A stretch of DNA of 64,000 nucleotides from NCBI GenBank assembly GCA_964035545.1, contig OZ037765.1, positions 25,977,504 to 26,041,503 on the forward strand. The letters are read 5' to 3'. Of this stretch, positions 1 to 64,000 are shown one piece after another. Under the pieces are notes generated by a model. It had not been told where the DNA came from and did not search any database. It saw nothing but the letters and a program-made list of their open reading frames with translations. Position numbers and translations under genes: made by a program. Position 1 is the stretch's first letter. Each line of letters starts with the position of its first letter. This DNA is from Bugula neritina (Eukaryota > Animalia > Bryozoa).

Positions 1-3000
1 ATGTCTGTAGGAAAGCTCCTAGACTGAAGAGCGAAGGAGACAACAGAAAAAGCAGACGAGCACAAGGCGTTCAAGATGTCAGTGGTTCACCTCGTGCCCA
101 GAGGAAAGGTTTACCAGCCAATCAGGTTGAGCCTGACAAAGAGCTGTCCAGCAGACGAGATAGATTGGGGTTTGAGAGTCCTCATGAATCCAGCCCCTCC
201 CCTGATAACACTCTTTCATATTTGGAGAAGAGGAGAGCAGAAAGAGCGTAAGTACTGAGAGTCATTCATGGACAGCCCATGCCTATTTTCTTTCCATATT
301 TGAAGAAAAACAGTAAAATAAATGAGTGATTTGATTAACTCAGAAATTTCAAATGTTATTGTTCCTCATTGAGCCACATCTTATGTTGATCTGAAGATTA
401 AGGATGCTCAATATAACAGTGTGCTGTTTAACTTCACTCATTTATACAGTGCAAGAAAAGAAAGGGAAGCAGAAGAAAGCTCTAAGTCAAGGTCAGGTAG
501 AGCTTATGGCTCTAGAAAACAAGCAACTAATATGGTCATTGAAAATGGTACAGCTTCTCCTGATCATTCCAAGCCCATGACTCTATGTAAGAACTCTGTG
601 TTTACTATGGTATTATAATGTGTTCACTTTGTCAAAACTGGGGTAAGAAAGGTGATGAACTGATTTGGCTATTGGTTTGTAAAGTTTGTTTCTCTATGCT
701 CTGCTATTATGATTTGCTGCAATATGATACCTGAAGATTGGTAAATGTTTACAGCATATGATCAGAAGCATGTCCAGGATGATGAGAATGCTGTATTAAT
801 AGGTTTGTTTTAAGACTAACTGCACGAGTTTGCTTTATATTGACAGCGTTTTCAATAACTCATAAGTTTGGGTGATTTGTTTTAAATGTCAAATTATTTT
901 CTGGTTTATGTGGTTGTCTTCTCTTACTCAACTGTTGTGTCCCAACAGCTTATATGTCTACTCACCAATTCCTTGAAGAGATGACAAATAATCTTTTCTT
1001 AGATAAACTGCTGCAGAATGTGAGTTTCATGTGCTTACTGCGCCTGCTTGCTTAATGTTCTTAAAGAAACATTACGTTCATATGAATTACCTTGCAGTAT
1101 AGGAAGCATACCCACAAAATAAGCATGTGGTTAATATTTGAATATCTTTTCATATTAACTTTATTCCAGCATATCGCGATAGTCGGCGTCATAGGCAGAA
1201 CTCTTTAATCCATGAACAAGAAAGGGTGGCTGGATCACCAGCACCTTCTCTACCCGCTTCCCCTGCTATAATTAACCCCCCTATTGCTAGTCGTTACGCA
1301 CCAGCTAAAGCTGATGCATTTTTACAACAGCCTTCACATAGTTCTTATGATCATAGACTTCATGCCGCTAGAAGTGATACTCATGTTGCATGCAATGGTG
1401 GTAGGTGCTTTTTTTGCTATTTCACTTTCTATGTGTAAGGTTTAACCCTTTTACACTGTTGACTATACTTTATGTTTTTAGAATATTAAGCTTCAATTTT
1501 ATATTTGGTTGAACTGCATGTTTGTTTGTGAATTTCTATAACTAGCGGGTTTTGGTAGTTGCTTTTTAAAACTACTTTTTTTATTAAATTGACAGATAGG
1601 GGCTTAACTTTTTACATTTTCTGACCTCAATTCCATCTACTTACCAAAGAAATATTGCTTACAAACGTTATAATAAGAAGCCCTAAAATATGTTTTAGAT
1701 GAAAGAAATTTGTTGAAAAAGTCAGATGGTGGTGAAGCAGGGTAAGTATTAAGTGGATAAAATAGACATCTGTTTATAAATTAAGTAATTGATGAATAAA
1801 ATTACATATCTAGCTCAATTATAGGTCTTATTGACTATATTTCTGTAGCAACAGAGACTCTGGTTATGGTTCATGGAGAAGTGACAGGAGTGATAAGCTA
1901 TCCGCCCCTGGTGTCATGTCTAATAATAGAAGGTGGATGCTGTATAGGATGACCAAACAGTCAGCAGATGAAATGCAGAATCTGCCTCAGGCTATCAGCA
2001 AAGAGCAGCCTCTTGTGACTCAGAATCTATCATCCCGAATAGACCAGCTGGGTTCCTCTACTCAGCCAGCTATGGAACCAGCTCCCACTGTCCCACCATC
2101 TAAACTCCCCGCCTCTGCTATACCCCCAGCAGCTACCGGCTCAGCTGATTTAGTTTCCTCTCCTGTTAAACAAGTGAATGATATTTCTGGAAACAGCGTA
2201 TCCACTCTAAAAGATAAAATAACCAATAGTCAGGCATTCAATAGTGCCCGGTCATCCACGAGTCAGCCTAGTCTTCCAAATGTGCAATCTCAAACCAGTG
2301 TGTCCGATATAGACAGTAGGTGGGAAGCTATTGAAAGAGCAGCCCAAAGACGAGCTCTTCGTATCAATGATTTGGATTTCACAGATCTTGGAGATATCGA
2401 TGACATTGATGTTTTGCGACCTCCTGCAGTTGAGTTCACCGGGGCTGTTCCATCTGCTCCAGGAGGCCCACCACCACCTCCCATGATGGGTGGTCCACCA
2501 CCACCTCCTATGATGGGTGGTCCACCACCACCTCCTATGATGGGTGGTCCACCACCACCCCCTATGATGGGTGGTCCACCACCACCTCCTTCCAACTTGG
2601 CTTCTGCTCCACCCAAGCAAGGACTTAAAAAAACTGACAATTCTAATAGCAGAAATAAGAAGACGTTACGCTTACATTGGCGTGAAGTGAAAGAAAATGT
2701 CATGGCACCAAATCCTACGCCAGATATAAAAAACAAGGGGACCATTTGGCAAAAGATGAAATTCACTGCAATTGACGCGGCTAAGTTTGAGCATCTGTTT
2801 GAAACTAAAGTGGTTGACCATAGAGCCAAGGTGAGTGACAGCTTTATATTTCCAATACAGGCTGCCAATATTGATTGTTATAATTTATGAATTAGCTAAA
2901 TGGATGACGGAAGTGTATCTGATTTATGTGCTTTTGCTTGACCGAATATGTTTAAATCTTACTCAACAGCGCTGACTTCCATTACAGCTAAGTAGCAACT

Positions 3001-6000
3001 TGCAGTGTCAACCTTTGGGACTCTCTAACTTTACTATGCTACAATGTATATTTGCTTAAAATTGTTTAAACCACATGCTTTTTGGGTGATGGTCTTGACA
3101 TATGCTAAATGTTGAAGTTGCTTGCCCAACAAAATTACTGTATATTTTATATTCATATTTTGTATGTTTTCTTTATTTGCATGGTTTCCGCATATTGTGT
3201 CCCCTTGCATGGATTCATATGAACCATATTATATAGGATGAGGTGAGTGCATTGTGTGCTCTAGATGTTATATGTTTTGTCTGTTTCCTGTGTCAATCAT
3301 ACTTTGTGGCTTGTTATTTAACCTGAATAATAGAGGTTGTTTCTACTAATATAAGAAGGGTGTACTAAAAGCATTCTAGCCGCTTATTCATTTATATTTT
3401 TTCAATTTCTTAGCATAAAACTACTTGTCAGCATATTGTCTTTGTTTTATAGATTTAAACCTTTAAATATTTTGTGGTAAAAAAACTTGTCACCTGTGCA
3501 AAAATATTTTAATTTTTTTGCGACATGTTATAGATGATTTACGATTGAGTGTGTACACGGCATGCTTTTCTATGTTCATTTAATATATTCACATATATAC
3601 ATATTTATATAAAATTTTCCAGAAGCAAACAGAAGGTGGAAAGAAAGCAATAACTGTGTTAGACTCAAAGCGATCTAATGCCATCAATATCGGTCTGACA
3701 AAACTTCCACCTGCAAGAACCATCAAAGCAGCTATTCTCAAAATGGACAGTACCATCATCAACAGGGAAGGCATAGAGGTAGGCTACTCTAATACTCTCT
3801 ATTCACTCTGTAGCATCTTACAGCATCACAAATATACTGTAAGTGAGTATTTTCTACAAGAGATTGTGTCTTGGTGCCCCCATGTATGTGAAATAACTTT
3901 TTTTCACTGATCTAATACTAATAAACAGTTCTAATACTAATATGGGCTTGTAAATACCTTCGTTAAATACTATGAACGAAATAAAAACTGAAATTAATTT
4001 CATCTTAGATTATTTGAATAAAATCTAAATTTGTGGTGGTAGAAATTGTTAACTACAATGATACCGACTGAGGAAGAAAAGCAGAAGATTATAGACGCCC
4101 AGGTGCAGAATCCTGATGTGGCGTTAGGCAATGCGGAGCAGTTACTCCTCACGATGTCATCCATCAGTGAGCTGGAGGCACGTCTACAGCTCTGGGCTTT
4201 CAAACTAGACTATGACATCAATGAGAAGGTGGGTATCTGTGGGTTAGTGTGAGTTATTCTGTTTATGATGTCATTGCTTAACGTTTAAAGTTGAAATGCC
4301 AGAGGTCTTTGTGTGTAATAGACTTTTAGCGGTAATATGACACTAAATAATAATAGTAATAATAAGGTGATGCATAAATTCGCAGTTGTTTTATAATTAG
4401 GAGAGTCAAGTGTTTGAACTTGTAAAAAACTATCAGTTATGCTAATTGATATCTGACCATAAACCATCCTCAAAGCACAAAAAAATTACCTTCAAAAGTA
4501 AACTGAATACATTCAAGTTTATATAATTGTTCCAGTGGGATGGTTAGAGAACTCTAAATGCTTTTATCACAATTGTTTGTATTATACTTACAATTTGTGT
4601 ATGTTCTAGGAAATTGCGGAGCCTCTTTCTGATTTAAAGGAAGGCATAGTTGCTCTACAGGAGTGCAAAACATTTAAATATGTTTTGTCAGTTCTTTTAT
4701 CAATTGGAAACTTTCTTAATGGTGCTAATGTAAGTTAACTTTCAGCTTCCTATTTTGTGTTTTTCTATTGAAATTGCTGTAATGTTGTTTACTGGGTAAA
4801 TTTATACATATGCATTTATGTGTGTGTTTTAATAACATGTTCATCATTTGGATTATAGGCGTCTGGCTTCCATATTGACTACTTGAAAAAAGTACCCGAG
4901 GTGAAGGACACGGTACACAAACACTCACTGCTACACCATTTGTGTGTAACTATCAATGAGCTCTACCCTGATAGCACCGATTTGTACTCGGAGATCAGCG
5001 CTATGTCGCGGTGCTCCAAGGTCTGTTATCTAAAGCGTAGCCACTCATTTGTTCCAATTATTTAAACGGCCAGAAATTCTTGCATTTCATTATTTGGTTG
5101 TTTTTAGGTCGATTGGGACGAGTTGAAGGACAAACTGGCCAAACTTGAGCTTGGCTGTAGAAATGCTATGGACAATCTTAGACTGGTTGCTAAGCATGAA
5201 ACTTACTCTTCGACTAATCTAAAAGTGAAACTTTCTGAATTTTTGTCTGATTGTGCGGAAAGAATTGTAATTCTGAAAATAGTGCATAAACGCATGGTTC
5301 AGAGGTAAGCATCTCTCCTTGCACACTGAACTAAAGTGACTCTGGCATCACAACAAAATTGTGAAAAAGCTATATTTCTCTTTCCACACTACATTTGCGA
5401 TTCGTAACATTTTTAATAGTGACATTAAAAACGTTTTATGTTTCAATTATAACATTGCCTGTGTTCTATTAGTTGTACTGACATATGAGTTATTATTAGA
5501 GTTATTGAATTGTGGAAGAGGATATGTTAGCAATTCTTTTCATAACTAAACTGAATGTGTCCAATTTGTTTCTGTATCACCAAAGTGTTGATGTCACTTG
5601 CTAGGTTTTACAAGTTGCTACTCTATCTTGGTCTGGGGGTCACTGACTGCAAAGAAATCAAGATTCATCAGTTTTGTAAAAATGTCAGTGAGTTTGCTCT
5701 CGAGTATCGTACAACCAGAGAGAAAGTGTTGCAGCAGCACGCTAAAAAGAAATCTTACAAAGAACGCAAGAAAACTCGTGGAAAACTGATAGTTGATGTG
5801 AGTTTTAACCCCTGTAAGCTTTATTTAGTGAATTTCACCAAATTTAGGCCTTTTACGTTTATAGTTGCTGCATTTTCACTGCAATGTTACTAGTAATATT
5901 TCTAGTGAATTAGTTTTTTAGGAAATGGCTAATGTCTATTTTTACTCTCTGTAGTAGTTTCACTCTTTTATGCAAAATTTTACTCATTTGTATTTCAAAT

Positions 6001-8463
6001 AATTATATTACATTATTATTAGACAAATAATTTTGGGAAGAGCCCTGCTGAGGTGAATGAAGAAGATGTAAAATTGACTAGTCTTTTAAACAATGGAAAA
6101 ACTACCAGTGATGTGCCCATTAGGAAAAAGAGAGGTATGCTTGTATTGATAATGATATGGTGTGTTGTAGTACATTGTATAGTAGATGTATAAGTATTAT
6201 TTATTTTTATGTGTGGGTTAAATTTCTGATAACACATACTGGTTAATGGAGTTCACCAACTTCAGCAGTTTATAATTTAGTAACTTAATTGAAATACACA
6301 AACAACTTTGATTAGGTTCACGCATTCCATACCCATAGGCTTGTAAGAATTAACATATTGCATACTATTCACAACAGTGTTGTCTTCCCACCTGACCACT
6401 GTAATATATTGAGTTATCTGTTGACAATGCAGACAGTCAGTCCACAGGATCCATGAAACGAGGAGCAGGACTGTCTGTACCTGGTGCTACAGAGGCAGAG
6501 GATACTGGAGACGAACTTCTTGAGTCAGCATTCAGATCAGCAGCAACTGCCGGACCTCGGCAGCGGGGAGAACGGAGGAGATCTCAATATCGCCACAGAA
6601 AGTCATGTACGTTGAATCTACATGTTGTTATTAATATGTTTTTATTATAACCACCAGTCAATGGTAGGTATACTTGAGACATGCTGACTGGATAATGTCA
6701 TAAAAATCTAGAGTACGCTGGAGATTCAGCTAAGCTTTTGCTTATTTACTGCAGTTATACAGATTTTTTATTTCAATGCATTTTTAATTATGATGGTAAA
6801 AATTCCAACATTCATTGTCTTCATATGCTACAGTTCGTGGACGTACAAGGTATGATCTGTTGCATGGAATATACGATGTTTCTTTAATATATACAATACA
6901 TATATTTTTGGCAAGTTCTTGGAAAGTGCTAGAAAAGCATGGGATTAATATATAAATTTGTAAATGTATCTGTGGTTTAGCTACTGCGCATATGTCTCAT
7001 TTACCAGTTTAGCAGAAAGCGATGAGTGTGGTTGACTACTGCATGACTTTTATTTCATTTTGTTATATTCTAATAGTTTTTTTTTGACATTTTTTTATAA
7101 TTAGTTTATGTAATGACAAAATAGGTTCTAGTACAATACATGAATGGAATTGCTCTACTGGACGAAACCTACATGTTTGAGCAAGGATTTAGGTAGTTTT
7201 TCATTGCTTGGTAACCCAACGTATCGCAGTGTTGTAAACACATGTTGTTAGTCAAAAAAAGTTGAATGTTTTGGTACTATTTATTTTGCTTTAAGCGTTC
7301 GTAATGTTATGTCATTGTTTTATTGTCTTAACTCTTTTTGGCTGCCATTTTAAGTGTAGGAAAAGATGGGGTACTACTTTTTGTCATACAAAATTCGAAA
7401 TGTTTTAATCTGTTATTTAAATTTACAATATATTCAACTTTTTTAATAATTAGTTATTATACTCATGTCATAGCAAGTAGTCTATAGTTTTGACAATTCA
7501 GTTTCAAGGGAAAAAAATCACCTGTCCTGTATATGCTGATGAAAATTTTTGTTATATATGCAATAATTATTGTCAACTGCCCTGAATGATAAATGTTGTT
7601 TAACACTGGAATTGATAGATGGATTATTTCACTTTGAAGTTTGCTATTGCTGTCAAAGTTGCTACTAGAATTGTTTTTCTTGCTTATGGATACCCTGTAG
7701 AAATTAAGTTTTACTCGCAGAGCATGGTAATTTCTATCAAGAATGCAGTATGTTGAGACAGTCTGGAGAATAGTAAACCACACTGTATGGGTTTAAGTGC
7801 TTTAGATTTTTAAAAATTATTTATAGCAGCCTAAGAAGCTTGCCTATTTGTTAATAGATGTTATATTAATTCTAATGTCTTTATATTAGGGAGGTTCAAT
7901 GCTCCTCAGGACTAGAATGACCATACATGGTAAACTGTTATGCTAGTTTTGTTTTGTTTTGAATGTTGAAAAGGTGATCTATTTCTTAAGCATGGTGCTG
8001 TGTGTAGTGCAGTGCCATTTATAGCAAATACCCCTTTGGTACCCTGTAGCATAGTCGTTGCCCCCTCCCCAATTTTCTACAAGAAATTCAACTGAATTTG
8101 ATTGCAGATTTTTATTTGTTCAAAACTAATTGTCACAATATAATTGTGTGATGTTTTGCTGAAATGAACTATTCTGATTATCAGTTGTGTGACTAATGTA
8201 TTATAATGTAGGGCCAGAGGTTAGCAATATTTTCTGTGATCCTTATTTTAGTAAGAAGGACATTGAAAGGGGGAATCGTTGATGAAGAAGGTAACCATGT
8301 GAATGAAGTCCTATTTGATTTTTCTGCAAATCCAAAGTCTCAATCTGATGTTACTAAAGACCCTGGCTATTTGCCTCCTAGACATTATGAGCCAAAGACA
8401 GTAGAATCTGTTAGTAAACCCCAGATGGCTGTTTCAAGCAGATATAAGCATATTATTACATGA
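1..8463 (+). CDS. FHOD: FH1/FH2 domain formin of the FHOD family, multi-exon, 5' end outside window
   Basis: Contains a poly-Pro FH1 (GGPPPPPMM repeats), FH2 motifs ([66 protein letters not shown]) and a C-terminal RKSLRRTLK. Approximate exons with GT-AG borders: 1849-2830, 3623-3778, 4043-4228, 4610-4729, 4859-5020, 5108-5304, 5606-5797, 6023-6133, 6433-6606, 8252-8463. Upstream exons near 11-251, 450-586, 1170-1400 and 1700-1741 are less certain. Confidence 0.93.
2462..2590 (+). repeat. 27-bp coding tandem repeat (FH1 poly-proline, GGPPPPPMM x~4.7)
   Basis: ggtggtccaccaccacctcctatgatg repeated in frame. Confidence 0.95.
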
Positions 8464-8861
8464 TGTTGGGCCAACAGATCAACATTTCTGCTTGTCTATT
8501 CATATATTTTCACACCGTAACAATCACTGTATCACAGCATGTGCAGCCTAGATTGTCCAAAATTAATGCTCAATTTATATTTTACCTGATATTTTGCAAT
8601 GAAATGTTGGCTTGGAATACTTTTATATATTTTATTTATTTTTCCTAGTTATGGTAGGTAAGATAGATGTGAAACATTAAAATAAGTTTATTTGTTGTTT
8701 TACCCAATATACATATATAATATAATGTATTCACCACATAATAGATTATATACAGAACAAAATTTTTAAATGCTTCGATATTGACAAAATAGCTCTAAAC
8801 TAACAGGATCTGAATAAAACACACTTTTACACAAAAATATATACATAGCGACAATGTTTTG

Positions 8862-11640
8862 CTAGCAGAATTTCCACCGGTGTCCACACTCATTGCAGAA
8901 ACAGAATGTCGTCATCGGTTCATCAGCTGAACGAGTCTGAACCTAAAATGAGTTCCACAGTTACTATATATTATATATTGGAAACTAAAATGCAATAAAT
9001 TTATAAATAGCTTTACAAATTTATTATTATAAATAAAGGGTACGTTTCTAATAAAAACTTAGTGTTGTGTATAATGGATATATACCTGATTATAAGTGCA
9101 ATTACGTTTGCCACATTTCCCGCATTTCAATAAATCAGTGGCAGTGCCACCAGACACAGCAAGCTGAGCATCATTGATGGCTTCTTTATTAAATCGTTGC
9201 CTTATCTTTTTCATTTCATCACTAGCCATTTCCTGCAAAAAAATTGTCGAAGAATACTATACTCTAATTTGCTAAAATTATTTTAAGCAATTGCATAAGT
9301 GGCATTTAGTTTGTAAAAATGCTTTGTTGCCATAAATTGAAATACCAGACTTTGTATTTGTGGTTGCCCGCTGTCATTGTCTTTTCTTAACCTAAGCAGT
9401 GCAATATTCTGCATGTCTAACATCATCAGGACACTTACCTCGGGTGTCATTTTAACCAGTCTTTCAGGGCTAATGCTACACAAGAGTACGTTTTCTCTGA
9501 GAGCTGGATTCTTCTTATCACGCAAATTAGCAACTCTGCTTCTAACTTTATTCTTATACTTATTGTCAGTGTTTTTGAATTCTTTGTAAATCTCTTCTTC
9601 AATAGAAGCTGCTAAGATTTCTGGGCTCCCACTTCCATCTGGCAGATCTAAAACACTTTTTTTATAAAGCAAAATCGAGAAGAAAGTGAGTTCTACCTAA
9701 AATTTATATTTGGACAGATTTTGCAAGACAAACACAACACAGCAGTGTCAACAGATTCCATATCCTAACCGAATGCTACTTGCAACTGAAAATTCGGAAT
9801 TCTTTGTACTCGAATCACAGCATCTCTAAAAGATAGATTCCCCTATGAGCTTAGTAAGTTAAACAGTCCTACCCCCATCACCACGCAGTGATGTTTCAAT
9901 CATCTCTCGACACTTGGTTCTAACAGGGTCTCCTGTCACCATGCTGGGAGTACGCTGCAATTGAGGAGCAGCTTTCACAGGCTGAGCTTCTGATGGTTCT
10001 GGTGGAACTTCTGGTGTCTTCTTGCTGTCTCCAGATGCTTTATTTGTATCTGAAAAAATCTTAGGTTTTAAAATATATTAATAGCAAAACACAGCACATC
10101 AATAAAGGAAGGCACACAATTTCAGACAAAAATGTAGGTTATTTAAAGGTCATCTGCCACTTAGTACAATAAACTGCTTGAGAATTGCTGTGTGCATTTG
10201 GCGTATAACAAATATGCTAGAGCAAAAAAATATTTGACATATCAAGGTAAAATCTTTCCACAAATGTCTAATATAGAGGTAAATGATGCCTCCTTGAACA
10301 TTTTTCTTATAGTGCACATTCCCACAAAACTACTAACACTATTGTGGCAAAAATCAGCAAGTCTCTGTCCACAATTGCAAACAAGTCCTAGGCTAGATAA
10401 AAACTTAAACTTAACTAAAGTATATACATACATCAGAAATAATGCAAGTCTAAGATATAAAATTAAACATTGAAGATAGCCTCACATGCTTGAGATTTCC
10501 TTCAGTGAAAGCTAAAGCTTCATACTCATAAAAATATTTTTCATTTTACCTGAGGGCAACAACTTTTTCCAGTTTTTAATCAATTGTTTCGACAATGCAA
10601 CAGATTCTGGTGTTGAATTTGAAGATTTCCTAAAGTTGTTAACAATCATCCCAATTTTAGTTTTAGTTAAAACCTCCAGCGTAATCTTTGATGCCTCTAA
10701 TGCTTTTAAGACATCCATTCCATTAACCTAAACAAAATAACATGCAGTAGTTTGAACAATTATAAGTAATATCTAGTACTTTGCTCTGTTCCAGTCAGAA
10801 TTCAACTCACAAAAGTTACTAATATTCCATTCTGTTTTGCAACAGGTTGGTTTAAACAGAATTATGCATATTGTTTCATACAAACCGACAGTAATAAACC
10901 ACGATTGAACTCATCTCTATTAACAATGTTATAAACTATCATTATTACTTTTTTAATTTCAAGGATATCGGAGGAATTCAAAACTAAGCTGCCACAATTT
11001 AAATTAAATGATCTCAAATAAGTTTTCATGACTCACAAGTCATTATTTTGCTTTTAAATTATATGGTTTGGCAGCACCTGAACATTTCCAGTTTTCTGTA
11101 CATTATGCTGCACTGAAATCATTTTTTTATAAAACTGCTTTTGTTTGATCATTTATTAGCTCAAACTACCAGGAACAATTATTGTTTAGTTTTTAGTTAC
11201 AGAAAGTAGCTTAGCCTAAATTACTTACATTAAATTTACACAAATTTATTTAAGTAAACAAAAGGCAAAATTATGCAATTGGATGGTCCACACAATCAAT
11301 ATAAAACAAAACCCAGTAACCTTTAAATGCTAATGTCTAACTATATCTTTTATGCAATTGTAAATAGTATTTTAGCATATAATTTATTTTTTGTTAACTC
11401 AGTAATAGCAGCCATAAATTTTAAATCTGTTTGGTATTTACTACAGATCAAAATGGCTAATATAGGTTCACAATGTAAAAACCATGTGATAAATTTATCA
11501 CAATTAAAAGTTTTGAGCTATACATTTTTAGCTTACTTGCTTTTATTAAAGAGAACATATAACTTGAAACTAACCGATGATGACTTGGAAGCTTTCTCTA
11601 ATTTTCTGCCAAGCTTTAGAACTTCATCCTCAGTAGCCAT
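8862..11640 (-). CDS. TCEA1: Transcription elongation factor TFIIS (TCEA1-like), about 6 coding exons
   Basis: Starts [16 protein letters not shown]. Contains [36 protein letters not shown] and the Zn-ribbon [25 protein letters not shown]. Approximate exons: 11575-11640, 10549-10727, 9873-10049, 9439-9648, 9087-9232, 8862-8942. Confidence 0.95.
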
Positions 11641-13079
11641 CTTAAACTACAAGTTCATTTACGGTTCTATCTCACCTAGAAACATATGCAATGATGGTAT
11701 GAATGACATCACCACTTCACTGTTTCCCCTAAAGTGTTAATTGTTTCTTTTGTAGTACAACATCGTAATAGACAAATAGTATGCATTAATGATGCTCATT
11801 GTAGTTCCTATTCATTATGCCACCAAATTTTGCAGCCATCACAAAATAAAAGTACTGAATGAAAATTTGTACACTAATGAGTTTACTCTGAGTAGTCTGT
11901 CAACTAGGCAAGCTGGTGGAAATAGCACAAGCTGATAGTAAAACTGATCAGCATTCTTCTTTGTTATGATATAAATTCTAGTGATTTACTACAATAACTG
12001 AAGTCTAGCAATATTTTATCAATTGGCCAAAGTTTTAGTTGAGCATGTTTACTATGGCCAGAGGTTGAACATTATGATCACATAAAGAGTAATAAGTAAT
12101 GTAGAAAAAGAGAAACTCAGAGAAGTAAAGTAAAAGCACAAATATAACAATTAAATGGATAAACCAGTAGCCTATAAGACTACAACCATTACTACTGATA
12201 GCAACATTTATTTTCACCAGGACTGTGCATTGTATTCATAATTAACACAATTAAAATATTAATTTTTTAATAGACTATCCAGAATTAAACATAATCTTTA
12301 AGCATAGCAAATAAGAAGTTGGATGAGAAAGTCCCAGGAGTAATTCAATGATGATAAATTTAGTCCAACTATCACATTCAAAATTCATACTTTCTGACTG
12401 ACTGACAGTGTTGTTTTAGCAAGTTCATACATTCTTGAAGCTCACTATAAAAATTCTGTCATCCCCTTGTTATAACTGATTGAATAGTGCTGATTGGTTC
12501 AAAACACCCAGCTTTGATTTTAATTTTAAAAGCCATTCCAATTATAAAGCGCTAGGCAAAGTTTTGTTCTATCTACATAGTCTGAAACAAGTCACTACAA
12601 ATCTAAAGTAGTAAAGTATTTCTGATTATTCTACACAGAAAAGCTAGACATTACATTTTCTCACAGTTGAATTTCAAAACCCTTTGAAGTAATTCATAAG
12701 CAAAGCCACCTCACCAGCTATCTTTTAGTTGCAATATCTTGTTTAACTAATGTTGTTCACAATTTTGATTTACAAATTACCTTATTTAGTTCACTGACCA
12801 TCACATTTTATTGCCCTTTTTATGAACACCATACTGATATAAAAAGATACAAATTTGCAAAACATTAATGTTACAGTGATTCAAGTAGTTTATTTAGAAA
12901 AAAATGATTTTTATTTATTCAAGTTTTAAAGACTAATACCTGTAGCTTTTCCACCAAAAATATTTAGTTAAATCCAAGTCCAGTTCAAGACTCTAACAAT
13001 CTGACTTAAGGTAAAGCTTTAAGTAAAATATAAAAAGTTTTATGTTTAACACTAATATTTAAGACTAACTCAAAGAATG

Positions 13080-15250
13080 TGACAATCACAATCACACAAT
13101 GGTCAACGGCCAATTAGTATTAGAGTGAGAATGGGTAATGGGAGTGTGACCGAGCTTAGTATTTTCTAAGATAATAAAATAGACAAATACTAATACTAAT
13201 AGTAATAATAATACTCAAGTCACCATCACTATGACCCTGAACCTCAAGCAAATATGAACTTGGACAGTTGTAGTTCAATATGATTATGATAATTATGACT
13301 TGAACTCAGTTTAAGTTTTGACTCAGTGATGCTAGTAATACTCATAATCATGCTGATAGTCATATTGATAATCAAAATCATAATCAACCATAATGATAAC
13401 ATTAACTCACCTCGTAAAAAGGATTATTATGATTTTCATAATCACCTACACTATCAACTATCATAATGATTAACTTTAAGTGATAATGATACTTAAAGTT
13501 AATCTCATACTGATATGAGTGCTACTCATCCTGATAGTGATACCCATGGCCATACTGATACTGATAGACTAAAACAGTCAATTTTATAGTGATACTCAGT
13601 ATCAGTATGACTAAGTGTAATAGTATTACTGTAATACTAATACTCAGTAATACTAATACTATTAGTATTAGTAATAGTAATACTTAGTCTTATACTTATA
13701 GTTATACTTATAGTTATACTATCACTGATAGTGATAGTATCAATATGAGTATCATACTCACTGTACTGATACTGATAGTATAAGTATAACTATAAGTATA
13801 ACTCAGTATAACTATAAGTCTTACTATTACTATTAGTATTACTATTACTCATTACTGTATTACTATTACTATTACTATTAGTATTACTATTACTATTAGT
13901 ATTAGTATTAGTCATACTGATGGTCATACTGATACTAATACTCATGGTGTCATAGCGCAACTGTCAGACTAATTTCTAAGAGTAACTGTATTACTATTGA
14001 AAATAAATAAAATTAGGTGTTGATAATGATAATCATAATCTAAATCATAATCATATTTTACCTTGGATCTAGAATTTAACCACCGATATGTGATAATAAT
14101 AGTCTTAGTGACGGTCATAGCACATTGAACATTCCTTAGGCTTATTGGTTGTAGTTGAACCTACGCCGCGCACGGGCTATACCTTTTCCCACCATATCAC
14201 CTTACTAATAATACTATAGTAATTGTCCTCCGAAAAAACATACACGACATGCTATCACGTGATCATGATTCCATACTTATTGATGGAGGTAGAAATCTTC
14301 AGAGCTCACTACTTTCATTCACCATTGTGCCGATGCCTGATTAGTGATTGGCAATCACTCTATGCAAATGGCTCTCAATGGTTATGATAATGACAAAAAG
14401 TTGTTGTATATTTAGTTATTACCATTATCCGTAAAAACGCATTTTACAAATTTTCACCATATCAGCATCAACTTGCATTAATTATTCCACAGTAGACTTA
14501 GCCCTAGAAGTAGATCACTAGAAGTACTACCCTACGACTACAGTACAGTGAGTACTGGTAGTAGTAGTAGTACTAGTACTACTACTAGTAGAAGTAGAGA
14601 GAAACCAATATGAATTTAAATTTAAATTTTAATTACAATTTGAATGTCAATTTGCGTTAGCCTTAGGCTTTACAACCTCTACATCGGCATAATGTGATGT
14701 TAGGAAGAGCATCCAATCATAATCATAATGATAATTGCTCCTGTGCCCCATCTGAATAAGTCCTTGGCCCAATAAATGAATAATTAGCAAAAACCCTTTC
14801 ATCAGGTTTTCTCACAAGGAATAGGATAGCGACTATAAACTTAATCATGATCATGATGATGATAGTAATAGCCGTATGCATTTTCATGCAATCATCTAAA
14901 CAGTAAACACAGATGTAATACTAATAGTAATACTAGTAGTAATACTAATACTAATAGTAATACTAATAGTAATAGTAATAATTGCACTAAGTTTATCATT
15001 ATGATAAATATAATGATTGCACTTTAAATTACAGTGTGAAGCTAAGAGTAAGTGTTAGTGTGAGTGTTTAGGATTATCATGTTATTCATTTGTCTTGGAG
15101 GGGAATACTAATAGTAATAGACTAATAGTAATAGTAATGCTATTACTTGTACTAATGCTAGTAGTAAGAGTAATGTCCAAGACTGATGATTATAATCATT
15201 ATATTTTGTTTTTAATATTTATTGTCATTTTAATTATTTGAATAGCGATT
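13080..15250. repeat. Degenerate hexamer-periodic low-complexity arrays (ACT/AGT core), partly quasi-palindromic
   Basis: Runs of tagtat/tactaa/tactat/tactta/tagtta/tcatac units. Inverted arms ttatacttatagttatacttata (~13690) and tataagtataactataagtataa (~13780). Confidence 0.8.
14694..14842 (+). mobile_element. SINE fragment (3' part), same family as the copy at 60599-60765
   Basis: gtgatgttaggaagagcatcc...ataattgctcct...tgaataagtcctt...gcgactataaactt aligns by eye with the reverse complement of 60599-60710. Confidence 0.7.
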
Positions 15251-15942
15251 TTTATATAGAATGAGACTAAGTTCAAGTTTAAAATAAATATTATAATAAT
15301 TATTAATTACTCAATAAGTGTTATACATATAAATAGAGTTTTTAACACACTAAAGCTAATTGTTAGACTTAGAGCCGCAGCCCCCAGGCTTATATTTATT
15401 TAATTATTTTACCTTGATAATTATCACAGCTAGTGAGTGTTGTCATTTTAGCAGCTTCTGCTGCAAAATCAATTTTTTTATAAAAACAGAACCAAAGCAA
15501 GCTGCAAACATGCATGTTTATATATTTTTCTGACTCCATTTTGCACGTTTTCTGTGCTATAATTATATTATCACTCATGTATTGTATGTACAAACAATCA
15601 TGTCTCATTTGGACCCATCTCAGGTTTTCTAATAATTTTTTTTCATGTTTAGTCATTACTAATTAGTGTGAAGTGACTTATTAGGTTACTTTTATGTATT
15701 GTCCAATATGTTAGCATGTTTACCTTGAAGTTCTGCCTATTGTCGATCTTCAAACTTCATTGATATTTAGTTTTAGCTGCCATAATTGCATTTTGTTTTT
15801 AGATGGGGATGGTCATACAGGAATAAACTCACTCAGTTACTCATGGTGTGTTAGTGTCAGTGCGAACTTGCTAATACTTGTATCTCGTTGTTTATGATTA
15901 AAAAGACCCGAAAAGAATTGTACAAACGTGAAGTTAATAAAC

Positions 15943-17092
15943 ATGGCATATCCTTGGTTCGCAAAATCTAGCCATATTTGGAAAGTGTTCTGTTGCACAA
16001 ATGCTGCCAATTTAAATGGGGCTCAAACTTTAAACTATTTATACATAAAAGGTTGTTCATGGAAGATGTTGCAACCATTTGCAGTTAGAGGTTATACAGC
16101 TGCTCCGCCACCAGCCAAAAAACTTGGTACGTATTAGTAAAATAATTATTGAGTTAGTTGCAGTTACATTTAAAACTCCTACTGCTTGGCTTTTTGTGTT
16201 TAGAATAATTTGGTAATATAATAAGTTGAAGCAAATCCCGCATTGCTAGATGATTTGGCACCACAAAGATTTAGCCCCATTAATTCTAAAGCATTTATGG
16301 CAATCATTTTAAATTTCTTTTTGCTACTGCTGGTATGTTTTATATTAGCAGCTCAAGTTTGTATAGAACTTTAGACCAACAATAACAATCCTACTGTTAC
16401 TAAAATATCAACAGCAAAGGCAAAGTTAAGACCATGAAGATTAAACTCTAGATTTAAATAAATGGAGAAAACGATAATGGCATTTCACCTTATATTTGTT
16501 TCTCATATTTTGGTAATAAATCCTTGAAAATGTCTGCAAGTAGATAGTCAGCAGCTAATGGAGATGGGTTAAAATCTATTAAGACTCTCCAATATCTGTG
16601 TTAATACTATGAATATAATGGGCTCAATACAACCTTCTAAATTGCACTATAAATCTTCTACATTCTGTAAACTCTTTAGAGTTTCAGTATAGTTTTGTTG
16701 TAAATAGTATTTTCTTTTCAAAACTGGTGTGTTACTTCATGTATATACATTGTGGAAACTTATTATCTGTTACAGAGTATATGTAATTTTATTCAAAAGT
16801 TTCTTTTTCCATTTTAGGAGCGATGTCCACAACTGCACGACCTGGAATTGAAGTAGAGACTAATGCAGAAACTTTAACCAAGTACTGTTGTGGTGCAAAT
16901 ATTTATAAGGATGGTTCAGATCCTGAATTAAAACCGGACAATGAATATCCAGATTGGTTATGGTCACTAGACATAAACCCATTTGGAAAGACTTTAGATG
17001 ATTTGGATAAAGACACATTCAAGTACTGGAGATACATTAGAAAAGAGCATATGAAAAGAAATAATGCAAAAGCTAAAATTCGCTTCAAATGA
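15943..17092 (+). CDS. MRPL54: Mitochondrial ribosomal protein L54 (mL54), 2 coding exons, 152 aa
   Basis: Exons 15943-16126 and 16818-17092 join in phase (459 nt). Presequence-like N-terminus and CCGANIYKDGSDPELKPDNEYPDWLWSL motif. Confidence 0.9.
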
Positions 17093-17296
17093 GAACGCAG
17101 ACTACTTATTGATATGCTAGATCCAGCAAAGTCAATATTTGTTATTTCATTGATGAAGACTATTATTGAAAATCAATGCACAGTAGGTTTTTAAAAATCA
17201 TATAGGACACCTGTTTGTTGGTTGTATCTTTATCAAATCAAAATACAATAAAATTTCCACAACAGAAAAATTGTGCTTAAAAACTACTGCTATTTA

Positions 17297-17339
17297 TTAG
17301 ATAAATTGGGTAGTGATGAATACGCTTCAATTGTAAAAA
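17297..17339 (+). repeat. Inverted 43-bp copy of PEX11 exon 2 segment 18619-18661
   Basis: ttagataaattgggtagtgatgaatacgcttcaattgtaaaaa versus exon (sense) ttagataaattgggtagtgatgaatatgcttcatttgtgaaaa: 40 of 43 identical. Confidence 0.93.
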
Positions 17340-17408
17340 AAGAGCTGATAAAATGTTGGTAGTGAAAGCCTGTAATAAATAATTTTGAAGTAATTTACCA
17401 ACTTATTT

Positions 17409-19024
17409 TTATTTGTTTTGGAGTTTTAAATGTTCATTCCAAATAGTCAAAAGTCCAATTATTGAAGAAATGGCTCCAGTTGTTCCTTGCACTACACCAG
17501 AGATGCTTACATACTGTAAACTATTCATTGGTATTAATACATCAAATGCATTCTTCGCAGTATCCAAAGCAGTAGGGAGAACTTGAGGCACGCTGCTCAT
17601 TCCACGCCTCTGGATATGCCCTTGTGAATTTCTGTGCTGCTGGATTCGGTGCCAATCGTATATATTTCTAATCAAATTGACTATAGAGCTTAGCAGCCAG
17701 AATTGGTTGCACAATTTTGAGATTGGCTTTATGTCAATGTTTATTGCCTTCACTCTATGCAGCCATAAAATATGATCCAGAAAAAGAAAACAAGCACTAG
17801 ATATTCTAGATAGAGCAACACAGGACTGGATGACTATATCTTGAATGTGGAGAGCATCTTTGGCAGCATACAGCATTTCCAGGCTTTTCCCAAGTCTCAA
17901 CACTAAAAGAAAAAGCATAAAACAAATTGAATGTTTTTGTAAGGTGCAAGCTAATGCCAAACATCAAAATAAAGTGACTAAAATTAATTTTTATGATAAC
18001 TTTAGGCAAAGGTTCTGTCTCATTCAATAATATACAACTTGCTAGTATATGTGTTCAAAAGTTATAGGAGTTGTCTGCTTTTGGAAAGATGATGAGCAAA
18101 GTTGATAAAGATAACATAGACTTGATAATGCATCTGTAATCTATATACTATGATAAACAACTATAAGTAACAATTTTAAAAAGTTATTTTTAAGTGAACA
18201 GTTTAAAGAAAATTAATTTAAAAATCACTCAAATAATAATCTGTGGCAATTTAAATAATATTATAGTTATACCCCACAATTTTTCAGTTCCATCAACTGT
18301 ATTTTAGTAAATTTAAAACATTTCAATGATCACGATGGTTGCAAATAAATTGTCTGCTAAGAAAATTACTGGAGAAAAAAATTTTAGCAAAAATTTTCTA
18401 CTTTTTAAATCAAGTTATCATTAAGTGAAGCTAAAATATCAGTGAATAAACCTTCAAATGAAAAGACTTATTGCTGTAATCGATCAAAACTAGAAGAACA
18501 CAAATTGTGTTCTTATGTCTTTGTTTACATTTAACACTAAAAAGGAAGTAAAACAAATTTTACAGATTAACTTTACATTTCCGGGCTGTGCTGATGCTTG
18601 AATCTAATTTCTTGAACCTTTTCACAAATGAAGCATATTCATCACTACCCAATTTATCTAACAAATCTGCAAGAGCTCGGAAACTGTATTGTAGCAGCCT
18701 GCAAAACAATTCAGTAACTGATGCAGCAAACAAATTGATTAGCAAACAATTATCAGATCATAACTAATTCACAAATATTTCTTCATATAACTTTTAATAG
18801 CCTTCAACTTTACAAAATACCTATTCTTAAATCTTTTTGAATAGATGCTGATCCAAAGTAAGCAATTTTATTAATTATATTAATAGGAAATGCCAGCCAT
18901 TAAACCTGCCTAGGTTGCACAAAAAACATGCTTTGCAGTTTTATCCAAAGTATTACCTGCAAAACTTGTCCCTTGCTCCTGTCTTATTGCCAAATGCTAT
19001 AAGTTTCTTTGAAAAGTTGGACAT
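17409..19024 (-). CDS. PEX11: Peroxisomal membrane protein PEX11, 3 coding exons, 227 aa
   Basis: Exons 18957-19024, 18577-18698 and 17409-17902 sum to 684 nt. Motifs GARDKFCRLLQY, STARKLLRLGK, FLFLDHILWL, DTAKNAFDVLIP and GAISSIIGL. Confidence 0.92.
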
Positions 19025-20028
19025 TGCCCTGAAGTACTACAAATATTAATTAATAAGGACTTGTGACACGATTTCAAACTTAATAAACATAATATTGTAT
19101 GAACATGGTTGAATGACACTTCAACAAAGTATGAAGTAATAATTATTTAACATCTGCTTAGTTTTGATAAGATGAGGTTTAAAATATGTTAACAAAGACT
19201 TATTACATTACAAGTTCAAGTGGTAACTGCACAATCCTCAAAGTAACCAAAAATATGATACTTAGAGTTGATGTAAAATGAAAGAAATAATGTTATATTC
19301 CTACTTGATCTCAACACATTGTCAGTCGATTAATTCCATTTACAACAATCTAAATTTTTATATTATATTAAACATCAGTTATAGGTATTCTATGACTAGT
19401 AGTTTAACAGTAACAAATATTATTTGATGATTTTTCAAGTCTACATTCAGCTATGTAGCTTACAATGTACTAAATTTATATTAACCTGCAGCCCATTTGT
19501 GTAGTATAGCTAGAATTCAAAACCTTCAACCAGTATTGGGTTTCAATTTGTCTTAATTTTTAGTAACATTTTAATTTCCTCAAGCATCATTACATTTATG
19601 AAATATGACATGTGAATAGCTGCATTTAACTCAAATTTAAATGTGTTGAACTAATCTTATTTTTACACAACCCTTTTGGAATGTTAGCAATGTAACACAA
19701 ATTAGGCCTAACACTGTTTTTATTTATAGTTTTAAAAAGAAGCATAACTATAAAACTAAAATTAGAACAATAACAGTTATAAAACCACAAAAGCTATAGT
19801 AATTAGTATGTAGCCTGTGAAACTGTAGTTTAGTGTACATATTAGCCTTAGGTAGAGTACAAAATATCAATTGTGAATACCAGTACCAATATAAATGTCA
19901 CTTGTTAATCAATAAAAGCAGCATTAATCTATTGTAAAAATTAAAAAATAACTTATGGTGAGCTATCATGCAATTAAATCTACATTTAAGATTCAGTTTT
20001 ATCTAACTACTAGCATAAGTATTACTAT

Positions 20029-20334
20029 TGTGGTGGCTCGTGGAGCTACCAGCAACACAATACGCAAGGTTGCGTATTGACCCGGAACAATGTATTAGCC
20101 AATTAGCTAGGCTGTTTTATAAATAATAGTAGCCGCTTCGCGCTACTAGCTCAGTTGAGGATAGTGCTGTAAATTAAATAGACGTGCGTATCATTACTGT
20201 TGTACATTAGATTTTATTATGTATTCTTGTATTAAAATATAACGATATCTACTCGACTTAACTCGGTGAAGTTTCTCTAGTGTTAAATAGACTCTCTTGG
20301 TGGCACATCAACCCTAAATCTGGAAATCATAACA
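20029..20334 (+). repeat. Gypsy 5' LTR (306 bp)
   Basis: No differences from the 3' LTR found by eye. Contains a TATAAATA element and the hairpin caatacgcaa-gg-ttgcgtattg. Confidence 0.97.
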
Positions 20335-20335
20335 G

Positions 20336-20353
20336 TGGTGGCAGCAGTGGGAT
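20336..20353 (+). promoter_or_regulatory. Primer binding site complementary to the tRNA-Leu 3' end
   Basis: TGGTGGCAGCAGTGGGAT one base after the LTR. Its reverse complement ATCCCACTGCTGCCA-CCA matches the eukaryotic tRNA-Leu 3' end pattern. Confidence 0.85.
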
Positions 20354-20368
20354 TTGTGTATATCAAAG

Positions 20369-21235
20369 ATGGAGACTGAAAATGCTAGAATGCAACCACC
20401 CCCAGTAGAAGGTGAGCGTAGAAATGCTGTTAATCCTGTGAATCGTGAAGGAGAAGAAGCTTATAGACATTGCTTGAAAGCTCCCACCTTTACTGGGTCG
20501 GAAGATGTCGAACAATTTATACAAGAATTTAGAGAGGTAATGGAAGTTGCTCAATGGCCGCATAGAGTGGCCCTTATTCAATTGCGGAGAGCGGTGACGG
20601 AGCAAGCCAAGCCGTACGGAGTGGGAACGGACGTAGACGGGATACTGGCTGCGCTGCGGGCCCGTTTTGGCACCTCCGTAATAGACGCTAGGACCAAGCT
20701 AGAGAGATTGTGCCGCACCCCGCGGACCTCGCTGCAAGAACATGCCGCGACGGTGAAGAAGCTGGCGCAGATTGCATATAGCGATCTGCCAGCACAACAC
20801 CAAGAGCGTTACACCTATGACGCCTTTGTCCAGTCACTAAACGACCTGGGCCTAGACCATCACCTACGAGCTAAAGGGATAACCAGAATAGAGGATGCCC
20901 TGAAGGCTGGAGAAGCTTACCTGTTGGCTACCCAAATGCGTCGAGCACAAAGGAACCCACCAGTAGTTGGAGTCAGCGCTGCCAGGGCTACGACAGGCTA
21001 CGAAGCCCTCCCGCTGGAAGCCGAAGTGGACCGTATGGTAGAGATGCTGGGACAACTGGTAACCATTCTGGCCGGTGCTGGCCCCGGTCGGGCCCTGCAG
21101 GTGCCCCCAACACCTGTGGGGCAGGGCTGGAGTAGCGCTGATCAGGACCAGGGACAGAAAGGACGACCCCAATACCAGGGGGCGTTAAACTGTCACGGCC
21201 CGCGGACACTCTCCCTCCCCGCGGGCCGCAACTAA
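20369..21235 (+). CDS. gag: Gypsy Gag (288 aa from first ATG)
   Basis: KAPTFTGSEDVEQFIQEF...W capsid-like N-terminus; first ORF after the PBS; no intact CCHC knuckle. Confidence 0.88.
   Translation: METENARMQPPPVEGERRNAVNPVNREGEEAYRHCLKAPTFTGSEDVEQFIQEFREVMEVAQWPHRVALIQLRRAVTEQAKPYGVGTDVDGILAALRARFGTSVIDARTKLERLCRTPRTSLQEHAATVKKLAQIAYSDLPAQHQERYTYDAFVQSLNDLGLDHHLRAKGITRIEDALKAGEAYLLATQMRRAQRNPPVVGVSAARATTGYEALPLEAEVDRMVEMLGQLVTILAGAGPGRALQVPPTPVGQGWSSADQDQGQKGRPQYQGALNCHGPRTLSLPAGRN
21184..21228 (+). promoter_or_regulatory. Putative programmed -1 ribosomal frameshift signal
   Basis: G_TTA_AAC heptamer in the gag frame (21184-21190), 5-nt spacer, then a perfect 10-bp GC stem (21196-21205 with 21219-21228). 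The -1 frame stays open to 21645. Confidence 0.8.
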
Positions 21236-21523
21236 AGGAGTATGGTGGAACGCGCCGTCGTCTGTCCGTACGGACACGGCGGAACATTCCACCCGAGTGG
21301 CAGGTACCACGCAGGACTAGTAGGCCCGCACAACGGCCCAGTACCTTCTCCCTGCCACTCGCTAACCGGTTTCACCGGTTACCTCGGGAAGAGGAGCCCG
21401 CCACTGAAATGGAGCCAGAAGGCCCAGTGGAGAGCCCCAAACCCCGCCGGCACCAACCTCGCCGCCGGAAGCCCCGTAAACCACGGGTGAAACCCCCACT
21501 GTCCTGTCAATCCAGGACAGCAC

Positions 21524-24500
21524 ATGCGGGGGGGGGTGAAAGTACAACCACATGGAGAGAGCTATTTCCTACCCGGAAAGGTGGCTGGCAACGCCGTCAC
21601 TTTCCTGCTCGACTCCGGTTGTACTACCAACCTTCTCAGTCGTAGAGTCTTTGAGGCACTGCCCCGCCGGGACAGGGATAGAGTACGACCGTATACTGGA
21701 GAACATGGCACCCTGGCAGACGGGTCATGTATCCCCTTTTATGGTATTATCGAGCTCCCTGGGCGTGTCCGAGATCAGGCTGTACAGGAGACCTTTATCA
21801 TAGGTCAACTGGAGGAAGATGCTATCCTCGGAATGCCCTTCTTGAAGCAACACCAGTGCCGAATAGATTTTAGTAAGTCGGTGGTGCTGATGGGCGGGCG
21901 AGAACTCGCCTGTGTGGATAAGTTTGGGCGTCCTCTGGTGGGCGGTGTTCAGGTAGTTCGAAACTGCACCGTACCCGGACGCTCCAGAGCTACTATCCAC
22001 TGCCGAGTGAACAGCAACCGGATAGCCAGGCTCGGGGTTGTTGAAAGCGCGCACGAAAAGATCCAACTCGCCAGTAGTTTAAACCGACTAACTGAGCGAG
22101 GGGAGGTCTTAGTGCAGTGCGTCAACCCCTTTACCGAGCCCATTGAGCTCCCAGCTGGGTCAATGCTGGGCCGGTTCCATTCCGTCCAGGAAGAGGACGT
22201 GGGCCCGTCGCTGGGTAACGCGACGGAGGCACCCCCTCGACACCCTATTCAGGGACGAGGGGCAGTCCCAACACATCTCCGGGAGTTATACGAAACAGCC
22301 AGTGGCGGCTGCGCGAGTAACAGAGAACGCCAAGCTATGGCCAAGTTACTACGCGACTACGGTGATGTGTTCAGCAGCGGAGAGCATGACGTGGGACTGA
22401 CTGGAATTGTCAGACACGAAATACCGCTGACTGCAGGGACAGTCCCTGTCCGGCAGCCCACGCGCAGGCTGGGGCCGGAGAAAGAGAAGGAGGTTAGCCG
22501 ACAAGTACGGGATCTTCTGGACCGGGGACTGATAGAGCCCGCTCATAGTGCGTGGAGCTCGCCAGTCGTACTGGTCCGGAAGAAAGACGGCAGTTGGCGG
22601 TTCTGTGTGGACTACCGCAAACTCAATAGCGTAACCATACAGGACGCCTACCCTCTACCTCGTATTGACGAGTCATTGGACGCCCTAGCCGGCAGCAAGT
22701 ACTTCAGTACGTTAGACTTGCTAAGCGGCTATTGGCAGGTTCCTCTGAGTCCCGACGCCCAAGAGAAAGCGGCGTTTATCACACGGGACGGTTTGTGGAA
22801 GTGGAAGGTGCTGCCCTTCGGGTTAACCTCCGCCCCAGCCACCTTCCAGAGGCTGATGGAACAAGTCCTTAGCGGACTCCATTGGAAGACACTGTTGGTC
22901 TACCTCGATGATGTCATCGTAATCTCCCCAGACTTCGAGACACATGTCAGTCGTCTGCAGGAGGTTTTCGAGAGACTCCGAGGTGCCGGTCTTAAGCTCA
23001 AACCTTCCAAGTGCGCTCTGTTGCAGCCGGAGGTCAAGTACCTGGGGCACGTTGTCGGTCGAAACGGCGTGGCAACGGATCCCGAAAAGGTACGGGCAGT
23101 AGAAGACTGGGTCACCCCCCAAGACTTGACCGGACTCCGGGCTTTCTTGGGGCTGGTAGGGTATTACAGGCAATACATACCAGACTTTGCGGGCATAGCC
23201 CAGCCGTTAAACCGGCTCACCGCAAAGGGAGTGACGTGGCAGTGGACTCCAGTCGAACAAGAAGCGTTCGACCGCCTCAAGGGCTGCCTCCTAACGGCGC
23301 CCATCTTGGCCTACCCAGACCCCACTCTGGAGTACATCCTAGACACGGACGCCAGTGACCAGAATGTTGGCGCTGTGCTGTCACAAGTGCAGGAAGGCCG
23401 AGAGGTAGTAGTAGCCTACTACAGCAAGTCTCTCTCTCCCGCTGAACGAAATTACTGCACTACCCGCAAGGAGCTGCTGGCAGTAATCAAGTCAGTGAAG
23501 CACTTCAGACCATACCTATATGGCAGGAAGTTCCGGCTGCGTACGGATCATGCCTCGCTGATCTGGTTGTGCAGGAGAGCAGAGCCCTCTAGTCAGGTCG
23601 CCCGGTGGCTCGAAATCCTAGCTGAATTCTCATACCGGATCGAACATCGACCGGGCAAGAGACACAGCAATGCGGATGGGTTGAGTCGCCGACCTGACGG
23701 AGGTTGCAAACAGTGTCTCAACATCGAGAGGAGGGATGGAGGTCCCCCACGATGCGAGTTGGAGACGCTGGCTCATCACGGAGCACCGTTTGACTGGGAT
23801 CAAGGTCAACTCAGGCAAAGAGTTGATGAGTCCCCGGAGGATGTACAAAACCTCCGCGCCAACCCTGTACTGGCCGGTAATGTTCGAGAGCTGAAGAAGC
23901 TCCAAGAAGAGCTGCCTGGAGTCGTGGCAGACATATACCGGGCCAAAAGGGAAGGGCGACGACCCAGCGAGGAACGCATACGACAGGGATGCGCCGAGTT
24001 CCGGCTATACTGTCAGCGTTGGGACTCGCTGCGGATCGGGCAGGATGGGTTGCTAACCATCTCTCTAGCTGCCAGTGGCAGACACCCGGAAAGGAAGAAG
24101 GTAGTCTGCCCCACAGCCATCCGCCGTGAGTTGATTTGGGATACTCACAAGCAGGCCCACGCAGGGGTCAAGCGAGTGATATCCAAATTACGACTCCGGT
24201 GGTATTGGCCGCAGATGGAGCGTGACGTCCGGCTCAGAGTCAAACAGTGTGAGATCTGCCAGGCCAGTAAGCATAGCCGCCCCCCTGGTGAAGCAGGACG
24301 GCGGAGGCTATATGCTGGTAGGCCCTGGCAAGTAGTCGCTGTAGACCTGGTCGGACCCATGCCCCTGACCCCCAGAGGCAATAATTGGATCCTAGTACTA
24401 ACCGACCACTTTACTAGGTGGGCGGATGCTCTGGCTATCCCAGATGCATCAGCCCCAACAGTGGCCAGGGCGCTAGACCAACATGTATTCTGTTATTTTG

Positions 24501-25810
24501 GGCTTCCCGAACAGATACACTCTGATCAAGGCGCTCAATTCCAGTCTCAACTGATGAGCGACCTTTGCCACCTCTGGGGAGTAAATCGGAGCAGGACCAC
24601 CCCCTACCACCCTCAAGGTAACGGGGTGGTGGAGCGCAACAACCGGATGCTAGGTGATGCACTCCGGAGTCTCCTCCTTGGACGAGGTCAAGAGGAATGG
24701 GATACGGTGTTGCCGCAAGTCATGCGTGCATACCGTAGCACCCCACACACCAGTACTGGTGAGACCCCAAACCTCTTGATGCTCGGGAGAGAGACTCGTG
24801 TCCCTGACCATCTCACCTATCACGTTCCAGAGCAAGACAACTCGGTTCACGAGTATGCCAGTGAACTAGTGGAACGGATGAAGGCCGCACACGATATACT
24901 GCGCCAACAGCAGTGGAAGGTGCGGCACGAAGATTCCGATGAACCACCCCTCTATCAAACGGGAGATAAGGTGTGGATGGTCAATTACCGTAGGCGTCGC
25001 GGACAGGCTGATAAACTGAAGCCTAAGTTCGTAGGCCCCTACGTGGTCGTCGAGGCTATGCCCAATCATACGTACAAGATTGAGCGCTCAGGACAGGTGT
25101 CTATCCAGAATGAGTCTCGCTTGAAACCGTATTGGGCTAGCCCTGACGGAGTGGGAGAAGCCCCCCCGTTGTTAGAGCCCAGGAGGCAGACAACGACGCG
25201 CGGGCGACGGCGGCATGGACCTGAATACGAAGTGGTCATACCGCGGGAGGAAAACTTGGTGAGAGAGGAGCGGCAGCTTTTGTCAACCGAAGCGTGTCCG
25301 CCACCACCAAGTCTAATTCCATCACTTCCAGAAACCGAGCCGGTTCCGGAAGTGCAAACCCCCACGGAGGGAGGGGCTCCATCCGGAGAACAAGAAGAGG
25401 TGACCGCTAACGGTGAAGTAGAGACGCCATTAGAGGCCCCTACTAACGAACCGGCAAGCGTGTCACCCCCCCTAGAAAGGGGACAGCGTACGAGGAAACC
25501 CCCACCGTATTTGAAAGACTTCGTATGTGACTGCATTAGAAGCGGCGCACATGAAAGTCTAGGGGAAAACCGTACGATAAAATGTTGGAGTTGTGAACCC
25601 CACGCAAATATCAACTTTTGCGAGGGCGGAATAGTGGGAGGAATTAATGCGCGTAAAGCAAATAGTTCCGACCTCGTGCCTCAGAAACGATGCTCAGCCT
25701 TTTCTTATGCTGACATCGCCAAAGGCAGACGTATCTCACAACCAGCTCCAACCTTACCAAGAACGTTGAGTATGGACATTAATACCGAGTTCCCAGGTAA
25801 GCCAGTATAA
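21524..25810 (+). CDS. pol: Gypsy Pol polyprotein (protease, RT, RNase H, integrase); true N-terminus probably in the -1 frame from 21184
   Basis: Protease LLDSGC; RT WRFCVDYRKLN, LPFGL and YLDD; RNase H DTDAS; integrase H-x3-H...CEIC, VDL/SDQG/VER DDE triad and a GPY motif. Confidence 0.96.
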   Translation: MRGGVKVQPHGESYFLPGKVAGNAVTFLLDSGCTTNLLSRRVFEALPRRDRDRVRPYTGEHGTLADGSCIPFYGIIELPGRVRDQAVQETFIIGQLEEDAILGMPFLKQHQCRIDFSKSVVLMGGRELACVDKFGRPLVGGVQVVRNCTVPGRSRATIHCRVNSNRIARLGVVESAHEKIQLASSLNRLTERGEVLVQCVNPFTEPIELPAGSMLGRFHSVQEEDVGPSLGNATEAPPRHPIQGRGAVPTHLRELYETASGGCASNRERQAMAKLLRDYGDVFSSGEHDVGLTGIVRHEIPLTAGTVPVRQPTRRLGPEKEKEVSRQVRDLLDRGLIEPAHSAWSSPVVLVRKKDGSWRFCVDYRKLNSVTIQDAYPLPRIDESLDALAGSKYFSTLDLLSGYWQVPLSPDAQEKAAFITRDGLWKWKVLPFGLTSAPATFQRLMEQVLSGLHWKTLLVYLDDVIVISPDFETHVSRLQEVFERLRGAGLKLKPSKCALLQPEVKYLGHVVGRNGVATDPEKVRAVEDWVTPQDLTGLRAFLGLVGYYRQYIPDFAGIAQPLNRLTAKGVTWQWTPVEQEAFDRLKGCLLTAPILAYPDPTLEYILDTDASDQNVGAVLSQVQEGREVVVAYYSKSLSPAERNYCTTRKELLAVIKSVKHFRPYLYGRKFRLRTDHASLIWLCRRAEPSSQVARWLEILAEFSYRIEHRPGKRHSNADGLSRRPDGGCKQCLNIERRDGGPPRCELETLAHHGAPFDWDQGQLRQRVDESPEDVQNLRANPVLAGNVRELKKLQEELPGVVADIYRAKREGRRPSEERIRQGCAEFRLYCQRWDSLRIGQDGLLTISLAASGRHPERKKVVCPTAIRRELIWDTHKQAHAGVKRVISKLRLRWYWPQMERDVRLRVKQCEICQASKHSRPPGEAGRRRLYAGRPWQVVAVDLVGPMPLTPRGNNWILVLTDHFTRWADALAIPDASAPTVARALDQHVFCYFGLPEQIHSDQGAQFQSQLMSDLCHLWGVNRSRTTPYHPQGNGVVERNNRMLGDALRSLLLGRGQEEWDTVLPQVMRAYRSTPHTSTGETPNLLMLGRETRVPDHLTYHVPEQDNSVHEYASELVERMKAAHDILRQQQWKVRHEDSDEPPLYQTGDKVWMVNYRRRRGQADKLKPKFVGPYVVVEAMPNHTYKIERSGQVSIQNESRLKPYWASPDGVGEAPPLLEPRRQTTTRGRRRHGPEYEVVIPREENLVREERQLLSTEACPPPPSLIPSLPETEPVPEVQTPTEGGAPSGEQEEVTANGEVETPLEAPTNEPASVSPPLERGQRTRKPPPYLKDFVCDCIRSGAHESLGENRTIKCWSCEPHANINFCEGGIVGGINARKANSSDLVPQKRCSAFSYADIAKGRRISQPAPTLPRTLSMDINTEFPGKPV

Positions 25811-25827
25811 GTCTTGTATTCCTATTC

Positions 25828-26899
25828 ATGGAAACGGGCTCAATGCCAGTAAATTCTGAACTAATTCAGCAGATTGAATCAGAATTACTGGGAACCACGT
25901 TCCATGTGAATGACGATGAAGACACTGTAATGGCCGATGGTCTGTTAGACCTGGAGCTAGACACTGTTCTTGGTCAGTCCACACATGATTCATCAGTTCC
26001 TCGAGTGCATTCCAAAAGCTGTGACTCTCAGGCTAGCAACGGTCGACAGTCACTAGAATTATGTTGTAAAGATCCACCGCGATCTAACAATAATTCTACT
26101 TTTGTAGACACACTCGCGCCCGTCTCTCCGGGCATGCCTTCTCTAGAGATGGCGTGGGACCCAGAGCCGGCCCCAACAACTTCTACAACCAGGCAACTGC
26201 CACCCCAGTTGGAAGCAACCTCCAACTGGATTACCCCTGCCACAGAGAGAAATCAGGACCCATCAAGGAGGTGAGAGTAATCGTGAATGCAACCTCTGCC
26301 AGCAGCGATTCACGACCCACCGCAGACTAAAAGTACACTTGCCGCAGCACTACATCACCACTTTCTGTCCTTGCGGAGAATATAGCTACAATCGTGATTA
26401 CCTATTGCGGCACCAACGTACTATGCAGTGTTATCAAGGGCATGTCTATGAAGTAGACGAATCATCCTATCCTGCCTTTCTCAACGCCATCAAACCACTC
26501 ATCACTGACTCAGCTCGGCTATCTCGCCTGGAGCAAGGCTTCCCTTCCCCGCGACCCATCATCTCTGGAGCCGCAGATAAACCTACACAGTCTACTAACT
26601 CTCCACCTCACAGTCCTCTACGCATGCCGCATACCTTTCCTCGTGTCGTACTACAGAGGGTAGACACAAATGCGTATACACTCCCTCCTCCCCTTCCATC
26701 CTCAGAGCGGAAAAGACATAGACAGCCGACTTCCTCTCGCTCGTCCCCCTGGGCCCGCAACCTACGTGAAGTAGAAGCTAGGGCACACGACTTGGAGCAA
26801 GAAGTGTACAGACTGGCCCCACGGGTGCAGGCTGCATCCAGTGAACTCAAATATTTACAGGAGTCTATTAAACGCATGAAGCGTGCGGCCCGCAGTTAA
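25828..26899 (+). CDS. Gypsy ORF3: acidic N-terminus, C2H2 zinc finger(s) and C-terminal coiled coil, split over two overlapping frames
   Basis: The frame of 26339..26899 is open upstream to 26147 and reads CNLCQQRFTTHRRLKVHLPQH (26288-26350) then CPCGEYSYNRDYLLRHQRTMQC. It overlaps ATG-ORF 25828..26274 by about 130 nt. Confidence 0.7.
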
Positions 26900-27160
26900 C
26901 TTGAGTCTACCTACAATTCCATACTACCCTCCCCCTACCTCTCTGTGGCATTCCCTACCGTAATGGTGGCACGTACTCTACATGTAGATAGGACCTTCTC
27001 TTGCTTATTACTTAGTGTGCACGTTATATATACCTGTATATTTTTATCAGTTGTTGTTTTTTTTGTATATACTTTTATACTGTTCTCTTACCCCCCCCCC
27101 ACAACGAAGTATACGTTTTTTTATGTGAATTTTATTTTATCAGAAAGTGGGCTTTCTGCT

Positions 27161-27171
27161 GGAGGGGGCAG
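27161..27171 (+). promoter_or_regulatory. Polypurine tract of the Gypsy element
   Basis: GGAGGGGGCAG immediately before the 3' LTR. Confidence 0.85.
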
Positions 27172-27477
27172 TGTGGTGGCTCGTGGAGCTACCAGCAACA
27201 CAATACGCAAGGTTGCGTATTGACCCGGAACAATGTATTAGCCAATTAGCTAGGCTGTTTTATAAATAATAGTAGCCGCTTCGCGCTACTAGCTCAGTTG
27301 AGGATAGTGCTGTAAATTAAATAGACGTGCGTATCATTACTGTTGTACATTAGATTTTATTATGTATTCTTGTATTAAAATATAACGATATCTACTCGAC
27401 TTAACTCGGTGAAGTTTCTCTAGTGTTAAATAGACTCTCTTGGTGGCACATCAACCCTAAATCTGGAAATCATAACA
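27172..27477 (+). repeat. Gypsy 3' LTR (306 bp)
   Basis: Direct repeat of 20029-20334. Confidence 0.97.
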
Positions 27478-28306
27478 CTATTACTATTAGTATTAGTGAA
27501 ATGAAAAACACATAGGCTTTTCCCTTAAGGCAATTGCAGTTTGATGTTTCATTTTCTATTGAATTTGATAACTATGGTTTATGTCATAATATAATAATAT
27601 ATTATTTAATACATTTGATTAATATTAAAACTATTTTTATTAATACACTATCACTTACAGTATGAATATTGGGGTAAGTATTAGTTAAAGATTAACACGT
27701 TGCTTCTAAAACATATTTTTTCCATTGTAAATTTATCGAGCAAATTGAAATATAAGTACATCTGCAAACTTATTAATTTGTTATACTTTTTACGATTAAA
27801 TACGGACGATCACTATGTAAAACTAAAAGTAAAAACCAAGTCCAACCGTTCATTTTTAAATTGAAACTGAAAAGTAGAGTCAGAGTGAGAGTATTTAATT
27901 GTCGGTGGATTAAAGGCTTTGCTAAAGCCAAACGGAAATAAGGTAACAACAATATAAATAAATATAAACATTTGCAAAAGTGAAACTTGATCATTATAAA
28001 TACTTTGTACATAATAAATTTATTATCCATCGTGTTGAGAAACAATCATGCGATCCTATCGCTAATCACATTCATGACAATCACGTGACAATATGCTAAC
28101 TAATTGCTTTACTAGAATCGCTGTATACTTGTTTACCCCTTCTCTTCCGTTTTATATTATACAAAACCATCACGCTGTTTTTCATTCAAATAAATATTTT
28201 ATTACCAAATAATTAAATCAGTCAGTCAGTTTGCTCGATAAGTTAAATCAGCAATCAATATCGTATTTCATAATAAATACTATACACGATGGCAACACAT
28301 TCAACA

Positions 28307-28320
28307 GGTTATGGGCCCAG
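28307..28320 (+). promoter_or_regulatory. Copia-type PBS complementary to the anticodon stem-loop of initiator tRNA-Met (half-tRNA primer)
   Basis: GGTTATGGGCCCAG is the reverse complement of CTGGGCCCATAACC in tRNAiMet, as in Drosophila copia. Confidence 0.88.
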
Positions 28321-28504
28321 ATGCTTTGTAGCCATCAACTTCTACCCTGCGACTTGCTCCACGAGGTAGCTACTAATACTAATCACTCACACTGTACAGT
28401 GTCACTCACACTGTACACAATACTACTACTACTCACTGTACAGTGTCACTCACACTGTACACAGTACTATTACTACTCAGTACTCACTCACTCTACAGTG
28501 TCAC

Positions 28505-29117
28505 TCACACGGCACACACAGACACAGACCGGAACACACACCGGCACAAAGACTGGAACACACACACCGGCACAAAGACCGGAACACACACCGGCACAGA
28601 CCGGAACACACACCGGCACACAGACCGGAACACACACCGGCACACAGACCGGAACACACGCCGGCACACAGACCGGAACACACACCGGCACACAGACCGG
28701 AACACACACCGGCACACAGACCGGAACACACACCGGCACACAGACCGGAACACACACCGGCACAAAGACCGGAACACACACCGGCACACAGACCGGAACA
28801 CACCACACACACACTGAAACACAAACCGGCACACACACCAAAACACAAACCGGCACACACACCGGCGCACACGCCAGAACACACACTGACACACACACAC
28901 TGACACACACAGACCGAGACACACACCGGCACACAAACCGACACACACACCGGAACACAAACCGACACACACCTCGAAACACAAACTGGCACACGCACCG
29001 GAACACACACCGGCGCACACGCCAGAACACACACTGACACGCACACACTGAAACACACACACTGAAACACACACCGGCACACGCACCGTAACACACCGGC
29101 ACACACACCGGCACACA
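28505..29117 (+). repeat. 24-bp (2x12) AC-rich minisatellite accggaacacacaccggcacacag, degenerating towards the 3' end
   Basis: About 12 near-perfect units at 28527-28800, followed by decayed units. Confidence 0.95.
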
Positions 29118-29405
29118 AAACAGCAGAAATGGTACCCAGAATACCATGCCACAAGAACCTGCACAAACATGCGGAAATGACGCAATGAACGTCATACCAC
29201 AAGGACTCGCACTAAACAGCAGAAATGGTACTCAGAATACCATACCACAAGAACCTGCACACAAATGCGGAAATGACGCAATGAACGTCATGCCACAAGG
29301 ACCCGCACAAAACAACAGAAATGGTACTCAGAATACCATACCACAAGAACCTGCACAAAAATGCGGAAATGACGCAATGAACGCCATGCCACAAAGACCT
29401 GCACC
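29118..29405 (+). repeat. 96-bp tandem repeat x3, each unit made of two diverged 48-bp subunits
   Basis: Units start at 29118, 29214 and 29310 and translate as NSRNGTQNTxPQEPAQ/xCGNDAMNVxPQGxAx. Confidence 0.93.
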
Positions 29406-29449
29406 AGATCTGGCAAAGGCCACTGATCAATCTGGACCACGTAAATCAT

Positions 29450-30307
29450 AACGGAAACGAAAGTGTTCTACCTACCTACAGAACTATGACATAGAAGACA
29501 CTAACTATGCTTGCCCACTGATGGCAAACATATCACAGTCCACCAAGAAACTGTAAATTCAAGAGATAGAGAAGCCTAGAAAAGAGCTAAGGACAAGAAA
29601 ATAAACACTCTACATAATTCAAACAAGGAAAAACCCCTGGTGAAAAACCACATAAAACTAGATATGTAGCAAAAGGATACTGACAAATACAATGAGTTGA
29701 CTATGATGAAACGTACAGTCCAACCACCAGATTTACATCGATCAGATTGCTGTTACAGAAAGCAGCAAAATAAAAACAAGAAGATACATCAACGAGATGT
29801 TAAAGAGGCGTACCTAAACACGCCAATCAATAAGGAAACCTACCTACAACAGCCTGAAGAGTACAAAGAAACCAGCAACCAAGGGAAGCTTTCTTGGCGT
29901 CCCAACAGATCCATATATATGGCCTCAAACAGAGCAGATGCAATTGGCACCAAACACTTACCACTTTCCTCAAGGAACAAGGCTTCACACCAAGGTGCCG
30001 GAGACCCTTGTCTATACTCAAAACAGGACCTTTCAGACCTTGTGCAAAACATTCAAGATAAAACAGAATAACCCTAACACAGTTTTCACCAACAACCTTG
30101 GAGCCATTGCCCTCACTAAGGGACAACCATACTTATAAAAGAGGAGCAAACACATTGACATTAGATTCCACATTGTCAGAGAGCAAACCACCATAGTATA
30201 CCAACACATTAGAGGAGCGGAGAACCCTGCCAATGTCATGACTAAGAGCTTGCCTAAAACCAATCACAGAATTGCCCTGGAGCTACTAGCTATCAAATCA
30301 CATGCTT
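29450..30307 (+). pseudogene. Degenerate Copia pol remnant (RT N-part and RNase H end)
   Basis: VAKGY*QIQ*VDYDETYSP, HQRDVKEAYLN...YLQQPE, YGLKQS, DPCLY, NLGAIAL, KRSKHIDIRFHIVRE and NPANVMTKSL, with stops, frameshifts and large deletions. Confidence 0.9.
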
Positions 30308-30665
30308 GAGGGGGCGTGTTGAGAAACAATCATGCGATCCTATCGCTAATCACATTCATGACAATCACGTGACAATATGCTAACTAATTGCTTTACTAGA
30401 ATCGCTGTATACTTGTTTACCCCTTCTCTTCCGTTCTGTTATACAAAAACCATCGTCATGTTTTTGATTCAAATAAATATTTTATTACCAAATAATTAAA
30501 TCAGTCAGTCAGTTTGCTCGATAAGTTAAATCAGCAATCAATATCGTATTTCATAATAAATACTATACACGATGGCAACACATTCAACACATCGTTCATA
30601 GTCATTGTGATTGAGTGATGGTCAATGTAATGAATAATTATAATCATAATGGCTATAATAATCGA

Positions 30666-30870
30666 AGGATTGGGGCGTGACATAAAAGACTTCGTAAGCC
30701 TCGCTACTAATCTAACCTACGTTTTAGCTTTATTCTGAAGCTGCCAATCGAACTTTAGCATTATATTTTTCTCGACCAGCCAATCAGATGCGTCAATGAC
30801 ACAGCGCTACTAAAGAGATATGTCAAGGTCGGGTAGCCTCTTTTCAGTTGTTTGTTGTTAAATGGCCGTA
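30666..30870. promoter_or_regulatory. Candidate bidirectional promoter (PEX11/WDR93)
   Basis: Locally GC/CpG-richer, with three CCAAT/ATTGG boxes, GGGGCG and TGCGTCA. Outward-facing donor-like sites at ~30720 (- strand GTAGGT) and ~30868 (+ strand GTATGC). Confidence 0.4.
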
Positions 30871-31356
30871 TGCTTAGAAACATACAGAACAGCTTCTTTG
30901 TTAAAAAAATTGGATGCACATAAACACATTATAAACTTTTCATTAATTGTTAACTTATGATTAATTCATTATTTTATGGTATATATTGTAAAAAGTTCCT
31001 TTACTGAATTAAAGTCATTATATTTGTTGATCATGGTCATTCGTTATTGTGTAAAATATTTATATAGTTATAGTTATACGGTTATTAATATTTCAAGTTG
31101 CACGTTTTAGTTTGTTTGTTTGTTTAATCATTGTCATTTAGTTACTTGTAAATTTGAGCTGTAAGCATAATTGTATGATTATTTTATTTTTTGGTTTTAG
31201 AAGTAAATAATAACTCTACATAAATTGTACTTGTAGACGCTTATGGTTATACGTTAGTTGATTAGTGATGATGCATTAATAAGCACACTACTTTTAATTA
31301 TAAAAACTAAAGATTATATGTATAGTAAAAATATTTTAGAACGACCAACATACACA

Positions 31357-34300
31357 ATGGCTTTAATCATAAAAAGCTTAGCAGTAGATCCTCCAAACTA
31401 CGACGAGCTCTCAGATGACGAAGATGACTTCGTTAAAGATCCTGCACAATACAGAGATCAACTACCTCAGCCTTATCGATTAATTGATGAATTACTTAAC
31501 TTTTTTCTTGATGATGTGTGGGAAAAAATTACTTTCCAAGAAAATGAAAAGGCCGCAGAACTGTCAAAGATTAGGCCTCCTAAATATGATTGTGCCGTGC
31601 AACTGTCGGTATGGCTCAAACTTATTGACTGTTAATTTTTGCTTGCAAATTTATAAGTTTCTATATATCAACATTATATGCTAGTATTTTACAATCTAGT
31701 CTTTTATGAAGTTTGCTGATTATTTATAGCAACACTGAAGCATAATATGCTTTGCTTGCAAAGTTGCCTTGCATGGTTATAATTTGATTTATTTAGGAGA
31801 ACCCTCTCACAAAAGCAATGGCTGCTACTAATGACGGCAGATACTTGTTTGCAGCCTTTATTGGTGGTATTTCAATGTTTGATGCAGCCAAAAAGAAAGT
31901 TTTGTACACATATGAAGATGATCATCTTGATATTCAACAGCTTAGCTGCACCATTATTAATGCAGAAATCTACATAATATCAGCTGTTGATGAGTTGGGT
32001 AAGTTTATAAAACTGCAAAATATGAATTAGTCCTATTGGTTTTAACAACATTTTATTGTGTGATGCTAAAAGTTTTTGTTCTGTTTTTGTTCTTCCTTTT
32101 TGTTCTTAGTCACAGTGTCATTGCATTAACACTCTGTATTAAAAAAAATTGTTTGGTTAGTCTGTTATTGAAATGGTGATTATAGGGATATGCAGACTAT
32201 TTGCAAGTGTCGCAGAGAAAATATTTGTGATGAAAGTGCTGACTGAAGACGCAAGCACTAGACTATGCGCTGTCAAATGTGAAGTTTCTGCTGATGGTGA
32301 CTACATGGGAGTTGTGCTTGAAAGTAAGTCTATCTAAAAAAGTTTAAATAATAAGCAATATATATAAACAATGATGCTCATTTTGTTAGAATATAAAACA
32401 TGTTTACATTGCATCTTGCAGATCCAACAAACAACGACACGGTGTTGGAGGTATATAGCCTTCCTAGAGACATCTGGATTAAAGAGTTGGAAGATATTAA
32501 GGGAAAACTTGCTGCTGCAGCTGAAGCCAAACAGCAGCCTCAATCTACTGTCATAACTGAAGCAACAGTTAGTTTGCATAAATTTATCAAAATTTTCGGA
32601 GAAATGGTTAATATATGTGATATTTTACATGTGATGGTACATTGCATACCAATCTGAGAGAGCTCTTTTGTGTATTGTAGTATATTTCAGAAAGTTGTGA
32701 TGTAAATAATTGCTTGAAACGCTAACAACAAATATTTTTAACTTTTGTGACTGTAAAATTACAAACCTAGTCTAAGTAAATCTGAAATGTATTTTGTATA
32801 AATAACATTTTTACCATTGCAGGATAACAATGCCGACCAGATGCCTTTGCAAACAGAATCGGAACTCACAGAGGAAGCAGAAAAAAGGTCTACGGAATCG
32901 GTTAGTTTTTGGTACAACTTGCGTGAGAACATTTGTAGCTATCTTTTGCGTAAAAATAATAATAGAAGTATCTAATAATTTAATAGTTTAAAAGTTTAAA
33001 GATGAGGTGCATTAATGAAGAAATTATGGAAAGCCTGTGTTTTAGATAAAAAGAATCACAAAAGGAATTCTGTTTTTACTAGATATTACCAAAGTTTTCA
33101 AAGGTATTTAATGCACTTGGTCTATGAAAATTTCTCATTTACTCATTTTAAACGCAGCATAGTTCAGTTTTTACTTAGACTTCAATTTTTTTTACTGATT
33201 GGATTTGGTAAAAACTGTGATATTTTTTCTGGTCTTTTGCAAAACTCTAGAAAGGTAAGCAAAATCACTTGAAAAGAAAAGTGAAATCTCGTACAACCAC
33301 AAACTTGCCAACTACTAAGAATAGTGATCGGAAATTTCAAAGATCATTTTCTGACAAAGTTAAAAAGCGATATTCTGTAAAGCCAAATGCAGAATCTAAA
33401 AGTAGTAAGAATCGTACATCATCAAGAGACAGTTCGAGACACTCAAGCACCAAGTCTGATAGAATATCTTCATCATCCGCTTCATTTAAACGACGAAGAA
33501 AGGTTGTGCAAAATGTGAACGCAGTAAATAGAAAGGAAACCATAGCACTTTTTAACCCGAAGACACCATTCATTACCTCCCACATCAAAGTAGACACTTG
33601 ACACTTGTAGACACTTGTAGACCACTTGTCATTGGTGTTGTTGAGCCTTCAAACCTCACCTGTTTTATTATGTAAACTTGTGTATGGACAATAACTGCAT
33701 GCATATTAAATGTAGCAATTTATAACATTATTATAATATGTTAACATTATATTGATTGTATTGTTGGCTGTCTTTATATTCTTATCAAATCACTGTTAGT
33801 TACTAGATATTATAATGCAATCTGCATCACAAAGCATTATTTAGTGCACTGCAAACCATAGGAAATTTAGTATTGTGTGTTTTCATGTGATATAACATAT
33901 ATTGTATGATGTTGCGCGTAATGTGTAATAATATAACTTTTTAGACAGCTTCAAAGAAAGGCATGTCAGACTATAAGTTTACACCTGTTACCATGGTGAT
34001 GAGACAACATCACCCAGAAAAATTGCAAGGTAACGTTAATCGTGCACCCAATGTCATAAAGTTAGAGGCTGTCTCCTCTTGCATGATATTTCTTTTGAGT
34101 TATGTAGAATGAACACATTTTTATTAGAAAAATTTAAATAAATTTGATATAAATTCTTAAGGCTTGTAAATATGTTGCCGTAGCCAAATTAATGTTTGGT
34201 AGCAAATCAAGGGATTTCACCAGCAGCGGCTTTAAAAGAGGTATCTGATCCGAAACACATTCTCGGATCTGGTCAAGGTCACGTATTGACGCGACCTTAT

Positions 34301-37300
34301 ATGGAAATTCGCCAAGAAGCATTCAACGATTTACATGTTGATAAGCAAATGTATAAACTTCCTGAGAATGAAAATGAGAGCAATCACTTGTAAGTATATT
34401 TTCTAGTCATGTGAAAGAGCGTAATATATACAGACATCAAACATCCCTTTCAATTATTGTTTTACTTCCATATTACAGAATTAAGCCAAACTTGCATAAC
34501 CACTATTTATTAATATAAGAGTATTTTTGTACCTATTTTTTCAGCTGCTATAATATGTATAAGTAGCGTTTTAAGGATAGCTCATACAACGAAGTAGAGA
34601 GTGATTTTCCATGTGTTGCAAATTATAGTTGGTAAAGAAAGATTACCTCCCATGCCTGATAGTTTATTCTTAGTCTTTCTTTGTAGAGATTGCAGCTTTC
34701 ATTTCTTCACACCTGGGTTGGCTATTCCTTATGGCATTGAACAGCCAGGAACTTCGAGTAAGTTTCTAAAAGTTGCTGGTTAAAAGTTCAATACTTTATC
34801 TATCAAGAATTAGCTCAAACACTGCTGTTCATCTCTACATATTTTATAGGAATAAAATATGTCTTTCATATATTATTGTAGTATACATATATTTGTATAT
34901 TAGTGTTTGTATATTAGTGCAATAAAGGTTTGTATATTAATATTATTAATTTTAATAACCGCAAGTTAAATTTTGAAAGCACTACTTATACTTATAAACA
35001 TGTGTACCTGTACCTCTATAACAAGCTGCTCTCTAATTATTTAATAGAGAAGCCAAACTCTATTGGCATTTGGTGGAGTGGAAGCAGTAAGTTCACATAC
35101 TATTCTCTAACTAAGCCAGTGAAGGTGAAGAAAGCTGCTGGAGATGCTCCAGATGCAGGTAATATTTTCATTTGTCTATACTAAATGACTGATTTATAAA
35201 GTTACCTGCGCAGTAATCTAAACTGCAAATGCGTGTTTGGTGGTAGACTTACTATTGTATAAATGACTTCATGTTGCGACATACATTAACAATCCGTACA
35301 TTAACAGTCAGCAGGAAAAGCAGGGTGAGGGTTGTCTTACCTAGTCAAACAACTCCACAGGCAGACCCTCTTAGTTCTGCCAGACCAGGTAACCATCTGC
35401 TTGTTGTTTACAGCACAAAATACTTCCCAGGAAACATATGATTTTACACTTGCAATGATGGACGCTTATCTTTGTTTCTTATTTAATAATCTTGTACATT
35501 GGAATGTTCCCTTTACATCAAAACACTGTTTCACATTATTATGTTGTTAGAATTAGTTAGGTATTTTGAGTTGATGTCTTAAAAACCAAAGCAAACTGTA
35601 TAGTTAAAATTTCTTAAATAGGTTGCTGAAAGGCCAACACCTTTTGTTGTAGCTGCAAATTAAATTTAGGAAAAGCACTGATATAATTTTGCTAATTTAC
35701 AAATGCTGCTGCACATTGACAATCAGCCCAGTCCGTTATGCACTGCAAATTTAGGAACTATTACTGCTGTGTTATATAATATAATATGATGTGAAAGATT
35801 CTAAGCCTAAGTGCTGTTCTTCACTGATTGCTTCTTTATTTACACACTTCAAAAAGTTTTCTTTAGTAGCTAGAAATTTTTTGATCATTGAGTTTCTTCT
35901 ATTTTCTTGCAAACTTATCTTTTGCGAAAAGACACATTTTTCTTGTTTTTTTATACTTTATAGACTGACTTTTGCCATGCATATCCTGTAATCAGAGTAG
36001 TTAGATAGAATGCCTGGTATATTCAGCTTTACATTTGTTTTGCATATTTTGTTTGCATTATAATACAATTTTTGATCAAACATTAAAAATTTGGTAGCAA
36101 GGTATTTATCAAATGCGCACTAATGAAAATCTTTTTTGATTTACAAGCAAAATACAAAATTTCACATTACATTTTTGTTTGATGACTTTCACATGTTTTT
36201 ACTTTTTAATTAAATTAATGTGTAGAATTAGATCTAAAGCCGGAGACGGTTTGGCCACAGACCGCTGTCATTACATCTAGCGCCACGAGTCCGGACTCAA
36301 CACTGGTGGCCCTTGGCTTGAAGAATGGTATAGTGACCGTATGGGATAAACATTTGTGTGAGTTTTCAAATCTGCTGAAAATAAGTTTATATATACATGG
36401 TGTGCTAACATAACATCTACAAATGTATGAATAGCATGCATGCAATATACTAGTATTAAAATACACATGGAGTATTCAACAATGAATGTAAATTTTGTTG
36501 TAGAGACACTAAATGACATGTATGTAAGTTGATATGGTCACAATTGATATTCATATGAAACCAAAATCAATGGTTGATAAATGACATCAGAATTTGAGCC
36601 ATTTATCTATTATAGGTAGCTTTTTAAGTATACCTTAATTAAATGATACATGGGATTTTATTTCTACTATATAAATTTGCACATAAAACTGTAGGCATTA
36701 AAATAAGTGTTTAAAAGTATTACATGCATGAGTTCAACCACAAAAGTTTTTTAAATTTCAATCTTGCATTAAAATTTATCTTTATTTTTGGTAACTTTAC
36801 TTATTTTACTTTACTTATTGCCTGTAATGGCACAGAACTTGTAGTTGCAACAGTTTAGTTTGATTTTATAGCTTAAACTAAAAAATATACACATGGTTAT
36901 CTTTAACTCTGTATATTGTTGCATATTAAGCATTTTTAGTATGTCATACATTATATGTACAGGATGTATGTTTGTTGTTTGTTTGTTTGTTTTTATTTTG
37001 TCGTAGTCAGAAAAAAATTAATTGAGAAAAAAATAAACAAAATGACAGGGCCTATGGCGCAATAGCACTGTAGCTAGTCGAGGCACCGAGCCATGAATGG
37101 TTGACGGTTATATAAGATTTTTGTTTAGGTTTTTGGAAGTTTTAGCAACTCAAAAAGTATTATTTTTTTATCTGGAAATTTGCCATTAGATGGTCTCTCA
37201 GGGCAAGTTTGAAACCAGCCTCCCTCCCCACAGCACGAATAGAACTAGGCAATTTATTCCATAGCGACGAACATTGGAATTCCACTCTTCGTTGACCTGC

Positions 37301-39461
37301 AGCAGTTGATGATGGAGGAGTTTGTAGGCTGAACTCTGAAAATCTTGTGGGATAGTTATGTGTGAGATGTGTTAGTTGAGAGTAGTAAAGTTTATGTGAG
37401 AGCAGTATTAGTTTGAATTTGTGTAGAGTGTGAATAGGCATGATTGAAGAACTAAGAAACAGTGGTTTAGATGGGGAAAGGTGATGCTTTTTATATATAA
37501 TTCTCAGTATTTTTTTTTGTAGTAAATGTAGTGGTTTAAGATAAATGTTTGCTGCATTACCCCACGATTCTAGGCAATATGTTAATTTAGAATTTACAAA
37601 AGAGTTATATATTTGTATTAGAATTTTTTTAGGTAGGTGATTGGAACATTTACTTATCAAGCCTACTAAGGGACTGGGAGATTGTTGGCAATGATCATCA
37701 GTAGTTTATTACTTGCTACTCTTTAGGTTGCATTAGGAAGTCGGTGCTGGTGTGTCAATCAGCCATAACAAAGCTGAATTTTCTGGAGCCTTCCATCTGC
37801 CCGCAGTCTAACAACAGACAGCGCTGCTATCCTACAACCACGTCATGCTATGTGTTAATTGGAGCAGCTGATAGCTCGCTTCACTTGCTCAACTGTGGAC
37901 AGCTTGATTTCTCACCACCTACAAACATTTCTCAAAAGTATGTGCTTTAGATTTCAAAATAGTATATTATAAGGGTATTTGCATATAGTTTGCGGTGATT
38001 TGCATACTGCACCGATAAATTTATTGCGAAGCATTACCTAGAAGTTAGAGAAAGTACATTATTTTCAACAATATCCTATTGTATAAATAAATGGCATCTC
38101 GTCTAGTGTAAAACACAACTTATATATGCTTTAGATGCCCACTGTCAAACGATCAACCTTTTACGTATCAATGCAACTTGCTTACAAGCAAACATTATAA
38201 GTTAACAGATAGTAAGAAAGTTAACGCTCTACATATTTACTTGTATCATTTTTCAAACTGTTACTTAGATTATGCTATATTTCTAGAGCATCAAATGATG
38301 ATGATGTTGTTATGTCAGTTACTGTTTTCCCATCCAAGTGTCCTGAGGTGGTAAGTCTAATACGAATCATGTTATTATAACCAAATAATAAAATGTTCTT
38401 TTTAGCTATAACCAAGGAATTTTTCTCAAAATCAACTTGCTAATTTATCTTTCTGGCAATTTCTATTTTGTCATGAAAAAAATGTCCAAGCAGGAAATGT
38501 ATATAGTATTGTAAGGATATATCTGAATAGCTATCTATTTTTCACTTGACATAGTACTGGATTATTATAATTTAGATTATGAAAGTGCACAAAAATGGAA
38601 CCATGTTCTTGCAAGATGTTACGACTTGTAAGACTTTGTGTGAAGTAGCACTGCCCATTACACATGAGCTGACAACTCCATGGCAACCTGTCATGTCTAT
38701 TGCAGCGTGTGGTCAAATGCTCTACATCAAGGGTAGGTTGATTATAGTAATAAATGCCTTTACTCTAGTAGTATTACCAGATGCAATTGTTAGTATTCAC
38801 TAGTTTTTATAAAAAAAAAAATATCTTTTTTACATTTTTATCTATTTTAAAACGCAATGTGGTTCTCAGAACATTGGATTTGCTTCTAAAATGACAAAAA
38901 AATTTATAAGACTCGGAACAATATGTTTCTCGAAGTTTAATCTGAGTTGCATAGTGCTAATTTGTTGAAATTTCAATCCTTATACGGTTATACCTCTTCC
39001 AAAGCACAATAGATAATCTATTATATATCCACAAATTTTAGTAGTTTACGTGGCAATCCTACATGATCTAGTTTGATTCTAGGCACTCAAAAGACCGAAG
39101 AAGAATATGTTGAAAAAAGTCCAACATCTCTGTTCGTTTTTCAATTACGGTCATTCCCAGTTCTGGACGCTTATTGGCTGAAGCCACGCCCACAAATTGA
39201 TTACACAGTAATAAACCCTATAGACACAAGAATATCCTGCTTGCTGACTCAAAGGTGAATTGATCTCTTATCTCTATAATATTAAGACAACAGTGATGGT
39301 AAATTTCCTTGATGTTATTAAATTTCTCTAAAGCAAGAGTTCAGGCCACATATTTTTATTGCAGGGTAAAGTCATCAGCCGTCAGACAGCAGCGACTACA
39401 GAAAAGGTGGCCATTGATGAAACAAGAAGTTTTTAGAATTGCACAAATTAAAAGCCATTAA
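31357..39461 (+). CDS. WDR93: WD repeat-containing protein 93, multi-exon
   Basis: N-terminal DQLPQPYRLIDELL...WE motif typical of WDR93 and the WD-like LVALGLKNGIVTVWD. The exon junctions checked are in phase; the last exon (39365-39461) ends ...IKSH*. AATAAA at ~39544. Confidence 0.85.
36793..37675 (-). mobile_element. 5'-truncated LINE (CR1/L2-group) 3' fragment in a WDR93 intron
   Basis: ORF 37160-37660 matches the post-RT C-terminus pattern (IYNSFVNSKLTYCLESWG...LQKKILRII...LWNKLP...FKLALR). A 3' UTR follows and ends in an AATAAGTAAAGT-type microsatellite tail. Confidence 0.85.
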
Positions 39462-39817
39462 ATAGACCAGATGGCATACAAATATTTCCTTGTGATTTTG
39501 TGATGTTTTATTTTTTCATAACAAATAATTTACGATAGCCATTAATAAAATCATCTCGAAATTTCAATATAGAACAAACCAGTGAAACAAAACAACTTTA
39601 CAAAAGTAAACAAAAATTATTGAAAAATTAAACTATAATATTATATATTGCAATCTATAATAACAGCAAACAATAATCAACATTTAGAAAAAAAAACATA
39701 TAGTACTTCAAAAAAGCAAAGTGAGCACAGTAAATTTAATTTAAACATTCAAAATTATAACATAATTTTAATTATGCTTGTAAATATAAATTGCGTATCA
39801 TATAAAAAAAAGGTTAC

Positions 39818-42800
39818 TTATGGAGTAGCATCAGAGTCAGTGTTGATCAAGTTCTTGCACATTATGGCCATTAATCTCTCTCGGGCTGGCTCAAACTTCT
39901 CTTGTAAGGCCAGAGTGGATTGGTAGTACTCCACAGCTTTTCCGAAATTGTTCTAGAAAAAAGATGAAACAAAATCATCCCATTTCTTTGCTTAAAGTAA
40001 ATATTATTCATGATGGCAAGTTTTTCTAATCTGCAGATGGAGAAAAAAATAAGCAATAGAAAATAAAAAGAGGAAATAACTTCTGTTGTAGCTCCCACCT
40101 GTGCAGCATACATATTTCCTATAGAGAAATGTATGACAACTGTTTCTGGTGAGGATTGGAGGGCAGCCAAAGCTATTTCTAATGCATCATTGAGAGATCC
40201 TGCTTTATGTAGTATGTTGGCCAAACTCAATAGCGGGATATGCTACCGAAAATATAACATAAACAATTTGATGCAATTAGTTGTTAGATAATTAGATGTC
40301 AAGTGATGTAACATAATGTAAATTCAAACCCTACACAACTGCAGGACTGTTTTATTTTTGTCAACAGAACTAAATTTGAGACTTGTTAAGCACTCACCCT
40401 ACTTTCTTCAGGGGCATACATAAGAGCCATTCGCAAACAGTTGATAGCATTCGGGGCATGACCCTGCACCCTCCAATAAAGTGCGCCAAGACAGCCTAAG
40501 GCCCACGATGTTGGATTCTTTGCCAGAGCTTTGCTGATTCTCGTACCGACAATATCTACATCCTCTTCTTTTGTACCCAACATCTGAATTACCTGTCACC
40601 AAAAGTTCCCCAAAATTATTAAAATATTCTATAATTACAAAAAATTATTTACAAAGCAAAATTTATTATTAACAGAAAAATTGCTTAAAATAAAAACAAG
40701 CTGCTAAAACGGAGAGATGCCATTGTTGAAGATCTGTGCCTTTTCTGAAGGTTCTCTAGAATGTGCTAGCCTTTCAACGAAAAGTTTAGTGTCCAAATTT
40801 ACAGTATAACAAACCGATTCTATATTCATTTTTACACCAAGAACCTCAAAGTTATGTATTAAAGTTACATCAAATTCTATAAAAAAAATATACATATGCA
40901 ATAACTTCAGACTCTGTAAAGGTTTACAGTAAATTATAGAATTAAACCTTGGAATAAAAATGTTTAGGCACATGGCAATTCGTCCACAACTTATGCACAT
41001 GGATAGTACACTTGTATATACCCACATCTTTGAGGACGTTCTCGCTAGAGTAATCCAGCTTATCTTTATCCGCTATACTGGGCAGGTGGTCAAACATGGA
41101 GACACTTGCACCAAACTTTGCCTCACACATTGGTGCTTTTATCTGATCCATGTTAATTTCTTCCTCTAAATCCAGTAACTCCGCAACACTACAATACATA
41201 AACTTTCATACGTATAGTCTGGAGATTGTCATACAGACATACACAATGTTACCACACAGCTAGTCAACATTGGCATGACTCATTGTAATGGCGAACCAAC
41301 GGGCAGATTTCATAAATTGTTATTTTGAAAATATTATTTAGAGTTGTCTTTACTTCTAAGCATAACGCACATGCAACTGTAAACGTTTAATAATGTGATT
41401 TACCATCAGTTGAAGGGAATGTTAATACAATTTAAAAAAAAATTTAGCTTGAAATTACAAGGCAGACCTTGATAAGCATTTAGCCTTTTATTTAAAGTAT
41501 CTTATGCAAATAAAAATTGAAATATTACAAGTTAAAATCTGGAGTGTTTAGAATTTTCATTAAAATATTTTGTGAAATTTGCATTTAAAGTTGGCAAGTA
41601 AATAAAATTTTATATAGTTTTTGCTTACAAGTTTACAGGCCTGAGCAATATGCCTTTGTACGTCAAAAATATGGACAAATATAACACACAAAAACTTTAA
41701 AATATATTTGCATTCTTTTTTTATAATTGTCATACTCTTTAAAACCCAAATTGGGTCAAACATGGCCGGCACTCTTCAAACTAAATTGAATTGTCAAATT
41801 CCTGTTCAATTCTGTTGACCAATAAAAAAGTTGACTGCTTTCAGCAGAGTAAACAGAAAGTTGCATACAAAACTGCTAAACATATATTATATTTAATGTT
41901 AATAACTGGAAAGTTTTAATTTGCAACTAGGTTACAGAAACAATCATAAATAATGGATAGGACAGTTTTGTAAAATAAGCAAACATTGCAAAGTTCACTT
42001 GAGTAAACTTAATATAATCACTTAAGTTTCATTATATCTTTCATCATTCTAATCTTTATTGCTGTAACTTTATACTTTTGTGTCCAAAAAAGACTCATTT
42101 AAATAATTACTGTAAAAACTTTATTTATAAGAGTTGTCTGTTCACAATTCCATCACTGTTGCAGAGCTACACAATGCACAGACAAGGTGTAGGGGTAAGA
42201 CCACTTACTCCGCAAGTGTAACTTGATTGTCAGCATAGTCTAAACCCCTGGCAGCTACAGACAGCCATGTGGATATAAAGTATTGAAAGTCAACATCTTG
42301 ATAAGAACTGCAGTCAGACGGCGAAGGTTGGAACTTGTAAGTTGGTAATGAGATTCCTACATTATACAATATAAAATACCAATTATATATATCATTGAAA
42401 TAAATAGGAATATAGACTAAACACAGAACAATAGTGAGATGATAAAAGATAAAATAACTCAAGTGGGCAATCTTATGTTGAAGCAAACTATAGCAATTTA
42501 AAAAGTTCTCACTTTCTCTGGGATTCACTTCTGGTAACTCAATCTGATCAGGTGATGCGTCTTTCTTACTGAAACAGTTGATCTTGTCCTTCTTGTCAGT
42601 CATAACACACACTACATCTGCAATCAAGAGTACAATGTGAGTTGGCGCGTATAGATCTAACACACTATTAGTAACAAAACGTCACCACAATAGAACTAGA
42701 GAATGAAAGACTGCCTCTCACACCAACCAAAAGGATGAGAATTTTGTGATGTCAATTTCAAAGTATATGAAAATAAACATGTATTGTGAATTTTACTTTT

Positions 42801-45800
42801 GAAAAAATAGCTCCAAGAAAATCAGATGTAAATAGGTTTGAAGTTACAAGGTTGTTAGTTCATCAGCAAACGGTTTTATTTCAAACAAGTGAAGCAAGCT
42901 TATGGGGCGTAAGAAATACCCTCAGTTATCAACTATGTTTAGATAGACGTGGCCATTTTGATCAAGAGTGTGGTGTCATCATCTATTATAGTGAGTTAGA
43001 GTGAACTTTCACTAGAATTGTTAGAAAGAGAAAACAGCTCAACTGGATGAGTGAAGAGAAATTAGAAGCACTACTGCAGTATTATAGGAATACAACAATT
43101 CGGTTACCCGTGGCGTCACTCAGCTCAGACGCTACGTCCTCAACGCATATGGAGTCACAGCTAAACTCATCACATATTTTAATGAGTTTTCCGGTTTGAC
43201 ATAAATAACTATCAATGTCTGAAATTACGTAAAATGTTGAATTGATAATTTCTATGCAACAAATAATACAAGCAAAATCAATTTCTGCATTCTAGTTTTA
43301 ATCACGTGTGGATCAATTTCATGGCAATATATATCAGGAAGCAAGGTTTAGCAAATTATACAACATTTCCATAGGAATTAGGGAACAGAATATATGAGGT
43401 ATAAATGCTCAACATGTTACCAAAACCAATTTAGTAATTATATACATCGCACTGCTATATACTTACCCACAAACCCTTTCAATTCATCTATGTCTAAAGG
43501 ATTTTGCGCATCGCCAGTCTCAACTAGCTTTCTGGCACTGTCTACGAGTATTTGACCAGCATGTTTCTGCTGCTCTATAAACAGCAGCAATTCAGACAGC
43601 AGCTTGCAAAGCTGTTCCAATCTTCTTTCCTTTAAAAAAGTCAATATTCTATATTTGCAATAAAATATTAAGCCAAAGAAAATTTTCATTGTATAAAAAG
43701 AGCAGCACACAGTCTGCTCTACGCAGATCAATACTCACATGAGTTGTGAACTCGGTGTCGTCACACCCCACTCGCTTGCCGTCTTTCAGTAGATTGCATT
43801 CATCTGGCTTCTCCTCTAATACTTCGTCTTTACCCATAAACAACAACCGCTGACTCCATTTACCGGCAGCAACTAGTTTGATCTTAATATATGGGTCAGT
43901 TCCGGGCTGCAGCAAACAACACAGACGTATTATGAGGTAATTTATGTCTCTAAAAGGATACGCACTGTATGCTAAGTAACACAATAAATGGGACAATAAC
44001 TTGAAGGTATAATACAACAGAGTACATCATAGAGTACTTGTAAGATGTTAGTTTCAACCTGAGTGCCTTTGTTTCTCACAAAAACAATTGACTGTCAAAT
44101 TTCTATCTAATAGTTTGTTAACAGGGGATTTTCACTCATCGGTGCTTTAAGATTTCTATATATTGATGCTCCAGTAGAAGCTGGTGGAGAACCAACATAA
44201 TTACAATTTAATTGCCCGATGCCTGGTTAACCAATCAAGCATTATTCTCAATCAATCGAGTATTTAAAGGTATATGCAGCAATCTTATGATAGATTTCTA
44301 AATTCTACTAAAACTGATCAATACAGTGTAATATAGCTGGCTGGTGGAAACTACAACTAAATAAACCAGCAGTGAGACAGGACATTTACCTTGTGTATAA
44401 GCTGATCACACTCATTACCACTGCACAAACCCTTTAGTTTGTGTAACTCTTTCATTGCATCAGCTTCACTTGGATCAATTATATTGTTTCTTCTGAGAAA
44501 AGTTTCCAAGCTGAGTAGGTCTACAAATTTGATACACAGAAGTTGCGCACTCTAATTGTTGTGGATGGCGTACATTGAACTTTATATAAGATACAATATT
44601 TTCTGGCATAAAGCTGTAGAAAGAAAAAGTGCTGTAGACACTTGAATACGAATTGTTATACTTGCAAATGCAGATGCACTATAGATAAGCTGTAATTCAT
44701 TTATTGAGACCATATGGCAGGTGCTATCATATGGCAGGTGCTATCAAATAGGAAAGGCATTTTGTCTTCAGCTCATGAAAAACTTCTTTTTGCAAAGCAT
44801 TTTCGTCAAAAAATCACAAAGCGGAATTAGCAGACAAAGCAATATGAAACATAAATTTAACAGCCACCCGAGTAACGAGTGACTTTTAACCTAATATTTT
44901 ATAACAATGCCCACAGTTAGGAGACATCTTGAATGAACATTTCAATATGTTATTAATTTGCATTCCGAGATGGCTTAGTAATTAGATGATTACTATAAAT
45001 GTGCCTTCTAGTTTTAAGCTTTACCCTAATAGAACCCCAACACCTCAAACATCAATAACATGATAGCTAAGATGTAACTAAAGGAAACCCCTTCCAGATG
45101 TTAATAGGAACAACATAACATTTTAGCATTTAAATCATTCAATTTTAACAACTGACCGTATATTCTTCTTGCTAAAATTCATCATTAAACAACATTCAAA
45201 GCAAAGGAATATAAAATTGAATTGACAGCTTAACAGTGGTGCTGTTGCACCTAGACGTCCTAAAGCAATCTGATATAAATAGCAATAAGAGGGTTTGCAA
45301 GTTGACAAGAAATGTAATTTACAACACCGAAAATTATAATTGTAGTGATAATTTTCTAGTTACTTCTCTACAAATTATGCATTTCACCTGTTTAGTGTAT
45401 AAAGTGTTTTTAAACTTCAATTTAAAGTAGCAAAACATACCAGTCAGAACGGTAGAAAGAGTGAAACACTGTCATAGAAACCACAAACCAGACTCGAAGA
45501 AGTTACAAGTCACTCACCTCCGTTGATAGTTGACTCCATATTCATCAGGTCACCGCCACATATTGACAAAGTTGAACAGCTACTCGTACCACAGTCTTTC
45601 GGCTTCTTCCGTGCTTTGCATATGTTCTATATGTAAAGACATAGCGTATTATATAAGTTCTATATGTTAGGACATAGCATATTATATATGTTCTATATGT
45701 AAGGACATAATGTAATACATATGTTCTATATGTAAAGACACAATGTGATATAGATGTTTTATATGTAAAGACATTGTAATATTATATAACAATAGCCCAG

Positions 45801-48800
45801 TTTGTTATATATATAAGATAAAACAGATACCGCTACACACCAGAGTGTTACAGCCAGGTAAAAGTAAATGAGAGCAACATAACTTGACATACAAACAAAC
45901 ACTGACCTGATCTGCTTGCAGGGCTGCAGCTTTGTGGTATTTATTAAAACACTTGAGGTTTCTTAGCATATCCAAAGCCTCGGTGTAGTCCGGATTGTAT
46001 TCAAGAGCCTTCTGGTAGTGGTGGATAGCTCCAGAGTCATTGTGAGTTATGGCTAGGAGATTGGCTTGCGTGAAGTGAGTTATTGGCTGAAAAAAGGAAT
46101 CAAAATTATAATTAACAGCATATACTTAAAACAAGAGGCTTAGAATCTAGTTTTGTGAAACCACTGATGCGCGAGAATGTCTAATAACAGAGAAGTTATC
46201 TCACCTCATGTGGACAGAATATCAGGGCTTGTCTGGTCATATTTAAAGCGTCCTCAAACTTCTCCCATTGTGTGAAGATATTAGCGACATTCACCAATGG
46301 GACGTCTACGTAGTCAGCAGGTACAAAGTGCAGGGACCTTCGAAGGCACTCTATAGCATGGTAATTATTACCTGCAGCCCGCCAATATAGGCCGGCTAGA
46401 TTGTACAGCAGCCATCTTGGTGCCAAATTCTAAATATAGAATCAAATTAACAAGGTCAATCTTGCAGGCCAGCAGTAATTATTTCAGGGGAAAACAAAAA
46501 TTTGTGTTTCACATTAAAAGGTGATTTGTAACAATCTGAAACTTAGCTACATAAATAAAGCAGTGTGACTGCAACATCTTGAAGTATAAGAAATACCTGC
46601 TTTAGAGCCGTGAGTATTCTTTGACCAACTTCCTCCTCTACAGCGTCGCCATTGTTGACCCAACTCAGCAAGATCTACACACATTACATACATATTTAGA
46701 CATGGCACAGTGTTTGCAAAGAGCTACTCCATTTCGTTAGTTAATGTATAAAATCTGTGGCATTACCAAAGACAAGGGAGTAAATGTAATTATAATAGAT
46801 ATGATGAATACATATCAAAAGTCAAGATTCTACACAAGATACAGCAATAGATTTCTTACACAGCCAACTTTATGCATGCTTTGGGGTTAGCCAAATCTCT
46901 GAACATTAATACACACCTTAGTGAGATTGGGATCCGCAGAGCCCAGTGTTACTTTGTCTCTCTGCTGAAATGAAGGAATTCGGTCTAGAAACATGTCACC
47001 TTGCTTGAGATCCACAATATTAACGCATAGAGGGCGATACCAAGGTAGGGGGTGCTGCTGCCCAGCCTCTATATCTATTGCCTCAGCGAGGAAGACTCTA
47101 GAGCTGTGATACAAAAAATATAATATATATCAACAACTCAGTTAACAAAATGTTGGCAACTGAACCAAGAAGTAAATTCTATTTATTCATTCAGTATAAC
47201 GAGGGCAACTTACTCAAATCCTTTGTTCTCAGGAGGCAAGAAAGTGGAAGGATACTCATCCCAGGTCAGCTGCCGGGTCTTATAACTGTCACATTCCGAT
47301 AAAGAGGGCCAATCGGCAGCGAGATGGGCAGCAGAGACAGCCTCATCAGCTGCAGGAGGCTAAAGCATCACATGTTCAATTAACAGTATATTGTATATAA
47401 TAGTATACAGGTGATTACGGGATTAATGAATTGAAAATATTATATATACAATAAAAAAATTAATCTATTAAAAAAATAAACCACTGCTAAACTACTCATC
47501 TGTCCAACATGAACTATAGAGTGAAAATATATATATGTAGAACCACATTCCTTGGGTTTGGATGAAGGAATCACTTTGGAAAATGCAGAAACTACACAAA
47601 AGATGCCAAGCAAGACTTTTTCTCTTTTATAACCATGTTCTTTAAACTGTCTATTATAAGCAGATTAATCGTATTCTTAAACTAGAATAAGTTACACGTA
47701 CACATTTTCGATCAAGAAAAAACTATAGGCATTTCTTTAGGGAGAAAATTAAAAAAAACAACCTAACGATTACAAGTATCATAGAATTACATATCCCACA
47801 CACACAGAGTAACCAAATAAAGATATCTAAACAGATGTGCGGAGATACCATATATTCTTGAAAAAGACAAAACCTGATGGACTCACAGCCTCTGTGGTGG
47901 GATATGTAGGCGGCCGAACAGGCTTGCTATAGTCTTGGCTTTCTTGTTCAGCCACATAACTGTCTCTGAATGTGCCAAGTTCTAATGCATTCACTCTATC
48001 ATCTTCAACTTCAATATTCTGTAATTGTAAAACCTGCAAAATAATACTGCAATTAGCATATAATCTTACAGGTTGGGATAATTCTAAAAATATGTAACTT
48101 CTTTTAGCTTTTTTCACGGACCCACTCACCTCTGTTTCGGTGATGGGAATGTTAGAAAATCTTTCTGCAATATCTCCAACACTCTTATCATAGTCCGGCT
48201 CTTTCCACTTACACACAACAGTGCGCTCATCTCCTTTCACAGCTAGTTCGCAGTGTTCCCCTGCAACATGCATTCAATGCATTGCATAAAACTTTTCACT
48301 GTAGGAACGACTTCAATTTAACAATGATCAAATACAAATAAAACAGATATTTTGTTATAAGGAATTAAGGAACTTTATTAACAAAACTCCTAGAATCTAA
48401 ATAATTGATAGAGTAAATAATATACACAATATAAGTTCCTCCAAAACAAGAGAAGGAATATCACATAGTCAATAGCCTGGCAGGAAGTTGCTAGCCACAA
48501 CTCGCTGTAGTATAATTCCTCTCATACATACCCATCATTGGCTTGGAGTCGCTCTTTCTTAAACTCTGATGCTGAATAAACTCAGCGTTACGCATGACTC
48601 TATCAGTCCTGTACGCCTGCTCCACGGCAACTTTCTCTGATAACGACTGCATCGTTTCATGTTTCTTCTGGTACTCCTTCAACTTTTCCAAAGCTGACTG
48701 CAAATCACTGCAAGTATTCAAAACTACGTAAAATAAAGAGCTCTGGCAGTGTGTGACGACTGGAGTAATAAATGCTGCAGCGTATGGATTACCTGTGTTG

Positions 48801-51055
48801 ACTCTCTAAAGCTCGTTCCAACTTGGCATGGCATATAACAGCCCAACGACGCTTCTCTGCAGCTTCAAACTCAGGTTGCAGTGCCAGTGTGTTGTCAAAG
48901 CACTCAATAGACTTGTTATACTCTGTCAGCACCTGACAATACAAACTATGCTGACTTTAATCTGCTTTTTATTCATTTTATACCCAAGTAATACAAATAT
49001 AGACTTCAATGAGATCACTTTGCATGCAAGTATTCAACAATAGTATAGAAATCTTCTCAGAATTCTGTAACATCACGAACTAAGGCGACCTGTTAGGACA
49101 TACCCACCAACAATCAAATATACACATGCGTGTGGTGAAAGCAACTTATTGACTCACAGCGTAGATATTCCCCAGAGTAAAGTGGTTGACATTGAGAGAG
49201 TTAGAGAGATCCAACGCAGCTTCAACAACAATGGCAGCTTCATGAGAATACCTAGATCTGTGTAGTATATTGCCAAGGCTCACGTATGCTATATCTCTGT
49301 ATGAACTATAAAATTAAAGTGCAGCAAAGTCATAGTTTAGGCTCTAACAGATTACAGTGAGTCCATATCTAAACTTTGTGTACACTCCCCACACATTTCA
49401 CTTCTTTGTCATATTGGGACACAAATGGCGCGTGGTTGACTCAAATACTAAGCTATTAGATCATCATAGAACATAAACATTATGTTTTGTAAACACAAAC
49501 CTGGGTGAGTAGTGCATGGCCCGGCGTAGACATTCTATTGCTTCATTTGAATTTCCTTTGATCCTCCAATAGAAAGCTGCCATGTTGTATAAGACCCATG
49601 AAGTTTGATTCTATTAAATTAAAATATATCATTTATAACATGCTTAGCAAAACATTTGCAGATATCAATGATGCTAAATCAAGCAATGTGAACAAACATT
49701 TCACTCAATCTTATTTTCAGTTAAGATAATGTGTAGCTTTTAATCTTCGCATTGAACTGAGAAGAAACTGATAAAGCAATTGATTACTTACACGCTGGAG
49801 AGCTACATTCACAAGATGGCCGTACTCATCTTCATTTTCCTGGTGAGTTATGGCACTCTTGAGACCCAACTCAGGCAAGCCTTGCAAATTCTTTCTGTTC
49901 TGAACGCCCTACAACATAATTTTTAAATTGAATACCATCAATCACTCGAAAATACAATGGCAAAACAGAAGTAGAGAATTCAAAATGCTATTTTTTCAAT
50001 TACAGGTAAAAAAATTATTTAAAGGACAATTAAATGTTCAGTTTGTGAAAGATATACCTCTAAATGCTCAAACGCATGTATACTAAATTCCAAAGGAGAG
50101 TTGCATAAAGGTTGGGTTAAATCAGGAGATGGAGACAGTTTGAGGTCTATATGGTCTTCAGCTCTGAAAGCAATAAAACATGAATGTATGTCAATGCTTT
50201 TACATACAAATTCCAACTACCGTGTAATGCAGCATACCATTAATCTACCACAAAAAAATTATATAAAAGTGTTATAGAAAAATTAATCTTCATGATAAAA
50301 TTTACCCAAAACAACTAATAAATATGAGCATACCGTATCCCCTTGTTTTCAAGAGGAAGTACTGTGCTAATATATAGATCAAACTCTGGCAAACGTTTCA
50401 CAGCTTTGATACAAGACTCTTCTGTTGATAAGAACATTTCTTCAAAACCTTTAATACACACAAGGAACTATACATTTCATTACACCATGTGATCAGAGCT
50501 GACGCATCACATCAAAACTATAAAATCTATGAAAAGTAGAATGAGTATTATATTTATACCAGTAATATTCCATACATATAAAAAGCATGATAAATAAAAA
50601 ATGATTCCTATAAACAAATAATTTGCTTTTATAGTATTTAAAAGCATTTACAAAATCAAGCCTCAAGTTTGAAAATTGTGCAAATGATTCCTACCATCAT
50701 CTTTATCATCAGTGCTATCAACTATAGCTTGATTTTCTACAATGTATGTTTTCAGTTTTTCTAATTTTTCTACTCTCTCTTCTTGGTGCATAAATGCTAC
50801 CAGGTCATAGTGCCTCTTCATACTTAACATTGAGTCAGGCTAAAATAACAAACACATATATTTATCATGCTTAAACAATAATGCAGTAATAATGCTGCTA
50901 GATATTAACAAAAACAAAAGCATTAACAGTTGAGACGAGCTACTTACTTGCTCTTGTAACTTTCCATCTTCTGTTACCATCCAATGTGTCGTCGTGTCAA
51001 CATACGAACTACTCAGAATGCCTCCAACCAGAACAATCAACGAATATTCAAACAT
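39818..51055 (-). CDS. TTC17: Tetratricopeptide repeat protein 17, multi-exon
   Basis: Signal-peptide-like start then TTHWMVTEDGKLQEQ. Three TPR clusters (SWVLYNMAAFYWRIKG; WLLYNLAGLYWRAAGN; SWALGCLGALYWRVQG). C-terminal YQSTLALQEKFEPARERL. Confidence 0.93.
45621..45785. repeat. 33-bp minisatellite x5 spanning a TTC17 splice acceptor
   Basis: tatgttctatatgtaaagacatagcgtattata-type units; the ctatatgt core recurs at 45627, 45660, 45693 and 45726. Confidence 0.9.
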
Positions 51056-51114
51056 CTGAAAAATTCAAACTGTCTTAAGGTTATTACTTGAAGTACACGC
51101 GAAACTGAAAATAT

Positions 51115-51350
51115 GGGCGTTACTATCAGTATGACTATCAGTGTCACTATGAGCATGATTATCATTATCACTATCAGTATGACTATCACCATCACGAAAA
51201 CTAAATTTAAGGTTAAGCTGAAGTTTTGGATACTTTCACTTTGACTTTCAGTTTCACTTTGACTCAGTGTCAGTCTGAGTCTGTCACCAGTCACTCCCAG
51301 CGAGAGCCTGACTTGTATTAGTACTACTACTTCAAGTTTAAGTTTACCGG
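51115..51350. repeat. Degenerate hexamer array (TSASTN) just upstream of the TTC17 ATG
   Basis: tcagta tgacta tcagtg tcacta tgagca tgatta tcatta tcacta... Confidence 0.8.
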
Positions 51351-53592
51351 AGTTTAAATAATAGTTATATTACTAGCATATATTAAGTACATAACTACTA
51401 CATTGTAATATAACCAACACAAACTCAGCATAATGATAATGAATAACAGATTTATTGTATCAGTATCAGTATGAGAAGAAGCCTGAGAAGGTGAAAGTGA
51501 AACGTTACACGATTATACTTATACTAAAGGTAATACTTGGAGCATTTGTAATCAATACATTTTATCCAAGAGATGGTATAGCACTAAAACTACAGCATTA
51601 CCAGGCAACTGAAAAGAAGAAAACCTGTACACCCCGCGAACCAATGTTTATAATGCCGTGAAAAGTAGCAGCTAAGGTTATTAAATCATAGAAAAGATAA
51701 CTCTGCAAGGTCACCATGCACGATTATAATTATAGATTATTATACAGTCGGTTTAAATATAAACAACGTTTGACTTTACACTGATCTAGGTAATTTATCA
51801 CAAATAAAACTATGCACATTAATCAAACCTAAACTACAAAAACATTGCCATCTCTGTGAAATTTTACAAAATAAACTTGGTGCTCAACATTATCTCAAAC
51901 AAGATCCTTTACAATTACAAAATATTAAGCTGACCCAAAGTCCACATATTTCACCAAAAACTTACTAAAATTAATTTATACAAATACTGCTACCAAAGCA
52001 ATTTCGTTTTAAATAATTTATAAAGATATTATACTGTTGTTTTTGTACACCATGTATCTAGTGCACTGTGTAGTTAATTTACAGTGTATACAGATGAATT
52101 AAATGTATACTTGATGTTTTTATTAAAAGCAACGAGCACAAAGACTACAGTGGGGTTCCCTGTTATAAAATATATACTTAGCAGTTTGTAAGCAAACAGA
52201 GACTTGATTTGATAACTTTAAAGTATTTAAAAGCAAAAAGTATGTATAGCAAAAACGATTAATTGCTTGAATATGCAATGCTTTTCAATAAAATCTTATA
52301 TACTAGTACTACAGATTAATTATAAAAAATCCACTTCCTTCCCAGCACAAAATTGTTTATCATGCAATAAAACATTAATTGATTGCAAAACAACCATTAT
52401 TAATTATGAATTTTTAAGAGTAGAAATTAGCAAACATACAAGCTCCTTGCAAAATAAACTGAGACTTTTGTAAGCCCTAAACGTTTGAACTAATTAATTA
52501 TGTTAAATTTAAGAGATTTTGTCTTGACAGACTATCATCAACAAACAGAGAGAAAGCTTTTTAGGAACTTTTTCAACACTAGGAGGCTTTTCACATCTTC
52601 TTTGATATAAAATAGTTTAATGTGGATTGCAAATAAACTTGAATAACCTTCACAGAGTGTAAACTAAAACAGGTTTTTTATCTTTTATTGTTTGCAACTC
52701 ACAAATAATTGAAGAGGTATAGGCTCTTTAAATGCTGGTTTTAGCAGGTAATTGTAGCATGAGAAGTTGTCCATTCTTGAACTAGAGTAACAACACTGCT
52801 AACCCCCATAGAGATTGTATGTCATATTATATGTATATTTTCAAGGTAAGATCAAAACTATGAATTCAGGCTAATTAATGAAAATATGCATATCTGCTAA
52901 CAATAGAAAACATCATTTTCAAATACCAATTTTAACAACATATATTATTAGAACTGCAAGTTTTGCCATATCAATAATGCATGTAACACTGCAATTGAGA
53001 GTTTAGGTTACAAAACTGACATGTTTCAATTAAAGCCTAATAATTTTAGTAAAGTTTCAAATAGTTTATCATTATTGGTAAAATTCATTGGTATAAGTAT
53101 GTTTATTTCAGCTCTAAACTTATTACCAAAGTTGTTTTTGTTCCGTTAACTGGCTCTTGGTAGCTTGAACAAGAATTATGTGGTCGAGATGTTATGGAGT
53201 TGCGTTCTCTTGTATTTTTGTTGCGCAAGGACAAAAATTATGGTGTAAAAATATTAGTAAAACATTTTTTTAAAAAAACTTTTATTTAAAAGATTTTCAG
53301 ACACAGCTTACGTAAGCTGAATGTGGAGTTGTCTTACCAAACTGGCAAATTTGAGAAAATTTTAAACAATTATTTTGCCGTGACCTTTCATTGCGCATGC
53401 CTATTGCATCATTTCACGTGCGACTGGAATCTTCTTACCGTACTTCTGTTCACATTGAACTTCATTGACCGCTGCAAAACGCAGGCAAAGATAAAACAGA
53501 TAATTGCCAGTGCTACACTTGTTGGTTTGATTTGCACGATAGTTAGTAACTTTAAATCATTTTGCTCGGTTAGTTTTTCTTAGATAAACATA

Positions 53593-58861
<5,269 letters not shown>

Positions 58862-59060
58862 TAATCTTACATATTGACTTCAGTTGTTAACAAGAGTTAA
58901 TGTAAATTCAGTAGTATTTATTTACATTACAATTGTGTATAATTAGTGTTGACAGTTTTGGTGTTTATAAATGACTATTGTTAGGCCATTAGGTAAATCC
59001 AATAGCAGAAGTGCAATCTGTGTGTACAGGTGGAAGATTTAGCAGGTTCAGGCACATTCT

Positions 59061-62000
59061 TCAGATCATGTCCAACTGTAAAAATAAACGTAGTCTTGCA
59101 CTTAACTACACTTCTATTTATGTGTGTATGCCAACAGAAAGGTATGTTTCAATAAAATTATGATTATTATTATTAATGTTTGTTGTACAATAGATAATAA
59201 ATTGTTACATACCATGTCATCAGCATCTTCCATGGGTTCTGGCTCTGCTGGAGCACTGACCTCTTCTATCTCACTCAAATATGAATTTTTTTCTGCAGCA
59301 GACAACTCACTATTGGAAGCTTCGTCCTTGTCAATTGGTGTTATCTTCTCTGAAGACCAACACAGCAACAATAATGATACAAATTATGATGATTACAGTA
59401 TGATTGGAATATAACATTTAGCTTTCATAAAATATCATTCATCTATTAAGTCCTGTCTGCATTGTGATGATCCCATGCTAATATGACTTCAATTATCATA
59501 GAAATGAAATGAGCATGCATAGAGACGTTCAGGGACCATTGGACGGTTCTTTTTTTTAAATGTTCTTCAGTCTTAGTGAATACACGAATTTTCATGTACA
59601 AAAAATGCCCGTCTTTCACAGCAATACTTTGGACGACAGGTTTCAACAGCTCTGTATTGTTTACCAAAATATTCAAATGCTGACCCTTAGCATAAACACA
59701 AGTGCATCAAAATATAGATTCCTTGCTAGAGGTGGAAAAAGTGTCGATGAAAGCACTATGTGCAGTTGAATCCTATTTTTGTTAAAATAAAAAAACTTGC
59801 AGCATACAATTAGTACGTGTAGATTAAAATCAGTAAATTTCAGCTTGGCGATGATATAAAACGCTTAGTGGTAGAAAAACTTCAAAATCATATAAGCTAT
59901 GTCGATTCTTCAGAACTAGACTTGATATGGAATATGGCAACCGATTCATTATTGAGCTCCATCACTTTAGTACACTAGTTATATTCACACATTATGTTTT
60001 GTTTTCAATTAAAATGTTATGTCAATAAATTGAAGTGCATTGGACTACATTCTATAAGCTGCTGCTATAGTTTATTGAGAGCGTACCTTCTATGAGCACA
60101 GCCCAAAAATCTTTTGGTCCTTTACTTAACAACAGTGACTTCATTGATGAGAAAAAGTAATTGACAATCTCCAGGAGCTCCTAAAATATGTCAATAATTG
60201 GTCAATTCAGCCACAAAGCTAGACATAGAAGTTACTGATGAAATATTATCACAGGTGCCAGTGACATGTACCTGGTCATTAGATTTCACAGCTGCAGCTC
60301 TCAGCTCCTTTATACACCGCAAAGCCTTCTCATACAGACTGCTACCAACAGTTTCTGTTATAAACTGTAGAACTCGCTCAGTCATTCCTGTGTAAGCTAT
60401 AAATACAGTAGCACTATCGAGTTACCAAACGGAGACAATCTGTTGCCGTCAAATGAATTTGCTATATCTAGTTTAATCAAATTGCAGCGCTCATAGATAC
60501 TTTACCTTTAAGGGCAAGTGTAGGGCTTCTTAACATCTGGTCAAAGTCCCCTACAGGATCAATGGTTCCTATCTGAAAAAATATAAAAAAATTCACACAA
60601 GTTTATAGTCGCCATCCCTAAGAGAAGCCCCAGATAGAAGGTTTTTTTTGTTAAGGCTAAAGACTTATTCAAAGGAGCAATTATGACCAGTTGCTCTTCT
60701 TAACATCACCAATGGTCTTTATCAGGACTCGAACCCATGGATTTGTGCTTACTATGCAAACGTTATTTTTTATTTTCTTAAGCTCATCAAAACTAACAAT
60801 ATTTTACATGAATACAGCAGTTTACAACTAGAATAAAATTATTGATTATACCTCAGTTATCTCATCCTGGTTCAAGTCCCTTAGATTAGTAGAGTCAAAC
60901 CCTGCTCCATCCCCTTTTTCATCTACTTTAGAAGGTGCTACACCACTAAACACACAAATAACCAGAACTGTTCACCAATACTAGATACAATTACTTTGAT
61001 AAAATAACAGCAAACGTTAGATGAAAATGCACAAGTCTATTACCTGTCTTTGTACACATTATCCTTATTCTTCTTTGCCGTTTTGGCAGCAGTTTCCAGA
61101 ATAAACAACTTGGAAAATTCTTCTTGATCTTTGTCAATCCACCGACAGCTATAAGCCGTGCTATTTACAATGTTAGAGATCATTGGTGAGAGTTCAGGAA
61201 TGAGGCAAGTGTCATCAAGAGCTCGGGCAGCTAACACCTATAGAAACAAACATTACAGGAAGTGAAGCTGTTACAGAACTCTGTGGCTCATCTTAGGATG
61301 ATGTAATAATATGAATATATGGCTGTGGGTTTCATTAAATTTTTCAATATGCTATACATACATCAGAATTTATATAATTCTTATGTTATATTTCCAATAA
61401 ATTATCATTTGTGAAGCCCCTGGTTCAAAAGTTTGACATAATAGTTATATAAACCAACAACCTTCCAATATACTGAAGATCTACAGCCAATAAACAACTT
61501 TCAAAGCACATGTTTTTTCATATTGAAAACACATTTACCATTAACAGGCTATATAGCTTTTGGAAAACACTGCTGAGCGCAGAGGATGCAAAAGCATAAC
61601 ATGGTTATGTTATAAATACAGAAAAGTTAGTGATTAGTAAAATATTCAGTAAATAAATTAGATCATTTGAACAAATACATGATACTACCTGTTTCACACG
61701 AAGACCAATATAAATTGTTTCTGTCAATGATGCCAATTGCTATTATCTTGTTATAACCATTCACATAACAACGTCAAATAATTGAAATTTGAATTACAAT
61801 AAGCTTTCCCACCATACTTAATAATGTATACAAATCTAGGTAAAAGTAAAAGATAGCAGCATCTTGTGAATAACACAAATTTGGCCAACTTCTTAAACTA
61901 ATTTTAGTAATTTGTTAAAAGTTTGTAACAGAAGTGGAGTTTAGCAACTTTATGAATAGAGAAAGGTTATAAACTACATGGTACGTACCTGGTAGAGCCG

Positions 62001-64000
62001 TTGCAATGTTGGATTCTTCATCTTACAAGGTACCACAGAATCATCATCTCTAATCAAAATTAAAAAAAAACACATTTACAAACAGAAGAAACTTGTAAAA
62101 CCTACAGTTAACCCAACTCTTGTACCAATAGTCTTGAAATTAGAATTTTACACAATGAGTTAAATAGTTGGACATGATATTCATCATAAGAAAAATCATT
62201 GATTGAACACTTAAAAAGTTAAAACTGCAACTTCAAAGCAAGAAACTAACTCTGGTTGAGCAGACATGTCCATGGCATCAATCAGATTATCGACAGCATC
62301 CAGCTGCTGCTGGGAAGGGGCACTCTTAGAGCTAGTCGAGGGCTCAACAGCAAGAGAGGGAAACTCCAACTCTCTCATATCCTCAATGAATGGTAACTCA
62401 ATAAACACCAAATACTACAAGCAGAAAGTCATTTCACAAGTCATAATACAGTAAATAGTGTCAATAGCCTGAGAAGGCAATAACAAAAGAAGTTGCACGA
62501 GTTGGTCAACCAAAACCTTCAGCCAATAGTTTCATTACACCTAAGTCAATAAGTGAATGAAATAATAAAAAATTAAGTAATTGAGATGCAGATCCATCTA
62601 CCTCAACTTCAGCATCTGTAACAGGTATAAGGGCCCCAATGGTGGGGCTAGAGCGTGCACTGTATACTTTTCTTACTATCCCCACAGTTTCCGTTTCCTT
62701 TAGAGCTGTACACAATGCTGACAAAGCAACAGCAGCTTCCTAGTAACACAATATGTTGCATTAGTCATCTTTTATCAATTACACGAACCAAGGAAATAAG
62801 TGGAATAATGCTTGCTAAATTGCTATAATTTAGAGTCTAAATAATTACGCTGTGCACATGTGTGTTACATTGTACAAATATTGCTGACTATCGTATTTTC
62901 ATCGTCTGAAAGTCCTTGCTAAGCAGAGAGCTACATTTAAATGACTCCATAACTAAATGCTATCATGCTGCGTTTTAACCTTCAAAGTAAAAGTTGGAAT
63001 TTTCTCAGAATACTCATGCTTAGTATTGTGTGTAGCAATACCTCATTATTTTTCTTGGCAGCAATCATCATGGTGTCTTTACCAGCAAAGTAATGCCTCT
63101 TAATATTTGAAGATTTTGTGAACCCGATAACACTGAACTCTCTCACATCACATTTGAACTTCATATTCGCCATATCATCATCAGTAAAAGGAACAAGATC
63201 CGTACCATACCGATATCCTGGAAATATTGGAATCACTAAATTACTTAACTAAACACTACACAAAAAGCCATGTGGTTTTATGGTATTAAATATATTTATA
63301 ATGGCCATTCCAAGTAATAGCAGATAATTGATCTTCTTGATAACTAAAACATGATACATATGCGTATTCACTATAATAAAGATCTTTAAGACGGGTGTTC
63401 AATGTATTCTCAAGTAGAAATCCTTCTTATAGTCTGTAGCATAATATATGTATAAGGATATTGTGTCAGCCTAATTCTAAACATTTTATCAACGAATATG
63501 AGCTGAAAGCAATATATGGGGAATTCCCAATGCTATTCTATTTCCCAAGTTCGAAGTTGCAATTATACAAGTTTAAATACATGCATAAACATAATACCAC
63601 CAAAATTATTGTAACCAACTAATGAATCTATTGAGTTTAAACTTTACATAAGCAATATAACATAACAATAGTAGGTTACCCTTAATAATATCTTCCTTGT
63701 CCACTTCTGTGTTAGTACCATCAGGTAAAAAGGTGTCAAATTTCTTTGTAATATCTTCATCTGGATTTCGAGCCGAGCATTTTTTAAAGGAAGGAAGGGA
63801 TTCCCGAGAAACCTAAAAGTATTATATATTCAAAAGTAAACTACACAGAGACTCTGATAGGGTATTTAACACAAACCATTATGTAAAAATAATAGCAGTA
63901 TATATTTTTGCAATATGTATATATAATTATGTTCATAATAGCTAGCTACCATTTTGTAACCAGAAATGGGAATTCGTAGTTTTTCTCCGATAATCAAGTC
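59061..64000 (-). CDS. XRCC5: Ku80 (NHEJ), multi-exon, 5' end outside window
   Basis: GYRYGTDLVPF, LPFIEDMR, PSQQQLDAVDNLIDAMD, NPTLQRLYQ, IGTIDPVGDF and YEKALRCI. C-terminus EDADDMLDMI* is the DNA-PKcs-binding motif. Confidence 0.95.
60599..60765 (-). mobile_element. tRNA-derived SINE in a Ku80 intron
   Basis: Pol III B-box GGGTTCGAGTCC (60725-60736, - strand) followed by a body shared with the 14694-14842 copy. Confidence 0.72.

Follow-up and report, generated by a model that had tools for sequence, protein, structure and literature searches.

Simple LTR retrotransposons are assumed to rely on the transcription factors of their hosts, and in foamy viruses an accessory gene, tas (bel1), lies near the 3' end. 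According to excerpts of two articles, its product is dimeric, combines a DNA-binding with an activation domain and binds the LTR (PMC3798896; PMC517496). A second system is known from the Ty3/Gypsy element Cer1 of C. elegans, whose nuclear accessory protein CERV is described in the available part of its source as a 517-aa protein that arises from a spliced mRNA and has a Cys finger (a possible C4 finger), a coiled coil, a G-protein-like domain and M domains that form rings (PMC10309623). Within the excerpted literature, CERV is the one element-encoded regulator of animals with a tested function that we found, and it acts on RNA export. Extra ORFs after pol are already known as well: excerpts on bdelloid rotifer LTR elements report non-env ORF3s, and excerpts on plants additional ORFs, of env-like, GDSL esterase, DEDDy exonuclease, coiled-coil/TM and antisense types (PMC5408684, PMC7264820). 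These excerpts make no mention of a finger-bearing extra ORF, and a finger ORF of the kind reported here is not described in the available parts of PMC2774666, PMC13524379 and PMC8556966.

The window (the whole 64,000-nucleotide stretch of Bugula neritina DNA analyzed) contains a retrotransposon that forms a 7.45-kb GC-rich island within AT-rich sequence. Its LTRs, primer binding site, polypurine tract, target duplication and order of pol domains (protease, RT, RNase H, integrase) are those of a Ty3/Gypsy LTR retrotransposon, and it carries a third gene (ORF3) that, like the extra ORFs of rotifers and plants, is family-specific and lies between pol and the 3' LTR. The features of the element outside ORF3 are as follows.

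20025-20028 and 27478-27481: 4-bp target duplication, CTAT, flanking the LTRs
20029..20334, + strand: 5' LTR, 306 bp, TG...CA, identical to the 3' LTR
20058..20079, no strand assigned: perfect inverted repeat in the 5' LTR with 10-bp arms and a 2-bp spacer, a candidate site for a dimeric protein
20336..20353, + strand: primer binding site, presumably of tRNA-Leu type
20369..21235, + strand: ORF in the gag position
21491..25810, + strand: pol, with protease, RT, RNase H and integrase (H2C2, rve, SH3), then a long Pro/Glu-rich tail
27161..27171, + strand: polypurine tract
27172..27477, + strand: 3' LTR, 306 bp

The element is young and its insertion recent. A Pfam search with the gag-position ORF gave no gag match. 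This copy may be defective in gag too, because stops at 21233 and 21488 interrupt the gag frame ahead of pol; a second frame is open over 21142-21645 with a G run near 21528-21538, and either a lesion or a programmed frameshift is conceivable. Ahead of the polypurine tract, 27128-27178 is conserved in the DNA of related runs X5 and X6 and includes a short inverted repeat (CAGAAAG/CTTTCTG). Minisatellite arrays with 12-bp and 48/96-bp units (28375-29404) lie a short way downstream of the element, within a direct repeat spaced by 2.28 kb (28031-28306 and 30315-30589). On the other side, 16787-17963 holds two short host ORFs, which we take to encode mitochondrial ribosomal protein L54 (+) and PEX11 (-), and the arms of a 48-nt inverted repeat lie at 17292 and 18619.

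ORF3 begins at 25828, in a different frame from pol, which ends at 25810, and its parts are arranged as follows.

25828..26245, + strand: 5' part of ORF3, with a conserved Met start, an acidic Leu-rich region and the start of the core domain
26021..26053, + strand: RNA hairpin 1, compensatory pairs 26021/26053 and 26029/26045
26054..26098, + strand: RNA hairpin 2, hypervariable loop 26075-26080, compensatory pairs 26054/26098 and 26072/26083
26197..26560, + strand: core domain, with a Trp helix, fingers 1 and 2, a strand and two helices, split by the frameshift
26243..26250, + strand: frameshift breaking ORF3, in a short purine run where other copies also have an indel
26708..26722, + strand: basic patch RKRHR, NLS-like by sequence
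26762..26899, + strand: C-terminal helix pair, predicted to dimerize, with the stop at 26897-26899

The preliminary description of this DNA had proposed that a single shift would fuse two ORFs into a 356-aa protein, and comparison with homologues bears this out. Similarity to the closest homologue (P0001) switches frame near 26243-26250, with 81% identity over 136 aa for the 5' piece and 68% for the 3' piece. The continuity of the gene in relatives, which had been proposed as a check, is also found: 58 of 135 close homologues (a set that includes 12 cluster members) span the break, and 13 of these are complete at 355-366 aa, with complete homologues reaching down to about 50% identity. Loss of the gene from sibling copies, or decay of its Cys and His residues, had been named as grounds for abandoning the idea; siblings keep the gene, and the eight ligands are conserved in 90%-96% of the rows covering them. 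The start Met is likewise kept in 50/50 rows that cover that column. At the break itself, a small indel is present in two contigs of run X1 (about a third of the summed depth) and in one X2 contig, and about two-thirds of the summed X1 depth shows no indel. The broken form may therefore be present in several copies, or short contigs may end near the site; X1 possibly derives from the same sample as the window. Among the listed base changes in ORF3, 22 of 38 are synonymous against 24%-31% expected (P of 7e-4 or less), a count that comes from a biased sample (40 listed of 94 rows, 38 of them in ORF3) and is not a dN/dS estimate.

The acidic character noted earlier for the upstream ATG-initiated ORF (25828-26274) holds, with 13 D/E against 1 K/R in the first 61 aa. 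So does the view that the product is not an envelope protein: hydropathy means over 19 residues do not exceed 0.96 in 12/12 long homologues tested and in both window pieces, so that ORF3 has no membrane helix and lacks the signal peptide and transmembrane anchor of env. Searches of Pfam, PDB and BFVD at E ≤0.001 gave no match to viral fusion proteins, although an absence of this kind does not rule out such similarity. A donor-like CAG/GTAAGC near 25797 had been offered as a hint of splicing. The pattern CAG/GTAAG at 25794-25801 fits the consensus but is not evidence for splicing, since it occurs 8 times in the window against 7.2 expected by chance; moreover, a donor at 25797 would yield no ORF3 message, which would require an acceptor there. 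A possible donor/acceptor pair is AAG/GTGAG (20409-20416) with the AG at 25795-25796, the donor pattern again being at chance level.

The core domain, about 125 aa in intact homologues, contains the two fingers recognized in the preliminary description: finger 1, C-x2-C-x3-F-x5-L-x2-H-x3-H (26288-26350), and finger 2, C-x-C-x12-H-x5-C (26366-26431). Finger 1 has ligands conserved at 91%-95% and a best whole-sequence match to SALL3 (E 1.1e-4), and its score against PF00096 is 16.9 bits, below the Pfam gathering cut-off of 25.2. Finger 2 is a C-x-C knuckle with a variable fourth ligand, joined to finger 1 by a linker of five residues, YITTF. The linker consensus of tandem C2H2 transcription factors is TGEKP, and ORF3 has neither a linker of this type nor a canonical second finger. 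AlphaFold modeling of the whole ORF3 gave a confident core and confident C-terminal helices with disordered parts between them. Modeled alone (128 aa of homologue P0003), the core reached a pLDDT of 92.5 and a pTM of 0.83, with three of five models agreeing at this level, and is predicted to be one globular domain in which helices wrap two tandem fingers. Residues 22-82 of this model give a weak overlay on tandem C2H2 fingers, Kaiso being the best (Z 3.6, rmsd 3.0 over 58 residues) and tandem-finger overlays having an rmsd of 2.3-3.8. The top nine structural rows are all C2H2-DNA complexes, a ranking that is unable to separate DNA from RNA binding because tandem fingers in the PDB are mostly DNA complexes. 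No Z of 5 or more was obtained against 48,161 chains, Foldseek of the core against PDB and BFVD returned nothing at E ≤0.001, the flanking helices had no clear structural match, and Foldseek with the full-length model matched long helices only. ORF3 thus shares the finger 1 pattern and the tandem overlay with classical tandem C2H2 proteins such as SALL4, Kaiso and WT1, but differs from them in its score below the Pfam cut-off, its C-x-C second finger, its short linker and the embedding of its fingers among flanking helices.

The regions on either side of the core recur in relatives. Of 70 proteins with 90 aa or more ahead of the core, 58 have an acidic-hydrophobic window there, as do 23 of 30 among the later-found, mostly distant proteins, compared with 13 of 76 control downstream parts. 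The RKRHR patch reported earlier, now placed at 26708-26722, has counterparts ahead of the coil in 37/41 homologues and downstream of the core across the family (78/102 proteins). The C-terminus previously described as heptad-like begins at 26762, and the corresponding helices of P0001 are predicted to form a dimer: the score of 0.36 against 0.02 for the best control is a narrow pass, with runs agreeing in at least 97% of contacts at a pLDDT of 76. The dimer mark used was reached by 21/30 solved homodimers and 0/23 single chains, and in further sets by 17/29 eukaryotic and 7/16 animal dimers and 0/30 single chains; the score may stem from likeness to solved coils. A motif M-x3-L-x2-L-x-hydrophobic, which by consensus we take to be NES-like, is present in 39/58 homologues, and its last position is Pro in 15/58. 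The order of acidic-hydrophobic region, double finger, basic patch and predicted dimer coil recurs across the family, including its very distant members.

ORF3 also appears to carry an RNA-level signal. Residues 61-90 are predicted to be disordered yet are conserved like the fingers, and this stretch has the deepest cover within ORF3 in two related runs. It coincides with two adjacent hairpins of modest folding energy (z -2.5), and 11 of the 246 windows scored along the element were lower than the best window overlapping them. The seven variants listed in the hairpins comprise five in loops or the bulge and two changes from G-U to A-U. Pair 26021/26053 is A-U in 52, G-C in 15 and G-U in 1 of 73 distinct segments and is disrupted or ambiguous in the other 5, with bases read from the amino acids of homologues, third positions blind and rows related. 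Its G-C state requires three changes, two of them forced by strong branches, on a tree built without the hairpin segment (49/83 rows). The loop codon varies in 50 of the 73 segments, compared with 0-11 for the fully paired codons of hairpin 2. Among pairs that stay at least 85% canonical, changes on both sides are found for 4/14 predicted pairs vs 187/4,828 background pairs (Fisher P 0.002), and the changes that tolerate G-U indicate that the sense RNA is the folded strand. A blind scan by mutual information ranked 26021/26053 6 of 4,851; kinship alone gives signals of that size, because the five top-ranked pairs are not predicted base pairs. The predicted pair 26026/26048 is not kept in relatives. 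Nonetheless, the hairpins at 26021-26098 covary, as expected of the structured RNA bound by CERV/Rev-like factors, and are likely a conserved RNA structure, the evidence being good but not final in view of the inferred bases, the blind third positions and the kinship of the rows. The structured region may extend beyond these two hairpins. No Rfam family matched the element at E ≤1, hairpin pattern scans of metagenome and viral contigs found none, and the hairpin-encoded peptide is absent from four distant proteins that have the fingers (P0101, P0103, P0104, P0106). As a separate observation, a candidate third hairpin is located at the ORF3 start (25847-25891, window z -4.8), and, of the 246 windows of 90 nt scored with 20 shuffles each, four of the eight most stable lie in the pol tail and at the ORF3 start (25399-25908).

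A search with the 3' piece of ORF3 returned 48 homologues and a profile search 126, none named by source. HMMER over 1.84 billion representatives gave 314 matches at E ≤0.001 and 136 at 1e-10, the best 150 of the 314 including at least two ordinary many-finger proteins. In 53 distant rows picked by their Cys/His pattern, the ligands are surrounded by Trp, Thr, Gln, Phe, Gly, Arg and Val residues that are conserved in 81%-96%, and Pfam recognized no family at E ≤0.001 in the core of 25 of 26 distant members tested. An organism was named for 2 of 30 clusters looked up, and both are bryozoans: Watersipora subatra (XP_067940964.1) and Bugula neritina (KAF6040922.1). Both proteins are uncharacterized and share with ORF3 the core domain and a helical, heptad-like C-terminus. 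The Watersipora protein differs in having two copies of the domain and annotated isoforms, and so may be a host gene; it groups among element-like rows in an unrooted, weakly supported tree of 56 domains, and its domestication is a guess. Isoforms aside, the core pattern matched twice in two proteins, and proteins with two stretches are P0136/P0275, P0159 and P0199.

The family is tied to Gypsy pol, as judged from the proteins themselves, because six members have pol-tail-like sequence in frame with ORF3 (P0174 at E 1.9e-5, P0103 at pairwise E 5e-5, P0254 at E 0.015, and P0262, P0187 and P0203 by motif or eye) and one joins an integrase SH3 stretch to ORF3 sequence. In this element, the fingers are not in frame with integrase. 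The conserved ORF3 Met is the first residue in 63/274 proteins, only two extend upstream, and an integrase core together with fingers occurs in 0/274; a weak search among proteins of 969-2765 aa found no fused form either. Scans of metagenome and viral contigs with the ORF3 alignment, and of viral contigs with the integrase region, gave no loci.

We favor, at a probability of roughly 45%, the reading that intact ORF3 is a nuclear dimeric transactivator of its own LTR, like foamy-virus Tas. The basic patch would direct nuclear import, the C-terminal helices would form the dimer, the double finger would bind the DNA of the element's own LTR, and the acidic N-terminal region would likely activate transcription. 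The hairpins would be a separate cis-signal of the element RNA, and broken copies such as that in the window would be served in trans by intact sister copies. The layout, kept in very distant members, is the plan of a dimeric activator, the core model resembles the tandem fingers of DNA-binding proteins, and Tas provides a precedent. By analogy, the two would share the position of an accessory gene near the 3' end, an acidic region with a putative DNA-binding domain, and a predicted dimer in ORF3. They differ in that foamy viruses are retroviruses with env while this element is env-less, and in that the excerpted text of a Tas review (PMC3798896) mentions no zinc finger while ORF3 has two; no Tas sequence or fold turned up among the Pfam, PDB and BFVD matches of ORF3. 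A possible target is the LTR palindrome (20058..20079), which lies upstream of CCAAT (20099) and TATAAA (20118) and whose 10-bp arms were reached by 5 of 800 shuffles. However, a change at the matching 3' place (27214) in most of the X1 depth shortens the arms to 8 bp, a length reached by 39 of 500 shuffles, and the palindrome is imperfect in one X3 contig end and only partly kept in sister copies. The weak structural matches, which leave DNA and RNA binding inseparable by ranking, and the short linker without TGEKP also count against an LTR activator, and conserved RNA structure within the ORF suits an RNA-level role at least equally.

The main rival is accordingly a Rev/CERV-like post-transcriptional regulator that binds structured element RNA, oligomerizes through its C-terminal helices and aids the export or stability of genomic RNA, which we consider unlikely overall. 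In its favor are covarying hairpins in the sense direction, an Arg-rich patch, the predicted dimer, the NES-like motif in 39/58 homologues, and CERV as a precedent in a Gypsy element in the available part of PMC10309623. CERV and ORF3 are both accessory proteins of Ty3/Gypsy elements with a Cys finger and a coiled coil (predicted for ORF3), but the finger pair of ORF3 is C2H2 plus CxC-H-C, and the other features by which CERV is described are absent from ORF3. Any ORF3 message would carry the hairpins too, given their location past the ORF3 start; they fold with modest energy, the finger-bearing P0101, P0103, P0104 and P0106 lack the hairpin peptide, and the NES-like motif ends in Pro in 15/58. 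The six proteins with in-frame pol-tail-like sequence, which count against an LTR activator, would instead fit a finger domain that was by origin, and in some families still is, a C-terminal targeting extension of Pol/integrase, comparable to the chromodomains of chromoviruses, the separate ORF being derived. Four of the six could be placed on the tree and are spread over both halves. Nonetheless, this is improbable given the many proteins that start at the ORF3 Met, the lack of any join between integrase core and fingers, and the lack of an indel or stop change at the pol/ORF3 junction among the rows listed for X1. The anatomy that suits an LTR activator would equally serve an anti-silencing factor that binds element DNA and keeps or removes host chromatin marks with no direct polymerase recruitment, for which the sequence-specific VANC proteins of plant transposons are a precedent; Pfam scans of 19 and 26 members found no enzyme or chromatin-reader domain, and the acidic region is better suited to direct activation, so that we give this little credence. 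A captured host zinc-finger fragment, functionless for the element and open by chance or through constraint on the RNA, might account for the truncation of most database members, the broken yet young window copy, the X1 depth without an indel and the host-annotated bryozoan proteins with the domain. It is largely refuted already by the 13 complete ORFs, the conserved ligands and the excess of synonymous changes, and we regard it as very improbable.

What the preliminary description inferred thus stands in part: a conserved, non-env third gene with a transcription factor-like layout is found, and nothing favors its alternative of a nucleic-acid chaperone. It overlooked that the copy is broken, that a wide family is tied to Gypsy pol, and that the ORF contains conserved RNA structure. 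Regulators are already known for Cer1 and foamy viruses; we found no description of ORF3 in the literature, and as Repbase, Dfam, GyDB and supplements lay outside the search, a catalogue entry may exist. Taken together, we tentatively suggest that an old, uncatalogued double-zinc-finger family may be the sequence-specific activator of bryozoan Gypsy elements, arriving independently at the Tas strategy in env-less elements, that its gene may also carry a conserved RNA signal, and that hosts may have taken over the domain as two-copy genes. The results add a new domain of 125 aa to annotation, one that may have derivatives among host genes, and illustrate that seeming protein conservation in a disordered region can arise from RNA structure. 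Moreover, a family-wide transcription factor-like ORF3 makes it possible to test directly whether env-less elements drive a positive feedback of their own.
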